A stretch of 64,000 bases of DNA from Nitrososphaeria archaeon (GCA_029775855.1 JARVJZ010000003.1:96001-160000), one strand, 5' to 3'. Shown: positions 1 through 64,000, counted from the first letter of the stretch. Numbers and translations are program-made. Notes: generated by a model from the sequence alone, not told the origin.

Positions 1-209
1 CCTAATCTAATGCTGCTTGTCTCAGAGGCTAAAGCGGAAAGGGTCGTCCAGCTTTCAAGGTAGTCTTTCTTCTTACCGAATGTGAAAGGCATAAAGTGGT
101 CAAAGAGCCAAAAGGAGTTAAAACCTAAAGTTTCAGCAACCTTCGCTGTTTCAGCGATCTCCACATAGGTCTTCCCATCTTGTGGTAAAAGGACGCCGAA
201 ACTAACCAT
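1..209 (-). CDS. LLM-class (luciferase-like, F420/flavin-dependent) oxidoreductase, 5' part (runs off window)
   Basis: Manual translation from ATG at 209: MVSFGVLLPQ...AETLGFNSFWLFDHF...ESWTTLSALASETSSIRL, typical LLM N-terminus. Confidence 0.85.
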   Translation of the reverse strand, partial: MVSFGVLLPQDGKTYVEIAETAKVAETLGFNSFWLFDHFMPFTFGKKKDYLESWTTLSALASETSSIRL

Positions 210-215
210 CTTAAT

Positions 216-770
216 TCACTTCACACCCCAAGGTTTATACAAGCCGTGTTTCAGATTAAATCTGTCGAGCATTCTTCCCACGATCTGCCCTATCGCTTCA
301 TTTAAATCTTCTACACCAGTGTAAAATAGGGGTGTTGCTGGTAGTATAGTGGCACCAGCTTCAGCAAGCGCAATAAGGTTGCTTATATCTTCCTTCGATA
401 AAGGGGTTTCGCTAAGTGAGATAATTAAGATTCTACCTTCTTTAAGCGTAACATCAGCAGCCCTACCTATTAAATCCTTGGAGTATCCTTGCGCCAAATC
501 TGAAACCCGTTTAAGGCTGCAAGGTGCTATTATCATTCCATCAACTTGGTAGGATCCGCTTGCTATCGGAGCTGTAAAGTCGTTGTTAGCGTAGTTGTGA
601 TCTGCTAAGGATGATAACTCTAACCTACTTAAGCCAGTTTCAGAGTATACCTCTTCTACGCTGAAGTCATCGAGCACAACATGTGTCTCTACACTTAATC
701 TCCTTAGGGCTTGCAGAAGTTTAACCCCAATTAATAGTCCTCTGCCAGAAAGGGCTACAACAATCTTCAA
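216..770 (-). CDS. ubiX: UbiX-family flavin prenyltransferase
   Basis: APIASGS, APCS, RAADVTLKEGR, ETPL motifs. Confidence 0.9.
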   Translation of the reverse strand: MKIVVALSGRGLLIGVKLLQALRRLSVETHVVLDDFSVEEVYSETGLSRLELSSLADHNYANNDFTAPIASGSYQVDGMIIAPCSLKRVSDLAQGYSKDLIGRAADVTLKEGRILIISLSETPLSKEDISNLIALAEAGATILPATPLFYTGVEDLNEAIGQIVGRMLDRFNLKHGLYKPWGVK

Positions 771-798
771 TTACGATAACCTCCTTTTTAGAAGGCGT

Positions 799-1230
799 TT
801 AGAGGTCGAGGAGAAAGCGGACCACATATCTATCTTGCTCTTCTATAACCTCCATAAGATGATATGTTACTGCTTTAACTTCAACTTTTGGGTGATGCTT
901 TTCTGGCGTAAATCTTTCGCCGAAGCATTCTGCCTCAAGTATCCAAGTGTCATCTTTTTTTGAAACCTGTGTTGAAAACTTGCTGTAAATGTTTTGCTCT
1001 ACTTGCATCTCTAGAAGCACGGTTTCGAGCCAGTTGTATAAGAGGTTTAGTAGGTCATAGCCACTTACTTCGAGCTTCTTGCTAAACTGGATATCAACAT
1101 TCTTTAGATCTGCTGCTAAATCGGTCAACCCATAGGCTGCGTTTGCATATGCTTCACCTAAACTTCTGCCGTATGCTTCTATGTATGCGTCTGTCATATG
1201 TTCAAGTAGACGATACCTTACTTGACTCAC
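799..1230 (-). CDS. archease (RtcB cofactor)
   Basis: YRLLEHMTDA N-terminus, EVKAVTYH and C-terminal LDL. Confidence 0.92.
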   Translation of the reverse strand: MSQVRYRLLEHMTDAYIEAYGRSLGEAYANAAYGLTDLAADLKNVDIQFSKKLEVSGYDLLNLLYNWLETVLLEMQVEQNIYSKFSTQVSKKDDTWILEAECFGERFTPEKHHPKVEVKAVTYHLMEVIEEQDRYVVRFLLDL

Positions 1231-1303
1231 ACCAATATCTTGGAGTCTGGAGTAGAAATTGTTTATTGAGTGTTAAGTTTAGATAGTAGAAGTTTATGGT
1301 GAG

Positions 1304-2254
1304 GTGACTGAGTGTGGTGTGAAGGGCGCTCTACTAACAGCCTTTGCTATCCTACTACTGCTTACTGCACCAACGGTTGGGGCTTCGCCACCCTCATACA
1401 ATCCCATAAGCCTCACGACCACCATTTACGGTGATGGCTATGTTTGGGTTGAATATGAAGTTGAAGTGAGCCCTTTTCTACCCGTCGTTGAATTAACCCT
1501 CTTTGGTAGAAATTACGAAGATATAATTGCTGTAGGTAAAAACGGATTAGTGCTCGACTACAATATTACTCAAAACGGAATCCAACTAGAGACAATCGGT
1601 TTAAGCAGCGTTAAGATCTCATATTTCACACAGGACTTGACTAATAAAACGGGTAGGCTATGGACTTTCACAATAGATGCGCCTGTGCCTATTGTGGTCA
1701 AATTGCTACCAGAACTTACTGTAGTCGGCTTAAGCAAGGCTCCTCTTACCATAAGTAGTGTAAACGATACTCTAACTCTCCTGTTCCCAAGCGGTCCTCT
1801 GACTCTGAATTATATAGTTGAGTCATCTAAGTCAGTAAGCACACAGCAGAATGGTGTTTTCACTGCTAGTTGGCTTTGGTATGTTGCTCTAGCTGCGGGT
1901 ATGGTGGTAGTAGTTGGGGTTGCTGTATCAATTGCTTTCAAAAGAAAGCGTGCCGCCAGAGCATATGAAAAGGAAAGGCGTATCATAGATGTAGAGAAGA
2001 TAATATCTTCAAGACCAGATCTTCGACCTGATGATAAAGAGGTGCTAAGGTTTTTGGCTGAAGTTGGTGGAGAAGCCTTCGAATCTGAGCTGAGAAGCCG
2101 ATTTAACCTACCTAAGACATCTATGTGGAGGATGGTTAGAAGGCTTAAGAGAGAAGGATTAGTCGATGTAAAGAAGGTTGGTGGGCAGAACCTCGTATAT
2201 ATAAGAGAAACATCTGAAATTGGAAGTGGAACGGATGTTCCGAAGAATTCCTAA
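1304..2254 (+). CDS. membrane-anchored winged-HTH transcriptional regulator (COG2512-like): signal peptide, extracellular beta domain, TM helix, C-terminal wHTH
   Basis: N-terminal hydrophobic signal, TM WLWYVALAAGMVVVVGVAVSIAF, then ESELRSRFNLPKTSMWRMVRRLKREGLVDVKKVGGQN. Confidence 0.85.
   Translation: MTECGVKGALLTAFAILLLLTAPTVGASPPSYNPISLTTTIYGDGYVWVEYEVEVSPFLPVVELTLFGRNYEDIIAVGKNGLVLDYNITQNGIQLETIGLSSVKISYFTQDLTNKTGRLWTFTIDAPVPIVVKLLPELTVVGLSKAPLTISSVNDTLTLLFPSGPLTLNYIVESSKSVSTQQNGVFTASWLWYVALAAGMVVVVGVAVSIAFKRKRAARAYEKERRIIDVEKIISSRPDLRPDDKEVLRFLAEVGGEAFESELRSRFNLPKTSMWRMVRRLKREGLVDVKKVGGQNLVYIRETSEIGSGTDVPKNS
2228..2241. promoter_or_regulatory. palindromic operator GGAAC-GGAT-GTTCC upstream of a TATA-like box of the next gene
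   Basis: Perfect 5-N4-5 inverted repeat; near-identical copy at 4545-4558. Confidence 0.55.
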
Positions 2255-2291
2255 AATTAAGACCCCTACATATAACCTTGGGGAGGGAAAG

Positions 2292-3314
2292 TTGAAGCTC
2301 AAAGCGGTTGCCGCAACCGCCTCGATAGCACTTCTAATCCTTGCAGCCTTCACCTTACCAACCACCTTTGAAACTGCTGATGCACAGGATGAGAGGAGTT
2401 CAGCATATGCTGTAAATATGATTCTCGAAAAAGCTCTTAGAAACATACAAACATTAGTTGAACAGGAAAGGGGCACTCAAGCGTATGAGGTGTTAAATAG
2501 AAGACTTGAGGGCGTTCGCCAAATGGCCGAAGCTGCGCAGAGAGAGTTAAAGGAAGGCGCGTATCAGCAAGCTTTAAGTGCCTCAATGAATGCACTTAAA
2601 TCTCTAACCAGCATTACCGCTGAGTTAAAGGATAGCGCAGATGAAGAGATAGTGGCCGCTAAACACACGACCCTTAGAATGAACATCTTCGTAAATAGTA
2701 TCAAAAACTTAACTGAACTCGCATCAACCAAAGGCTATGATGTTTCTACTTTAAAGTCTAGGCTTAAGGATGTTGAGACGCTAGTAAAAGAAGCGCAGAA
2801 CCTATCAGCTAAGCAAGACACCTTGGGGTCTAGCCAGAAGATTGCTGAGAGCAAGAAGATGTTGGGGCACATAATTAGCGACTTATGCCGAGCATACGAT
2901 AAAGAGAAGGTTAAGATTGTCGAGGACTATGTAAATAAGACCTTAAAAAGAATCTACGAGGTAGAGGAAGTGAGAAGCAGATTTACTGAGCAGATTAAGG
3001 AGTTTAACTCAACCAAAAATCAGATACAAGGCGGAAACTTTAGATCATCCCTTAAAAGGATAAACGAAGCGTTAGAAAATATGGAGAAGAAGGTTAGAGA
3101 AGACTTAAACAATGTAAAGGAAGAAATGGTTAACCTGAAGAAGCAGATCAACAACCTTAAAGCAAAAGGGGTGAATGTTGAGAAGCAAGAAAGACTACTG
3201 CAAGAGGCTGCTAATATGATTGAACAGGCTTCTACTTATTTGGAGAAGGGCGACTATGTAGCAGCAAGAATGAAGATAGCGCAGATTGAATCTGTTTTAC
3301 ATAGGTTTCGCTAG
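2292..3314 (+). CDS. secreted/membrane-anchored all-helical coiled-coil protein, function unknown
   Basis: ORF 2220..3314; likely start TTG 2292 after GGAGG, giving signal peptide MKLKAVAATASIALLILAAF; repeated KG(Y/V)(D/N)V helical units. Confidence 0.7.
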   Translation: MKLKAVAATASIALLILAAFTLPTTFETADAQDERSSAYAVNMILEKALRNIQTLVEQERGTQAYEVLNRRLEGVRQMAEAAQRELKEGAYQQALSASMNALKSLTSITAELKDSADEEIVAAKHTTLRMNIFVNSIKNLTELASTKGYDVSTLKSRLKDVETLVKEAQNLSAKQDTLGSSQKIAESKKMLGHIISDLCRAYDKEKVKIVEDYVNKTLKRIYEVEEVRSRFTEQIKEFNSTKNQIQGGNFRSSLKRINEALENMEKKVREDLNNVKEEMVNLKKQINNLKAKGVNVEKQERLLQEAANMIEQASTYLEKGDYVAARMKIAQIESVLHRFR

Positions 3315-4504
3315 TATATGAGAATCTTCTCTAGAGGTGTAATGTTTCTTGCAACGCCTCCCTCCATGACAACTACATCCTCTAACCTAACCCCACCTAA
3401 TTTAGCGTCGTAAAGCCCAGGTTCCACAGTGAAGACTTGTCTATCAACAATTATGTCTTGTGAGTAGAGTGAAAGATAGGGTCTTTCACCTATGGTTAGA
3501 CCTACACCGTGTCCTAGGCTGTGTGTAAAGCCTTGCTTAGGTGTGTGATTGGTTCTAGGTGTGCTATAGCCCTTCTTCTCAAAGACCTCACAAGCTATAT
3601 TCATAGCCTCTTTAGCCGGCATACCACTTCTTAAGCGGTCAAACGCTACTTGCTGAGCTTCAAATACATCATCATACATCCTTTTAAATTCACGATCTGG
3701 TGTACCTATTGATATTGTTCTAGTAACATCAAAGTAGTATCCTTCACCTCCTTGAGGGAAGAGGTCAAAGACTATGGGTCTCCCTATAACTATTGGATCT
3801 GAGTCTAAGCCCGTGTAGTGTGGATCGTATGATCCTGGCGCTGGTGCGAAGATCGGTTCTTCGACGGCTTTAAGGTTATGTTCCGCTAAGAGCGTTTTTA
3901 GTAAGCGTTTCACTCTGCCTACTGTTAACTCCTGGCTTCTATATAGTAGTTTATTACCCTCATGTTTGCAAGATTTTAGTTGTTCAATAATCTCTCTAAT
4001 TACGCTGCATGCTGCTTCGCCTACAAGCCTTATGCCCTCAACTTCTTTATCATCCTTTGTCATCATAACTTCTTCAAGTAATGTCGGTGAGTCTTCTTGA
4101 ATTACTATTAACCCTCTTTGCTGTAAAGCTGATGTAACTTGCAGAATAACATTCGCCTTATGCCTACCATAAATTGCTACTTTCCCCTCAACCCCTACCT
4201 CACCAAGAACACTAGCGATGAGCTCAATGTAGGCGCTCTTCGCATCTTTAGCGAGCAGAGAATAGTATCCTAGCTCACCAAAGCTTTTAACGCATCTCAC
4301 TCTACCCAGTCTCGCTGAGCCTAGATCTGTCTCTCCAACAACTAGGAAAGGCGCCTGACCCCTTCTCTTGACATAGATGCCGCCTCTTGGTATAGAGCAG
4401 CCTACCAGATAAAGTAGTTCAGGGTTGTTGAATGTAGAGTCGCCTAGCGCTATAAGCGCATCTACCCCCTTTGCTTCCATCGCAGCATCAAGATCTTGGA
4501 GCAT
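3311..4504 (-). CDS. Xaa-Pro peptidase (M24 family)
   Basis: DVTRT, HSLGHGVGL, TVEPGLY, GGVRLED metal-ligand motifs. Confidence 0.92.
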   Translation of the reverse strand: MLQDLDAAMEAKGVDALIALGDSTFNNPELLYLVGCSIPRGGIYVKRRGQAPFLVVGETDLGSARLGRVRCVKSFGELGYYSLLAKDAKSAYIELIASVLGEVGVEGKVAIYGRHKANVILQVTSALQQRGLIVIQEDSPTLLEEVMMTKDDKEVEGIRLVGEAACSVIREIIEQLKSCKHEGNKLLYRSQELTVGRVKRLLKTLLAEHNLKAVEEPIFAPAPGSYDPHYTGLDSDPIVIGRPIVFDLFPQGGEGYYFDVTRTISIGTPDREFKRMYDDVFEAQQVAFDRLRSGMPAKEAMNIACEVFEKKGYSTPRTNHTPKQGFTHSLGHGVGLTIGERPYLSLYSQDIIVDRQVFTVEPGLYDAKLGGVRLEDVVVMEGGVARNITPLEKILIY

Positions 4505-4544
4505 ACCGTTGACGCTGACGCTTCTAGGCGATAAATATTTGCTG

Positions 4545-4558
4545 GAAACGGCTGTTCC
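4545..4558. promoter_or_regulatory. palindromic operator GAAAC-GGCT-GTTCC upstream of BRE/TATA (TATTAA 4575-4580) of matrixin gene
   Basis: 12/14 identical to the 2228-2241 palindrome, similar distance to TATA-like box. Confidence 0.55.
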
Positions 4559-4630
4559 TATTTAGATGGAAAGCTATTAACATAGGGTTCCTAATTTAGT
4601 GCTCTGATATACGGTTTAGACGGTGGTGCG

Positions 4631-5866
4631 ATGCGCACAAAACACCTATCAATAGTTGCCGCGACTGTGCTGGTAGCAGCTCTAATCGTTGGATCACTAA
4701 CTGCGCTGCAGGCTGAAGCAGCGTCTGTAAAGACCACTATGCAATCTAAAGGTAACCAATATGGGTTGACTGAGAAAGTTAGGGAAAGAGAGCAAGAACA
4801 CCTACAAAGCCCATCTAGGCTCTGGACTAAACCTCTTCTACCAAACTTACCTTTGCCACCTTCGTTAAGCGAAGTAGAACTCAAGATAGAAGCGGAGGGT
4901 GAGGCGAAGAACATAAGCAGAAAAGCTGAGACATCTACTTCCACCGCAACACTAACCTTAGACGGTAAGATACAGATATGGCGCAATAAAGGTAGCATAG
5001 TAGTTGAAGGCGGAAGCCTAACCATAGGCAACAAAGTGTATTCTATCGAATCTGGAAGAGGAGTATTTAACACACAAACTAAGAAAGGCGTGCTGATAAT
5101 ACAGCTCAAAGTGGTAGATGAAGAAGGTAAAGCATACCTTACCGTGCTCCAAGGTAGGTTAGAAGCGACCGAAGAGGCAGGTATCTACAATGTCTCATTT
5201 AAGGCGCAGATGCTCAGAGTCGGGCAGCTCTACCTTCTAACACTTGAAGGTAAACTCACAACCAACACACCCCTAGAAACATACAGCATAAACACCCTAG
5301 GTGGAACATGGGATCACACAACGATAACCGTCAAGGTAGAAGACAGCCCCTTAGCAGCGAACTACAGCAGCATAGTGATTAAGTCTGTCGAAGACTGGAA
5401 TAGCACGCTACACACCTTCGCCTCAAAGTATAGCGACTACAGCTACCTATCCAACATCTCTCTAAAACTGACTAACTCAGAAGATGCTGATGTAAAGATC
5501 GTCTTCACAGATGAAGGTAGGTTCAGAATAGGAGGAGAAACACAAGTCTCATACAAACCAAACACTAACATCTTCCAAAACATAACGGTCACCGTCAGAG
5601 TCGGCCCAAGATACACTGATAATATAGTTTATGCGGTGAGTTTACACGAACTCGGCCACGCACTCGGCCTAGGGCATACAGATGTATCAGAAGATTTGAT
5701 GTACCCTATACTTATGCGCTGGGCTCTTAGAGGTGTTGAGCTCTCTACCCTCGACCTCTACGGTGTAGCTCAGATCTTCGCTTGGCTTCCCAACGGTAGT
5801 GTTGAAGGCTTCACTGTACCCAAGCTTATAACTCTGCCATCCACTATCCCGTATGAAGCGGTGTAA
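4631..5866 (+). CDS. secreted matrixin-family (metzincin M10-like) zinc metalloprotease with extra N-terminal domain
   Basis: Signal peptide; HELGHALGLGH zinc motif and DLMYP Met-turn. Confidence 0.88.
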   Translation: MRTKHLSIVAATVLVAALIVGSLTALQAEAASVKTTMQSKGNQYGLTEKVREREQEHLQSPSRLWTKPLLPNLPLPPSLSEVELKIEAEGEAKNISRKAETSTSTATLTLDGKIQIWRNKGSIVVEGGSLTIGNKVYSIESGRGVFNTQTKKGVLIIQLKVVDEEGKAYLTVLQGRLEATEEAGIYNVSFKAQMLRVGQLYLLTLEGKLTTNTPLETYSINTLGGTWDHTTITVKVEDSPLAANYSSIVIKSVEDWNSTLHTFASKYSDYSYLSNISLKLTNSEDADVKIVFTDEGRFRIGGETQVSYKPNTNIFQNITVTVRVGPRYTDNIVYAVSLHELGHALGLGHTDVSEDLMYPILMRWALRGVELSTLDLYGVAQIFAWLPNGSVEGFTVPKLITLPSTIPYEAV

Positions 5867-5869
5867 AAA

Positions 5870-5902
5870 GAGGGGTATTCTAGCCCCTCAACCTATATTT
5901 TT
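5870..5902 (+). terminator. hairpin plus T-rich tract after matrixin gene
   Basis: GAGGGG...CCCCTC stem followed by TATATTTTT. Confidence 0.45.
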
Positions 5903-5952
5903 AGTTCTTAACACTATCTTAAACCTTTTATCACTGTTCACTGCTGTTAGCT

Positions 5953-6918
5953 TTGGTGGTGTATGTGCTTTTTCCCAGCGAATTTGAAGATAAGATTGTT
6001 GAGGCTGTTTCTAAGGTGAGTAAGAGTGTGTTGAATATCAGCACGGTGCAGCTTGTGCGGGACCACTTATTCAACCTGTATCCTGTTGGCGGGATAGGGT
6101 CTGGTGTAGCTGTGGACAATTCTGGTCATATAATTACTAACCATCATGTAGTTGCTGGTAGTAGAGTAGTTGTCGCTACAACCTATTCTGGAGAGAGATA
6201 TGAAGGGCAGATTATAGGCTCAGACCCATCGAGTGACATAGCGGTTTTGAAGGTTAAGGATACGCATATACCGCCCGCTGAGTTAGGGGATTCAGATTCT
6301 TTAAGGGTTGGGCAACTCGCTATAGCCATAGGGAACCCCTTTGGATTCCTCTTAAGAGGCGGCCCAACTGTCACGATTGGGGTGATAAGTGCTTTGAATA
6401 GATATATTAGGTTAGAGGATGGCAGAGTATATGAGAACCTTATTCAGACCGACGCAGCAATAAATCCTGGTAATAGCGGTGGCCCACTTATAGATAGTAG
6501 AGGACGGGTTATTGGGGTTAATACCGCCATGATTTCTCAGGCTCAAGGCATAGGTTTCGCAGTGCCTGTGAATACAGTTAAGCTCATTCTTGACGACTTC
6601 ATAAAGTTTGGTCGCATCGTAAGGCCTTGGTTGGGTATTGTAGGTATGGATGTTACTAAAGAGGTCGCTAGATATTATGGTTTAGGAGTTGAAGATGGTG
6701 TTTTAGTGGTTAGGGTTGTTCCAGACGGGCCAGCCGCTGAGGCTGATATACAGGAAGGAGACATCATAAAAGGTGTGGATGGTGTGCATATAGGTAGTAT
6801 CAAGGAACTTCAAGCCGTGATAAGGGGGAAGAGGATAGGTTCACAAATTGAAGTTTTAATTAGGCGTGGTGAATTCGAAGGTGTCACTAAAGTGATGGTC
6901 ACCGAAGCCCCTAGCTAA
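5953..6918 (+). CDS. HtrA/DegP-like trypsin serine protease with PDZ domain
   Basis: TNHHVV, DIAVLK, QTDAAINPGNSGGPL, RPWLGI PDZ. Confidence 0.93.
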   Translation: MVVYVLFPSEFEDKIVEAVSKVSKSVLNISTVQLVRDHLFNLYPVGGIGSGVAVDNSGHIITNHHVVAGSRVVVATTYSGERYEGQIIGSDPSSDIAVLKVKDTHIPPAELGDSDSLRVGQLAIAIGNPFGFLLRGGPTVTIGVISALNRYIRLEDGRVYENLIQTDAAINPGNSGGPLIDSRGRVIGVNTAMISQAQGIGFAVPVNTVKLILDDFIKFGRIVRPWLGIVGMDVTKEVARYYGLGVEDGVLVVRVVPDGPAAEADIQEGDIIKGVDGVHIGSIKELQAVIRGKRIGSQIEVLIRRGEFEGVTKVMVTEAPS

Positions 6919-7251
6919 CAAAGATGGATCTTTTTCTCAAATGTTTAGCAATTGTTTAGCAAAATTTATAAAGAGGCTTACCAGAGCGACGCTAGACAAG
7001 ATGATTAGACATGAGTAAAAAAGCATCAGACCAAAAAAGCGGCCTAAACGGCTGGAAGTATAAATGCTCCTGCGGCTTTGAAACACTACAAGTCGCAAGC
7101 GCGGTCTCACATATAAACTCAAATCCAGGACATCAGCTTCAAAGGATAGAGCTGTAGAGAGCATTAAAAAATTTTTAATAGCACTTCTGATTCTTTATCT
7201 TAATTTATAATTTAGAGCTAGCTGCATTAATTCGCACGAAGAGTTTAAAGT

Positions 7252-7590
7252 TCACCCCTTTTTCTGCTTCTTTTTAATATGCTTAAACTTGTATATCATT
7301 AGAAACTTTACGCAACCTATTTCTCTCACAGCTCTTGCTGACGCAAGTTTAGCTTCAATAACCTTACTTACAATCTCATTACCAGCTAGGTTCAAGATCG
7401 GCATCTCTTCAACAACCTTAAGCGCTTCCTCTAACTCAACTTCTTCTTCGCCAAAATATTCTGGTGTAAAGTGCATCGCCAAAGAACCTTCACTAACCGT
7501 CTTGTTAAGGAGATCAGCGTCGCATATATTCGCCATACTTATATTTCCACTAGTAATTCGTTTAACGCAAAATCGGCCCAAATAAATCAC
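7252..7590 (-). CDS. DUF424 family protein
   Basis: ICDADLL, ILNLAGNEIV motifs; usual neighbour of aIF2beta. Confidence 0.8.
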   Translation of the reverse strand: MIYLGRFCVKRITSGNISMANICDADLLNKTVSEGSLAMHFTPEYFGEEEVELEEALKVVEEMPILNLAGNEIVSKVIEAKLASARAVREIGCVKFLMIYKFKHIKKKQKKG

Positions 7591-8003
7591 GCAGTCTTCA
7601 GCGAGGATTTAGCGCCACAAGCTTCGCACACTAGGAATTGAAGGCGCTTTACCTTTTCAATTCTAGTGTCTGGGCTGCCGCATACTGGACACAAAACATT
7701 TTCGCGAAGATACCTATTTAGGAGCACAGTGAAAGACTGTTTATCTTTTCTACCTATAAATATAGCCCTCTCACCGTCTAAAGAAGCAGCTGTAGCCAAC
7801 TCCTTAGCCAAGAACATCAGAAGCTTATTTGCATCACGCCTAAGCAGAGTAGGGTACTCAGAGAAGTTGCGAAGAATCGTCTTATTCCCAATCCACAAGA
7901 TCTGAGGCTCGGGTAGCTCAAGCCTAATACCCTTTGCCTTCTGTATCGGCACACCCATCTTTTCCCTAAGTCTGTGGAGCAGCTCGTGGTAGGATAGACT
8001 CAA
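7587..8003 (-). CDS. eif2b: translation initiation factor 2 subunit beta
   Basis: KTILRNF, FLAKELAT, zinc ribbon CPVCGSPDT...CEACGA. Confidence 0.95.
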   Translation of the reverse strand: MSLSYHELLHRLREKMGVPIQKAKGIRLELPEPQILWIGNKTILRNFSEYPTLLRRDANKLLMFLAKELATAASLDGERAIFIGRKDKQSFTVLLNRYLRENVLCPVCGSPDTRIEKVKRLQFLVCEACGAKSSLKTA

Positions 8004-8105
8004 ACTAGCCTAGAGATATTTCTCCTCGGTATTTCAATCTTCCGCTACTATAATAACAGCGTTATGCTTATTTACCTCTAAAGACTATAGAATAATAGAG
8101 TAAAC

Positions 8106-8345
8106 TTGAGCGAACAGAAGACCGTAAACAAACTGGATTTACGTGGACTCTACTGTCCAGAACCCATCTTCAGAACTAAGATGGCCATCGACACTCTCCC
8201 AGTTGGAGAAGTTCTAGAGGTGGTAGCTGATGATCCAGCTTCAGAGGAAGACATACAACGCTGGGCAAACAGAGTAGGACACACCATACTATCGATTCAG
8301 AAGGACGGCAAAGACATCCGCTTCCTCATAAAGAAGGTGAAGTAA
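8106..8345 (+). CDS. tusA: TusA-family sulfurtransferase
   Basis: LDLRGLYCPEP, DDPASEEDI. Confidence 0.93.
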   Translation: MSEQKTVNKLDLRGLYCPEPIFRTKMAIDTLPVGEVLEVVADDPASEEDIQRWANRVGHTILSIQKDGKDIRFLIKKVK

Positions 8346-8717
8346 ATGGGTGAGCAGAGAAAGAAGATGCTCTATGTGCAGACAAGCGGCGTAGATACCC
8401 CTGAACGCCTATATGCACCCCTAATCCTAGCGGCAACAGCGGCGGCTACAGACATAGATGCAACAGTCTACTTTGTAATCAAAGGGGTCACAGCCTTAAA
8501 GAAAGGGGAAGCAGAGAAGATCAAGATAGGAAACTTCCCAGCCTTAAAAGAAGTTTTAGATCAAGCTTTGAAATCTGGTGTAAAGATTATGGCATGTGAG
8601 AGAAGCTGCCAACTACTTGGCATACCAAGGGATGAGATATTAAGTGAGGCTAAGCTAGTTGGGGCGGCTACTCTGAATGACCTAGTATTAGAGGCTGATG
8701 GGGTGCAATACTTCTAA
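8346..8717 (+). CDS. DsrE/DsrF-family sulfur-relay protein
   Basis: GVKIMACERSC, VGAATL motifs. Confidence 0.85.
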   Translation: MGEQRKKMLYVQTSGVDTPERLYAPLILAATAAATDIDATVYFVIKGVTALKKGEAEKIKIGNFPALKEVLDQALKSGVKIMACERSCQLLGIPRDEILSEAKLVGAATLNDLVLEADGVQYF

Positions 8718-8729
8718 AAAGGGGGAGAG

Positions 8730-9749
8730 GTGATGCAAAGTTTCACAGATATCTTGAAGCGTGTTGGGAATACCCCGCAGATCTCACTATCATCACCTAA
8801 AGATAGAGTGGCACTGTATGCTAAACTAGAGTGGTTCAACCCTTTTGGCTCACTGAAAGATAGGGCTGCGCTATGGATGATAAAAGACGCTGAGAACAGA
8901 AAGATCTTAAAAAGAGACCAGACCATATTACTTGAACCAACATCAGGCAACACAGGTATAGCGCTGGCTGGGATAGCAAAGGCATTAGGATACAAAGTTG
9001 AGTTAATCATCCCAGCGAAAGCCAGCGAGGAAACCAAGAAGCTGATAAGAAGACTGGGAGCAACGCTTCTCGAAACTGATGATGACTTATGCCCCAGAGT
9101 AGGACCTGGAACAGATCAATGTATAGCTTTGGCTGAAGCGATGATTAAAGCCCATCCAGAGAAGTATGTGATGCTAAACCAATACGCTAACGAAAGCAAC
9201 TTCTATGCGCACTATGAAGGCACAGGTCCGGAGATCTGGAGCAATCTAAGAGATGTTACACACTTTATAGCTGGTGTGGGCACAGGAGGCACGCTTACTG
9301 GTGTGGCAGCCTACCTTAAGAAGAAGAATCCGCATGTGAAGGTTATTGGTGTGCAGCCTCAGAGAGCCCATCATATCCAAGGGCTTAGGAACTTAGAAGA
9401 TTCGGCTGTGCCGGAACTACTTCGCCGACGAATTGGGTTGATTGATGAGTGGGTCAAGGTGAGTGATAGCGACGCCTTTAATGCAGTTAAAACTCTTGCT
9501 AAAACAAAGGCTCTATTTGTAGGTCCTTCGAGCGGTGCGGTTTATGCGGCTGCTCAAGAAGTTGCTGGGAAGCTCAGTGAAGGTAAGCTTGTTTTAATGT
9601 TTGCTGACGACGGTAGGAAGTTCTGGAGCCTATACGATAGATTTAAGGTTTTTACAAGAGAGGAGTTTGACTACTATAGCCATTATGCTAAGTATTTACC
9701 ACCCAATCCGTTATTCTATGAAGAGCCTATAACAGCTTATCATCCTTAA
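8730..9749 (+). CDS. PLP-dependent cysteine synthase family protein (CysM/O-like)
   Basis: NPFGSLKDR (PLP Lys), EPTSGNTG, GVGTGGT, GPSSGA. Confidence 0.9.
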   Translation: MMQSFTDILKRVGNTPQISLSSPKDRVALYAKLEWFNPFGSLKDRAALWMIKDAENRKILKRDQTILLEPTSGNTGIALAGIAKALGYKVELIIPAKASEETKKLIRRLGATLLETDDDLCPRVGPGTDQCIALAEAMIKAHPEKYVMLNQYANESNFYAHYEGTGPEIWSNLRDVTHFIAGVGTGGTLTGVAAYLKKKNPHVKVIGVQPQRAHHIQGLRNLEDSAVPELLRRRIGLIDEWVKVSDSDAFNAVKTLAKTKALFVGPSSGAVYAAAQEVAGKLSEGKLVLMFADDGRKFWSLYDRFKVFTREEFDYYSHYAKYLPPNPLFYEEPITAYHP

Positions 9750-9759
9750 ACAGATAAAG

Positions 9760-10860
9760 ATGGTGTTGGAAGCCGGTTCAGTAGCTGAAGATAGAGGTGA
9801 GTATAGCGTTCAAAGGCGAAGATTCATAAAGCGGTTGATAGTGGGCATACCGATATTAGCTGCTGCTTCGTCTCTATTAGCGTATCTGCTTGCATCAAAG
9901 CCTAGAGAAGAGTCTAAATCAACCACAGAGAGTTTGGAGCAGCTTATCAGTTATGAAGTTACACCAACTAATCTATTTTACGCAGTTTCGCTAGATGTCG
10001 TATCACCTAATCTTGATGCGAGCAGATGGAGGCTTAAAGTTCATGGGTTAGTTGAAGAACCTATGCAATTCACATTGGGTGATATTAAGTCTATGCGTTC
10101 AGTTGGAGAATACGCAACTTTAGAGTGTGTAAGTAACCCTGTAGGTGGAGATTTGATAAGTAATGCGTATTGGAGGGGTGTGCAGCTTAAAACCCTCTTG
10201 GAGTTGGTGAAGGTTAAGCCTAACGCGAGATATATTGTGTTTAGATGCTTTGAAGGTTATAGTGTTGGTATACCGATTGAAGCCGCCTTGGATGAAGGCA
10301 CAATATTAGCGTATGAGATGAATTACGAGCCTCTAACATTAGAGCATGGCTACCCTCTAAGGCTCATCGTGCCTAAGTACTATGGTATGATGAACCCTAA
10401 GTGGATAGTCGAGATAGAAGTTGTAGACTACACCTACTTGGGCTTCTGGCAGAAGTTAGGTTGGGCTAACGAAGCAGAATATCAGACTCATTCAACGATA
10501 TTGGTTCCAGGATACAGCCCGTTAAGAAGACGCTTCAACTTAAGTCAAACACCACAGCAAGCGAAGTTAGGTGAAAGACTTCAGATATGTGGTGTAGCGT
10601 TCGCTGGAGAAAGAGGAATCTCAAAGGTTGAGGTGAGCTTAGATGATGGGGTAACTTGGATGCGTGCAAAGATCAGAAAGCCGCTCTCTAAGTATTCTTG
10701 GGTTTTGTGGTGGCTTGATTGGGTTCCTGAGAAGGTGGGTGTGTATAGGCTTATGGTTAGAGCTGTAGATGGAAATGGTGTTCAGCAGATAGGTGATTTG
10801 ACTGAGCCTTATCCAGAGGGCGCTACTGGCTATCACACAATAGTCTTTAGGGTTGAGTAG
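9760..10860 (+). CDS. Tat-exported sulfite-oxidase-family molybdoenzyme (SoxC/YuiH-like)
   Basis: QRRRFIK twin-Arg signal, TLECVSN Mo-Cys, HGYPLRL, C-terminal dimerisation domain. Confidence 0.88.
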   Translation: MVLEAGSVAEDRGEYSVQRRRFIKRLIVGIPILAAASSLLAYLLASKPREESKSTTESLEQLISYEVTPTNLFYAVSLDVVSPNLDASRWRLKVHGLVEEPMQFTLGDIKSMRSVGEYATLECVSNPVGGDLISNAYWRGVQLKTLLELVKVKPNARYIVFRCFEGYSVGIPIEAALDEGTILAYEMNYEPLTLEHGYPLRLIVPKYYGMMNPKWIVEIEVVDYTYLGFWQKLGWANEAEYQTHSTILVPGYSPLRRRFNLSQTPQQAKLGERLQICGVAFAGERGISKVEVSLDDGVTWMRAKIRKPLSKYSWVLWWLDWVPEKVGVYRLMVRAVDGNGVQQIGDLTEPYPEGATGYHTIVFRVE

Positions 10861-10866
10861 GGGTGG

Positions 10867-12648
10867 CTATTTCACGCCTAGATTTTTGAGCAGTATTTCT
10901 TCGTTGTTAGGCGACTGTATAAATGCTGGAACATTCTTTTGCTTTGTAGCCTTATAGGAGACGAAGAGCCACTGACCTGTGTCGAGATCCGTGGTCTTTT
11001 CGAGTAGATCGTAGCTTAGCGAGAATGCGTCTGCTATGACCATTCTGTCGTAGGATCTTGGAAGCGTGCTTACGAAGTAGCTGTGTAGTTGCTGTAGGGC
11101 GTTTACGTTTAGATGGGCTACTCTTTGTGTGCTGAGCCAGCAGTGCGCCCTATATTTTCTACCTTGTCTAAGTAGTGATTCGACTGCTTTATTTGATTCG
11201 TCTGAGTAATCAGTTCTTTGGCTTCTATCTGGTATGAATTCTTGCGCTTCATCTAAGACTATAAGAACCTTTCTTCTTGCGCCTTTTGTCTTCTTTAATT
11301 GGAGTAGTCTGGTTATGAGTTTTGATGCGGTTAGCCGCGCTTTGTCTGGCTCTGGTATATAAATAATGTTTATAGATTGAGCGGTGTCTTTTAGCACGAG
11401 GTTTGCTAGTCTACTTGGGTTTATTATTTTAGCCTCAGATTCTTCTAAAGTTGGCTTGGCTGTTTCTATTTTTTCAAGGTATTCTAAGATTGAGGATACT
11501 TCGCTTTTAAGTGAAGAGCGCTCTGGCGCTTTTTCAACGAGATCTTCTAATATCTTTTTAAGATATTCTATGTCTTCCTCTTTTAGGGCTGTTAGTTCGG
11601 TGTCGATGCTGTATCCTTTTTCTTCTATGAGGTGTTTTATGATTTCGGTTAGCGTGATTTTGGCTGACATTGCACCCGCTCTGCTAGATTCATGTGCGCT
11701 TTTTAGAGTTTCAATTATGGAGTCGATTCTGATATCTTCAATGTCTTCTAATGTTATTCTTTGGATTCTCTTTTCTTCAAAGAGCTTTTTGATTTTCTCT
11801 TTAAGCATACTTTCGCTTAATCTTTGTTCTAGTGTCTCTGGTATGACTTGAGAGTTTAGGAAGGTTGAGACATCTTCTTTGAAGTCTTCTGTTGAGAAGA
11901 CTTTGCCTTTTTTCGCTATGAGGTCTAGTAGGTGTATTGAATATTCACCCGCTACATCGAAGATTACTACTTTGAGTTCTGGTATTGCTTCGACTGCTTT
12001 TCTGATTAGGTAGGATGTTAGGTTGGATTTGCCTGAGCCTGTGAAGCCGAAGACTCCTGTATGGTATCTTACTACGCTTTCGATGTTTATTGTGAGAGGT
12101 ATGTTGAAGCCTATTAGCTCTCCTACAGATACACCATCTTCAACGCAGAGGAATCTTCTGACTGTTTGGTTTGAGAGTAGGTATGCTTTAGAGCCTATGA
12201 GTGGTATTAGTGTGGTTTTGGTGAATTTAGGCTCATCTTCTTTTAGGTTCATGGAGTAGTCTGTTGGGACTGCTATTATGTCGAGCCAAGTTTCTTCGCT
12301 TTCGCCCCAGCTTTCGTTTATCTTTGTTAGGAATTCGAGTCTGACGGTTTTTGGTAGGGCTACATCCATGCCGAGCATCTGGAAGTGTGTGGGTTTTAGG
12401 GCTACGATTTCGTAGATAAGGTAGAGTAGTTCTTCGGATGTTGTTCGCTCTATGCCTATGAAGGATGGTTGGTGTAGTCTATCAAGCACTTTTAGGTCGA
12501 ATTTTGCCTCAAGTATTGCTACTGGGTTCGCTAGGCTTATTTCACCCTCTTTAGTTCTTGTAGATCTTGTTACTATTTTGTGTTCTCTTAACCTTGCTTC
12601 GAATCTTCCTTCTAAGTCGTCGAAGGCTTCTGAATGCTTCATGCTCAT
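10867..12648 (-). CDS. herA: HerA/FtsK-family ATPase (HerA paralogue)
   Basis: Walker A GFTGSGKS, Walker B LDEAQEF, RQGRKY Arg finger, STQR. Confidence 0.88.
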   Translation of the reverse strand: MSMKHSEAFDDLEGRFEARLREHKIVTRSTRTKEGEISLANPVAILEAKFDLKVLDRLHQPSFIGIERTTSEELLYLIYEIVALKPTHFQMLGMDVALPKTVRLEFLTKINESWGESEETWLDIIAVPTDYSMNLKEDEPKFTKTTLIPLIGSKAYLLSNQTVRRFLCVEDGVSVGELIGFNIPLTINIESVVRYHTGVFGFTGSGKSNLTSYLIRKAVEAIPELKVVIFDVAGEYSIHLLDLIAKKGKVFSTEDFKEDVSTFLNSQVIPETLEQRLSESMLKEKIKKLFEEKRIQRITLEDIEDIRIDSIIETLKSAHESSRAGAMSAKITLTEIIKHLIEEKGYSIDTELTALKEEDIEYLKKILEDLVEKAPERSSLKSEVSSILEYLEKIETAKPTLEESEAKIINPSRLANLVLKDTAQSINIIYIPEPDKARLTASKLITRLLQLKKTKGARRKVLIVLDEAQEFIPDRSQRTDYSDESNKAVESLLRQGRKYRAHCWLSTQRVAHLNVNALQQLHSYFVSTLPRSYDRMVIADAFSLSYDLLEKTTDLDTGQWLFVSYKATKQKNVPAFIQSPNNEEILLKNLGVK

Positions 12649-14438
12649 GCACCCTCTCTTTGGGCTGCGGCTCTTCTAGCCTTTTCGGTTTCGGCTCTTA
12701 ATCCTCTGTAGCCTTTGATGATGTAGAAGTAGCGTCTTTTTCTTGCTAGGGTTCCTAGGTGGAGGTCTGCTACTCCTCTTAGCATCCCTCTCATAAGGTT
12801 GACTTCAGCTTTTACTGCTTTGTCTGCTAAGTAAAGTAGTTGGTTGTGCCCTAGGGCTTCGAGCACTTCAGGGTTGTCTGAGTTTGTGAGTATGGTGAGT
12901 ATGAGGTCGTCGAGGGGGTTTGCGTCGTTGTCTTCTATATATGGTTCTATCTGGATTATTCCATCTCTTGCTAAGACCTCTATTTGTTTGCAGCGTTGTT
13001 CGTCGAAAACTGGGCTGTAGAAGCGGTCGTAGACGAAGACTGGTGAGCGTGCTTCTTTGTCTGTTGTGAAGGTTTTTGATTGGAAGTATGCTTTAACTAA
13101 AAGTCTTTCTCTGAAGACGGTCTTTCTCGCTGCTCTTAGAGGCGTTTTTTGGTCGCCGCTTTTGGTTAATGTTGTGAAGCAGACATCGTAGCTCATCGTT
13201 CTCCAAGGTGTTTCTATCATCTGGTTGTTGACTGAGGTTAGTATGGTGAGGAAGGCTCGGTCGTTTTTTATTCCTGGGAGGCTGGCGCTCTTTATTAAGC
13301 CTTGGTGTGTTGCGTATGGTATTATGCTTCTTGTGAAGTCTGAGGCTACCGTGTCCTTTGTTACACCGATGAGCAGCACATTTTTGCTGTGTGTTTGGTA
13401 TAGGAGTTCGTAGATGAGGAAGAGGTTTACAGCGTTTATGTCGAGTACTGTAAGCCATCTTTCTTCGTCCAGTTGTAGAGGATGCTCGGTGCCTTCGAAG
13501 ACTCTTGTTCTTACCGCTTCGGCTGCTGCTTTCACTCTCTTCCAGTAGGTTTTTACTTCTGGTTTGATTGCTATGGTTGTTAGGTCTGATTTTTCGAGGA
13601 GTTGGTGGTTGTAGTGCTCATTCATTTCGTTTAGTTTCTTTATGAGTTTGTTGAGTTTTTCGTCGTTTAGTTTTAGTTGGTTTGCTAGTTCGGTTTTCGT
13701 CATTTCTGTGTGCTGTATTAGGGTTTGGATGGCTTTGTAGGTTAGGTATGGTGGTCTTGTTGGTATGTAGATATTTCCTGGGCCTAGTATAGATGCTATG
13801 CTTAGGTCGAGCATAGATGGTTTACCTTCTGAGGTTTCTATTGTGGTTAGGGTTGAGTAGCCGCTTTTGAGCATTGCTCTAAGGTCTCTGGATGCTGGTC
13901 CGAAGGTTCCTGATATAGGTCTGTCGAGGAAGATTATCTTTGTTTCTTTTTGGTTTAGGGTGTTTAGGGTTATTGAGAGTTCTGCTAGAGTCATTAGAGA
14001 GTAGGGGATTCGGTCTATTGCTTGCTGGAGTTCGAATTCGACGTCTGTTTGGGTTAGGGGGTTTAGGATGTTTGTGGTGTCTTCGAACCAGAGTGGGATG
14101 GCTGCTGAGGCTGTTAGTCTTAACTCTCGCTCCGCTTTTTTTATGTTTATGTTTATACTTTTTTCTTCTATTTTGAAGGGGCATTTGTATGCTGTTGCGC
14201 ATACATAGAATAAGATCATCTCCATCCTTTCGTCATAATCCATGGAGCCGTCTATGCCTACCGCTGTGCCTTCTTTGAGTTTTAGTGTGTCTGCTGCATG
14301 GAGCCATCTTTCTTTTTGCGGTTGTTTGAGTAGTGCTTTGAAGTCTTCTCTGCCTTTCATTTGGTCTGCTCTTTTGTTGAAGTTGCTGACTAAGGTGGAT
14401 GTTTGGGCTGCTAGTTTTCTAGCTATGGTGCTTGACAA
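12645..14438 (-). CDS. nurA: large NurA-family nuclease with internal wHTH-like insertion
   Basis: AVGIDGS, IIFLDRP, LIGVTKD, C-terminal GHNQLLYLAD; 4-nt overlap with herA. Confidence 0.78.
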   Translation of the reverse strand: MSSTIARKLAAQTSTLVSNFNKRADQMKGREDFKALLKQPQKERWLHAADTLKLKEGTAVGIDGSMDYDERMEMILFYVCATAYKCPFKIEEKSININIKKAERELRLTASAAIPLWFEDTTNILNPLTQTDVEFELQQAIDRIPYSLMTLAELSITLNTLNQKETKIIFLDRPISGTFGPASRDLRAMLKSGYSTLTTIETSEGKPSMLDLSIASILGPGNIYIPTRPPYLTYKAIQTLIQHTEMTKTELANQLKLNDEKLNKLIKKLNEMNEHYNHQLLEKSDLTTIAIKPEVKTYWKRVKAAAEAVRTRVFEGTEHPLQLDEERWLTVLDINAVNLFLIYELLYQTHSKNVLLIGVTKDTVASDFTRSIIPYATHQGLIKSASLPGIKNDRAFLTILTSVNNQMIETPWRTMSYDVCFTTLTKSGDQKTPLRAARKTVFRERLLVKAYFQSKTFTTDKEARSPVFVYDRFYSPVFDEQRCKQIEVLARDGIIQIEPYIEDNDANPLDDLILTILTNSDNPEVLEALGHNQLLYLADKAVKAEVNLMRGMLRGVADLHLGTLARKRRYFYIIKGYRGLRAETEKARRAAAQREGA

Positions 14439-14496
14439 CCTTCTGCTTTGAGGTTGATGAAAGTTATAAAGGTAGTGTCCAAGTTATTGTCTGCTC

Positions 14497-17388
14497 TTAT
14501 GTTTTGCTTCTGAGCCTTCTGAGTTCTTGGAGCTCAGCCAACGCCTTCTCTACTTGGATGCGTTCAGCCTTTGTTAGTCCTAGTGTGTCGTAGATGGCTT
14601 CATCTAACTCCCTGCGCGCTTCATTCTCCTCTTTGACTGCGGCGTGAAGCCTTCTCTGAATTTTATCTTCAAGTAATCTTTGCTCCTTCCTAGATTTAAT
14701 AGCATCTAATTCATCTTCAATTTTTATTCTTTTATCTATAGCTTTAACGACTATTCTAAACGCCTTTGCTATTCGGCTTCTCTCATCTTCAGAAAGAGAT
14801 GAAGGATCAAGTGTGGGAAGAATCTCTATTTCGTAAACAAGGAGTTCTAAGACGCCACCACCATAGGAGCGGCCATACAGTTCAACTAATAACGCATTAA
14901 CGCTACTATTAAGATAACCAAGTAGGATATTGGTGTACTGTTTATTCTTAGGATATATGTAATAGAAGACGTGAGCAGCATGTGCTTGAGCATCGTTTCG
15001 CAAGAAGACTGGCTTAATATCGATTAATCTTGGAAAAAGAATTGTGGACTCCTTTAACTGGGGTAGGGCGTACCACGGTTCGCGTGCACGAACGGTTTCA
15101 AGTTGAGGTAGTTTTCTTTTGCCTCTTTTTGAACCTCGTGTGACCTCTATTTCAAGCCGCTCGCCATACTCTATGTATTTAAGGGCGTTAGTCCCTTTCA
15201 ACACGTTTTTAGGTTGGTTAACCATAAAGAAGTATTCTTGAACATCTTCTTCATGTATTACAAGCCCTTTAACCTTCTTAGGTGAAGAGACGCAAGGTTT
15301 TAGAAACTGCGGCTCTATCCCCCATTTTTCAGCTTTCTCCTTTGAGAGAATAAAATAATCATTATAACCTGTCTTTATGCCGAAGAATACTTCTGCGAGG
15401 TTCTCAAGTGGTTTTACCTTAGGATTTTGGATGATCTTTTGATACACAAGCGGGGCTCTCAGATAAACATTCCATTTTCCTTGCTTAAGGTTTCCCTGTT
15501 TAACTACGTTAATTCTTATGTGCTCGTCTTCAAAACTCTCTGCCGTTTCTTGAATTAACCTAATTTGGCTCTCTAAGTCCATCTTCTGTTTTACACGGAT
15601 GAACTTCACTAAATTCTCGTTGCGCTTTCGTTTATCACTCTCCTTTTCGAGTATTGTTACCGCTGTATTGACTTCAGCATCAGGAAACACTGCTCTATCA
15701 AACTCAATAACATAATGAATCTTCGCATAATCGAGCAGAAACCTTTGGAAAGGCTCACCATAACCAACCTCAAGCCACTTATTCGAAGATATAAAACCAA
15801 GGTAGCCACTATTCCTCAAAAGCCCCAAACCGTGAATAAAGAAGTAGATGTAGATATCACTCTGCTTATCAAGAACAATAGCATCAGAAACCCCCTTAGG
15901 CGCAGCGCCGACAAACAACCTACCCCGATACTCACCCTCAATCAACCCCTTAATCTTAAGCTTCTCACCCTCACCCAACAACTCCTGCCTAATGTAAGGA
16001 GGATTAGCAACAACAACATCAAAATAAGCCGGAACATCAATCAAAGCCCTCTTACCCTCAGCAGTTACACCCTCAAACCCAGACAAAATAGCCTGCCCAG
16101 CCTTAATATCAAAAAAGTCATCCACAATAACATTCACCTTATCAATCCTAGCCCTAGCATTCTGAATAGCAAGATTAATCACAGAAAGATGAGCCGGAAA
16201 CTGATTAATATCAACACCAAATATCTGCCCCAACAACCGCCTATGAAAAAGCTCACCAAAAGCACCAGAAGCGTCCCTAGGAATCCCATTAAGCTCACGC
16301 AACCTATGATACGCCTTAACAAGAAAAGAGCCCGAGCCACAAGCAGGGTCTAGGACCACAGCGTCAGGACGCCTTAAAGTCAACCTAATTATCAAATCAA
16401 CGATACTTGGAGGGGTATAGAACTGCCCAAGCCTCTTCCTCTCCAAAGGCGGAATAAGCTTCTCATAAACCCTACCTAGAAAATCACTCTCCATCTTAGA
16501 AAAATCAAACTCATTCAACGAATCAATAAGCGTCCTTATACGCTCACCAGCCCTCGCCGTTAAAGGAATCTCACTTATAATATCACTCTCATAGATTGGA
16601 GCATAATCTATCTTCCTAGCCTCAGCATAAAACCTACCCAAAGCATCAGAAACATCCTCATCCTCAAACACCCTAAGCTGACTCAACCTATCAGGGTAAA
16701 TCGCCCTAATCACCTGATAAAACAAGAGCTTATTGATCTGCAAATACGTAGACTGCGCAGCAACCAACCTATTACTCTCATCACCAAATTCAACACCTTG
16801 ACTCTCAAGCCAACTGACATACCTATCATAGAAAGCCTTATCCTTCAACCTCTCCTTCAACGAAGAAAGAAACTCAGGATAAAGATCATTAAACGCCTCA
16901 TGAAGCATATCAACAAGAGTATCATCTAAAGGCTTAAGCCGAACAGGCACTAACCCAAGCGTAGCCTTAAGAACATCTTCAGCCCAACTCGGATGAACAT
17001 CATAATCATACGAAGCAACCTCACTCTCATAAGCCTTAACACCAGCCCTCAGCTGAAAAAGAACAATCCTCCTAGCATTACAAGTCAGATAATAGGGAAA
17101 ACCACCAAGAGCAGCATAACCAACAGCCTGATTTATAACATCAGGGTCACGAGGCTCAATATCACGCTCAACCCTACCAACCTTCTTCCTAAACTTCGCC
17201 TCCAAAACAAAGATACCCCTACCACCCCTCTCCGCAGTCAAATCAGGCCTACCATCAATAGAAGGCTCAACGTGAAAATCAACAACACCCGCAACACCAA
17301 GCCTCTCAGCAGCCTCCTTCAACCTAGGCAAAACATAATTAGCAACAAAGTCTCTCTCAGAACGGTAGCGAAACATACAAACCACCAC
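14497..17388 (-). CDS. Type IIG-like fused restriction endonuclease / N6-adenine methyltransferase
   Basis: N-terminal PD...EAK and QAVGYA nuclease motifs; GQFYTP, LDPACGSGSFL, NPPY; C-terminal TRD. Confidence 0.9.
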   Translation of the reverse strand: MVVCMFRYRSERDFVANYVLPRLKEAAERLGVAGVVDFHVEPSIDGRPDLTAERGGRGIFVLEAKFRKKVGRVERDIEPRDPDVINQAVGYAALGGFPYYLTCNARRIVLFQLRAGVKAYESEVASYDYDVHPSWAEDVLKATLGLVPVRLKPLDDTLVDMLHEAFNDLYPEFLSSLKERLKDKAFYDRYVSWLESQGVEFGDESNRLVAAQSTYLQINKLLFYQVIRAIYPDRLSQLRVFEDEDVSDALGRFYAEARKIDYAPIYESDIISEIPLTARAGERIRTLIDSLNEFDFSKMESDFLGRVYEKLIPPLERKRLGQFYTPPSIVDLIIRLTLRRPDAVVLDPACGSGSFLVKAYHRLRELNGIPRDASGAFGELFHRRLLGQIFGVDINQFPAHLSVINLAIQNARARIDKVNVIVDDFFDIKAGQAILSGFEGVTAEGKRALIDVPAYFDVVVANPPYIRQELLGEGEKLKIKGLIEGEYRGRLFVGAAPKGVSDAIVLDKQSDIYIYFFIHGLGLLRNSGYLGFISSNKWLEVGYGEPFQRFLLDYAKIHYVIEFDRAVFPDAEVNTAVTILEKESDKRKRNENLVKFIRVKQKMDLESQIRLIQETAESFEDEHIRINVVKQGNLKQGKWNVYLRAPLVYQKIIQNPKVKPLENLAEVFFGIKTGYNDYFILSKEKAEKWGIEPQFLKPCVSSPKKVKGLVIHEEDVQEYFFMVNQPKNVLKGTNALKYIEYGERLEIEVTRGSKRGKRKLPQLETVRAREPWYALPQLKESTILFPRLIDIKPVFLRNDAQAHAAHVFYYIYPKNKQYTNILLGYLNSSVNALLVELYGRSYGGGVLELLVYEIEILPTLDPSSLSEDERSRIAKAFRIVVKAIDKRIKIEDELDAIKSRKEQRLLEDKIQRRLHAAVKEENEARRELDEAIYDTLGLTKAERIQVEKALAELQELRRLRSKT

Positions 17389-17481
17389 GTAGAGACGTTT
17401 TCTTTAGCCTAAAGGTTTTTCTCTTTACCTCATTAACCACATCCAACTCAACACAATCGCACACAATCTCCCCCACCACAT

Positions 17482-17792
17482 AAAAATGGCTGACGAAACA
17501 TGAAGCGCATCTCTAGGCTTAAGACCATATTTTCTACCAACTCCTGAGCCTTTACGACCACTGAGTGATTAACGTCAAAAAATTCCTCATCGAGATTAGA
17601 CTCATACCAGCCCTAACCGCATACTGTAAACCAACCAACTTCAATACAACCCAGACAACCTCAGACAAAATACTCTTCTTAACATCCGCACCCTCATGAC
17701 GCTTTGCTTTCTTAGGAATAACATCCATCAACTCATCCACCGAAGTTCAACGGCTACAACCCCTTAGAACCTACTTTCACTCTCAGCCTCAT
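17482..17792 (-). pseudogene. decayed AbrB-type antitoxin / PIN (VapC) toxin pair
   Basis: MRLRVKVGSKGL* (AbrB N-terminus), then EVVWVVLKLVG and frameshifted KAQELVE/KYGLKPRDALHVSSA PIN fragments. Confidence 0.75.
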
Positions 17793-17857
17793 AACATTCC
17801 TTGTATAACCTCGGAGTATTACCAGAATAGCATATCTACAAACATAGATACAACTTG

Positions 17858-17947
17858 TGGACCGGGGGGGATTTGAACCCCCGACCTTCCGAGCTCTCGG
17901 CTCTAGGCTTGCAAGTCGGATATTCTACCAGACTGAACTACCGGCCC
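17858..17947 (-). tRNA. tRNA-Ala(UGC) with 16-nt intron at 37/38 (17894-17909)
   Basis: Acceptor GGGCCGG/CCGGTCC with G3:U70, TGC anticodon, GGGGG-TTCAAAT-CCCCC T-arm, canonical bulge-helix-bulge (CTTG/CGAG). Confidence 0.96.
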
Positions 17948-18037
17948 TCTAAAATAAGGGTCTGCTTAAGCGGGTTTCTTAATCTTATCGCTTCAACCTA
18001 ATTAGGTTTATAGGTTGTGTATCCATAGCGGTGTGCG

Positions 18038-18793
18038 GTGATTAGTTTGAATAAAAAGGATACTAAGAGAGTTGTGAAAGAAGGTTATGCACGCATAGCA
18101 AAGGAGCAAAGTTGCTGCTCGTTTGCATGCTGCCAATCTAATGGTGTAGAATATAGTAATGATGACCTACGCTTACTTCCCGCTAGCGTCTTCAGTTTAG
18201 GCTGCGGCAGCCCTCTTGTTTATGCATCGTTAAGAAAAGGTGAAACTGTTTTAGATTTAGGTTCAGGAAGCGGCTTAGAGTGCTTTCTAGCTTCAACAAG
18301 GGTCGGAGAATCCGGAAGAGTTATCGGTGTAGACATGGTTCCTGAGATGATTAAGGTTGCAAAGACCAATGCTGAAAAAGGCGGGTATAAAAATGTCGAG
18401 TTCATACTAGGCGATATAGAAAACTTACCTTTATCAGAATGTTCAATAGATGCGGTGATATCAAACTGTGTAATAAACCTAGCACCTAACAAGAGAAGAG
18501 TCTTTGAAGAAATCTACAGAGTCTTGAACAGTAGTGGGAGGCTAGTCATCTCCGATATAGTGCTTTTAAGCGAACTTCCACCCAGCGTAAAAGAGCGTGA
18601 AGACTTCTATATAGGATGCGTTTCAGGCGCAATGTTGAAAGATGACTACATTAATCTAATTAAGCAATCGGGTTTCAAAGATGTGGAAACAGTCGCCGAA
18701 ACCACATTTCCACTAGAGCAATTATCAGCGAACACAGCAGAAAAACTAGTTAAGATCGCTAGCGTAACTCTGCAAGCACTTAAACCACAGTAG
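18038..18793 (+). CDS. arsM: arsenite methyltransferase
   Basis: LGCGSP, LDLGSGSG, ISNCVINL, GCVSGA conserved Cys. Confidence 0.88.
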   Translation: MISLNKKDTKRVVKEGYARIAKEQSCCSFACCQSNGVEYSNDDLRLLPASVFSLGCGSPLVYASLRKGETVLDLGSGSGLECFLASTRVGESGRVIGVDMVPEMIKVAKTNAEKGGYKNVEFILGDIENLPLSECSIDAVISNCVINLAPNKRRVFEEIYRVLNSSGRLVISDIVLLSELPPSVKEREDFYIGCVSGAMLKDDYINLIKQSGFKDVETVAETTFPLEQLSANTAEKLVKIASVTLQALKPQ

Positions 18794-18829
18794 AGCTCCT
18801 AGCTTAAACGGCCCAGCAGAGCAGTCTCT

Positions 18830-19612
18830 TTATCTCCCTTTGAACTCCGGCTTCCTCTTCTCCAAGAATGCTCTTGCACCCTCTTTTTGATCTTCGGTCG
18901 AAAAGCAGTAAATGAAGAGTTCACTCTCATAATCTAACCCAGAGGCAAGGTCTGTTTCAAAGGATTTGTTGACCGCCTGCTTCGCTAATCTAAGTATAAG
19001 CGGGCTCTTCGACATAATCAGCCCAAGAATTTCGTTGAGCACTTCATCAAGCTTATCTCTTGGCACCACTCTGTTCACTAAACCAAGCCTATAAGCTTCC
19101 TGAGCATCTATCATCTGACCAAGATAGATCATCTCCTTCGCCTTCCTAATGCCAACAGCCCTTGGTAGGCGCTGGGTCCCACCAACACCTGGTATCAACC
19201 CAACGTTAATCTCGGTCTGACCGAATTTAGCATCCTCTGAAGCAACTATCATGTCACAGGAAAGTGCTAGCTCAAGTCCTCCACCAAATGCATACCCCTT
19301 GACCACAGCGATTACGGGTTTGCTGAGCGTCTCTATTGTTCTAGCAACTTGTTTAGCCAGCTTAACATATCTTCTAGCCTCTTTTGGCGTCATGTCTCGA
19401 AATATTCTGAGGTCTGCACCAGCTGAGAACGCTTTATCACCGGCGCCGGTCAGAACCACTGCTCTAACTTCTTCATCAGCATCAGCATCAAGCAGAGCTG
19501 TCAACATTTCTTTCCTTGTTTCTATATCCAGCGCATTCATGACTTGGGGTCTGTTTATCGTTATCCACGCTACACCATTCTTTTTCTCATACAGTATGTT
19601 TAGTAGCTGCAT
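18830..19612 (-). CDS. enoyl-CoA hydratase/crotonase family protein
   Basis: AFSAGAD, GGGLELAL, GQTEINVGLIPGVGGTQRL, KRKPEFKGR. Confidence 0.93.
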   Translation of the reverse strand: MQLLNILYEKKNGVAWITINRPQVMNALDIETRKEMLTALLDADADEEVRAVVLTGAGDKAFSAGADLRIFRDMTPKEARRYVKLAKQVARTIETLSKPVIAVVKGYAFGGGLELALSCDMIVASEDAKFGQTEINVGLIPGVGGTQRLPRAVGIRKAKEMIYLGQMIDAQEAYRLGLVNRVVPRDKLDEVLNEILGLIMSKSPLILRLAKQAVNKSFETDLASGLDYESELFIYCFSTEDQKEGARAFLEKRKPEFKGR

Positions 19613-19643
19613 GGGTTCTTCTTCTCTTTTCTGCTATTTATGT

Positions 19644-20084
19644 TTAGATTTCTTCGGTTTCTTCCTTCTTTTCTTTTTTTGTTTGTTTCAACCCTTCTTT
19701 TAAGCCAGCTAAGGTTTCAGCATACTCTTTTGATATCGCGCCGCTAGCTATCAAGCTTGCAACTGAGTTCGCTGAGGCTTCGCCCGTTATCTTGCCTATT
19801 GTGCCTCTGAGCTGCCTCCATTTTAACCTCGAGTTACCACTTTTGGAGATATAGATTATTCCGAGAACATCCCTTGCGTTTATGAATGTTACATCTCTAA
19901 TCTTCTTTAGCGTAACTTTATCCGCTGCTTCTACATATATAGCGCCTCTGTCGCCCTCTTTTTCTGGAAAGACCTCTTTATCCCTTAAGTAGCTTTCCGG
20001 TATGAATGAGCGGCAGGTGTTGTTGATGAGAAATCGTCGGAAGCTCTCTAGTGTCGCGGTTGTCTCTATGTAAACCAAGCGCAT
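19644..20084 (-). CDS. conserved hypothetical protein
   Basis: Intact 146-aa ORF with normal composition; no motif recognised. Confidence 0.65.
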   Translation of the reverse strand: MRLVYIETTATLESFRRFLINNTCRSFIPESYLRDKEVFPEKEGDRGAIYVEAADKVTLKKIRDVTFINARDVLGIIYISKSGNSRLKWRQLRGTIGKITGEASANSVASLIASGAISKEYAETLAGLKEGLKQTKKEKKEETEEI

Positions 20085-20166
20085 TCACCTTGGTAGAGCA
20101 GTATATTTACCTCCTTTTTTTAGGGTTAGCCTAGTGGTAATATATAGGTGTGTATATATGTTACTC

Positions 20167-20254
20167 GGGCGGACTGTGAAGACTCTAGCCCTACTGAAAG
20201 GTGAAGAGGATAGGCCTAATATGGCGCCCCTCAGCTTGAGTGCTGAGTTCGCCC
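20167..20254 (+). ncRNA. C/D box sRNA
   Basis: Terminal stem GGGCGGAC/GTTCGCCC; C GTGAAGA 20176, D' CTGA 20194, C' GTGAAGA 20201, D CTGA 20243; TATA-like box ~25 nt upstream. Confidence 0.7.
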
Positions 20255-20270
20255 AAAGATGTGATACATC

Positions 20271-21542
20271 TTGAGTCTAAGAAGTTACCTTCAGCAGACA
20301 GAAGTTGAAGTTGTGCACAAAGAGTTATCCCCCGATTTAGAGATAGCGGATTACCTGAGAAAGTGTAAGAAACCTGTTTTGTTTAAAAGAATCAAGGGTC
20401 ATGAAGAATTCAGTGTAGCAGGAAACCTTCTGAGCTCAAGGAATACTCTAGCCTCGCTTCTAGGCGTAGATGTTAAAGGCTTAGTTAAGCATCTGGCATG
20501 CATGTTATCCTCACCTTCAAAATATAGGTTAGTGGATGATGCTTCGTGGCTTGAAAAACAACAAACTAAACCAGACTTAGCCTCAAAGCTCCCCTTAACG
20601 ACTTTTTACAAGCGCTATCCAAGGAAATACACCTCTGCAACCGTGGTCTTTGCAAAAGACCCTGAAACTGGGAGGCAGAATGCTTCAATACACCGCTTAA
20701 TGCATCTCAAAGGCAACAGATTTGTGGTCAGACTTGTACCTCGAGACCTATTCTCTTTCTACCAGAAGAATAAAGAGCACGGCGTTGACACAGAAGTTGT
20801 AGTCACTTGCGGTCTTCACCCTCTTATCTGCCTAGCTGCAGCAACCTCCTATCCAGCCCTAGATGAATTAGAATTCGCAAACACTCTACTAAACGGCAAA
20901 TTAGAATGCTACAATCTCGATGGATTTAACGTGCCAAAAGATGCGGAAGTTGTTATGAAAGGAAGAATCCTTCACTCAGAGGAAGCGGATGAAGGACCGT
21001 TTGTAGACCTTACAGGCACTTGGGACACAATAAGAAAGCAGCCTATACTTGAAGTCGAAACACTCTACCATAGAAAAGAGCCCATATGGCAAGTCATTCT
21101 GCCAGGAGGTAGTGAGCATCGCCTACTTATGGGTGTGCCACAAGAGCCGCGAATATTCACGGTGGTGCAGAATGCTGTTAACTCTGTGCAGAGTGTTGTG
21201 CTCACGGAAGGAGGCTGTGGCTGGCTGCATGCTGTTGTTTCTATTAAGAAGAGGGTTGAGGGTGATGGGAAGAATGCCGGTCTAGCTGCCCTTGCAGCTC
21301 ATCCAAGCTTAAAGAGGGTTATTGTAGTTGATGATGACATCAACATCTATGATCCTTTGGATGTTGAGTGGGCATTGGCTACTAGGTTTCAGCCGGATAA
21401 GGGACTTGTAGTTATAAGTGGTGCTCGCGGCTCCTCCCTTGATCCATCGAGTCAGAAAACTGGAGTAACCTCTAAGTGGCTAATAGATGCAACACTACCC
21501 TTAGACGCCAATAGAGAACACTTTACCAAGATCGAAGAGTAG
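20271..21542 (+). CDS. UbiD-family decarboxylase, probable anhydromevalonate phosphate decarboxylase
   Basis: NASIHR, EGPFVDLTG, VVDDDI, WALATRFQ, GSSLDPS; adjacent to AcnX subunits. Confidence 0.88.
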   Translation: MSLRSYLQQTEVEVVHKELSPDLEIADYLRKCKKPVLFKRIKGHEEFSVAGNLLSSRNTLASLLGVDVKGLVKHLACMLSSPSKYRLVDDASWLEKQQTKPDLASKLPLTTFYKRYPRKYTSATVVFAKDPETGRQNASIHRLMHLKGNRFVVRLVPRDLFSFYQKNKEHGVDTEVVVTCGLHPLICLAAATSYPALDELEFANTLLNGKLECYNLDGFNVPKDAEVVMKGRILHSEEADEGPFVDLTGTWDTIRKQPILEVETLYHRKEPIWQVILPGGSEHRLLMGVPQEPRIFTVVQNAVNSVQSVVLTEGGCGWLHAVVSIKKRVEGDGKNAGLAALAAHPSLKRVIVVDDDINIYDPLDVEWALATRFQPDKGLVVISGARGSSLDPSSQKTGVTSKWLIDATLPLDANREHFTKIEE

Positions 21543-22757
21543 GTGAATATAAACATGTATCTAACGAAGAAGCAAGAAGCTATACTCAGAGGAGAAGAAG
21601 GCTGGGCGAAGAAGAAGTGCCTCGAAATCTTAGTAGGTTTAGGTGAAATATACGGTGCAGACCACCTCATACCTATCACCTCAACTCAAATCTCTGGCGT
21701 AAGCTACAAAACCTTAGGTGAATACGGTCTTCAATGGGTGGAGTCTCTTGCACCCGCTAAAGCAGCTGTGCCGAGCACGTTGAATCCCGCTGGGATGGAT
21801 TTATCTCTTTGGTCAGAGATGGGTATACCTGAGGATTTTGCTGAAAAGCAGATGCGTGTAATAAGAGCTTATGAAAGTTTGGGCATAACTCCGCTCTGCA
21901 GCTGCACCCCTTATCTATCTGGTATGGCACCTAGGTTCGGGGAGCACGTCGCTTGGTCTGAGTCTTCAGCGGTCTGCTATATCAACTCGTATCTAGGTGC
22001 CCGAACAAATAGAGAAGGTGGTCCTTCGGCACTGGCTTCAGCGCTAACAGGATATACAGCGAATTACGGTCTTCATTTAGATGAGAATAGGAAGCCTAAT
22101 GTAGTGGTTGAGGTCGGAGCGAAGTTAAGTGGGTTAAGCGACTATAGCGCATTAGGATACTACTTAGGTAAGATTTTACAGCAAGGAGTACCGTATTTGA
22201 AAGGTCTAACCTTTTTTGGCTCAGACGAAGCTAAGGCTCTTTCAGCGGCGGCTGCTGCATCTGGGGGCATAGCGCTTTTCCACGCAGAAGGGTTTACGCC
22301 CGAGGCTCGAAGCGACTTGAGCGGGTTAGAGCGTCTTCATGTAGACGATGTTGTTCTCAAAGGTGTTTATGGAGAGTTATCTACTGTAAGTTCCGGGGAA
22401 GTAGACCTCGTTGCTATAGGTTGCCCACACACATCCATCAATGAGCTAAGAGCTGCTGCTGCTCTTGTTAAGGGTAAAAAAGTTGCGCCCTCAACCAAAC
22501 TTTGGCTCTTTACTTCTCTAACAACTAAGGCTCTTGCTGAAAGATTAGGCATTATAAGTAAGATAGAGGAGGCTGGTGGTAAAGTGTATACCGACTGCTG
22601 CATGATAGTAGCGCCGCTTGAGCGAATGGGTTTCAAAAGAATAGTTGTGAACTCAGCAAAAGCAGCTCTCTACGCTCCTACAGCTTCAAAAGTTGATGTA
22701 GTATTTACAACGCTTGAAGACTGTATAGATATAGCGTTGAAAGGTAGAGTGAGTTAA
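21543..22757 (+). CDS. aconitase X large subunit, probable phosphomevalonate dehydratase
   Basis: QISGVSYK, CSCTPY, WSESSA, GARTNREG, GCPH, DCCMIV, NSAK. Confidence 0.9.
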   Translation: MNINMYLTKKQEAILRGEEGWAKKKCLEILVGLGEIYGADHLIPITSTQISGVSYKTLGEYGLQWVESLAPAKAAVPSTLNPAGMDLSLWSEMGIPEDFAEKQMRVIRAYESLGITPLCSCTPYLSGMAPRFGEHVAWSESSAVCYINSYLGARTNREGGPSALASALTGYTANYGLHLDENRKPNVVVEVGAKLSGLSDYSALGYYLGKILQQGVPYLKGLTFFGSDEAKALSAAAAASGGIALFHAEGFTPEARSDLSGLERLHVDDVVLKGVYGELSTVSSGEVDLVAIGCPHTSINELRAAAALVKGKKVAPSTKLWLFTSLTTKALAERLGIISKIEEAGGKVYTDCCMIVAPLERMGFKRIVVNSAKAALYAPTASKVDVVFTTLEDCIDIALKGRVS

Positions 22758-22760
22758 AGG

Positions 22761-23153
22761 TTGAAGATTATTAAGTGTAGAAGGATATCTTCGGGTAGGG
22801 CTGAAGGATTATCACTCTACTCCCCAGCACCAATAAGCTTCTTCGGAACAATAGACCCAGAAACAAGTGTAGTTGTTGAAAGAGGGCACCCACTATACGG
22901 ACAGCAAATCGCAGGTAAAATACTCATATATCCAACTGGAAGAGGATCTACAGTCGGCTCCTATATACTCTATGGTCTAAGCAGAAGAGGATTAGCACCC
23001 AAAGCAATCATAATGAAGGAAGCCGAACCTATCGTCGCTGTTGGCGCCATTATCTCAGATATCCCACTCGTAGATAAACCACAATCCTACGACTTTACAA
23101 GTGGAATGAAGATGGTTGTCGATGCAGATAAAGGTGAGATTATACTTTTATAG
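22761..23153 (+). CDS. aconitase X swivel (DUF126) small subunit
   Basis: ISFFG, GRGSTVGS, EPIVAVGAII. Confidence 0.9.
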   Translation: MKIIKCRRISSGRAEGLSLYSPAPISFFGTIDPETSVVVERGHPLYGQQIAGKILIYPTGRGSTVGSYILYGLSRRGLAPKAIIMKEAEPIVAVGAIISDIPLVDKPQSYDFTSGMKMVVDADKGEIILL

Positions 23154-24648
23154 GCTGCTTTATTGTAGGTTCCGGCGCAAGAGTTTTAGCGAACTTCCTC
23201 TCAATCTCTTGTCTATGCAGTGTATTCATGGTGCAGAAGGGTATGATCCTCCCATCAGGAACAGCATAGTGTATACCGCATCTCTGAACCCTCTCTAAGT
23301 CAAAATTGTAGCCGTCCATAAAGTGCATTGAGCTAACCATAATTACTCTACGCATAAGCTGGCCAAGTGCACTGTAGCTACCTTCCTTTATGACCCCTGA
23401 AAGTAGTGAGCTAAGAACCCTCATCTTAAGGTGTCTAAGGGATGTTATCATCTTCATTTTCGCTCTAGTCTTCTTACCCGCTAAAGCAAGTTTAGCCACA
23501 TCTTCCATCTCAGCCATAAACGCATCCACATCAGCATAACGAGTTATAGGAAGAAGCTTACCGTCCTCGACGAAAACGAAGGTTGCCATGCCACAGTGCT
23601 CGTGCATCGTAAACTCTGGATACACCTTACCCTTAAGCGCAGCCATAGCCCTAGCGAAAGGCACAACAGTTGGAACGGGATAAAAGTCGTCTCGAGTTAT
23701 CTGCCCTTCAGTCTGCTCCTCCACCAGCCTCATGAAGTCCGTAATCGTAATCCTATATTCTCTTAGCTTCTGCCTATCTATCCTCCCAGTTATCGATACT
23801 GGCTGGACATTTACACATCGTATGATATCAAAATTTTCCGCTGCAAACTTAATTATGTCACCGAGTTGATCATCATTCACACCTCTAACCAAAGTTACTA
23901 CAAGCACTGTACTCTTATGTCCAACATTACGCAGATTCTCTAACGCCTTCAACTTGGTCTGGAGTAGATCGACACCTCGTGTTGTAAGATAGGTTTCACT
24001 TTTCACACCGTCAAACTGGAGATAAAAGGTGTTTACACCAGCGTCAGCAAGTTCCTTAGCATACTCTAAACTGTTTGCAATCCTTATCCCGTTTGTGTTC
24101 ACCTCAACATGAGAGATGCCAGCTTCATGCGCCTTCTTAACGAATTCTGGAAGGTCTTCGCGGAGAGTAGGTTCACCACCAGAGAACTGTAGAGCTTTTG
24201 TGCTGACTGGTTTATTCGCTGCAAGGTTATCTATCATAGCGAATATTTCCTCTTTTGACGGTTCGTATAGGTACCCCGCTGCCGCAGCGTTAGCGAAGCA
24301 TATGGGGCACCTAAGATTACATCTGTTCGTGACATCTATTATGCCAAGTATAGTGTAAGATTTGTGGTTTGGGCATAACCCGCAGTCGTAAGGGCATCCT
24401 TTATCCGCTTTAGTTCTTGGGTTTTCAACACCGACGCCGTCTCTCCTAAACTTCTGAACCCTCATATATTGCTCATAGTCACTCCAGTAGATGTCCTCAT
24501 AGCTACCATGCTCTGAGCAGCTCTTCCTAATCACCACCTTCCCATTAGAACGGTAGATAGATGCATTAACTACCTTGTAGCAGATGGGGCATATACTCTT
24601 TGTCTCCTTTAACAACATCAACGCAACCACTTCTCCCCCTAAACTCAT
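23140..24648 (-). CDS. tes: radical SAM tetraether (GDGT) lipid synthase
   Basis: N-terminal SICPIC...CSEHG, CPYDCGLC, CNLRCPIC, C-terminal FMDGYNFDLERVQRC...IPFC. Confidence 0.88.
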   Translation of the reverse strand: MSLGGEVVALMLLKETKSICPICYKVVNASIYRSNGKVVIRKSCSEHGSYEDIYWSDYEQYMRVQKFRRDGVGVENPRTKADKGCPYDCGLCPNHKSYTILGIIDVTNRCNLRCPICFANAAAAGYLYEPSKEEIFAMIDNLAANKPVSTKALQFSGGEPTLREDLPEFVKKAHEAGISHVEVNTNGIRIANSLEYAKELADAGVNTFYLQFDGVKSETYLTTRGVDLLQTKLKALENLRNVGHKSTVLVVTLVRGVNDDQLGDIIKFAAENFDIIRCVNVQPVSITGRIDRQKLREYRITITDFMRLVEEQTEGQITRDDFYPVPTVVPFARAMAALKGKVYPEFTMHEHCGMATFVFVEDGKLLPITRYADVDAFMAEMEDVAKLALAGKKTRAKMKMITSLRHLKMRVLSSLLSGVIKEGSYSALGQLMRRVIMVSSMHFMDGYNFDLERVQRCGIHYAVPDGRIIPFCTMNTLHRQEIERKFAKTLAPEPTIKQPIKV

Positions 24649-24693
24649 AATTAAATTCTATCTCTATTCTACACTTTTCACCTTAGGAAAGTT

Positions 24694-25686
24694 CTATAAA
24701 CCCAAGCTCTGCGATTTAACTAACACCTCAAGCTCCTGATCTACGCACGCGCTCTGCACCCCAAACCTTCTTATGCAATCCAAGCATCTCTCTGGGTCGC
24801 ATAAAGTAGTGCTTAGATACTTCTCTCCACCATCTGGTAAGATCGCTAAGATTACACCAGAATCCAGCTCCTCAGCCTTCTTCAACGCAGCATAAAATAT
24901 AGCACCAGAACTTGGGCCGCAGAAGATTCCCTCTTTAAGTGTTAGAAGTCTAGCTGTGTCCTCAGCTTCTTGTAGAGTGACGACGATCTTTTCATCAATT
25001 AGCGCTGGGTTCCAGATCCGCGGCACATACTGCACTTCAAGGTTCTTTAAACCTTGAATAGGTGTATTTTTATGGGGTTCTACCCCTATTATCTTCAGTT
25101 TAGGGTTCTTCTCCTTTAACTTCTTAGAGACACCCATCAGAGTGCCTGTTGTCCCCATACCTGCAACGATATGTGTAAGTCTATCTCCAAAGTCTCTCCA
25201 AATCTCTTCAGCAGTGGTTTCATAGTGTGCTCTCACATTATTGGTGTTAGCGAATTGATTCGGCATAAAATACTTCTCGGGATTTTTTGAAACTATCTGC
25301 CTCGCAAGATCTTCAGCACCATCCATACCTTTAGCGCCAGGTGATAGTATGATCCTTGCGCCATACGCCAATAGGATCTTCCTTCTCTCTAAACTCATAG
25401 TTTCAGGCATAACTAGAGCGAGCTTGTAACCTTTAACAGCACAGACTAGCGCTAAACCTATTCCAGTGTTTCCGCTTGTTGGCTCTATTACGATCTTGTC
25501 TTTCGTCAATACTCCTTCTTTTTCAGCAGCCTCTATCATATAGAGGGCTATTCTGTCTTTTATTGAGCCGGCTGGGTTAAACTTCTCAAGCTTTACATAG
25601 ATTTCCACGCTATCCTTCGGTCGTAGGTTATTGATTCTTACTACTGGAGTGTTGCCGATGAGTTCAAGGATATTGCTGTAGATCAT
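24694..25686 (-). CDS. cysteine synthase (CysK/CysM)
   Basis: NPAGSIKDR, EPTSGNTG, MPETMSLER, DGGEKYLST. Confidence 0.92.
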   Translation of the reverse strand: MIYSNILELIGNTPVVRINNLRPKDSVEIYVKLEKFNPAGSIKDRIALYMIEAAEKEGVLTKDKIVIEPTSGNTGIGLALVCAVKGYKLALVMPETMSLERRKILLAYGARIILSPGAKGMDGAEDLARQIVSKNPEKYFMPNQFANTNNVRAHYETTAEEIWRDFGDRLTHIVAGMGTTGTLMGVSKKLKEKNPKLKIIGVEPHKNTPIQGLKNLEVQYVPRIWNPALIDEKIVVTLQEAEDTARLLTLKEGIFCGPSSGAIFYAALKKAEELDSGVILAILPDGGEKYLSTTLCDPERCLDCIRRFGVQSACVDQELEVLVKSQSLGL

Positions 25687-25777
25687 CCCTAGGCATCCCT
25701 CTAATTATATCGGTGATATAATCTATTCTACTTTAGAATTCAGCAAGAATATAAACTAAGACAACATTAGGATAACC

Positions 25778-26452
25778 GTGAAACGGTTAAGAGTAGACTT
25801 TAGTAGAGTCATCGACCTTTCCCAAACAATATCAAACGCCTCTCCAACTTATCCAGGAGATACAAAACCATCTATAGATAGGATACGAAGAATAGGTATA
25901 AATGGTTCAGCATATAATTTAAGCAGATTAACCATATCACCACATGTAGCTACGCATGTTGACGCACCTTTACACTTCTTATCGGAGGGGCGCTGTGTCG
26001 GCGACTTAGATCCTTTTGCATATTCTGGTGAAGCTGTAGTGGTGGACTTCTCATCAAAGAATAGTTTGGAGATCAACGCTGAAGACCTTGAAGCGAAGGC
26101 TGTGGAGGTGAGAAGTGGGTTTGTAGTGCTCCTATATACTGGCTTCAGCAAGATCGTGGGAAAAGTGGATTGGCTTCGGAATTATACTGCGCTAACTGAA
26201 GATGGTGCAAAGTGGTTGATAGATAAAGGTGTTAAAGCGGTGGGAACTGATGCGTTAAGCATAGAAAGGTATGATTCTAAAGATTACCGCGTTCACAAAC
26301 TGCTTCTACAAAACTCAATAGGTATAATCGAGGGGCTGTCCGATGAGCTCAAGAGGTTAATAGGTGTGAAGATACTCTTTATCTGCCTACCGCTTAAAAT
26401 AGAATGCTGTGAAGGTGCGCCTGCAAGGGCTATAGCGGTAAAACTGTCATAA
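25778..26452 (+). CDS. cyclase/kynurenine formamidase-family metal hydrolase
   Basis: HVATHVDAPLH, GTDALSI, GAPARA. Confidence 0.88.
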   Translation: MKRLRVDFSRVIDLSQTISNASPTYPGDTKPSIDRIRRIGINGSAYNLSRLTISPHVATHVDAPLHFLSEGRCVGDLDPFAYSGEAVVVDFSSKNSLEINAEDLEAKAVEVRSGFVVLLYTGFSKIVGKVDWLRNYTALTEDGAKWLIDKGVKAVGTDALSIERYDSKDYRVHKLLLQNSIGIIEGLSDELKRLIGVKILFICLPLKIECCEGAPARAIAVKLS

Positions 26453-26508
26453 AGATACAACATCGAGTTAATATGCAACTTTAAGCCCTTTAAGATACAG
26501 AGCCCACG

Positions 26509-27639
26509 TTGGAAGCAGATGTGTTAGTCATAGGTGCTGGCATAGTTGGCTTGAGCATAGCATACAATCTCGCAGAAATGGGTTGCAAGAAGATTATAGT
26601 TACTGAAAAAGAGTTCGCTGGAGCAGGCACAACAGGAAAAGGCGGAGGAGGGATAAGGCACCAATTTTCAACCGAACTTAACATAAAGCTGACAATCGAA
26701 AGCCTAAATCTGCTGAAAAGATTTAAAGAACTAACTGGATATGACCCTCAACTCAAAAGCATAAGCTACTATCTACTCGCAACCGAAGAAGAAGAAGCAT
26801 TGCTAAGAAGAAGCGTCGACGCCCAGATTAAACAAGGTCTTCACAGCACCCTCATAGAGCCTAGTGAACTAAAACCGATACTTAAAGGAGTAAAGCTAGA
26901 CGATATAGCAGCGGTCTCAACTTGCAGAGAAGACTCTTGGATCAACCCCCCAACCTTACTCCAAGGCTACTACGACTCTTGCATAAGACTCGGGGTATCA
27001 ATCTTAGAGCATACTGAAGTAAAACACTTGAGAAAAGAAGGTTGCTTAAGAGCAGAGACTACTGTAGGACATATAGATGCTGAGACAGTAGTTATAGCGG
27101 CTGGCGCATACAGCGGGCTCATCGGTAAAAGCATAGGTGTTGAAATACCTATCCAACCATTTAAAAGGCAAGTGTTTTACGTTGAGGGCTTAGATAAAGT
27201 TGCTGAACCGAATCTTGTGCTCTTCGACCTACATAATAAGGTTGCTTTAGTCAATAGAGTTGAGGGGCCTATCGTTGGTATTCACGATAGAAGCACGCTG
27301 GGTTCGTTTGATGAAACCCTTAACCTTAATGATGCTCCATATGTAAAGGAGGTCGCAGCACAGCGAATACCCCCTATCAAAAAAGCGGAGTTAACGGGTG
27401 GGATAGCTGGGTTATACGAAATGACACCAGACAGAAACCCCATAATAGGTAAAATAGCCAGTGTAGAAGGCTTGTTTTGCGCTGCTGGCTTTAGTGGGCA
27501 CGGTATTATGCACGCACCCATAATAGGCAAAATCATAGCTGAGATGATAGTTAAAGATAAACCCTCAATAGATATATCACAGTTCTCAATAAATCGTTTT
27601 TCAAATAACAAACAGGTTTACGAGCACATCGTGATTTAA
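26509..27639 (+). CDS. FAD-dependent oxidoreductase (sarcosine oxidase beta / proline dehydrogenase family)
   Basis: IGAGIVG, YEMTPDRNPIIG, GFSGHG. Confidence 0.88.
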   Translation: MEADVLVIGAGIVGLSIAYNLAEMGCKKIIVTEKEFAGAGTTGKGGGGIRHQFSTELNIKLTIESLNLLKRFKELTGYDPQLKSISYYLLATEEEEALLRRSVDAQIKQGLHSTLIEPSELKPILKGVKLDDIAAVSTCREDSWINPPTLLQGYYDSCIRLGVSILEHTEVKHLRKEGCLRAETTVGHIDAETVVIAAGAYSGLIGKSIGVEIPIQPFKRQVFYVEGLDKVAEPNLVLFDLHNKVALVNRVEGPIVGIHDRSTLGSFDETLNLNDAPYVKEVAAQRIPPIKKAELTGGIAGLYEMTPDRNPIIGKIASVEGLFCAAGFSGHGIMHAPIIGKIIAEMIVKDKPSIDISQFSINRFSNNKQVYEHIVI

Positions 27640-28664
27640 GTGTAAAGGTGGCAATAGACCTCATGCTCACCATCCTTCACCACAGCTTGAGGCTCCACAG
27701 TTCTACACTTATCCATAACCTTCGGACACCTAGTATGAAATCTGCACCCCTTTGGTATGTTAACTGAGCTCGGCACATCCCCCTTTAAAATTATCCTCTC
27801 TACAGCCTCTCGCTGCAGACGTGGCGCAGATGAGAGAAGAGCTTGGCTATATGGGTGGAGAGGTTCCGTAAAGAACTTTCTTGAGGGAGCTTTCTCAACA
27901 ATAACCCCAAGATACATTACAGCAACATAATCGCTGATATATTTAACAAGTGAAAGATCATGCGATATAAAAAGGTAAGTCAACTTATACTTCTTTTGCA
28001 GATCAAGCAACAGATTGACTATCTGTGCTCTAACTGATACATCCAGCGACGATACTGGTTCATCTAACACTATAAACTTTGGGTTTACTGCTAGTGCTCT
28101 TGCTATTCCAACACGCTGCTTCTGCCCTCCGCTAAGCGCCCTCGGATACCTATATTGATGCTCATACTCTAAACCAACACTAACAAGTAGCTCGCCGACC
28201 ACTTTATCAGTGGCTTCCTTTCCGCCGACTCTCAAAGCCTCTTTTAACGTCGCCCCAACCGTAAGCCTCGGGTTAAGCGAAGACTCGGGATCTTGGAAGA
28301 CTATTTGCGCTTTTCTTCTAAAAATCCTAAATTCTTCGCCTTTTAGACCAACAATATTTTGTCCTTCAAACAATATCTTACCCCTATCAGGAGTCAATAA
28401 ACCTAAAACAAGCCTACCTAAGGTAGATTTACCACAACCAGATTCACCTACAAGACTAGTTATCACCTCTTTAGGTATCTGTAAATTTACGCCATCGACC
28501 GCGTGAACAAAACCTTTAGTGCGCTTAAAGAAGCCTCCAGTTATAGGGAACCACTTAATCAAGTTCTCTGTCGCTACGAGCGCACCTTCAGTATAACCAG
28601 CATCTGACAAAGTGGTTTGCCTCCACCTCCAAATCCAGAGGCTCTTCAGCAACACATCTCTCAA
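27636..28664 (-). CDS. peptide ABC transporter ATP-binding protein (DppF/OppF-like; true start probably slightly downstream)
   Basis: GESGCGKS, LSGGQKQR, DEPVSSLD, CRFHTRC. Confidence 0.92.
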   Translation of the reverse strand: MRDVLLKSLWIWRWRQTTLSDAGYTEGALVATENLIKWFPITGGFFKRTKGFVHAVDGVNLQIPKEVITSLVGESGCGKSTLGRLVLGLLTPDRGKILFEGQNIVGLKGEEFRIFRRKAQIVFQDPESSLNPRLTVGATLKEALRVGGKEATDKVVGELLVSVGLEYEHQYRYPRALSGGQKQRVGIARALAVNPKFIVLDEPVSSLDVSVRAQIVNLLLDLQKKYKLTYLFISHDLSLVKYISDYVAVMYLGVIVEKAPSRKFFTEPLHPYSQALLSSAPRLQREAVERIILKGDVPSSVNIPKGCRFHTRCPKVMDKCRTVEPQAVVKDGEHEVYCHLYT

Positions 28665-29562
28665 ATACGTATTTACATCGAGGATGAAATTTGCAGCCAG
28701 AGGGGTATTCTATCGGGTTAGGAATAGAGCCAGGTATTGGTTTTAACTTCTCCTCCTCTTTAGTAAGCTTAGGTAAGGAATCTAAAAGCCCTTGAGTATA
28801 GGGGTGAAGAGGTTTATCTAGCAAATTCCTTAGCGGCGCTCTTTCCACAATTCTACCAGCATACTGTATAGCTACAGTATCACAAAGCTCTGCCACAACT
28901 CCCAGATCGTGACTTATGAGTATCGTCGACGTATTAAGCTCCTTAATAAGCCTCTTAAACAAATCAAGTATCTGAGCTTGAACAGTAACATCTAGCGCGG
29001 TTGTGGGTTCATCTGCTATAAGCAACGTGGGTCTACACGCTAAAGCCATAGCTATCATAACTCTTTGCCTCATGCCTCCGCTAAACTGATGAGGATAGCG
29101 CTTCACGCTTTCAGACGGATCAGGCACTCTCACCATGTCCAGAAGTTCCACAGCTTTAGCTAATGCTTCTTTTTCGCCTAAACCTTTATGTATCTTAAAG
29201 ACCTCAGCTAACTGTTCACCTACTGTAAAGACTGGGTTTAAAGATGTCATAGGGTCTTGGAAGACCATCGCTATCTTGGATCCACGGAGTCTGCGTAACT
29301 CCTCTTTACTTTTTTTAGTTAGATCTTCACCTTCAAAGATGATTTTACCCGAAACTATCTTGGCGCCTATGGGTAGTAGACCTATTATCGACAGCGCAGC
29401 TACACTCTTTCCGCACCCTGACTCACCAACTAAACCAAGCGCTTCGCCTCTGTGCACAAGCAGATTCACACCATCAACCGCTTTTAACACTCCTTGTGAT
29501 AAGAAAAAGTATGTTCTCAGATCCTCAACATTCAAGAGGACATCTGATGACATTCTAAACAC
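28588..29562 (-). CDS. peptide ABC transporter ATP-binding protein (DppD/OppD-like)
   Basis: GESGCGKS, FSGGMRQR, DEPTTALD, CKFHPRC. Confidence 0.93.
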   Translation of the reverse strand: MFRMSSDVLLNVEDLRTYFFLSQGVLKAVDGVNLLVHRGEALGLVGESGCGKSVAALSIIGLLPIGAKIVSGKIIFEGEDLTKKSKEELRRLRGSKIAMVFQDPMTSLNPVFTVGEQLAEVFKIHKGLGEKEALAKAVELLDMVRVPDPSESVKRYPHQFSGGMRQRVMIAMALACRPTLLIADEPTTALDVTVQAQILDLFKRLIKELNTSTILISHDLGVVAELCDTVAIQYAGRIVERAPLRNLLDKPLHPYTQGLLDSLPKLTKEEEKLKPIPGSIPNPIEYPSGCKFHPRCKYVFERCVAEEPLDLEVEANHFVRCWLY

Positions 29563-30441
29563 CTATAGCGCAAGGGTAGGATCAAGCGCATCCCTTAACG
29601 CATCGCCAAGAAGATTGAACGCCAAGACAACCAAAAAGATCGCTAACCCAGGAAATGTGGCAACGTGAGGGCTAGACATTAAATATTCTCTGCCTGTGCC
29701 AAGCATGGTGCCCCATTCAGGTATTGTAGGCTCAACACCCAATCCTAAGAAACCTAATCCAGCTGCTGTAAGTATTGCTGTGCCAAGCTGAAGGGTTGAT
29801 TGAACTATTAACGGATCTACTGTGTTAAGAAAGATATGCTTAAACAAGATAGTGGGGCTACGTAATCCAAGAGCGCGGACAGCTTCGACATAACTTAACT
29901 CTCTGATATAAAGTGTCTGCCCTCTTGCCAACCTTATATAGACAGGTACAGAAGAGATGCCAACAGCGATTATCACGTTAGTCAAACCTACACCAAGTGT
30001 TGCAACTAAAACCAGAGCTAGCAGAATGCCAGGAAAAGCAAGCAATACATCAGTTAACCTCTGCAGCGCAAAGTCTATTGCGCCACCATAGTAGCCTGAG
30101 ATGATTCCTATAGGGGCTCCTATAGCTAGCCCTATAAGAACTGCTAGGAACCCTATGAACATCGAAATTCTGGCACCATACATTATTCGTGTAGCAATAT
30201 CTCTACCTAACTCATCGGTGCCCAATATGTGGTCAGATGAGGGCGGCCTTAAAGCTTCAGAAAGGTTAATCTTAATAGGATCATAAGGAGATAAAAACGG
30301 CGCTAACACACCTACAATAACAAAAAACAGAAGTATAGGCACCCCTAATCTTGCAGACCTATGTTTGCTTAGTCTTCGGATAACTTCCCTTCTCCAATAT
30401 TTATCAAGCGCGTCTTTTGAGGAGTTGGATGCAGTTTTCAT
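29563..30441 (-). CDS. peptide ABC transporter permease (DppC-like)
   Basis: HILGTDELGRD, YVEAVRALG, FNLLGDALRDALDP. Confidence 0.93.
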   Translation of the reverse strand: MKTASNSSKDALDKYWRREVIRRLSKHRSARLGVPILLFFVIVGVLAPFLSPYDPIKINLSEALRPPSSDHILGTDELGRDIATRIMYGARISMFIGFLAVLIGLAIGAPIGIISGYYGGAIDFALQRLTDVLLAFPGILLALVLVATLGVGLTNVIIAVGISSVPVYIRLARGQTLYIRELSYVEAVRALGLRSPTILFKHIFLNTVDPLIVQSTLQLGTAILTAAGLGFLGLGVEPTIPEWGTMLGTGREYLMSSPHVATFPGLAIFLVVLAFNLLGDALRDALDPTLAL

Positions 30442-30450
30442 AGCTCCTAT

Positions 30451-31389
30451 CTACTCGTATCTTATTCTAGGGTCTATGTATGCGTAAAGAATATCGACAA
30501 TAAGGTTAACAACGATAAAGATCAGAGAGAATAGAAGCACACCCCCTTGGATCAATGGGTAGTCACGATTTGAGATCGCATTAACCAAAAGGCGACCCAT
30601 ACCAGGCCAAGCAAAGACCGTCTCAGTAAGAACGGTTCCACTTAAAAGATAGCCAAAATACAATCCTGTGATCGTAGTCACAGGTAAAAGAGCATTCCTT
30701 AAAGCGTGTTTATAGTTGACTGTATACTCTGTCGCACCTTTAGACCGCGCTGTTCTAATATAATCCTGACCTAACACACTTAACATACTTGACCTGGTCA
30801 TCCTAGCTAAAACACCGATCAAATGAGCAGCCAAAGTCAAAGCAGGAAGTATAACATACCTTGGATCCCAATTTGGGATCCCTATACCGCCAGCAGGCAG
30901 AACTCTAAGCGTGACAGCGAACAATAAAATGAGCATAAGTCCAAGCCAGAATGCAGGCATAGACACACCAAAGAGAGAAGCAACAATAGCAACTTGATCT
31001 ATGGCTTTGCCCCTGTTTATAGCTGAAATTATACCTATAACTATCCCTACTGGAATCGCAATAGCCATGGCTGCAACGGCGAGAATGAATGTGTTTTGCA
31101 TTGTCTCCATTAGTTGAGGAAGAACAGGCTTACCAGTGAACATCGACTTCCCTAAATCTAGCCTAATCAGATTCCACATAAAAGAAGCATACTGCTCCCA
31201 GATGGGTCTATCTAAACCGAGTTGACGCCGTATCGTCTCAACTTCTTCTTCAGTAGCGGCAACACCAGCAATAACTCTCGCTGGATCGCCAGGTAGAAAC
31301 CTAACCATCGCAAATACTATTACAGTTACACCTATTATGACGGGGATGGCTAAAACAATTCTCCTTAATATATATCCAAGCATAATCAA
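30451..31389 (-). CDS. peptide ABC transporter permease (DppB-like)
   Basis: PGDPA, DYIRTARSKG, HALRNALLP, ETVFAWPG, DPRI. Confidence 0.93.
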   Translation of the reverse strand: MIMLGYILRRIVLAIPVIIGVTVIVFAMVRFLPGDPARVIAGVAATEEEVETIRRQLGLDRPIWEQYASFMWNLIRLDLGKSMFTGKPVLPQLMETMQNTFILAVAAMAIAIPVGIVIGIISAINRGKAIDQVAIVASLFGVSMPAFWLGLMLILLFAVTLRVLPAGGIGIPNWDPRYVILPALTLAAHLIGVLARMTRSSMLSVLGQDYIRTARSKGATEYTVNYKHALRNALLPVTTITGLYFGYLLSGTVLTETVFAWPGMGRLLVNAISNRDYPLIQGGVLLFSLIFIVVNLIVDILYAYIDPRIRYE

Positions 31390-31412
31390 ACCTCACAAAA
31401 ATTAAGAGTAGG

Positions 31413-32996
31413 CTATCCGCCTACTCTATCAAGTCCTGTTATATCATATGTGTCCGCTATGTTGCTTGGCACTACACCCTTAACATTCTTAGAGTAGACT
31501 ACAACGTTCTTTTGGAAGTATAGAAGTGCTTGTGGTTGTTCCTTCCAGAGTATACGCATTATCTGGTCATACAGTTGAAGTCTAACTTTAGGATCAGGCT
31601 CTTCACGCGCCTTCTTTATCATCGCTTTGACTTCCTCATTACCATAGTATACGAGTGAATTACCCTGAGGAACCCAAGGTCCACCAAAGTATGAAGTTAA
31701 CACACCATCTGCATCCATGACCACTATACCATATCCAGTTAATGCCATCTGCATCTTAGTCTCGTTGATAGGTGCTGTTAGATGCTTCACAAATGTAGGC
31801 CAATCCTGAACAAGCAACTCAACATCGATGCCGACCTCCCTAAGATACGCTTGAATTGCTTGAGAAACCTGCAAATCAAAAAGGTATCTTCCTGAAGGTG
31901 TGGCGAAGGTCGCCTTGAATCCATTAGGGTAGCCAGCTTCAGCTAAGAGCTGCTTAGCCTTAGCCGGATCATAGGGCCACTTGCCTAAGCTTGTGTAACC
32001 AAAGACGTTAGGCGTAACCCAAGAATCAGTTGTATCAGCTAAACCTTGAAGCACATTCTTAACCAAAGCTTCTTTGTCAATAGCATAGTTCACAGCTTGC
32101 CTAACTCTCTCATCTTTGAACGGACCCCACTGATTGTTCATTATCACCATTACACCTCTAGTACTTGGAACATCAGCAACCACGAAATTTGGATTTTGCC
32201 TTAAGTTTGGCACCTCTACGGGTGGTGGTGCTAAGACTACATCTGCATCACCAGCAAGAAGCATCGATATTCTAGTTGTAGCTTCTGGGACAATGTTTAT
32301 GATAACCTTGGTTGCACCAGGTTTTTCACCCCAATAATCTTCATTGCGTTCTAAGACCACTCTCTCATTTAACTTCCACTCTACAAACTTGAATGGTCCT
32401 GTGCCTATAAGTGGAACATCAGCGTTTGGTCCCCCGGCTCTTATGTATGTAGATGGAGAGAATATCGCGATTCTATATGAAGCTAGGTTGGCTAACAGTG
32501 GCCCGTATGGGTACTTTAAGTTGAATTTAACGGTGTAGTCATCTACCGCTTCTACACTCTTAATGGGGTCAAATCTATTTGCGAATCCAGTGCCTTCTGG
32601 GAAGGGGACGTCTTTGTTTATGTATCTTTGCATGAAAGACCAGACTACTGCAGATGCATTAAATGGTGTTCCATCGTGGAACTTTACACCTTTCCTTAGC
32701 TTGAATGTGTATGTAAGCCCGTCTGGAGATACCTCATAACTTATCGCTAAAGACTTTGAAGGTATAATATTCCCTTCACTGTCTATTTTTAGAAGACTCT
32801 CCTGCACAGAGTTGAATAAGCTGGTCCAAGTGGCACTATGTGATTGTAGTGTGTCAAGTGTGCCTGGATCTGAGCCGTAAACGATTGTAACAACTTTTTC
32901 TGATATTGGTGTTTGTGTAAGGTATATTGCGCCAGCAGCAACAGCAGCGATAATTATTATGATTATTGTAGCTACTACTTTTATCTTCGATACCAA
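31413..32996 (-). CDS. peptide ABC transporter substrate-binding protein (family 5)
   Basis: N-terminal anchor; TFKLRKGVKFHDGTPFNA, GTGPF, VRQAVNYAID. Confidence 0.92.
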   Translation of the reverse strand: MVSKIKVVATIIIIIIAAVAAGAIYLTQTPISEKVVTIVYGSDPGTLDTLQSHSATWTSLFNSVQESLLKIDSEGNIIPSKSLAISYEVSPDGLTYTFKLRKGVKFHDGTPFNASAVVWSFMQRYINKDVPFPEGTGFANRFDPIKSVEAVDDYTVKFNLKYPYGPLLANLASYRIAIFSPSTYIRAGGPNADVPLIGTGPFKFVEWKLNERVVLERNEDYWGEKPGATKVIINIVPEATTRISMLLAGDADVVLAPPPVEVPNLRQNPNFVVADVPSTRGVMVIMNNQWGPFKDERVRQAVNYAIDKEALVKNVLQGLADTTDSWVTPNVFGYTSLGKWPYDPAKAKQLLAEAGYPNGFKATFATPSGRYLFDLQVSQAIQAYLREVGIDVELLVQDWPTFVKHLTAPINETKMQMALTGYGIVVMDADGVLTSYFGGPWVPQGNSLVYYGNEEVKAMIKKAREEPDPKVRLQLYDQIMRILWKEQPQALLYFQKNVVVYSKNVKGVVPSNIADTYDITGLDRVGG

Positions 32997-33176
32997 TGCG
33001 CTCCATCTTAAGTACTTAAACTCTATATTTAAGCCTTCTGCAATGCAATAATTTATACAATTTCTCTATTGTTTTTGTCTAATTTATTTTAAGCTTGGCA
33101 AATATGTTTGTTTAAATTGTTAGGTATTAAATCAAACAAATCAACTGGATAATATTTAAAACGGTTTGAGCATGGG

Positions 33177-34397
33177 TTGTATAGGATGGATCTTAGTGAG
33201 GTTCGAGTGGTAATTCCAGTCGGTGGGCAAGCGACAAGGCTCCATCCGTTGACAGCTGAGGTTTCAAAAGCGTGCGTTCGTTTTCTTAATAGGCCGTTGA
33301 TAGAAATTGCTATCGCTGAGCTTGCTAAGCAAGGTGTTAAGCACTTTATCTTCGGCGTGAAGGGGTACATAAACTACCGAAGTCTACACGATTACTTTGA
33401 TGACGGCACATCCATATCAGCTAAATATAATATTAAGCCACGTATTCACATAAAGTATCAACCCCATATAGAGGACTTGGGCAGCGCAGATTCGTTAAGG
33501 ATAATACTTGACTACTATGAGATCCCTTCACTTATAGCTGTGGTGCAAGGAGATAACATCTTCAACCTAAATCTTGCAGACCTATTAGACTTCCACATAT
33601 CTCATGAAGCCTTTCTAACAATCTGCTTAACAAGAGTTGATGATGTTACTGGATATGGTGTAGCTGAAATAGAAGGAGATAGGATAGTTAGATTCGTTGA
33701 GAAACCAGATCCAAAGGAAGCGCCCTCAAACCTCGCTAACACAGGGATCTACATTTTAAGCCCAGAAGTTAAATCGGTTTACGCAGATCCTTTCATCAGA
33801 GACAAGATTCAGCGTAGAGAAAGGCTTGATTTCGGAAAAGACTTCATACCCTACCTAATTGAGCGTGGTTACCCTGTTTATGGCTATCTTCTTAAAGGGC
33901 AGTGGTATGACCTAGGCACGCCAGCCAACTACCTTACTACTATGACTGAGTTGCTTAGAAGTGGTTATGAACTTGAACCTAGCTGGAAGGTAGAGGGATA
34001 TAATATCTGGCTTCAGAGCAGAAGCAGCGAATCCCTTCGAAGAAGAAACGAGATTTTGAAGAAGATGCGAGAAGGTAAGATAAGGTTAGAGGGCTCTGTC
34101 TTGATAGGGAGGCACTGCCAGATAGGTGAAGGTTCTGTAATCAAGGACTCGGTCATAGATAATTTTACAATCATAGGTAGAAACGTCACTATAGAGGGCT
34201 CTGCTGTTCTTGACAGATGCATAATTTACGATAATACTACTATACGCAGAAGCATCATAGGTAGGCATGTAATAGTTAAGTCTTCACCAATAAAACCCAC
34301 GTTGATAGAGGATCTTTCGGTAATAGGTGACGACACAATCATAGAGGAAGGCTGCAAGCTAGCTTCAGCGAAAATCTACCCTCACAACAGAATATAG
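33177..34397 (+). CDS. NDP-sugar synthase (nucleotidyltransferase with LbH domain)
   Basis: GGQATRLHPLT, FVEKP, ANTGIY, WYDLG, C-terminal hexapeptide repeats. Confidence 0.9.
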   Translation: MYRMDLSEVRVVIPVGGQATRLHPLTAEVSKACVRFLNRPLIEIAIAELAKQGVKHFIFGVKGYINYRSLHDYFDDGTSISAKYNIKPRIHIKYQPHIEDLGSADSLRIILDYYEIPSLIAVVQGDNIFNLNLADLLDFHISHEAFLTICLTRVDDVTGYGVAEIEGDRIVRFVEKPDPKEAPSNLANTGIYILSPEVKSVYADPFIRDKIQRRERLDFGKDFIPYLIERGYPVYGYLLKGQWYDLGTPANYLTTMTELLRSGYELEPSWKVEGYNIWLQSRSSESLRRRNEILKKMREGKIRLEGSVLIGRHCQIGEGSVIKDSVIDNFTIIGRNVTIEGSAVLDRCIIYDNTTIRRSIIGRHVIVKSSPIKPTLIEDLSVIGDDTIIEEGCKLASAKIYPHNRI

Positions 34398-34402
34398 CAA
34401 TC

Positions 34403-34843
34403 TTAAGCATGATATACCCACCTTGAGGCACCGTCAGCAAAGACCTCCTTCTTGAAGAGCGCGGGTTCACGCTTATATCTTTCAACCGCCTCCTCAAGTG
34501 CTGGAAAGACATTAGTTCGGCTCCTCCCAGAAACAAGCACGAGAACTAAGGGTTCTCCGACTTTGAATCTCCCCATAAGGTGGTAGATTAGGACGCGGCT
34601 TGCTTGGTGTTTTTCTTGAACTTCTCTACAGATCTTTTGGATGGTTGGCGTTGCATGCTCAACGTAAGCCTCGACTTCAACTGCAGAGACCTCTTTACCT
34701 AATTCGCTACTATTCTTCGCCACACCTATGAAGGTAGCTACTGCTCCGTCTTCAGGAGGGAGTTTAGTCATAAATTCGTTTAAGACGTTAAAAAGGTTGA
34801 AGCTCTCTTTAGAATACACACCAGCATCGAGCATTCTAATCAA
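34403..34843 (-). CDS. moaE: molybdopterin synthase catalytic subunit
   Basis: GAVATFIG, VGEPLV, ALFKKE...WV. Confidence 0.88.
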   Translation of the reverse strand: MIRMLDAGVYSKESFNLFNVLNEFMTKLPPEDGAVATFIGVAKNSSELGKEVSAVEVEAYVEHATPTIQKICREVQEKHQASRVLIYHLMGRFKVGEPLVLVLVSGRSRTNVFPALEEAVERYKREPALFKKEVFADGASRWVYHA

Positions 34844-34861
34844 TATAGGGTGTTATAGGAT

Positions 34862-35389
34862 TTAATAGTTTATCTCTTTACTGCTCTGAAACTTCCTCTT
34901 TAGCGTTGTACCACAAATAGGGCAGCTTCGAATATTGGTAGCATAGCTTTTGCCGCAGCCAGGACAGTATCTGATCCATTTTACCATCTTCTTTATTCCC
35001 TTACTCATAGTTGGTAAAAATGGTATATTGAGAGTTTGGGCTACATTCTGCACAGCATAGTCATCGCTAACTATCGTAGCATCACACTTTCTAGAATAAT
35101 GTAGAGCTAATGCAAGGATAGAAAGGTCGGCTTCAGATAAGTAAGGTAGGTCATTTGTCTTCAAGGCTACTTCCTTCACTTTCTGGTATACTTCTACAGG
35201 GGGCTCCTCTACCTCTAAACGCTTAGCCTCTAAAAGAGTGTTTATTATCGCTTGATATTTGATGCCGCGTGAAACTTCCTTTAGCACTTGCTTAGTGGTC
35301 TTATAGATCTCTAAACCAGCGTAAGGTAAGCCCGAGTAGAAGGCGGTTGCATCAAGGACAAGTACCTTGCTCTTAGCTTCAGTTGTCAA
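34862..35389 (-). CDS. nob1: Nob1-family PIN endonuclease
   Basis: VLDATAF, LSEADLS, SDDYAVQN, CPGC...CPICG. Confidence 0.9.
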   Translation of the reverse strand: MTTEAKSKVLVLDATAFYSGLPYAGLEIYKTTKQVLKEVSRGIKYQAIINTLLEAKRLEVEEPPVEVYQKVKEVALKTNDLPYLSEADLSILALALHYSRKCDATIVSDDYAVQNVAQTLNIPFLPTMSKGIKKMVKWIRYCPGCGKSYATNIRSCPICGTTLKRKFQSSKEINY

Positions 35390-35391
35390 AG

Positions 35392-35817
35392 TTAAACTTG
35401 TGAAGCAAGCTTATCAAACAGTGCCTTCTTCATCTTTATGGGCACATCATAATATGTTGCGAGCGCTATGGAATCAGAGGCTCTATAATTTTTGAGCACG
35501 AAGCTATTATTTCTATGCCTAAAGTAGAGGTCTGCCCTTAGGACGTTTCCTCTCTCATAAACCTCGACCTCTGTTAGAAAGATTGATTGAATATCTGCTA
35601 TTTCGGCTATCATCTTGTAAATTGATGGGACTGATATTCTATCTCCTTTTTGAAATCTTGCTATGTAATCAGCAACTTCCCCTGAGAATGCGCTCATAGG
35701 GAAGCTTCTTCCATCATCCGCTGTTAGAACTAGTATACCTTGAGCCCCTTCAGGGTCTGCGAACCCGACCTTCGTCACTTTAACATATACATACTCGTTA
35801 TTCTTATCTTCACGCAT
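35392..35817 (-). CDS. bifunctional nuclease (DUF151) family protein
   Basis: RASDSIALA...VPI motif. Confidence 0.75.
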   Translation of the reverse strand: MREDKNNEYVYVKVTKVGFADPEGAQGILVLTADDGRSFPMSAFSGEVADYIARFQKGDRISVPSIYKMIAEIADIQSIFLTEVEVYERGNVLRADLYFRHRNNSFVLKNYRASDSIALATYYDVPIKMKKALFDKLASQV

Positions 35818-35847
35818 CTTTTAGACGCCCATCATAAAAGTATATCA

Positions 35848-36684
35848 TTATGCTGATAAAGGTAGCGCTGGTTGGTTGATCATTCTAAATAGCTGCTTGA
35901 AGGTAAAGCTCTTGAACCTAACTAGGTTTGCAGCACATTCATACCTGCAGATTACCACTTCCCCTTCTTCTACAGGATAAACCTCTTGCCCATCTACTAC
36001 TATATCGGTATGCTGATCAGCCTTTATAGTAATCAGCTGAGGTTTTATAACTATCGGCGGCACGTTTAGAAGAGGAGAGACTGGGACTACAAGTATAGCT
36101 TCAAGATTCTCTTGCAGCACCGGCCCTTTTAATGAGTAGGCATGTCCAGTTGAACCTGTAGGTGTTGCAACTATTACCCCATCCATCCTTATGTTTAGAT
36201 GCGCTTCCCCTATCTTTATTGTAAAGCGTGGTGTGCCTACATGTGTTCTTCTGACCACATAGATTTCGTTTGTGGCTGGTGGTAGTTTGACATTGCTTTT
36301 TGCGGCAATTCTCATTCTTCGATCTAAGATGTATTCCCCCCTCTTTAGTTTTGTTATGGCTTCGTCAAGCTCCTCCGGCTTGATTTCCGAGAGTATTCCT
36401 CTATGTCCAACATTTATTGGTAAAACTGGTGTCTCATCGTGAAGTAATCTTAAGGCGCGTAAGAGTGTGCCATCCCCACCCACAGTAATAACGATATCAG
36501 TACCCATCTTCTTTAATTCGTTTACATTTTCTACTTTTAAAGCTCCTTCAGATCCAAAGTCCTCCAAAGTATATGTTTGTATTTCAGCTTTAACTAATTT
36601 ACTAACTATGTTTGCTTTAATCTTTCTATCTAAGCCTTCTTTTAAGATAACTCCTGCAACTTGAACGGGTTTTTGATATGCCAA
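35848..36684 (-). CDS. nadK: NAD(+) kinase
   Basis: GGDGT, NE, DGVIVATPTGST. Confidence 0.92.
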   Translation of the reverse strand: MAYQKPVQVAGVILKEGLDRKIKANIVSKLVKAEIQTYTLEDFGSEGALKVENVNELKKMGTDIVITVGGDGTLLRALRLLHDETPVLPINVGHRGILSEIKPEELDEAITKLKRGEYILDRRMRIAAKSNVKLPPATNEIYVVRRTHVGTPRFTIKIGEAHLNIRMDGVIVATPTGSTGHAYSLKGPVLQENLEAILVVPVSPLLNVPPIVIKPQLITIKADQHTDIVVDGQEVYPVEEGEVVICRYECAANLVRFKSFTFKQLFRMINQPALPLSA

Positions 36685-36785
36685 GGCAGTGTTTATTTGG
36701 GCAGTTTAATATATTAATATCTCTTTACTTCTAAAGAAAGACAATTATATAACCAATTATTACCAAGTACTCAACAAGAGGATAG

Positions 36786-37190
36786 GTGCTTAGTATGAGT
36801 AAACCTGTTGATTTAGGAAGTGTTAAAGAAGGTTCGTATATAATCATAGATGGCGAACCCTCAAAGATAGTTGAATACGATAAATCTAAGCCTGGTAAAC
36901 ACGGCGCTGCTAAGGCTCGTGTAGTGGCTATAGGGTTGTTTGATGGTGTTAAGAGGAGCTTCGTTTCACCAGTCTCTGCTAATGTTGAAGTTCCTATAAT
37001 TGAAAAAAGGTCGGCGCAGGTGATTTCAATCTCTGGTTCGAATGTTCAACTGATGGATCTTGAGACCTTTGAGTATTTTGATTTACAGATGCCGGTTGAG
37101 GAGGAGATAAAATCTAAGATTCAACCCGGTGTTGAAGTTGAATATTGGCGGACTATGGGTAGAAATAAGATTATGAGAGTTAAAGGTTAA
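36786..37190 (+). CDS. eif5a: translation factor aIF5A
   Basis: [10 protein letters not shown] hypusination motif. Confidence 0.97.
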
Positions 37191-37231
37191 AGAGGTCAGT
37201 AAACTCTATAGGTTAATGGTGTAAATTAAAT

Positions 37232-37302
37232 TGAGGGCCTAGATGATCCTTGGAAGAGCCGTCTGAGCTGTGATGACGAATCAGAGTGGAGATGGGCCCT
37301 CA
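37232..37302 (+). ncRNA. C/D box sRNA, D' guide antisense to 23S rRNA peptidyl-transferase region
   Basis: Terminal stem TGAGGGCCTA/TGGGCCCTCA; D' CTGA 37263, C' GTGATGA 37270; degenerate C (TAGATGA) and D (GAGA); guide GGAAGAGCCG. Confidence 0.72.
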
Positions 37303-37318
37303 TGTTGAGCGTATAGAT

Positions 37319-38026
37319 ATGAAGGTCGCAGTAGTGTATTCAGGTGGCAAAGACAGCACAAGAGCGGTCTATGAATGTTTAAAGGCTGGGTATACTGTTA
37401 GCTGTCTACTGACCATAATACCAGAAGCTTTTGGAAGCTACCTCTTTCACTACCCTAATGCTCGGTGGACTAAGCTGCAAGCTGAAGCGATGGATCTGCC
37501 CTTGTTGAGTAAAGAGGTGAGTGGCGCTGAGGATGATGAGTTGAATGCGCTCAAGTTTCTTTTGGCTGATGCTGTTTCTAAATATTCGGTTGATTGTTTG
37601 TGTAGCGGTGCTGTGGCTAGCGTGTATCAGAGAAGTAGGTTTGATAAAGTAGCGTCAAGTTTAGGTCTAAAGTGTGTTAACCCGCTCTGGGGATTAGATG
37701 ATGAACAGATTTTAAGAGACCTCATTGGGCTAGGCTTTAAGACAATTGTTGTAGGTGTTTCCGCAGCTGGTTTAGACTCAAGGTGGTTAGGAAGGGTTAT
37801 AGATGAAGATGCCATAGAAGAGCTAAAGAAAATTAAGAAGAAATATGGAGTAAACCTCTCCTTCGAAGGCGGAGAAGCTGAAACATTTGTGTTAGATGCA
37901 CCGATGTTCAAAAAACGAATAGAAATTGTATCCTCAGAGGTATCTTGGGATGGCTACATAGGTTTTCTGCTCATAAAAGATGCGAAGCTTGTAGAGAAGG
38001 AAAGCGTTAAAGTTGGGTCAACCTAA
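37319..38026 (+). CDS. diphthine--ammonia ligase (Dph6 family ATP pyrophosphatase)
   Basis: YSGGKDS PP-loop, EGGEAETFV; start moved to ATG 37319 because the upstream part overlaps the sRNA. Confidence 0.9.
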   Translation: MKVAVVYSGGKDSTRAVYECLKAGYTVSCLLTIIPEAFGSYLFHYPNARWTKLQAEAMDLPLLSKEVSGAEDDELNALKFLLADAVSKYSVDCLCSGAVASVYQRSRFDKVASSLGLKCVNPLWGLDDEQILRDLIGLGFKTIVVGVSAAGLDSRWLGRVIDEDAIEELKKIKKKYGVNLSFEGGEAETFVLDAPMFKKRIEIVSSEVSWDGYIGFLLIKDAKLVEKESVKVGST

Positions 38027-38037
38027 GGTAGCAGGCG

Positions 38038-39360
38038 ATGTTAGAGAAGTTAAAAGAAGGTTTACAAGCAGCAATAAAAAAACTGATAGGAGCAACAACG
38101 GTAGACGAAGCGGCTGTAAAAGAATTCATTAGAGACCTCCAGCGAACTCTACTACAAGCAGATGTTAATGTAAAGCAAGTCTTAGAAATCACAACAAAGA
38201 TAGAGAAGAGGGCTCTACAAGAATCTCCACCTCCAGGTCTACCACGCAAAGATCACATCGTGAAGATACTGTATGAAGAGCTGTCATCTACATTAGGCGG
38301 GGAGGCTAAGCTCGAAATCCCTATGAACAAAACCTACACGATTATTCTACTCGGGATCCAAGGTTCGGGTAAAACTACTGTAGCCGCTAAATTAGCTAGG
38401 CATCTTCAAAAGAAAGGGTATAAGGTTGGTGTGGTCTGCGCTGACACATATAGACCGGGTGCGTTGACGCAGCTTCGTATGCTCGGTAAGCAGATTGGTG
38501 TTGAGGTTTACGGTGAAGAAGATTCTACAGACGCAGCCGCCATAGCTGAGAGGGGTCTAAAGTTCTTCGAAGGTAAAGATGTTGTGATAGTAGATACTGC
38601 TGGTAGGCATAAGGAGGAGAAGGGTCTTCTGGAGGAGATGAAGGAGATCTCATCTAAGATTACCCCAGACCTTACATTACTAGTTGTAGACGGCACAATA
38701 GGGCAGGCGTGCTACTCTCAATCAAAAGCATTCCACGAAGCTGTGCCTGTAGGAGGGATAATTATAACAAAGTTAGATGGCGCAGCTAAAGGAGGAGGAG
38801 CTCTGGCAGCCGCAGCGGCTACGGGTGCAAAGATCTTCTTTATAGGCACAGGTGAAAGAGTTGATGACTTAGAGCCATTCTCGCCAACTAGATTTGTCGG
38901 TAGGCTTCTTGGATTGGGTGATATTAAGGCTCTTTTGGAGAGGGCTAAGGAGCTTGAGATAGAGGCTGACGAGAAGAAGATGCAGCGTTTCATGTCGGGT
39001 AAGATGACAATAGATGACCTCTTGTATCAGCTAGAGCAGATGAAGAAGATGGGTTCTATCCGCCGGATACTTGAACTTATACCCGGTTTTTCCCAAACTC
39101 AGATACCCGAGGCTGAACTTGAAGGCTTAGATGAGAAGTTAGAAAAGTGGCGTAGCATTATACTTTCGATGACTAAAGAGGAGCGAACTAACCCAGAGAT
39201 AATGAACGCATCCAGAATAAGGAGAGTCGCAAGAGGCTCGGGCTCGGCTGAAAAGGATGTGAAGGATCTTCTAACAAGATATAAGCAGACTAAAGATATT
39301 ATGAAGGCTAGTAAAGGTAGGGCTCTAAGGCAGCTTCTGAGAAGGTTCCAGCAGACTTGA
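38038..39360 (+). CDS. srp54: signal recognition particle protein SRP54
   Basis: GIQGSGKTT, DTAGR, TKLDG, M-domain SRIRRVARGSG. Confidence 0.97.
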   Translation: MLEKLKEGLQAAIKKLIGATTVDEAAVKEFIRDLQRTLLQADVNVKQVLEITTKIEKRALQESPPPGLPRKDHIVKILYEELSSTLGGEAKLEIPMNKTYTIILLGIQGSGKTTVAAKLARHLQKKGYKVGVVCADTYRPGALTQLRMLGKQIGVEVYGEEDSTDAAAIAERGLKFFEGKDVVIVDTAGRHKEEKGLLEEMKEISSKITPDLTLLVVDGTIGQACYSQSKAFHEAVPVGGIIITKLDGAAKGGGALAAAAATGAKIFFIGTGERVDDLEPFSPTRFVGRLLGLGDIKALLERAKELEIEADEKKMQRFMSGKMTIDDLLYQLEQMKKMGSIRRILELIPGFSQTQIPEAELEGLDEKLEKWRSIILSMTKEERTNPEIMNASRIRRVARGSGSAEKDVKDLLTRYKQTKDIMKASKGRALRQLLRRFQQT

Positions 39361-40478
39361 GCAGCAAAGCAAAGGCTATTTTAAAGAAGTATCCGCTTTG
39401 CTCAAGGTGCCTAGAAAGGCAAGTGCGGTTGAAAGCTAAGTATCCGACCGATACTAAAGAATGCTTCATCTGCGGAAACTTCTTTGAACATATAAACGAT
39501 GTTGTGAAGACCGTAGCCACAGCCTTAAACGAGTATGAATTTCAAACCTTCAGCATAGGTCTATCCGCACCTAATGAATGGATCGAGAAAGAGGATATGA
39601 TTAGGTCAGAATTCAAGCTGCGAGGTGTACGCAACATAAAGTCCGAAGCTTCACATGCTCTTACACTTGAATTGAGTAGGGTCTTAAATAAGAGGCTCGA
39701 CCGCTTTGACCCCGATGTTGTCGCTATAGTGGATGTGGTAAGCAGAGACGTGAAGGTGCTGGCAAAGTCAGTTTACCTATTTGGAAGATACACTAAATCA
39801 AAGCGTGGTCTACCGCAGAAGCAACCAAGATGCAAAGTCTGCAGAGGACGAGGTTGCCCAGAATGCGGATACACAGGTAAAGAGAAGCAGATGAGCGTAG
39901 AGCAGCTTCTGAGCCAAAGGCTTCTAAACATATTCAAAGGCTCTAAAGTAACATTCAGCTGGTGTGGAAGCGAAGACGAACAAAGTCTAGTTTTAGGAGA
40001 AGGTAGACCGTTCTATGTCGAGGTGCATAACCCCAAAAAAAGAAATCTACCGAGTTTGAATTTACCATTCAAACTAGGCTTTGGGGTTAAGCTTAAACAA
40101 CTAACCTTACTTGCTGCTAAACCTGAGAAGATGCCTTCCTTTCGCAGCGAAGTGTTTGCTCGGGTGCTCTTTCAAAGTAAGCCTGATAAGAAGAAGTTAA
40201 AGGAGGCTTCAGCTCTTTTAGAGCGCTCAGAAATTTATCAAGCATCTTTAAGTAAGCGTAAGACATATGTGAAGAAGATCTACTTATTTAAAATTCGAGT
40301 AGTTGGTTGTAAGGGGTTCATCAGGTTCATATGTGATGGTGGATTAAGCATAAAACGCTTTCTCACTGGTGCAGGCGAACCTATAACTCCTAATCTACCC
40401 TCGCTTCTCGGTGTGAATATAGACCTTGATGAGCATAAACCCTTTGACATATTAGATGTAATGCTGGAAGGCTTTTAG
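39357..40478 (+). CDS. pus10: tRNA pseudouridine(54/55) synthase Pus10 (divergent)
   Basis: LCSRC, GRYTKSKRGLPQ, GSED, GRPFYVEV; position after srp54. Confidence 0.82.
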   Translation: MSSKAKAILKKYPLCSRCLERQVRLKAKYPTDTKECFICGNFFEHINDVVKTVATALNEYEFQTFSIGLSAPNEWIEKEDMIRSEFKLRGVRNIKSEASHALTLELSRVLNKRLDRFDPDVVAIVDVVSRDVKVLAKSVYLFGRYTKSKRGLPQKQPRCKVCRGRGCPECGYTGKEKQMSVEQLLSQRLLNIFKGSKVTFSWCGSEDEQSLVLGEGRPFYVEVHNPKKRNLPSLNLPFKLGFGVKLKQLTLLAAKPEKMPSFRSEVFARVLFQSKPDKKKLKEASALLERSEIYQASLSKRKTYVKKIYLFKIRVVGCKGFIRFICDGGLSIKRFLTGAGEPITPNLPSLLGVNIDLDEHKPFDILDVMLEGF

Positions 40479-40513
40479 AATAGCTCTAACACACCCCATT
40501 GGGTTGACGCTAG

Positions 40514-41644
40514 TTGGCTACATATAGAGTTGCTGTAATACCTGGAGATGGTGTAGGGCCAGAAGTTATACGCGAAGGCAAGAAGGTATTAGATGCGGTG
40601 AGTGAAGTAGACTCTTTTGAAATAGAGTGGGTAGAGTACCCTTTCGGCGCAGAGTATTACTTAAAGACAGGCAAGACGCTTGACGAAGATTCACTTAAAG
40701 AACTCAAGCGGTATAAGGCGATTTATCTCGGTGCCGTAGGAGATCCGAGGGTTCCTCCAGGGGTATTAGAGCTAGGGATTCTACTCAAGCTACGCTTCTA
40801 TATGGATGAATATGTGAACCTTAGACCAGTTAAGCTTTTTGAAGGCGTGGATACCCCTCTTAGAAATAAAAGTGAAAAGGATATCTGCTTTGATGTAGTT
40901 AGAGAGAACACCGAAGACTTTTACATCGGTGTAGGGGGAAGAGTAGCGAAGGTCCCTATCAGACAACAGCATAACCTTATGCGGGAGCTCTATAACCTTA
41001 AGTTCAATCTGGATATCGAGGGAGATGCGGATGAAATAGCCTATCAATTAGGCGTCATAAGTCGAAGGGGTGCTGAGCGTGTCATAAGATACGCTTTTGA
41101 GCTTGCTGAGAGAAAGAAGAAGCGAAAGGTATCTTCAGTTGATAAAGCGAATGTCTTGACAGAAGTGTATGGTCTTTGGCGAGAAGTCTTTGCTGAAGTC
41201 TCTAAATGTTATCCACATATTGAGACAGAGTATATGTTTGTAGACGCTGCTGCCATGTGGTTCGTCAAAAACCCAGAATGGTTCCAAGTAGTCGTTACCC
41301 CAAATCTCTTTGGAGACATCTTAACAGATCTAGGTGCGATGATACAAGGAGGCCTAGGTGTTGCACCGGGAGCAAATATAAACCCTTTCGGCACTTCAAC
41401 CTTTGAACCCATACACGGCTCAGCCCCAAAGTATAAGGGGCAGAACAAGATTAACCCTATTGCGACGATTCTCGCTGGCGCTCTTCTTCTTGAAAACCTT
41501 GGGTTATACAGCTCTGCGGCTAAAGTTGAGGATGCGGTTAGAGCGGTGCTGAGGGAGGGTAAGGTTCGCACCTACGATTTAGGCGGTTCTTCAACCACAG
41601 AAGAAGTAGGTGATGCGGTTGCAGAAAAGCTTAGGAGTTCTTAG
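40514..41644 (+). CDS. leuB: 3-isopropylmalate dehydrogenase (ICDH/IPMDH family)
   Basis: [37 protein letters not shown]. Confidence 0.88.
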
Positions 41645-42023
41645 GTCTCCAACCCAAAGCCAAGCTACCCCCTATAACTCCGAGTATCAACCCTAGCAGG
41701 AAGCCGCCGCCTCCAAATATGCTCAGTATAGATAAGACGAGGATAGCTGCTCCCCAACCACTACTCCCAGCGGGTCGATAATAGAGCATCAGTGCTGCAA
41801 ATATGGTGAGAGCGCCTAACACTAAGCCGACTACGCTCAACGCGAACATCAATCTTCCGAGGGCTAAAACGATACTACCAGATAAACCGCGTGGCGTCAT
41901 AACATAATCTAAGGTGTTAGTTAAAGCTTGGGTAGATAAACCAACTACTAACCCATTCGCGAAGATCAATGCACCAGCGGCTAGGGTGAGGATGAATGCG
42001 GTGTAGGGTTTTTCACCAGACAT
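41631..42023 (-). CDS. small membrane protein (DUF6114-like)
   Basis: Multiple TM helices, [15 protein letters not shown]. Confidence 0.7.
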
Positions 42024-42051
42024 ACTGTTTACCTTTCTTTATGAGATTATT

Positions 42052-43575
42052 TTAAGATATCTTAGTGTTGTTGTTCATCTTCTTTTGCTTGAGTAAAATT
42101 TTGTTCATCCCCTTTATAAGCGCTTCAACACTAGCCACAACGATGTCATCACCCATGCCTCTGGCTGAAGATATGTTGCCCATGCTGTCCCCAACTTTTA
42201 CTATAACCTCTGCCATAGCGTCTGAGCCGCCGCTTAAAGCCTCAAGCCTATACTCCTTCAAAAAGATCTTCGCAACCTTCTCAGTCACGCTTTGAATAGC
42301 CTTAACAGCTGCGTCAACAGGCCCTACTCCAGTAGCTGAAGCGACATAAATCCTACCATCAAGGTCGAGCTTAACCGAAGCAGTAGGCACTACATTAATA
42401 CCAGTCATAACAGCAAAATCGAGCAGCTTTAGAACCTTTTCATTCTCTTCAGGAACCTTAAGGACAGAACGCGCTATAGCTTCTACATCTGAGTCTGTTA
42501 GTGTTTTACCTTTATCCCCCAGCTCCTTAACTTTGCTGACTATTAACGCAAGCTGCTCATCGTTAGGTGATAACCCCATTTCTTGGAGCTGAGCCCTTAT
42601 GCCGTGGCTACCAGCGTGCTTGCCGGCTTGAAGCCACCTTGTTCTACCAACTACTTCTGGGTCTAGGGGTTCGTATGTAAAGGGTAGAGATAGTATGCCG
42701 TGTGTATGTATACCAGACTCATGTCCAAATGCGTTATCACCTACAATCGCCTTGTTAGGTTGCACAATTACCCCAGTTAGCTTAGAGACCAGTCTGCTCG
42801 TCTCGTAGATGAGTTTCGTGTTGATTTTAGTCTTCTTCATGTAAAGGTTGTGGAGAGCCATCACAACCTCCTCTAGCGAAGCGTTGCCGGCCCTTTCACC
42901 AAGTCCGTTTACAGTTACATGCACCTCTGATGCCCCAGCTTCAACAGCAGCGATGGAGTTTGCTACAGCCAGTCCAAAGTCGTTATGGCAGTGAACAGCG
43001 ATAGGTACATCAACAACGCTCTTCACCTCCCTAACTAACATAGCCATCCTAGACGGTGTTGAGACCCCAACAGTATCAGGAATATCGAGCCTATCAGCAC
43101 CAGCATCCACTACCGCCCTATAGAACTCCTTTAGAACTTGAGGCTCTGTTCTAGTAGCATCTTCAGCAGAAAACTCAACTTTAACGCCGTGCTTCTTCGC
43201 ATACTCAACACCTTGAATAGCCTTCTCAAGAGCTTGTTGTCTGCTCATCTTAAGTTTATAGTTGAGATGAATGTCTGAGGTTGCAATAAATAGATGAATG
43301 CAATTCACATCGGAGCTTAGTGCAGCATCTATATCGCTCTTCTCCACCCTAGCGAGTCCACAGACTTCAGCGGTCAACCCCTCTTTAGCAATCATTCTCA
43401 CAGCTTCAGCCTCGCCTTTTGATGCTACTGGAAAGCCTGCTTCAATGGTATCGACACCTAACTTATCTAGCTGCCTCGCAATTTCTAGTTTATCCTCTGA
43501 TGTCAATGTTACACCTGGTGTCTGTTCGCCGTCTCTGAGTGTGGTGTCAAATATCCTTATGTACTCATCTACCAA
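42052..43575 (-). CDS. leuA: 2-isopropylmalate synthase
   Basis: [30 protein letters not shown], regulatory GVGPVDA. Confidence 0.9.
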
Positions 43576-43589
43576 CCGCTAAACACCAT

Positions 43590-44081
43590 CTAGCCTCTTG
43601 CTATTGCTGTTATGCCCGTTCGTGAAATATCTCTGATTCCGAAGGATGTTAATATCTTTATGAAGGCATCTATCTTATCGGGGGCACCAGTAACTTCAAT
43701 CGTCATGGTTTCTTCACCTACATCAACAACTTTACCTCTAAAGATTTGGACATAATTCATTAAATCTGCACGAGCCTTCTGGTCGGATGCATTAACCTTA
43801 ATCAAAGCAAGTTCGCGCACAACCGAATTCTTAGCTTCAAGCCTCACTATCTTGATAACATCTATAAGCTTAGCCAACTGCTTCACAAGCTGCTCAACTG
43901 TCGATTCATCACCATTAACCACGATAGTCATCTTAGATAAGCCAGGCTGCTCAATCGGACCAACAGTTATACTTTCAATGTTAAAGCCTCTTCGTCTAAA
44001 CATGTTTGAAGCTTTAAAGAGTACTCCAGGCTTGTTCTCGACTATCGTTGATAATATGTAGCTTTCACTCAATTTTTTCAC
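43590..44081 (-). CDS. ilvN: acetolactate synthase small subunit
   Basis: ENKPGVL, RRGFNIESI, RELALIKV, SRTG. Confidence 0.95.
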   Translation of the reverse strand: MKKLSESYILSTIVENKPGVLFKASNMFRRRGFNIESITVGPIEQPGLSKMTIVVNGDESTVEQLVKQLAKLIDVIKIVRLEAKNSVVRELALIKVNASDQKARADLMNYVQIFRGKVVDVGEETMTIEVTGAPDKIDAFIKILTSFGIRDISRTGITAIARG

Positions 44082-45775
44082 CCATTCGGACCATAGAGTA
44101 TGTCCTTCAAACCTGCACCTGGTGGGACGAAGGGGTATACATCCTCTTCAGGATCTATTGGTACATCTATTACGGTTGCAACTTCGCTGAGTAGTGCATG
44201 GTTAAATGCCTTTTCGAATTCTTCAAGTGTATGCGCTCTTATACCTACTGCACCATATGATTCGGCTAATCTTACAAAGTCTGGGGTGCTTCCAAATTTC
44301 ACTGAAGAATATCTTCTGTTGTAGAAGATTCTTTGCCACTGCTCTACCATACCAAGAGACCTATTGTCCATTATCACAACTATAACAGGTATCCCCTCCT
44401 CCACACATACAGCCAGAGAGTTCTCAGTCATACAAAAGCTACCATCACCAGCCAAGTCGACCACAGGAACATCTGGTTTTGCAACTTTAGCGCCTATTGA
44501 GGCTGGGAAACCGAAGCCCATTGTGCCCAATCCTGTAGAAGTTATCCAAGTCCTAGGTCTCACTACTTTGTAATGTATCTCAGCGAACATTTGATGTTTT
44601 CCAACTTCAGTAGCAAGTATGCCTTCAGGAGGGAGCAGTTGCCTAATTTTCTTTATAATTTGAACGCTCATTAGTCTGTTTGAGCCGTCTAACTTAGCAT
44701 TCCTCCTAACCTCTTCCCTAACTTCTTCTACGCGCCTCAGCCAAGGTGAGTCGTTTCTCTGCTCGACTATCTTACTCTTAAGCCTCTCATATATCTGCTC
44801 TAGAGTTACCTTGGCATCTCCGACTATAGGAAGATGAACACGCTTATTCTTACCTATTTCAGAAGGATCAATATCTATATGTATGATCTTAGCATCTGGG
44901 CAAAAGGCGTCGAACCTGCCAGTAGAGCGGTCTGAGAAGCGAACCCCCACAGAGAGCAGACAGTCTGTCTCAAGCACAATCCTGTTAGCTTCAGCAGTTC
45001 CGTGCATACCAATCGGCCCAAGCGCAAGAGGATGATTCTCTGGAAAAGCACCCTTACCTATTAATGTTGTAACAACAGGAGCCATTAGAAGCTCAGCGAT
45101 CTTTCTGAACGGCTCGTGCGCATTCGAAAGATTTACTCCACCACCACCCCAAAGCACAGGCCTTTCAGCAGATAGAAGAAGGTCAACCGCTTTTTCCACC
45201 TGCAGGGGATGTGGTGTGACAACAGGCCTATATCCTCTTATCGTAACCTTATCTGGAAAGATCATATTTGCCTTCTCTTGCTGAACATCCTTTGGTATAT
45301 CAACGAGGACAGGGCCGGGTCTGCCGGTTGAAGCTATGTAGAATGCTTTCTTTATGTCAGAAGGTATCTCCTCTGCCCTCATTGGTTGAAATGTGTACTT
45401 TGTTATAGCTGTGGTTATCCCTATTATATCGACTTCTTGGAACGCATCTTTGCCTATCATGGCTCTTGGGACCTGACCTGTTATGGCTACTATGGGTGAA
45501 GAGTCCATGTAGGCTGTTGCTATTCCTGTCACCAAGTTGGTTGCACCTGGGCCAGAAGTTGCCATGCATACTCCGACTTTGCCGCTTGCTCTAGCGTATC
45601 CATCAGCCATATGTGCTGCTGACTGCTCGTGTCTGCATAAGATAGATCTTATGCCACTGCTGTAGAGAGCATCGTAGATAGGTAGGTTGGCTCCACCTGG
45701 TATACCAAACACAACAGAGACATTTTCTCGTTTAAGGGCTTCTATAACCGCTTCTGCACCGATCATCTCAACCAT
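44078..45775 (-). CDS. ilvB: acetolactate synthase large subunit
   Basis: RHEQSAAHMADGYAR, TSGPGATN, GDGSF ThDP motif. Confidence 0.96.
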   Translation of the reverse strand: MVEMIGAEAVIEALKRENVSVVFGIPGGANLPIYDALYSSGIRSILCRHEQSAAHMADGYARASGKVGVCMATSGPGATNLVTGIATAYMDSSPIVAITGQVPRAMIGKDAFQEVDIIGITTAITKYTFQPMRAEEIPSDIKKAFYIASTGRPGPVLVDIPKDVQQEKANMIFPDKVTIRGYRPVVTPHPLQVEKAVDLLLSAERPVLWGGGGVNLSNAHEPFRKIAELLMAPVVTTLIGKGAFPENHPLALGPIGMHGTAEANRIVLETDCLLSVGVRFSDRSTGRFDAFCPDAKIIHIDIDPSEIGKNKRVHLPIVGDAKVTLEQIYERLKSKIVEQRNDSPWLRRVEEVREEVRRNAKLDGSNRLMSVQIIKKIRQLLPPEGILATEVGKHQMFAEIHYKVVRPRTWITSTGLGTMGFGFPASIGAKVAKPDVPVVDLAGDGSFCMTENSLAVCVEEGIPVIVVIMDNRSLGMVEQWQRIFYNRRYSSVKFGSTPDFVRLAESYGAVGIRAHTLEEFEKAFNHALLSEVATVIDVPIDPEEDVYPFVPPGAGLKDILYGPNG

Positions 45776-45833
45776 AATTCACACACTCCATATGCATACC
45801 AACCCACACCTTTGAATATTATAGATGTGGGCT

Positions 45834-45914
45834 CTAAGATACAATCAACAATACGAGCTGCACAGCTAATAATTTGCTACGCACTTCCTTCGAAGTTTGC
45901 AGCTCGCTTATCAA
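45834..45914 (-). CDS. putative leader peptide of ilvB-ilvN-leuA operon (MISELQTSKEVRSKLLAVQLVLLIVS)
   Basis: 26-codon uORF (TTG..TAG), 9 of last 12 codons Leu/Val/Ile; 28 nt from TATA box; 58 nt upstream of ilvB ATG. Confidence 0.65.
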   Translation of the reverse strand: MISELQTSKEVRSKLLAVQLVLLIVS

Positions 45915-45941
45915 GCCCAGCAGTAGCTACCTTATACCTTG

Positions 45942-45956
45942 TTAATAAGTTTTCTC
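45942..45956 (-). promoter_or_regulatory. BRE/TATA promoter for leader-ilvB transcript
   Basis: GAGAAAAC-TTATTAA on minus strand; back-to-back with ilvD TATA (45966-45974). Confidence 0.55.
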
Positions 45957-46001
45957 AAAAGCAAATATATTAAAGGTTGTGGAATATAGGTTAGGGTCTA
46001 T

Positions 46002-47669
46002 TTGAGAAGCAGTAAAATTAAGGATGGTGTTGATAGAGCGCCTCATAGAAGTCTTCTAAAGGCTGTGGGTGTCAAGGATGAAGACATGCAGAAGCCCTTC
46101 ATAGGAATAGCAAACTCGTATACGGACATTGTGCCTGGGCATATTCATTTAAACGAGTTAGCTAAAGTCGTTAAGCAAGCTGTAAGGGAGGCTGGCGGCG
46201 TTCCATTCGAATTTAACACCATAGCTGTGGATGACGGGATAGCTATGGGTCATCTTGGTATGAGATATTCTCTACCATCAAGAGAGTTGATAGCAGACTC
46301 TGTGGAGACGATGGTTCAAGCACACTGCTTTGACGCACTAATCTGCATAGCGAGCTGCGACAAAATAGTTCCAGGTATGCTCTTAGCCGCAGTCAGACTC
46401 AACATTCCCACAATCTTTCTTAGTGGCGGCCCTATGCCAGCAGGTAGGTTAAAAGATGGTAGGGCAATAGACTTCTCAACCGTCTACGAATCAGTAGGCG
46501 CATACTACAAAGGTCAAATCACACTAGAAGCGCTTAAGGAGATCGAGGGACTCGCGTGCCCAACTTGCGGCTCCTGCGCTGGACTATTCACAGCCAACTC
46601 AATGAACTGCGTCTGCGAAGCGTTAGGAATAGCACTACCGGGCAACGGCACCGCGCTAGCAACATCTCCAGAGCGGTTAGATCTAGCACGCAAAGTTGGG
46701 AGAAGCATCTTGAAGCTTTGGGAGTTAGATCTTAAGCCTCTTGATATAATAACTGATAAGTCGATTGATAACGCATTCGCCTTAGATCTAGCTATAGGCG
46801 GCTCGACAAATACTGTTTTGCATCTTCTTGCTTTAGCTAAAGAGGCTGGCATCGACTACTCCTTAAAAAGAGTTGATGAGCTTTCAAGTAAGGTTCCTCA
46901 TCTATGTAAGCTGAGCCCAGCATCAAACTTTCATCTTGAAGACTTTGCGGCTGCTGGAGGTGTGGGTGCGGTGCTTAAGGAGTTGAGTAAGCTCGATGAT
47001 GTAGTTGATCTGAAGCAGATTACAGTTACCACAAAGACTCTTGGAGAAAATATCCGTGACTCTATCATTCGTGATGCTCAAGTCATAAGAACTGTTGAGC
47101 AACCATACAGCAGAATTGGTGGAATAGCCGTCTTATTCGGAAATTTAGCGCCCGAAGGTTCTGTAGTTAAAGTTGGTGCGGTAGACCCAGCAATTAAACA
47201 GCATAGGGGTGAAGCGGTTGTGTTTAACTCAGAAGATGAAGCCCTTGAAGGTATCAAAGAAGGTAAAGTCGATAAAGGCGATGTGGTCGTGATTAGATAT
47301 GAGGGGCCTAAAGGTGGACCTGGTATGCCTGAAATGCTCGCACCTACATCTATGATTGTTGGCATGGGGTTAGGCAAGGATGTTGCCTTAATCACTGATG
47401 GGCGCTTCTCAGGAGCTACTAGAGGAATATGTGTGGGACATGTCTCACCAGAGGCTGCTGCTGGAGGACCAATAGCACTAATAGAAGACGGCGACACCAT
47501 AAAGATAGATTTAGAGAAGAAGTCTATCACAGTAGAGCTTTCAAATGAGGAAATGGACGAGCGTAGAGCAAATTGGAAACCTATTGAACCACGCTTTAAG
47601 TCAGGCTACTTAAGAAGATACTCTATGCTGGTAGGCTCAGCGAGTAGAGGCGCAACGCTTACCTCCTAA
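46002..47669 (+). CDS. ilvD: dihydroxy-acid dehydratase
   Basis: [36 protein letters not shown]. Confidence 0.96.
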
Positions 47670-47717
47670 TTCAGAGAAAACCATAAGAAGACCAAGATTG
47701 AACAATATAGAAGAAAG

Positions 47718-48365
47718 ATGGATGCTGCAAGCTTCATTATCAAAGTGCGTAAAGAACTTAGCGAAGAGAACAAAAAGATACTAGAGCACCCTTTCATAAA
47801 AGATGCAGAAGCGGGGAAGCTTTGTGAAGACAAGATTAAGTGCTTCATTACACAACAAGACTATATCATATCCCACGACCTACGCTCTCTAGCATTAATG
47901 CTTACAAGAAGCAAACACCAAGATGAAACCGATTTCTTCCATCCTCTAATCCAAGGAGATATAGAGGCGTTAAAAAAGCTACATATTTTTGCCGAGGAGC
48001 TGGGTTTAAAGATAGAAGATTTTACCACACAACAACTAATACCTGAAGCAGTATCATACACACACTACCTTGCTTGGCTTGCCCTCTACGCTAATGCAGG
48101 TGAACAAGCCGCTGCCCTAATAGTCAACCTTCCAGTCTGGGGAGAAGCGTGCAGAAGATTTGGCTCAGCCTTAAAAGAGAAGTATGGATACAAGAAGCTT
48201 GACTTCTTTGAACTCTTCTTACAACCTTTTGACGCGGTAGAGGCTGCAGCATTCAAGGTCATAAATAGGTATATTGAAAGATTTAGTATAACGATGGAGC
48301 GGTGCGTGAAGATGATTCAACGCTACGAGCTGATGTTCTGGGATAGCATCTACAGACTTGTGTAA
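47718..48365 (+). CDS. TenA/THI-4 family protein (Cys-less type)
   Basis: HPFI, QQDYI, VNLPVWG, YELMFWD. Confidence 0.82.
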   Translation: MDAASFIIKVRKELSEENKKILEHPFIKDAEAGKLCEDKIKCFITQQDYIISHDLRSLALMLTRSKHQDETDFFHPLIQGDIEALKKLHIFAEELGLKIEDFTTQQLIPEAVSYTHYLAWLALYANAGEQAAALIVNLPVWGEACRRFGSALKEKYGYKKLDFFELFLQPFDAVEAAAFKVINRYIERFSITMERCVKMIQRYELMFWDSIYRLV

Positions 48366-48367
48366 AA

Positions 48368-49039
48368 TTGATGCACAGAGCCTTTACCAATTACCTTTGG
48401 TCTTCAATAAAAAACATCTTCGACGCGATACTTAGACACCCCTTCATAAAAGGCCTTGTCAACGGCAACCTAGAGGAAGCACGATTCAAGTTCTATGTTA
48501 TACAAGACAGCCTATATTTAAGTGAATACGCCAGAGTCTTAAGCTTAGCTGCAGCTAAAGCGCCTTCAGACGATTGGTTTCTCGCCTTCAACGAGCACGC
48601 TAAATTAGCGCTTGTTGCTGAAAGATCTCTTCACGAAAGTTTCTTTAAAGAATGGGGTTTAAGCGAAGAGCAGATTAACGCTATACCAATGATGCCAACA
48701 AACCTAGCCTACACCTCATATCTTAGAGCCGTAGCCCTCTCAGCACCCTTCCACGATACATTAGCGGCGCTACTGCCATGCTACTGGATATACTGGGAAG
48801 TAGGTAAAGAATTGGAGAAGCAAGGCTCTAAGAACCCCATTTATCAGAGGTGGATAGAAACATATTCTTCAAAAGAGTTTGGCGGCATATGTGAAGTCGT
48901 TATAGAGATCGTTGAGCAAGCGTCAAAAAGCCTAACAGTAGAGCAGAAGGAAAACATGAAAAAGCACTTCACCACCACGAGTAGATACGAATACCTATTC
49001 TGGGATGCAAGCTACAATATGGAGCATTGGCCCCTCTAA
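48368..49039 (+). CDS. tenA: thiaminase II (TenA)
   Basis: HPFI, YVIQDSLYL, LLPCYWIY catalytic Cys, YEYLFWD. Confidence 0.9.
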   Translation: MMHRAFTNYLWSSIKNIFDAILRHPFIKGLVNGNLEEARFKFYVIQDSLYLSEYARVLSLAAAKAPSDDWFLAFNEHAKLALVAERSLHESFFKEWGLSEEQINAIPMMPTNLAYTSYLRAVALSAPFHDTLAALLPCYWIYWEVGKELEKQGSKNPIYQRWIETYSSKEFGGICEVVIEIVEQASKSLTVEQKENMKKHFTTTSRYEYLFWDASYNMEHWPL

Positions 49040-49115
49040 AACTCTATACATCAAATATAGCGTTAAACTTATATTAGAAGTGTAGAGAGAGTAAGGCTCA
49101 ACAGAGGTAAACCAA

Positions 49116-50711
49116 ATCGATTCAAAGATCGATGTGCTCGACACAACGCTAAGGGACGGCGCTCAAACCTACGGTATATCATTCACCCTCCAAGATAAAC
49201 TAAGTATAACACAAAGGCTCGACGAGCTAGGTATAAAGTATATTGAAGGAGGCTGGCCTGCATCAAACCCAAAAGACTCAGAATTCTTCAACATAGCAAA
49301 GACACTCAAACTAAAACACTCGGAGATAGTCGCCTTCACCAGCACAAAAAAGAAGAACACACAACCAGACAAAGACTTAAACCTCAAGGCAGTCATATCC
49401 TCAGGCGTAAAGAGCGTTGTAGTCTTTGGAAAAGCTTGGAACCTACATGTTAACCACGTGCTGAAGATAAGCCTAGAAGATAACCTCGACATAATAAAAG
49501 AATCGATTCTCTTTCTTAAAAGTAAGGGGTTAAATGTTATCTTCGACGCTGAACACTACTTTGACGGATACAAAGCAGACCAAACTTATGCGCTTAAAGT
49601 CCTACAAGTAGCTGAAGAAGCTGGAGCAGACACGCTCGTTTTATGCGACACTAACGGAGGAACCCTACCACACGAAGTCCATACAATAGTGCTCAGAACG
49701 AAGGAGAAGGTAAGGAGCAAGCTAGGAATACACGCGCACAACGACGCAGGGTTGGCTGTAGCTAACACAATTATAGCTGTATCTGCTGGTGTAAGGCACA
49801 TACAAGGCACAATAAACGGATTAGGGGAAAGATGTGGTAATGCTGACCTATGCCAAATACTACCCACACTACATTTTAAAATGGGCTTCACCATCCTAGA
49901 ATCACATAAACCACGAGACCAGCAGCTAAAAGGGTTAACCGCCCTATCAGAATATGTATATGAACTACTCAACCTCCAAGGAGTAGCTAATCAACCCTAT
50001 GTAGGCAAAAACGCCTTCAAGCATAAAGCCGGTGTGCATATCGACGCCATAAAAAAAGTGTATAAAGCATACGAACATATCGACCCATCACTAATAGGCA
50101 ATGAAAGAGGAATCTCTATTTCCGAGCTCTCCGGCAGAGCAAGCATCGTAAGCTTGGCTTCTGAGCTCAACCTTGACCTAAGCAAAGACCATAGCTTAGT
50201 TAACGAAGTTCTAAAAGAAATTAAGGAGCTTGAAGCAAAAGGATACCACTTCGAAAACGCTAAGGCAAGTGCACACCTCATCCTACTTAAAAAAGCTGGG
50301 CTACTAGAAACCCCATTCAAATTGGTCTCTTGGAAAGCATCGTCTAAAATGGATGGTAAAAATCGATGCTCAGCCGAAGTAACAGTTGAATTTTCTGGTG
50401 AAATCCATAAAGAAAAGGCAACGGGCGTAGGTCCAGTCCACGCACTTGATGTAGCTTTTAGGCAAGCGATCCTACGCAAATATCCACAGCTTTCAAACAC
50501 TAAGCTCATCAACTACAAAGTTACGGTAGTCGACAGCATAAAAGCTACAGCATCTGTAGTAAGAGTCTTCATAGAGTTTGAAGACAATGGTAAAAGATGG
50601 GCAACAACTTCAGTCTCGTCAAATATAATCGAGGCGAGCATAAAAGCCTTAGCTGAAGGATACACCTACAAACTGCTACTAGACAAATCGCATAAGAAAC
50701 TAAACACATAG
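49116..50711 (+). CDS. cimA: citramalate synthase (probable non-canonical ATC start at 49116; first standard start GTG 49134)
   Basis: DTTLRDGAQ, EGGWPASNPKD, FDAEHYFDG, LCDTNGG, GERCGNAD, SELSGRAS. Confidence 0.88.
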   Translation: MDSKIDVLDTTLRDGAQTYGISFTLQDKLSITQRLDELGIKYIEGGWPASNPKDSEFFNIAKTLKLKHSEIVAFTSTKKKNTQPDKDLNLKAVISSGVKSVVVFGKAWNLHVNHVLKISLEDNLDIIKESILFLKSKGLNVIFDAEHYFDGYKADQTYALKVLQVAEEAGADTLVLCDTNGGTLPHEVHTIVLRTKEKVRSKLGIHAHNDAGLAVANTIIAVSAGVRHIQGTINGLGERCGNADLCQILPTLHFKMGFTILESHKPRDQQLKGLTALSEYVYELLNLQGVANQPYVGKNAFKHKAGVHIDAIKKVYKAYEHIDPSLIGNERGISISELSGRASIVSLASELNLDLSKDHSLVNEVLKEIKELEAKGYHFENAKASAHLILLKKAGLLETPFKLVSWKASSKMDGKNRCSAEVTVEFSGEIHKEKATGVGPVHALDVAFRQAILRKYPQLSNTKLINYKVTVVDSIKATASVVRVFIEFEDNGKRWATTSVSSNIIEASIKALAEGYTYKLLLDKSHKKLNT

Positions 50712-50778
50712 ATTAACATATGACAGAAGGCTTTTAACCAATCAACTAGTAGGCTATAGGCAACAAGGAGGTAGACAA

Positions 50779-51780
50779 TTGGCGAAAATATGGTATGATA
50801 AAGACACCACTCTAGACGCTCTAAAGCAAGAGGTAATAGCTGTAATCGGATACGGAAGCCAAGGCTCAGCACAAGCCTCCAACTTAAAAGATTCAGGATT
50901 AAATGTGATAGTGGGGCTAAGAGAAGAAGGCGCAAGCTGGAACAAAGCGATTAGAGACGGGCATAAAGTATCCAAAATCAAAAAAGCTGTAGAGGAAGCA
51001 GACATAATCCACATACTAGTCCCAGACATGATCCAACAAACACTCTACGAAAAGGAAATAGCACCAACCTTAAGAAAAGGACAAGCCCTAAGCTTCTCAC
51101 ACGGCGCAGCCATACATTGGGGCTGGATCAAACCACCAAACTGGGTAGATGTAATAATGCTAGCGCCGAAATCACCAGGGCAAAGAGTCAGAGAGCTCTA
51201 CCTCGAAGGATTCGGTACACCAGCACTAGTAGCTGTGCACCAAGACTACTCTAAAAAAGCTTGGCCTAGAATCCTAGGGTTAGCGAAGGGTGTTGGCTGC
51301 ACACGAGCCGGTGTAATTGAGACCACATTTAAAGAGGAGGTTGAAACCGATTGGTTCGGTGAGCAAGTGGATCTATGTGGAGGTGTTGATAGGCTTATCC
51401 GAACTGCCTTTGAGGTTTTGGTGGAGAACGGCTATCAGCCTGAAGTAGCCTACTTTGAATGCTTGCACGAGTTAAAGCTGATTGTAGATCTTATCCAAAG
51501 ATATGGGATAAGTGGTATGTATAAGAGGGTGAGTGAGACAGCACGCTACGGCGGATTGACTAGAGGCGGCTTAGTGATAGATCAGCAGACCAAACGCAAG
51601 ATGCAAACTATACTCGACGAAATACGCTCAGGCAAATTCGCAGAAGAGTGGTATAGAGTCTACGCGAAAGAAGGACCAGCATCATTCAACAAATATCTCG
51701 ATGAGCTTCAAAAGCATCCCATAGAGCAGGTTGGGCTTAAACTAAGACGAATGATGTGGGCAGAAGGCGAAGTCAGCTGA
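50779..51780 (+). CDS. ilvC: ketol-acid reductoisomerase
   Basis: GYGSQG, APKSPG, ETDWFGEQVDLCGG, YFECLHE. Confidence 0.96.
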   Translation: MAKIWYDKDTTLDALKQEVIAVIGYGSQGSAQASNLKDSGLNVIVGLREEGASWNKAIRDGHKVSKIKKAVEEADIIHILVPDMIQQTLYEKEIAPTLRKGQALSFSHGAAIHWGWIKPPNWVDVIMLAPKSPGQRVRELYLEGFGTPALVAVHQDYSKKAWPRILGLAKGVGCTRAGVIETTFKEEVETDWFGEQVDLCGGVDRLIRTAFEVLVENGYQPEVAYFECLHELKLIVDLIQRYGISGMYKRVSETARYGGLTRGGLVIDQQTKRKMQTILDEIRSGKFAEEWYRVYAKEGPASFNKYLDELQKHPIEQVGLKLRRMMWAEGEVS

Positions 51781-51827
51781 CCCATAATCGTTAAATTTGA
51801 GCAAAAATCTGCTAGAGGTAGACTAAG

Positions 51828-52121
51828 TTGCCCAGATCACACGGATACAGAAGAAAGACAAGACGGCTCCTAAGAGTAGACGGCTCAAAGAATAGAGGCT
51901 TAACCCCTTTGTTGAGAGAATACAAAGTCTCCGAAAAGGTAGTTATAGACATAAACCCCTCACAGGTAAAAGGGATGCCCCATAGAAGGTTTCAAGGTAA
52001 GGTAGGAGTAGTGGAAGAAGTGGGGCGTAGAACCTTGACAATAAGAGTTCCAATAGGTGATAAGGTGAAGAAGGTTATTGCTCGTTTAGAGCACGTAAAA
52101 CCCCTTAAAGAGGTTGCTTAA
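51828..52121 (+). CDS. rpl21e: 50S ribosomal protein L21e
   Basis: GYRRKTR, KGMPHRRFQGKVG, RLEHVK. Confidence 0.96.
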   Translation: MPRSHGYRRKTRRLLRVDGSKNRGLTPLLREYKVSEKVVIDINPSQVKGMPHRRFQGKVGVVEEVGRRTLTIRVPIGDKVKKVIARLEHVKPLKEVA

Positions 52122-52123
52122 AG

Positions 52124-52447
52124 TTGTCTGAACAGAAGATAAAGAAGCAGCCCATAACTATACCTGAAGCAAAAAAGCTGTTAGAAAATCTCGACCTCGA
52201 CCAAGCGGACCAAATACAGAAAAGAACCCTAGACTACCTCACAAAGTTCTCGAAGACCACACCCGAAAAAGCCAGTAAGCTTGTTAAAACGCTTATTGAA
52301 AAAGGTTTAACGGAGGAAGAGGCGGTAGAATTGGTTAACAACATGCCTAGGAGCATCGAAGAGGTAAGGGTATTCACTTCAGGTTGGAAGAAATTCCTAC
52401 CAACAGCAACTCTCCAAGAAATACTTAGTATACTACAGCAAGAATAG
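52124..52447 (+). CDS. rpo4: RNA polymerase subunit Rpo4 (RpoF)
   Basis: ITIPEAK, QKRTLDYLTKFSK, MPRSIEEVR; follows rpl21e. Confidence 0.9.
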   Translation: MSEQKIKKQPITIPEAKKLLENLDLDQADQIQKRTLDYLTKFSKTTPEKASKLVKTLIEKGLTEEEAVELVNNMPRSIEEVRVFTSGWKKFLPTATLQEILSILQQE

Positions 52448-52985
52448 GACATTTATAGATCTTTTTTACCTTAATTACCGCTTTTTAATATTCATCTCAT
52501 ACTTATCTGTGCTATTTCAGACACACTTAGGCATCACTTACACTCCTATAGGTCTCTTTGCAGTAGGGCTCTGTGCTTTTGTTGCAAGTTCTTTATAAAA
52601 GGTCTAATTTTTATACGATTAAGTTAGGTTGCAGGTCGACAAATACATTACCTTTGATGTTGTTTATAATAAGATTTAGTTTAGCTCTGCAATGTTTATT
52701 TCTAGGTTTAATATTTACATACTTTATATTATTTACGTTATCAATTTATACTTAAAGATAGAAAGTAAAAGTAGCGGTATGTGAATTGAGGTAGTTAGAA
52801 GATGTATAATTTGATCCCGTTTGCTCCCAGATTACATGGATGGTTGTGTTTGAATAAAAGCTTAAGTTTCCTTATCACAATCTCCGCAAATCTGCTATTA
52901 TTTTTCATCAAATTATTGAAAGATACAGCAGTACAGGCTTCGGGCTTTGTCAAGATTCTTGTTAACCAGCTGAGAGTAAAGGTGA

Positions 52986-55370
52986 GTGAGCATGGTGAGT
53001 AGTGAAGAGCCTCGTATAGGGGTGTTTATCTGCCACTGTGGTGGCAACATATCTGATGTTGTAGATGTTGAGAAGGTTCGCGAAGCGGCTTCTAAGATGC
53101 CTGGTGTAGTAGTGGCTGAAACCAATAGATATATGTGCAGCAAGACTGGTTTAGACCTCATAAAAGATTCTATAAAAAAGTACGGTCTCAATAGGGTTGT
53201 TGAAGCCTCTTGCACACCTAGAATGCACCTTAACACCTTCAGAAGAGCTTTGGTCGATACTGGGTTGAATCCCTATTTACTTGACATGGTTAACATAAGA
53301 GAGCATTGTAGCTGGGTTCACACAGATAAAGATACTGCTACAGAGAAGGCCATAGCAATAGTCAGAGGCTCTGTGATGAGGGCTCATCATCTGGAGCCTC
53401 TTCAGCCAGAGTATCGGCCAGTTGAGCGTTCTGTTATGGTGGTTGGCGGTGGAGTGAGTGGCATCTTCGCATCCTTAGAGCTTGCGAACAAAGGCTACCA
53501 AGTCTACCTTGTTGATAGGAAGCCCAGTATAGGCGGGAGGATGATGCAGCTCAGCAAAACTTTCCCAACTCTAGACTGCTCAACTTGTATACTTGCTCCT
53601 AGGATGGTTGAAGTAGGGCAGCATCCGAATGTTAAGATAATAACGCTTGCTGAACCTGTGAAAGTAAGCGGCTCTCCAGGGAACTATGATGTAACTTTAA
53701 GGATCAAGCCAAGGTATGTTGATGTGTCTAACTGTGCGTCTTGTGGTGATTGCGCTAAAAAGTGTCCGATGAAGAGAGTGCCGAACGAGCATGAAGCGGG
53801 TTTAGCTTATAGGACGGCTATCTATCTACCATTCCCCCAAGCCATACCTCAAGCCTATGTTATAGATCCGGAGCACTGCCTATACTTCCAGAAGGGAACC
53901 TGCAAGGTCTGCGCCAAGGCTTGCACAAGGGGTGCGATAAACTTTGATGATAAAGAGCGGCTTGAAACCATACGCGTAGGCGCAATAGTATTGGCTACAG
54001 GCATAGACGTTATGGATCCCTCGCCGCTTAAAGAATACAGCTACGGTCAGCATCCTGATATAGTCACTAACTTACAGTTCGAAAGGCTGCTCTTACAAGG
54101 AATGCTAAGACCATCGGACAAGAATGTGCCGAAGAAGGTAGCTTTCATACTCTGCGTAGGGAGCAGAAGCCCAGAGCGAGCCCAAGCCTACTGCAGTAAA
54201 GTGTGCTGCATGATAGCTCTTAAACAAGCTTTCCTCCTAAAGGAGTTTCACGCAGAGTCTGAGCCGTGGGTCTTCTACACAGATATGAGGGCTGCGGGTA
54301 AATGGTATGAAGAATTCTATACTAGATGTAGAGAGCATGGTGTTAAGTTTGTTAGAGGTAGGGTGGCTGAAGTAAAACCTAATGGCAGCTCAATCACCCT
54401 AAGGGCTGAAGACACACTCTTAGGCGCACAAATCGAAGAAAACTTCGACCTAGTTGTGTTAAGCACCGCCCTACTACCAAGCATAGGAACAAAGGAGGTT
54501 GGTCAGCTCGTCGGGATGGATACTGGTCCAGACGGCTTCCTATTGGAAAAGCACTACAAGCTTGAGCCCGTAGATGGGGCTTGGACTGGCGTGTATGCTG
54601 CTGGCTGCGCCTTAGGACCTAAGGATGTTAGGGAGAGTGTTGTTGAAGCTATGAGCGCTGCGTCTAGAGCGTCAACCTTCTTAGGTGGAGGAAAGATAGA
54701 AGTAAGCCCTGAGAAGGCGTTCGTAATAGAAGATCTGTGCGATGGCTGCGGCGTGTGTCTACAGTATTGTCCAAAGAATGCTTTATCGATAAGCAATGGT
54801 AAGGCTACTATAAATCCAGTGAGCTGTATTGGTTGTGGTATATGTGTCCCAGTTTGCCCAAAGCAGGCTATAGATCTTAAGCATAATACAGAGAAGCAGC
54901 TTCTCGCATCTATCTACGGTGTCTCTCAAGGAAACCTCAAACCTCTTATTGTAGCGTTTACAGAGAAGGTTGTAGGTTATAGGGCTGCTGACATGTATGG
55001 GCTTGATAGAAGAAAATATCCTCCGAACATTGTGATAATTGAAGTCCCCACAACAAGGAGAGTTGGGTTAAAGCACGTGCTACATGCGTTTAATGCTGGT
55101 GCAGATGGCGTTGTGTTTGTAGAAGCTGAAGATAACTGGTATGGTCTAAGTAAAGAAGACGGCTTAAAGCAGTTCAGAGGACACGTAAGCCAGATACAGA
55201 GAGAGCTCAGAAAATTTGGTGTAGACGCAGCCAGAGTTATGGCTGTTGCAGTAACATTACCCCAATACTATAAGCTCGAAATATTCGATACTGTAGTAAA
55301 TAGGGTTAAAGGCGCCAAGCCGTTAACTGATGATGCAAAAGCAAAGATCAAGGGGGTGCTATCATCTTGA
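52986..55370 (+). CDS. hdrA: heterodisulfide reductase subunit A fused to a degenerate MvhD-like domain
   Basis: RIGVFICHCG, GGGVSG FAD motif, KTFPTLDCSTC, YCSKVCCM, inserted and C-terminal ferredoxin CxxCxxC, C-terminal AADMYG...YPPN...GADGV. Confidence 0.92.
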   Translation: MSMVSSEEPRIGVFICHCGGNISDVVDVEKVREAASKMPGVVVAETNRYMCSKTGLDLIKDSIKKYGLNRVVEASCTPRMHLNTFRRALVDTGLNPYLLDMVNIREHCSWVHTDKDTATEKAIAIVRGSVMRAHHLEPLQPEYRPVERSVMVVGGGVSGIFASLELANKGYQVYLVDRKPSIGGRMMQLSKTFPTLDCSTCILAPRMVEVGQHPNVKIITLAEPVKVSGSPGNYDVTLRIKPRYVDVSNCASCGDCAKKCPMKRVPNEHEAGLAYRTAIYLPFPQAIPQAYVIDPEHCLYFQKGTCKVCAKACTRGAINFDDKERLETIRVGAIVLATGIDVMDPSPLKEYSYGQHPDIVTNLQFERLLLQGMLRPSDKNVPKKVAFILCVGSRSPERAQAYCSKVCCMIALKQAFLLKEFHAESEPWVFYTDMRAAGKWYEEFYTRCREHGVKFVRGRVAEVKPNGSSITLRAEDTLLGAQIEENFDLVVLSTALLPSIGTKEVGQLVGMDTGPDGFLLEKHYKLEPVDGAWTGVYAAGCALGPKDVRESVVEAMSAASRASTFLGGGKIEVSPEKAFVIEDLCDGCGVCLQYCPKNALSISNGKATINPVSCIGCGICVPVCPKQAIDLKHNTEKQLLASIYGVSQGNLKPLIVAFTEKVVGYRAADMYGLDRRKYPPNIVIIEVPTTRRVGLKHVLHAFNAGADGVVFVEAEDNWYGLSKEDGLKQFRGHVSQIQRELRKFGVDAARVMAVAVTLPQYYKLEIFDTVVNRVKGAKPLTDDAKAKIKGVLSS

Positions 55371-55945
55371 ACACATGGTCTAGAAAGATAACACCAGATA
55401 TGATGGACCCTAACTTCGAGACCACACTCAGAAAGAAGCTCGGTGAGAAAGGTGAGAAGATACCGCTCTGCTTCCAATGCGGCGTGTGCAGCGGCTCCTG
55501 CCCAGTAGCTTTCGCAATGGACTTCACACCAAGGCAGATAATGGAGCTGATAAAACTTGGCGTTAAAGACCTTGTGTTGAACAGCTCAACAATATGGCTT
55601 TGCGCAGCTTGCTACAGCTGCTCTGTGCGCTGCCCACAAGGCGTGGACTTAAAGCAGGTGATGGATACCTTAAAGGAGATGGCGCTCGAGGATCCAAAGT
55701 ATAGCGTTGCTGAGAAAGCCTTCTACGAAAAGTTCATTGAAGTTGTAAGGAAGAATGGGAGAATGGATGAAGTAGCGCTCTACGTTAAACTAATGCCAAA
55801 ATCAACAATAATGAGAAACTTAGGATTCGGCCTTAAACTGTATCAGAAGGGAAAGATTCACCTCAGCCCAACAAAGTCAAACAGCGCAGACCAAGTCGCT
55901 AAGATATTTGAAAAGGTTCTGGCAAAGGAGGTGCAGCAGCAATGA
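55367..55945 (+). CDS. hdrC: heterodisulfide reductase subunit C
   Basis: CFQCGVCSGSCP and WLCAACYSCSVRCP. Confidence 0.92.
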   Translation: MNTWSRKITPDMMDPNFETTLRKKLGEKGEKIPLCFQCGVCSGSCPVAFAMDFTPRQIMELIKLGVKDLVLNSSTIWLCAACYSCSVRCPQGVDLKQVMDTLKEMALEDPKYSVAEKAFYEKFIEVVRKNGRMDEVALYVKLMPKSTIMRNLGFGLKLYQKGKIHLSPTKSNSADQVAKIFEKVLAKEVQQQ

Positions 55946-56826
55946 AGTACGCCTATTACCCAGGCTGCTCAGCAGACACCTCAGGTAAAGAATACGATAA
56001 ATCATTTAGGCTTGTAGCTGAAGCTTTAGGCGTGAAGCTGGTTGATGTTCCAGAGTGGAACTGTTGTGGTTCACACGTAACTTATGTCTTTAACCCAACA
56101 TTGGCTGCAGCCCTCTCAGCTAGAAACTTGGGTTTAGTAGAGAAGATAGGTGAAGAGATCGTCGTCACTACTTGCAGCGGCTGCTACCAGACGCTTAAGA
56201 GGTCAAATCAACTCTTAAAGCATGATGGTGAAGCACAGAATAGGGTTAAGAATGCGCTTGAGGCTGTGAATCTGAGTTATAGTGGTAATGTTAAGGTTAG
56301 GCATGCTTTAGAAGTCCTAACTACTGATGAGTCTTTAGCAACCCTATCTCAGAAGGTTTCTAAACCGTTAAAGGGTTTGAAGGTGGCACCATACTATGGC
56401 TGCGCATTAGTTAGACCCAAGTTTGAGGATAGCTTCGATGACCCAGAGAATCCTCAGTCTCTAGATCGGCTGATCAAGGTTTTGGGTGCTGAACCCGTGC
56501 CCTATAGTGATAAGGTTAGGTGCTGCGGCGGCGTGTTGATTATGAAGCGCGAAGATGTTGGCTTAGAGATGATTCGCAGGCTTCTTGTAGACGCTAAGCA
56601 AGCTGGCGCAGACTGCATAGTTACACCTTGCGCTCTCTGTCATCTTAACCTTGACATTATGCAGCCTAAAGTGGAGCAGAGCTTTAAGTTAAAGATAAAT
56701 ATGCCCATCTTCTTCTTTACGCAGCTCATAGGTCTAGCCTTAAGCTTAAAACCTTCTCAACTCGGGCTTGATAATCACATGGTGCCTCCAGTAACTCTAC
56801 TACAGAGTAAGGGCATTTTGATTTGA
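55942..56826 (+). CDS. hdrB: heterodisulfide reductase subunit B
   Basis: Two CCG domains: YYPGC..WNCCG..CSGC and YYGC..RCCGG..CALC. Confidence 0.93.
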   Translation: MKYAYYPGCSADTSGKEYDKSFRLVAEALGVKLVDVPEWNCCGSHVTYVFNPTLAAALSARNLGLVEKIGEEIVVTTCSGCYQTLKRSNQLLKHDGEAQNRVKNALEAVNLSYSGNVKVRHALEVLTTDESLATLSQKVSKPLKGLKVAPYYGCALVRPKFEDSFDDPENPQSLDRLIKVLGAEPVPYSDKVRCCGGVLIMKREDVGLEMIRRLLVDAKQAGADCIVTPCALCHLNLDIMQPKVEQSFKLKINMPIFFFTQLIGLALSLKPSQLGLDNHMVPPVTLLQSKGILI

Positions 56827-56874
56827 TGGTAAATGTTAAATGCCAAATCCGTAGTTGATGGTGTGTGAGGGAAT

Positions 56875-57288
56875 ATGGTTAAAGTAGGTGAATACGAGGT
56901 TCGCGAAGGTCTGTACTATTCAAAAGACTTCTTTTGGGTCAAGGTTGAAGGCAACAAGGCTAGATGCGGGTTAACAGACTACGCCCAGAAGATGCTTAAA
57001 TCAATCGTCTACATAGATGCGCCTAAAGCTGGCACTGATGTGTCTCAAGGTGAAGTGTGTGGCTCAATCGAATCTATCAAGACTGTCTCAGACCTAATCA
57101 GCCCGCTCAACGGTAAAGTCGTTGATTATAATGTGGCCTTAGATAAGAACCCTGGGTTGATAAATTCAGACCCGTATGGGCAAGGATGGATATTCATAAT
57201 CGAATCGCCTTCTCTCCAATCAGATCTATCAAACCTAATGGATCTAAATAAAGCAGTTGAATGGCATAAGGAGCTTCTTAATAAGTAA
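56875..57288 (+). CDS. gcvH: lipoyl-carrier protein (glycine cleavage H / LbpA-like)
   Basis: GLTDYAQ, IESIKTVSDL lipoyl-Lys, NSDPYGQGW. Confidence 0.92.
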   Translation: MVKVGEYEVREGLYYSKDFFWVKVEGNKARCGLTDYAQKMLKSIVYIDAPKAGTDVSQGEVCGSIESIKTVSDLISPLNGKVVDYNVALDKNPGLINSDPYGQGWIFIIESPSLQSDLSNLMDLNKAVEWHKELLNK

Positions 57289-57303
57289 GCCCCTTTTTCT
57301 TAA

Positions 57304-57777
57304 TCAGCTTCGACAGAAGCGCCCCAGCTTTTTTACAGCTTCCTCAGCTTCTCTTGTTAATTCCTCTTTGAAGTCTATACATTTAGGTTGAATGCCAAGC
57401 AGCGCTATTTTCGCTGAGACGCTTTGACTTAAATATCTAGCCAAGGTATCTAAGCTGATTGAGTGTGTAGAAAGAGGGAGATCATCGATTTCATCCATAG
57501 AAATAAGCCTTGTGTAGCCTGGTTTCCTGTTGAGTTGAGCTGCATCTACAAAGAGTATATGTGTTGGCTTGAAACTTGATATTACATCCGTGTAGCTCTC
57601 AGGGGTTGTTTCGGCTTCTATTAGAAATATGTTATCTCCTACTCTTCCTTTGAGCGTGTCGATGAGTTCAAGTCCTATAGCGTCGTCTCCACGCAACCTA
57701 TTGCCTAAACCAACTATAACCAGTTTCTTCATTCCATAAAGCCAGTTGCTGAGATCTTTCTCTAACTTCAGAGCCAC
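57304..57777 (-). CDS. hydrogenase maturation endopeptidase (HycI-like)
   Basis: GLGNRLRGDDAIG, TPE, VDAA, STH, GIQP. Confidence 0.88.
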   Translation of the reverse strand: MALKLEKDLSNWLYGMKKLVIVGLGNRLRGDDAIGLELIDTLKGRVGDNIFLIEAETTPESYTDVISSFKPTHILFVDAAQLNRKPGYTRLISMDEIDDLPLSTHSISLDTLARYLSQSVSAKIALLGIQPKCIDFKEELTREAEEAVKKLGRFCRS

Positions 57778-57919
57778 ATTAGTAAAATGCTCTATATGTG
57801 TCTTAAATGTCTATTGTTGAGTCCTCTTATGTTAGGGTAGCTACCTATTTGCTCAACAACAGGTTTGTATTGCAAAAGCTTTAAATGTAGTTCAGCATGT
57901 ATCTACTTTAACTGTAGAT

Positions 57920-57940
57920 TGGTGATGAGCACTCTGACCA
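57920..57940 (+). ncRNA. K-turn/K-loop hairpin (L7Ae site) in leader of DUF655-ksgA-hemK operon
   Basis: TGG-TGATGA-GCACT-CTGA-CCA: perfect C and D boxes in a closed hairpin ~35 nt downstream of BRE/TATA (57873-57886). Confidence 0.62.
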
Positions 57941-58014
57941 TAAAGCCCTACAACCATAGTCTTGCTCGAATTTACTGTTGTAGTTGGTAGTGTAGAAACG
58001 CTGGGTGTTGCCAT

Positions 58015-58581
58015 TTGAGTTATTTGCCAACTGTGGGTAAGAAGTATGAAGAGTATGCTTATGTGCTTGATTTTCTGCGTAGAGGTCGTTCCTCAGTAAT
58101 AAAGGGTAGGGAAGGTCCGCTTGTGCAGGCTTTGGGTGAAGAGCGGCTTACTCTTCTGGAGATACTTGCTGTGGAAGGTGCTTCTTTTGAGGTAGGTGAG
58201 CGAATCTACATAGGGAAAGAAGGTAGGACGAAGGTGTTGAGCGTTTTAGGGCGCTTAAGCTATGATGATCTGACCTCAGACGCTAAAGCTGAGTTGCCTA
58301 GAGTTGTTGAGCAGCTCGTTTTAAATAATGAGAAGAGGTTTGTGGCTCTTTTTAATGAGCTTCAACCCGTAACTCCTAGATTGCACGCGCTTGAGCTTAT
58401 ACCCGGCATAGGTAAGACCTTTATGTTTCAGATACTTGAGCAGAGAAGCAAGAAACCTTTTGTCTCGTTTGAAGATGTTCAGAAGAGGGTTGGTTTAAGA
58501 GACCCAGCTAAGCTCATAGCGAAGCGGGTCATTGAGGAGCTTACTGGGAACTGTAGGATAAACTTGATTGTAAGGAAATGA
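58015..58581 (+). CDS. DUF655 family putative RNA-binding protein
   Basis: EEYAYVLDF, RLHALELIPGIGK HhH. Confidence 0.92.
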   Translation: MSYLPTVGKKYEEYAYVLDFLRRGRSSVIKGREGPLVQALGEERLTLLEILAVEGASFEVGERIYIGKEGRTKVLSVLGRLSYDDLTSDAKAELPRVVEQLVLNNEKRFVALFNELQPVTPRLHALELIPGIGKTFMFQILEQRSKKPFVSFEDVQKRVGLRDPAKLIAKRVIEELTGNCRINLIVRK

Positions 58582-59336
58582 GAAGGCGGAGGCTCTTAGG
58601 GCAGCATACACTTGTGGATTCAAATGTAGTTGAAGCTATGGTTGAAGCTGCTGAACTAGAGGGTTGTGAGGTTGTGTATGAGATAGGAACTGGAAGCGGC
58701 GTGTTGACGCGAAGGCTTTGTAGCCTCGCTGGTAAAGTGGTATCTTGTGAGGTTGATGAAGCGTTATATCGTGTAGCGCTAAGTAAGTTAGATGCAAAGA
58801 ATCTAAAGCTGATTAGAGGAGATGGTTTTGACGCTGATGTTAAGTTTGATGTCTTTATCTCAAGCCTACCCTACTACTGCTCATCAAGGTTCGTAAAGTG
58901 GCTTATCGGTAAGAAGTTTAATAGGGCTGTGGTGCTCCTTCAGAAAGAATTTGTTCAGAAGCTGCTAGCTGAAGTTGGGGGAAAGTATTATAGGGCTATA
59001 TCAGTGTTAGCTCAATACGCCTTTAACATCACACCTATTAGAGATGTGCCTCCTGATGCCTTCACACCTAAACCAAAGGTTCAATCTACGCTCGTGTTGA
59101 TAACGCCGAAGCCGAATAGAAGCCTTAGCAAAGAGATTACACAAACCATATACAAACTATTTGCTTTGAGAAAGAAAAAGGTCTCGACAGCCTTCAAGAT
59201 GTTGGTAAAGAATTCTAAGATATGTGCTTTACCAATACATCCAACTCTTTTAGCTAAGCGTGTAGCATCTTTAACACCTGAAGAAGCCGTTGAGTTGGCT
59301 AAGCTGTTGGTCGACTGCTTTGACGGAAGCTTATAG
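58578..59336 (+). CDS. rsmA: 16S rRNA adenine dimethyltransferase (KsgA/Dim1)
   Basis: LGQH, EIGTGSGVLT, SLPY, QKEF, FTPKPKVQS. Confidence 0.9.
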   Translation: MRRRRLLGQHTLVDSNVVEAMVEAAELEGCEVVYEIGTGSGVLTRRLCSLAGKVVSCEVDEALYRVALSKLDAKNLKLIRGDGFDADVKFDVFISSLPYYCSSRFVKWLIGKKFNRAVVLLQKEFVQKLLAEVGGKYYRAISVLAQYAFNITPIRDVPPDAFTPKPKVQSTLVLITPKPNRSLSKEITQTIYKLFALRKKKVSTAFKMLVKNSKICALPIHPTLLAKRVASLTPEEAVELAKLLVDCFDGSL

Positions 59337-59862
59337 ACCTAGAGAAGATAGTCTACTTCTTGCAAATGTTGTAGAATCTATATCAGCCAATTTAGCCTTG
59401 GAGATAGGGTGTGGAGTTGGGTTTGTGTTAGAGTCGCTGGCTCAGCGCTGTGTCTTTGTGGTTGGTATTGATTTGGATAAAGATTCTTTGAGCCAAGCAA
59501 AGATTCGCTTGAAAGAAAAGGGGTTGACTAACTTTGAAGTGATCTGCGGTTCATCAGCAGAACCATTTATAGGTGAAGTCTTTGACTTGATTGTGTTTAA
59601 TCCACCCTACTTACCCTCGTTAACTATCGAAGATAGGGCTGTGGATGGAGGATATAGAGGTGTAGAGGTATCATTAGAGTGGCTTAAAGAATGTAAAAGA
59701 GTTGTTAAGGCTGGTGGTAAAGTGCTCCTTATCTCCTCAAGCCTAGCCTCACAGAACGACTTGATTCAAGGTGCACAAGCCTTAGGTTTCAAGATGAAAC
59801 TCCTCGCCTCGAAGCATCTCTTCTACGAAGATCTTTATGCTTATGAGTTCACCTTCGGCTAA
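59320..59862 (+). CDS. HemK2/PrmC-family methyltransferase
   Basis: YRPREDSLLL, LEIGCGVG, FNPPYLP, DGG; likely start TTG 59320 (ORF 59290). Confidence 0.88.
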   Translation: MTEAYRPREDSLLLANVVESISANLALEIGCGVGFVLESLAQRCVFVVGIDLDKDSLSQAKIRLKEKGLTNFEVICGSSAEPFIGEVFDLIVFNPPYLPSLTIEDRAVDGGYRGVEVSLEWLKECKRVVKAGGKVLLISSSLASQNDLIQGAQALGFKMKLLASKHLFYEDLYAYEFTFG

Positions 59863-60956
59863 GATGTGTGAAGCTCAACGACATCCCCATCCTTTAACTT
59901 GAAGTTTCTACCCACCTTCACGCCCTCTGGTAAACCTCTACGCCAAACCCTAGCGTAGCTGAAGAACTTCAGAAAATCCTTATGTATCTCAGCAGCCAAA
60001 TCTAAGACTGTAGCTCCTTCATTAAGAAGAATCGGCTTATCCGCTGGCTGAGAATTTGGCGCCTTCGTATAGACCCTAATCTTGCTCAACTTGGCTAGGA
60101 TCTGGTTTACAAGTTCATCTTGCTTGAGTGTTGTGAGAGGTATGATGTTGCTTAACCCAATTCTATCAAGCATATCTGTAGCCTCTGGCGTTAGTGGTAT
60201 GAACTGTAGGTTTCTAGCCTCTCTGCCGAAGACCGCTGCCTCAAGGTCGTCTAAAGTGGCTGTCTTTGAGACCTCCACTATAGCGTTTCTAATCGTGTAT
60301 GATCTTAGAAAGTTAACAACTTCTCTTTCACTCAGATGGTTTGAGCTGCCTACTACTCTTATGCCGCCTGAGGGGGTATGTTTTATTTCTACATCTAGGT
60401 TAGGTTTTTTAACCTCAATATTATGTTCTTCAAACCACTTTATTAGAGCGTTAAGATATTCTTCACCTTCATATCTTATTGGTGTTAGGATGATGTCGCT
60501 GTTTCTGGCTATGCCAAGGAACCGCTCTAGCTTCTCATCCCCTATCTGCCTATCAAACGGCGTTAAAATCAATTGTATAGTTAAGCCCAAGCCTTTAAGC
60601 GCACCAACTATAGGTGAAGCCAGCGCCTCATGCGCTGCGACATCTTTTGAGGCCATTGTGTTAAAGAATATAAGCGATGTCTCTACGCTGCTCATTACCG
60701 CTGCTTGAAGTGCCCCCTCCTTCTTAACGACCCACTCGCTTCTTACTGATGCTTTGCGGCGAAGCTTCGCTCTCTCAATCTCTTCTTCGAGGGATGCTAT
60801 CTGCCTCTTTATCGACATCTCAAGTTTTTCTGTCCCCTTATGCTTAGGGAAGCTTGAGTAGAACTCTTTGAGCAGCCGTAGTTTCTGCACTGGATCTTTA
60901 GCGGCTATGGCTTCAGCCCACTTTGCTTTTGCTTGCTCAGGTAGGTTGGTCGGCAT
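59859..60956 (-). CDS. DRG/Rbg-family TGS-domain protein with degenerate GTPase domain
   Basis: MPTNLP, PKHKGTEKL, VKKEG, C-terminal TGS (RVYTK, IHKDF, LKDGDVVELH); no P-loop. Confidence 0.82.
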   Translation of the reverse strand: MPTNLPEQAKAKWAEAIAAKDPVQKLRLLKEFYSSFPKHKGTEKLEMSIKRQIASLEEEIERAKLRRKASVRSEWVVKKEGALQAAVMSSVETSLIFFNTMASKDVAAHEALASPIVGALKGLGLTIQLILTPFDRQIGDEKLERFLGIARNSDIILTPIRYEGEEYLNALIKWFEEHNIEVKKPNLDVEIKHTPSGGIRVVGSSNHLSEREVVNFLRSYTIRNAIVEVSKTATLDDLEAAVFGREARNLQFIPLTPEATDMLDRIGLSNIIPLTTLKQDELVNQILAKLSKIRVYTKAPNSQPADKPILLNEGATVLDLAAEIHKDFLKFFSYARVWRRGLPEGVKVGRNFKLKDGDVVELHTS

Positions 60957-61027
60957 CTACCATCTTACGCACCATAAAAGTAGATAGTAAGGTTAGATAA
61001 GATCTTTGAGGGAAGGTTCCATCGGGC

Positions 61028-61729
61028 ATGTTGAGGAAACTTTCACTCGCCGTTGTTGAACCTACCTACCCAGTTAACATAGGTCACCTCGCTAGGTTGG
61101 CCAAGAACTTTGGGCTTCACTCATTAATCCTTATAGAGCCTTCATTTAAAATAGAGGAAGCCTTACCCTACGCTTCACACGGCGCCGATATTTTAAGAAA
61201 CGCAAAAGCTATGTCTCTAAAAGAGGTCTTCGAGCGTTTTGAATTAGTTATAGGCACAACATCTATACCAGGTGGTTCAAGAAACATCAAGCGCGATGTG
61301 ATATCGCCGGAAGATGCTGGAAAACGCATCTCAGAAACTAGTGGAAGCGTATGCATTCTATTAGGTAGAGAAACAACAGGTTTAACAAATAAGGAGCTCG
61401 AGCTATGTGACTTAGTAATCTCAATACCAACTGGCACGACATATAGAACTCTGAATATATCACACGCAGCAGCTATAATATTATACATAATCTATAAGTC
61501 AAGCAGCAGAAAGGTGAAAAAAGCAGAGGTGCCAAGAACTATGAAGGCACTGTTATTAGATTCTGCGGTTGAATTGGCGGAGCTATCTGGTTTTCCTAAA
61601 TATAAGGTAGGGATGCTGCGCGACTCCTTAAAGATGCTTGTAGGCAGAGGCAACCCCACGCATAGAGAACTCTCCTTAATCTTAGGATTGTTAAGAAAAG
61701 CTATCTTAGCTTTGAAGAGGCGGGGTTAG
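61028..61729 (+). CDS. SPOUT RNA methyltransferase (TrmJ-like)
   Basis: VEPTYPVNIGHLAR, GRETTGLTNKEL, TLNISHA. Confidence 0.9.
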   Translation: MLRKLSLAVVEPTYPVNIGHLARLAKNFGLHSLILIEPSFKIEEALPYASHGADILRNAKAMSLKEVFERFELVIGTTSIPGGSRNIKRDVISPEDAGKRISETSGSVCILLGRETTGLTNKELELCDLVISIPTGTTYRTLNISHAAAIILYIIYKSSSRKVKKAEVPRTMKALLLDSAVELAELSGFPKYKVGMLRDSLKMLVGRGNPTHRELSLILGLLRKAILALKRRG

Positions 61730-62934
61730 CCTCCTACTTTCTCGAATATGTAAACACCTCTCATTACCATTTGACTTGGGTCTCCAACTAACAGTGGATA
61801 CTTTTTGACTGAATCCATTGAGTATAACCTCAAGCCCGCCTTACTTGCTTCTCTGCTTATGTCGAATGAGAGTATGCGTCTGCTTTTAGTCTTAACGCAA
61901 GGTAAAACAATAGCTAATCTACCCTTAGGTTTTAGGTGCTTGCTTATTGAAGGTAAGCTCCTACAGTAGATTCTGCTTGAACGCTCCAGCATTCTTTTGG
62001 CTTCTTCGTCTGTTGGCGGATGCTTTAGTGGCGGTAGAAGAATAGGCTCTGTAGCTACACCGTCAACCAACCTCCCCTTCAATATTCTACTTAGATTCTC
62101 AGCGTATCCTTGGAACAACTCAACCTTACTTCGAATACCGTATTTCTTCAAGAGCCAAGTTAGGTTTTTACGCGCCCCTTCTACTCTGCTAGATTTAGCG
62201 TCAACACCAACAATATCTAACCCTCTAATAATCGCCTCACCAAGAATGGTGCCTAAGCCACAAAAAGGATCAAGAAGTGTCTCCCCTTTACTGCAAGCGG
62301 TAAGGTTAACCAAGATCCGAGCCAACTTAGGTGGCATAGTTATCGTAGGGTCTTGCACCGGCCTACCTAGGTCTCGCTCCCTGTAGCCTATGTGATCTAC
62401 AACCGCTATGCTCTTACCTATCAACCAATCCTTTAGTTTTACTGCTACAGCTTCAAACCCTTCCTCTACAACGCGCTCCCCTTGAATCAGCTGTGAAGAT
62501 ACTTCATACTCCCAGCCAGAATCAACCTTATGTATCTTTCCTCTAAGCAACTTGGTCTTGACTACACCCTTACTCTTAAGAGCTTCTTTAATACATCCTT
62601 GTAAATCTTCGGAAAACTTTAGCGCTGAGGCTTCGCTCTCCGAGTATGTGCTTACAGCCCACTTCATTTTATCTTTCGCTGACGCTATTAATTCATCTAG
62701 ATTTAGTTTATGCACTTCATCCTCCTTTACCTCAGCGAATACTTCAGCAACCTTATGTAGCCCACCTAAACCTAACCAGAAATCTGAACTCAGATTCTCC
62801 CCTTTAAGAATGCAGCACCTACCTACCTTACCTACCACCTTAAAATTCAAGTTGGAAAGCGTAAAATATGATTCTAACTCCGCCTCTGAAAGAGCGCCGT
62901 ACGCTAGCGTAACGATATATTTTCTCTCAACCAT
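61726..62934 (-). CDS. THUMP/Trm11 (TrmG10)-like tRNA methyltransferase
   Basis: MPPKLARILVNL, LLDPFCGLGTIL. Confidence 0.82.
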   Translation of the reverse strand: MVERKYIVTLAYGALSEAELESYFTLSNLNFKVVGKVGRCCILKGENLSSDFWLGLGGLHKVAEVFAEVKEDEVHKLNLDELIASAKDKMKWAVSTYSESEASALKFSEDLQGCIKEALKSKGVVKTKLLRGKIHKVDSGWEYEVSSQLIQGERVVEEGFEAVAVKLKDWLIGKSIAVVDHIGYRERDLGRPVQDPTITMPPKLARILVNLTACSKGETLLDPFCGLGTILGEAIIRGLDIVGVDAKSSRVEGARKNLTWLLKKYGIRSKVELFQGYAENLSRILKGRLVDGVATEPILLPPLKHPPTDEEAKRMLERSSRIYCRSLPSISKHLKPKGRLAIVLPCVKTKSRRILSFDISREASKAGLRLYSMDSVKKYPLLVGDPSQMVMRGVYIFEKVGG

Positions 62935-62936
62935 AC

Positions 62937-64000
62937 CTACTGAATAATGTTATGCATCAAGATGAGATCTGAAGAGAAGAGGGTAAGAGATGAAGGTATC
63001 TCAACCTTAATCGGATCCTTAAGCGACTTCCCCAAGCTCTTTTTCATATTCCAGACCCGCGAGTTAAACTCTATTATCTCATTAGTCTTCGATGTCAAGG
63101 CTCTATCCCAAACCGCCTCAGGAAACCTCTGCTTATGTATACTCTCTTCACCATACAATCTACACCAAAAGTAGTCTGTTATGAAAGGCGTTATCGGCGC
63201 TTGAAGAAGGAGAATGCTCTTCATACAAGTATGTAAAGTCGACCAAGCAGCCCTCTGCCCAGCTGGGTCATCAGCCTTATATGCCCTAGGCTTAACCATC
63301 TCAACATAATGTGATGCAAAGATGTTCCAAACGAACTCACGAAGCCGATTAGCGGGTATAAAGAAGTTAAAATCTCGATAACCCTCCATGCAAGCATCCA
63401 CCAGATTCGACAGCTCAGCCAAGATCCACATATCCGTAGGTTTAAGCTCGCATTCCTCCACAACAGGGAAACTCGAAATAAATCTAAATAAATTCCAAAG
63501 CTTCGTCATATACTTCTGCATAGAAGCTATCTTTGCCTCAGAGCATCTGAAATCAGATCCTAAGCTCGCCTCTGAAGCAGACCACATCCTAAACGAATCA
63601 GCACCATACTTTTTAAGAATAGGGATAGGATCTAAGACATTTCCTTTGCTCTTACTCATCCTCTCCCCCTTCTCATCAACCCCATACCCCATTATCCAAG
63701 CGTGTTTAAACGGCGCTTTGCCAGTTAGCTGATAACACCTAAGTACAGTGTAGTGAAGCCAAGTTCTAATGATATCTTTACCCTGAGGCCTTAGTGTTGC
63801 TGGGTAAGCCTTCTTGAAGAGTTCATTATTATACCTGTAGCCTGAGATGAAGAGCGGTGAGATGCTGGAATCCATCCAAGTGTCAAATGTTCGAGTATCA
63901 CCTATAAACTCCTTTCCGCCACAACGCTTACATGAGTCAAATGGGCTCTTATCGCACCAAGGACGATAGTAGTTCCCCACTTCAGGCACATGAGGCTCAC
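62937..64000 (-). CDS. valS: valine--tRNA ligase, 3' part (starts outside window)
   Basis: DTWMDSS, PQGKDIIRTW, RMSKSKGN, anticodon-binding domain. Confidence 0.95.
   Translation of the reverse strand, partial: EPHVPEVGNYYRPWCDKSPFDSCKRCGGKEFIGDTRTFDTWMDSSISPLFISGYRYNNELFKKAYPATLRPQGKDIIRTWLHYTVLRCYQLTGKAPFKHAWIMGYGVDEKGERMSKSKGNVLDPIPILKKYGADSFRMWSASEASLGSDFRCSEAKIASMQKYMTKLWNLFRFISSFPVVEECELKPTDMWILAELSNLVDACMEGYRDFNFFIPANRLREFVWNIFASHYVEMVKPRAYKADDPAGQRAAWSTLHTCMKSILLLQAPITPFITDYFWCRLYGEESIHKQRFPEAVWDRALTSKTNEIIEFNSRVWNMKKSLGKSLKDPIKVEIPSSLTLFSSDLILMHNIIQ

What the first reader, a model, noticed from the sequence alone, without database searches (positions are those of the whole stretch)
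45834..45914. Leu/Ile/Val-rich leader peptide upstream of ilvB-ilvN-leuA: attenuation-like control in an archaeon
Seen: on the minus strand a 26-codon uORF (TTG 45914 to TAG 45834) encodes MISELQTSKEVRSKLLAVQLVLLIVS; 12/26 residues and 9 of the last 12 are L/V/I. It is too short for the ORF track, sits 28 nt from a BRE-TATA (the divergent leaderless ilvD start is 29 nt from its TATA) and ends 58 nt before the ilvB ATG. An internal GTG (45884) would give MRSKLLAVQLVLLIVS. Known: bacterial ilv/leu operons are controlled by leader peptides rich in exactly these codons (e.g. E. coli ilvL, ivbL, leuL); ribosome-mediated attenuation of BCAA genes is not an established archaeal mechanism. Inference: ribosome stalling at the L/V/I run under BCAA starvation switches expression of the AHAS/IPMS operon.
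Basis: partly seen in the sequence, partly recalled or inferred. Interest (0 to 1): 0.9.

Follow-up and report, generated by a model that had tools for sequence, protein, structure and literature searches.

The report
Archaeal branched-chain amino acid leader peptide
A tiny gene packed with leucine, valine and isoleucine codons sits just ahead of the genes that make these amino acids in this archaeon and in many other archaea, which suggests that archaea, like bacteria, use a stalling ribosome to sense when these amino acids run short.

Summary
A 26-codon ORF (45914-45834, minus strand) ends in an L/V/I run, 58 nt before ilvB-ilvN-leuA. It is not chance. In the window's own genome only 6 of 1213 gene upstreams score as high.

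The same build recurs widely before ilvB:
- 21 of 30 loci from 13 of 17 families of the same order
- 14 of 24 loci from other orders of the class
- 15 of 31 Archaeoglobi
- some Thermoplasmatota-like genomes

It is missing from 0 of 46 bacterial, 0 of 5 Bathyarchaeia-labelled and nearly all other Thermoproteota loci.

The build is: TATA box, then about 30-40 nt, then an in-frame ATG, a 14-32-codon ORF with L/V/I at positions -2 to -9, and a stop. A hairpin starts within -3 to +5 nt of the stop (25 of 25 loci), then a Shine-Dalgarno site and ilvB.

My reading is a branched-chain-amino-acid-sensing leader peptide (about 0.7). The output step is inferred only. A ribosome stalled on the last L/V/I codons would hold the hairpin open.

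No expression data were obtained. Ten full-text searches found no archaeal precedent. The closest known relatives are the actinobacterial leaderless ilvB leaders.

The parts
45942..45956 (-). Promoter: purine-rich BRE-like GAGAAAA followed by the TATA-like CTTATTAA (45949-45942)
   Evidence: The same (T/C)TTATTAA or TTTATAA box lies 30-40 nt (first base to start codon) before the leader start in relatives. In the window the distance is 35 nt.
45834..45914 (-). Leader ORF: TTG start, 26 codons, TAG stop; peptide MISELQTSKEVRSKLLAVQLVLLIVS; leaderless or nearly so
   Evidence: The TTG is kept in L002 and L003 (L002 has ATG as its second codon). No Pfam match. The peptide is not in the 15-billion protein collection.
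45840..45872 (-). L/V/I run, codons 15-25 (LLAVQLVLLIV): the presumed sensor codons
   Evidence: Across 46 distinct leader tails the L/I/V fraction is 0.96, 0.93, 0.78 and 0.91 at positions -2 to -5 from the C-terminus, and falls to 0.2-0.3 beyond -13.
45898..45914 (-). P1, 5' strand: the first 17 nt of the ORF, including the start codon
   Evidence: Pairs with 45862-45845 in both the minimum-energy and the centroid fold (whole leader -45.0 kcal/mol, z -2.88). Analogous stems with different sequences occur in other families and in Archaeoglobi.
45845..45862 (-). P1, 3' strand: lies in the L/V/I run (codons 18-23)
   Evidence: The duplex between the last 36 nt of the ORF and the 70 nt before it has z below -2 in 17 of 42 loci.
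45801..45833 (-). P2 hairpin directly after the stop: 11-bp stem (45833-45823 with 45811-45801) and an 11-nt loop that holds TATAATA
   Evidence: -15.7 kcal/mol, z -3.67. In 25 of 25 relatives with a post-stop hairpin of -10 kcal/mol or better, its first paired base lies -3 to +5 nt from the end of the stop codon.
45784..45789 (-). Shine-Dalgarno-like GGAGTG, 8 nt before the ilvB ATG
   Evidence: GAGGTG, GGAGG or GGGGTGG stands before ilvB in most relatives. This fits translation of ilvB from inside a longer transcript.
44078..45775 (-). ilvB, acetolactate synthase large subunit
   Evidence: TIGR00118, 772 bits (cut-off 538).
43590..44081 (-). ilvN, acetolactate synthase small subunit; overlaps the ilvB stop
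   Evidence: NF008864, 205 bits.
42052..43575 (-). leuA, 2-isopropylmalate synthase
   Evidence: NF002085, 694 bits.

Best explanation
The 26-codon ORF is the leader peptide gene of the ilvB-ilvN-leuA operon and acts as a sensor for leucine, valine and isoleucine. Transcription starts about 25-30 nt after the CTTATTAA box, so the mRNA begins at or just before the leader's start codon. A first ribosome loads on the 5' end while the RNA is still being made. Once the L/V/I run has been transcribed, the 5' end, start codon included, pairs with it (P1), so few later ribosomes can load.

If charged Leu, Val and Ile tRNAs are plentiful, the ribosome runs to the stop and leaves. P1 and the stop-abutting hairpin P2 then fold, and expression of ilvB is damped. 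If any of the three is scarce, the ribosome stalls on the last L/V/I codons. From codons -1 to -3 its leading edge reaches about 12-14 nt downstream, into the 5' arm of P2. P2 cannot fold and the operon is expressed.

I take the damping step to be co-transcriptional, that is, termination or pausing at or just after P2. In many relatives an oligo-U tract follows there.

Shown here: the ORF, its composition, its conservation, the promoter distance and frame, P1 and P2, and their fixed position. Inferred: that the ORF is translated, that ribosomes stall, the direction of regulation, and the level at which P2 acts.

My odds: about 0.7 that this is a leader peptide sensing these amino acids through ribosome stalling; 0.45 for the whole chain as written, including the co-transcriptional output.
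For: (1) Specific association with ilvB. A score of 8 or more occurs in 21 of 30 same-order loci (13 of 17 families), 14 of 24 loci from other orders of the class, and 15 of 31 Archaeoglobi. It occurs in 0 of 46 bacterial and 0 of 5 Bathyarchaeia-labelled loci and in 3 of 59 loci from 24 other Thermoproteota families. For other ORFs in the very same loci the figures are 2 of 58, 1 of 69 and 0 of 88. In the own genome it is 27 of 1213. Dinucleotide shuffles reach the observed score in at most 2 of 100 for 19 of the 30 same-order loci.

(2) Reading frame. Of 43 Nitrososphaeria loci, an ATG 28-43 nt after a TATA-like box is in the L/V/I frame in 27, in frame +1 in 0 and in frame +2 in 1. In Archaeoglobi the count is 21 of 21 in frame and none out of frame.

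(3) Peptide sequences differ between families, but the L/I/V fraction is 0.78-0.96 at positions -2 to -7. Other hydrophobic residues are scarce in the last 10 residues (F 0.02, A 0.02, M 0.002, W 0), and D, E, K, Q, S and P interrupt the run.

(4) P2 in the window has z -3.67. P2 has z below -2 in 19 of 39 loci. It starts -3 to +5 nt from the stop in 25 of 25 loci, with unrelated stem sequences.

(5) P1 includes the 5' end or the AUG in the window and in Archaeoglobi, for example 12-14 bp from the first base in L151, L155, L162 and L167.

(6) Oligo-T. T4 or longer runs stand in 12 of 21 Archaeoglobi spacers, against 6.0 +/- 1.8 in shuffles (0 of 1000 shuffles reach 12). Hairpins followed by T5-T6 occur in L125 and L018 and L138.

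(7) A bacterial precedent has the same geometry. In Actinobacteria, short ORFs with I/V/L runs overlap terminator hairpins before ilvB (PMC1262725, passages read). A terminator is proven in C. glutamicum (PMC11857589, abstract).
Against: There are no expression data. The only RNA run holding this organism has short contigs in ilvN, ilvB and ilvD but none over 45543-46113.

The window's P2 is followed by only 2 T in 8 nt. Only 3 of 25 hairpins have 5 or more T in the next 8, and 6 of 25 have 4 or more. Terminator-like sites are not enriched in this genome region (18 against 16.4 expected). From recall, archaeal RNA polymerase is thought to terminate at oligo-T without needing a hairpin.

I found no mutually exclusive antiterminator.

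The timing is a problem: a ribosome waiting at the stop codon would also cover the 5' arm of P2, so the model needs fast release.

P1 and P2 are weak or absent in the AT-rich Nitrosopumilaceae, where the L/V/I ORF is nevertheless kept.

The window's leader starts with TTG, which is unusual for a leaderless start.

In Streptomyces coelicolor, replacing the candidate regulatory codons of a similar ilvB leader had no effect (PMC1262725).

The element was not seen in 4 of 17 same-order families (including the Nitrososphaeraceae-like f15 and f9), nor in most of f26.
Confidence: 0.45

Rival explanations
1. Same sensor, but a translational or post-transcriptional output. The leader ORF senses L/V/I through stalling. 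P2, and pairings of the pyrimidine-rich last Leu codons, limit ribosome access to the ilvB Shine-Dalgarno site or affect mRNA stability. A stalled ribosome opens them, as in the mycobacterial poly-cysteine leaderless short ORFs.
For: The Shine-Dalgarno site lies 0-20 nt after the 3' end of P2 in many loci; the distance from hairpin end to ilvB start is 13-33 nt. In L025 the 3' arm itself holds the Shine-Dalgarno site. In some Archaeoglobi folds the last CUU/CUC codons pair with GAGGTG, for example L138 and L166. No U tract follows P2 in the window. The mycobacterial precedent is bioRxiv 10.1101/834739 (abstract read).
Against: Predicted accessibility of the Shine-Dalgarno-to-AUG stretch does not rise in a systematic way when a ribosome footprint is masked at the end of the run. 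It goes from 0.45 to 0.48 in 44 Nitrososphaeria loci (8 up, 5 down by 0.15 or more) and from 0.40 to 0.49 in 15 Archaeoglobi. In the window it goes from 0.54 to 0.49. P1 sequesters the leader's own start, which suits a single co-transcriptional decision better than steady-state control.
Confidence: 0.25
2. The conserved thing is an untranslated element. It could be RNA stems P1 and P2 whose G/U-rich strand merely reads as L/V/I codons, or a DNA palindrome bound by a regulator. In the window, the ilvB promoter would then be the TATAATA in the loop.
For: P1 and P2 are significant structures in their own right. The window's loop holds a TATA-like heptamer about 25 nt before an ATG at 45797.
Against: The frame test argues against it: 27 against 0 and 1, and 21 against 0. 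The stop codon is fixed at the base of P2. The L/V/I run is kept where P1 and P2 are weak, as in Nitrosopumilaceae. Stem sequences differ completely between families, which does not fit a protein-binding DNA site. The loop TATAATA is absent in L002 and L003.
Confidence: 0.1
3. The ORF encodes a small hydrophobic peptide with a function of its own, for example a membrane peptide or an enzyme-associated peptide, co-expressed with ilvB.
For: The C-terminus is hydrophobic. Small membrane proteins are common and often unannotated.
Against: The hydrophobic run is only about 8-10 residues, and the peptides are 14-32 aa long. F, A, M and W are depleted, and D, E, K, Q and P sit inside the run. No sequence is conserved between families. 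There is no Pfam match. The link is to ilvB alone, across three archaeal phyla.
Confidence: 0.07
4. A chance ORF with no function.
For: It is short and starts with TTG.
Against: All the comparative counts above argue against chance.
Confidence: 0.02

Closest known systems
Actinobacterial ilvB leaders (Corynebacterium glutamicum ilvBNC; candidates in Mycobacterium and Streptomyces)
   Same: A short ORF before ilvB with a run of Ile/Val/Leu codons that overlaps or abuts a hairpin (PMC1262725, passages). The C. glutamicum leader peptide is made without a ribosome binding site, that is, leaderless; I saw only the title of Morbach et al. 2000 in a reference list. The first gene is the same, and the operon starts ilvB-ilvN.
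   Different: The domain of life and the promoter type differ (TATA/BRE here). The actinobacterial hairpins are followed by poly-U and, in C. glutamicum, work as terminator, antiterminator and anti-antiterminator (PMC11857589, abstract). Here the window's hairpin has no U tract and I found no antiterminator. No sequence similarity was found.
Enterobacterial leader-peptide attenuators (ilvL, ivbL, leuL; Rfam leader families)
   Same: The logic is the same: a run of codons for the pathway's own products in a short ORF upstream of the operon.
   Different: From recall, the regulatory codons there lie mid-peptide inside region 1 of a four-segment switch with a Rho-independent terminator, and the leader has its own Shine-Dalgarno site. 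Here the run ends at the stop, one hairpin abuts the stop, and the ORF is leaderless. Rfam gives no match in 45500-46300 (best E about 5).
Mycobacterial poly-cysteine leaderless short ORFs (Cys attenuators)
   Same: A leaderless sensory short ORF as the first cistron, with ribosomes stalled in the amino-acid tract blocking an RNA structure (bioRxiv 10.1101/834739, abstract).
   Different: [quoted passage not shown] Predictions here do not show such sequestration. The amino acid differs, and those are bacteria.
tnaC-type control (E. coli tna operon)
   Same: From recall, a ribosome held at the very end of a leader ORF masks the RNA just downstream of the stop and so prevents factor-dependent termination. 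The geometry, with sensor codons next to the stop, is similar.
   Different: tnaC senses free tryptophan through the nascent peptide and blocks Rho. An archaeal counterpart, for example the termination factor aCPSF1/FttA, is pure conjecture here.

Membership tests
Classical ribosome-mediated transcription attenuator (bacterial amino-acid operon leaders) | A short ORF upstream of a biosynthetic operon, enriched in codons for the operon's end products | tested here: met
   9 of the last 12 codons are L/V/I. This is conserved in 21 of 30, 14 of 24 and 15 of 31 loci of three archaeal groups, against 0 of 46 bacterial loci taken with the same statistic.
Classical ribosome-mediated transcription attenuator (bacterial amino-acid operon leaders) | An intrinsic terminator (GC-rich hairpin followed by a U tract) between the leader and the first gene | tested here: inconclusive
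   The hairpin is present (z -3.67). In the window only 2 T follow in 8 nt. 5 or more T follow in 3 of 25 loci. T4 or longer runs are enriched in Archaeoglobi spacers, 12 of 21 against 6.0 expected.
Classical ribosome-mediated transcription attenuator (bacterial amino-acid operon leaders) | An alternative antiterminator pairing that excludes the terminator | tested here: not met
   The minimum-energy and centroid folds show P1 and P2 as separate stems. Inspection found no competing pairing of the arms of P2. This was not an exhaustive search of suboptimal folds.
Classical ribosome-mediated transcription attenuator (bacterial amino-acid operon leaders) | The leader is translated, and expression responds to charged tRNA levels | not testable with these tools
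   The metatranscriptome contigs did not cover the leader. No ribosome profiling data are available.
Rfam leader families (Leu, Thr, His, Trp leaders) | A match to the covariance model | tested here: not met
   only three chance-level matches (E 5-5.8) to unrelated families.
Actinobacterial-type leaderless ilvB leader | A leader ORF starting at or near the transcript 5' end, with no ribosome binding site | tested here: inconclusive
   The start is inferred only from the TATA-to-start distance: 35 nt in the window and 30-40 nt in relatives. There is no 5'-end mapping.
Actinobacterial-type leaderless ilvB leader | An I/V/L codon run overlapping or abutting a hairpin before ilvB | tested here: met
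   The hairpin starts -3 to +5 nt from the stop in 25 of 25 loci. In L116-L118 a hairpin lies inside the run.
Translational attenuation by ribosome binding site sequestration (mycobacterial Cys short ORFs, erm leaders) | [quoted passage not shown] | tested here: not met
   mean predicted accessibility goes from 0.45 to 0.48 (n = 44) and from 0.40 to 0.49 (n = 15); in the window from 0.54 to 0.49. This is a prediction only.
Small membrane protein | A hydrophobic segment long enough to span a membrane, with general hydrophobic composition and a conserved sequence | tested here: not met
   The run is about 8-10 residues. F, A, M and W are depleted and charged residues lie inside it. No sequence is conserved. 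No Pfam match.

The most novel reading that the evidence does not exclude
Ribosome-mediated amino-acid attenuation exists in Archaea and is old and widespread there. A leaderless L/V/I-rich leader peptide controls ilvB in most orders of Nitrososphaeria, in Archaeoglobi and in some Thermoplasmatota. Its architecture differs from the enterobacterial one: the sensor codons run up to the stop, a single hairpin or oligo-U tract abuts the stop, and a stem hides the 5'-terminal start codon so that only a pioneer ribosome is read. This would be the first leader-peptide attenuator described in the archaeal domain. It would also show that transcription-translation coupling is used for regulation by an RNA polymerase of the eukaryotic type.
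Probability: 0.55. Interest if true: 0.9.

Novelty: new variant of a known kind. Interest (0 to 1): 0.85.

Why it matters
Leader-peptide attenuation is a textbook bacterial mechanism. I found no description of it in archaea in ten full-text searches. The library lacks most subscription journals, and I could not see supplements, so an older or paywalled mention cannot be excluded.

If it is real, three things follow. Archaea would use the ribosome as an amino-acid sensor. Coupling between ribosome and RNA polymerase, seen by microscopy in archaea, would have a regulatory use. And a concrete, sequence-defined system would be available to ask how an RNA hairpin or an oligo-U tract next to a stalled ribosome acts on an archaeal, eukaryote-like polymerase or on archaeal translation initiation.

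The element occurs in cultivated groups, namely ammonia-oxidising Nitrosopumilaceae and Archaeoglobus. The question is therefore directly testable. It also gives annotators a rule for a missed small gene upstream of ilvB.

Tried and rejected
1. Rfam scan of 45500-46300 at a permissive threshold: nothing real.
3. Scan of the window's whole genome for other leader-like short ORFs, using single-amino-acid enrichment and short ORF plus hairpin. No convincing His, Trp, Thr, Phe or Cys leader appeared; the ilvB leader ranked 4th of 491 by hairpin energy. The five other upstream regions scoring 9 or more look like coding ends of neighbouring genes or AT-rich noise.
4. ilvC and ilvD in the window carry no leader. 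trpE in two Archaeoglobi is operon-internal, so no test of a Trp leader was possible.
5. Expression. One sediment metatranscriptome (X1) holds near-identical short contigs in ilvN, ilvB and ilvD. Nothing covers 45543-46113, and the other three runs add nothing. This gives no information on the leader either way.
I therefore relied on per-sequence folds, shuffles and position.
7. Shine-Dalgarno sequestration model: not supported by constrained partition-function folding.
8. Bacterial-type terminator scan of 36-56 kb: no enrichment.
9. The promoter reading of the loop TATAATA: rejected, as it is not conserved within the genus.
10. Structure prediction, complex prediction and protein homology searches were not used. 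A 26-residue low-complexity peptide gives them nothing to work on.

Full report
**Observation.**
- On the minus strand, TTG at 45914 opens a 26-codon frame (MISELQTSKEVRSKLLAVQLVLLIVS) that ends with TAG at 45836-45834.
- 12 of 26 residues and 9 of the last 12 are L, I or V.
- An in-frame GTG lies at 45884.
- 58 nt separate the stop from the ilvB ATG at 45775.
- A TATA-like CTTATTAA (45949-45942) preceded by GAGAAAA stands 27 nt before the TTG.
- TATAATA lies at 45823-45817.

**Gene context.** One search identifies the downstream genes as ilvB (44078-45775), ilvN (43590-44081) and leuA (42052-43575). They are followed by a 130-aa DUF6114 ORF. The divergent plus-strand unit is ilvD (46002-47669), two TenA-like genes, citramalate synthase (49134-50711) and ilvC (50779-51780). 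The two divergent units together hold most of the pathway, but only the ilvB unit has the short ORF.

**The organism.** The genome is 1.5 Mb in 6 contigs and 98% complete. Named relatives of its ilvB are Nitrososphaeraceae, Nitrosopumilus, Nitrosarchaeum, Nitrosotenuis and the like. Its order also holds two amoA-bearing families (f13, f15). Its own genus lacks amoA in 3 of 3 genomes. I therefore take it for a member of Nitrososphaeria that does not oxidise ammonia; this is an inference.

**Chance.** The statistic is the largest number of L/I/V in the last 12 codons of any stop-to-stop frame of at least 8 codons whose stop lies within 200 nt upstream of a gene start. The ilvB upstream scores 9. 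Among 1213 ORFs of at least 150 aa in the same genome, 6 score 9 or more (ilvB included) and 27 score 8 or more. The other five high scorers look like ends of neighbouring genes or AT-rich noise.

**Comparative test.** Counts are from the consolidated table unless another call is named.

| Group | Loci scoring 8 or more |
|---|---|
| Same order | 21 of 30 (13 of 17 families) |
| Ten further Nitrosopumilaceae-like loci | 4 of 10 |
| Named Nitrososphaeria records | 6 of 16 |
| Other orders of the class | 14 of 24 |
| Bathyarchaeia-labelled records | 0 of 5 |
| Bacterial ilvB loci | 0 of 46 |
| 24 other Thermoproteota families | 3 of 59 |

- In the same order, 13 of 30 loci score 9 or more. In 19 of 30, at most 2 of 100 dinucleotide shuffles reach the observed score.
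- Families f21, f24, f25 and f29 of the other orders clearly carry the ORF. f26 mostly does not, and the single f28 locus does not.
- Of the three hits in other Thermoproteota, only family f47 looks real: L204 ends ...SLVIVVILK followed by a stop-abutting hairpin, and its sister L206 is built the same way.
- Three of the 11 other archaeal records returned scored high. These are an Archaeoglobus, an Archaeoglobaceae and a DHVE2-group MAG.
- Sampling their classes gave 15 of 31 in Archaeoglobi and 2 of 14 in the DHVE2 class. Four more loci there (L169-L172) read ...LVPILVVLGVLVDLRILRP and score 6-7. These two counts include the three original loci again, as L137-L139.
- Within-locus control: other ORFs of at least 150 aa in the very same loci score 8 or more in 2 of 58, 1 of 69 and 0 of 88 cases. 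The matching ilvB figures are 21 of 30, 16 of 24 and 15 of 31.
- Related genomes are not independent, so these are counts and not P values. Still, the peptides differ almost completely between families.

**Anatomy shared by the carriers.**
- A TATA box ((T/C)TTATTAA or TTTATAA in Nitrososphaeria; AAAAATATTTAAA in Archaeoglobi) lies 30-40 nt, first base to start codon, before the ORF. This implies a leaderless or nearly leaderless start.
- Frame test, Nitrososphaeria. Of 43 loci scoring 8 or more, an ATG 28-43 nt after a TATA-like match is in the L/V/I frame in 27, in frame +1 in 0 and in frame +2 in 1. The other 16 had no ATG at that distance under my pattern. They include the window itself (TTG start) and L016-L018, whose TTTATAATT my pattern missed.
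- Frame test, Archaeoglobi. The count is 21 of 21 in frame and none out of frame.
- The peptides are 14-32 aa long, median 21.
- Over 46 distinct tails the L/I/V fraction is 0.46 at the last residue. It is 0.96, 0.93, 0.78, 0.91, 0.78, 0.80, 0.72 and 0.65 at positions -2 to -9, and 0.2-0.3 beyond -13.
- The last ten residues are L 0.35, V 0.29 and I 0.11. F is 0.02, A 0.02, M 0.002 and W 0. The residues that interrupt the run are S, P, E, G and D. This does not look like a membrane helix. There is a caveat: the tails were chosen by their L/I/V count.
- A purine-rich Shine-Dalgarno-like site precedes ilvB: GGAGTG in the window, and GAGGTG, GGAGG or GGGGTGG elsewhere.

**RNA structure.**
- P2. 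In the window a hairpin starts at the base after the stop (45833-45801). It folds at -15.7 kcal/mol with z -3.67, and 0 of 200 shuffles fold as well.
- Across carriers, the 45 nt after the stop fold with z below -2 in 19 of 39 loci (mean z -1.87).
- In all 25 loci with a post-stop hairpin of -10 kcal/mol or better, its first paired base lies -3 to +5 nt from the end of the stop codon. The stems are unrelated in sequence, so an automatic alignment found no consensus.
- P1. A second stem pairs the 5' end of the ORF, start codon included, with the first half of the L/V/I run (45914-45898 with 45862-45845). The whole leader folds at -45.0 kcal/mol with z -2.88.
- Stems like P1 recur with different sequences in other families and in Archaeoglobi, where 12-14 bp start at the first base of the ATG in L151, L155, L162 and L167. 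The duplex statistic has z below -2 in 17 of 42 loci.
- Both stems are weak in the AT-rich Nitrosopumilaceae-like loci.

**How it probably works.**
- The constant feature is a translated run of L/V/I codons that ends at a stop. That is what a sensor of charged Leu, Val and Ile tRNA should look like.
- The positions most strictly L/V/I (-2 and -3) are those from which a stalled ribosome, reaching about 12-14 nt past its A-site codon, would cover the first bases of the 5' arm of P2. The reach figure is established knowledge of ribosome footprints, from recall.
- P1 would hide the 5'-terminal start codon once the run is transcribed. That suits a single decision taken by a pioneer ribosome during transcription.
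- I therefore favour a co-transcriptional block at or after P2 that a stalled ribosome relieves.
- Oligo-T, the archaeal termination signal (from recall), follows the stop or hairpin in part of the carriers. T4 or longer runs stand in 12 of 21 Archaeoglobi spacers, against 6.0 +/- 1.8 expected, and 0 of 1000 shuffles reach 12. A hairpin followed by T6 occurs in L125 and L138.

**Evidence against this reading.**
- The window's own P2 has only 2 T in the next 8 nt. Only 3 of 25 hairpins have 5 or more.
- Terminator-like sites are not enriched nearby (18 against 16.4 expected).
- No antiterminator was found.
- A ribosome waiting at the stop would also cover P2, so the model needs fast release.
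- The translational alternative, in which the stalled ribosome unmasks the ilvB Shine-Dalgarno site, is not supported by prediction either. Accessibility goes from 0.45 to 0.48 (n = 44) and from 0.40 to 0.49 (n = 15).
- The actuator therefore stays open.

**Limits.**
- No expression evidence was obtained. One sediment metatranscriptome holds near-identical short contigs in ilvN, ilvB and ilvD, but none over 45543-46113.
- In Streptomyces coelicolor, substitution of the candidate regulatory codons of a similar ilvB leader had no effect (PMC1262725, passages read). Architecture alone does not prove function.
- The ORF was not seen in 4 of 17 same-order families (f2, f9, f11, f15) or in most f26 loci.

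**Known systems.**
- The closest are the actinobacterial ilvB leaders. These are short ORFs with I/V/L runs overlapping terminator hairpins (PMC1262725). C. glutamicum has a proven terminator and a three-hairpin model (PMC11857589, abstract). Its leader is made without a ribosome binding site; I saw only the title of Morbach 2000 in a reference list.
- The mycobacterial poly-cysteine leaderless short ORFs share the leaderless sensory ORF but act on the ribosome binding site (bioRxiv 10.1101/834739, abstract).
- Enterobacterial ilvL, ivbL and leuL share only the logic (from recall). Rfam models do not match.
- Ten full-text searches found no archaeal leader-peptide attenuator.
- Passages in a coupling review (PMC7858274) mention archaea only for the coupling of transcription and translation.
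- Passages in the Haloferax ribosome-profiling paper (PMC7261190) mention archaeal upstream ORFs only in general terms.
- Subscription journals and supplements were not visible to me.

**Verdict.** The element is far more widespread than one genome. It is a new, archaeal variant of leader-peptide control whose output mechanism remains to be shown.

Noticed in passing
window 45768-45797 (-): A second mini-ORF of 9 codons (MHMECVNYG) starts after P2, and its TGA overlaps the ilvB start region. It stays open in the two same-genus genomes (L002, L003), but the sequences there are nearly identical, so this says little.
   Followed up: no
window 45961-46004 (+) and 46002-51780 (+): ilvD starts with TTG about 29 nt after an ATATATTAA box, so it is apparently leaderless. 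It heads a plus-strand unit of ilvD, TenA-like, TenA, citramalate synthase and ilvC. None of these genes has a leader ORF. Two thiaminase II-like genes inside a branched-chain amino acid unit are odd.
   Followed up: partly
L026, L129, L131-L136, L214 (Nitrosopumilaceae-like loci), 20-30 nt after the leader stop: A nearly invariant box, AACACATTAAAATTATGGAG, stands just before ilvB. Its ATG is in frame with ilvB and about 8-10 codons upstream of the aligned start. It could be the true start with a conserved initiation region, or a regulatory site.
   Followed up: no
L116-L118 (family f24): Here the hairpin with its T-rich tail lies inside the leader ORF, across the L/V codons. The leader stop overlaps the ilvB Shine-Dalgarno site (TAGGGAGGTGA). 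This geometry differs from the window's and hints at translational coupling.
   Followed up: partly
L138-L168 (Archaeoglobi), L137 and L169-L172 (DHVE2 class): L/V/I-rich leaderless leader ORFs, often ending ...LLVE, ...VVLF or ...VVVQ, lie 11-31 nt before ilvB in Archaeoglobi. Some Thermoplasmatota-like genomes carry a similar ORF followed by a large hairpin and a T tract.
   Followed up: yes
leader tails in many loci: An acidic residue recurs near the C-terminus of the run: ...LLLV(D/E)LVL in Nitrosopumilaceae-like loci, ...LLVE in Archaeoglobi and ...VVLLD in family f4. The reason is unknown. It could be an RNA pairing constraint or an effect of the nascent peptide.
   Followed up: no
window 41631-42023 (-): A 130-aa DUF6114 ORF follows leuA on the same strand, apparently as the last gene of the ilvB unit.
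   Followed up: partly
G000, G002, G003 (whole genomes): The window's genus has no archaeal amoA in 3 of 3 genomes, while two other families of the same order do. It is therefore probably not an ammonia oxidiser.
   Followed up: partly
stop context in loci: The leader stop is mostly TAA, and the 5' arm of the hairpin very often begins (A)GCC or GCG right after it. This is a shared stop-plus-GC start despite otherwise unrelated stems.
   Followed up: no
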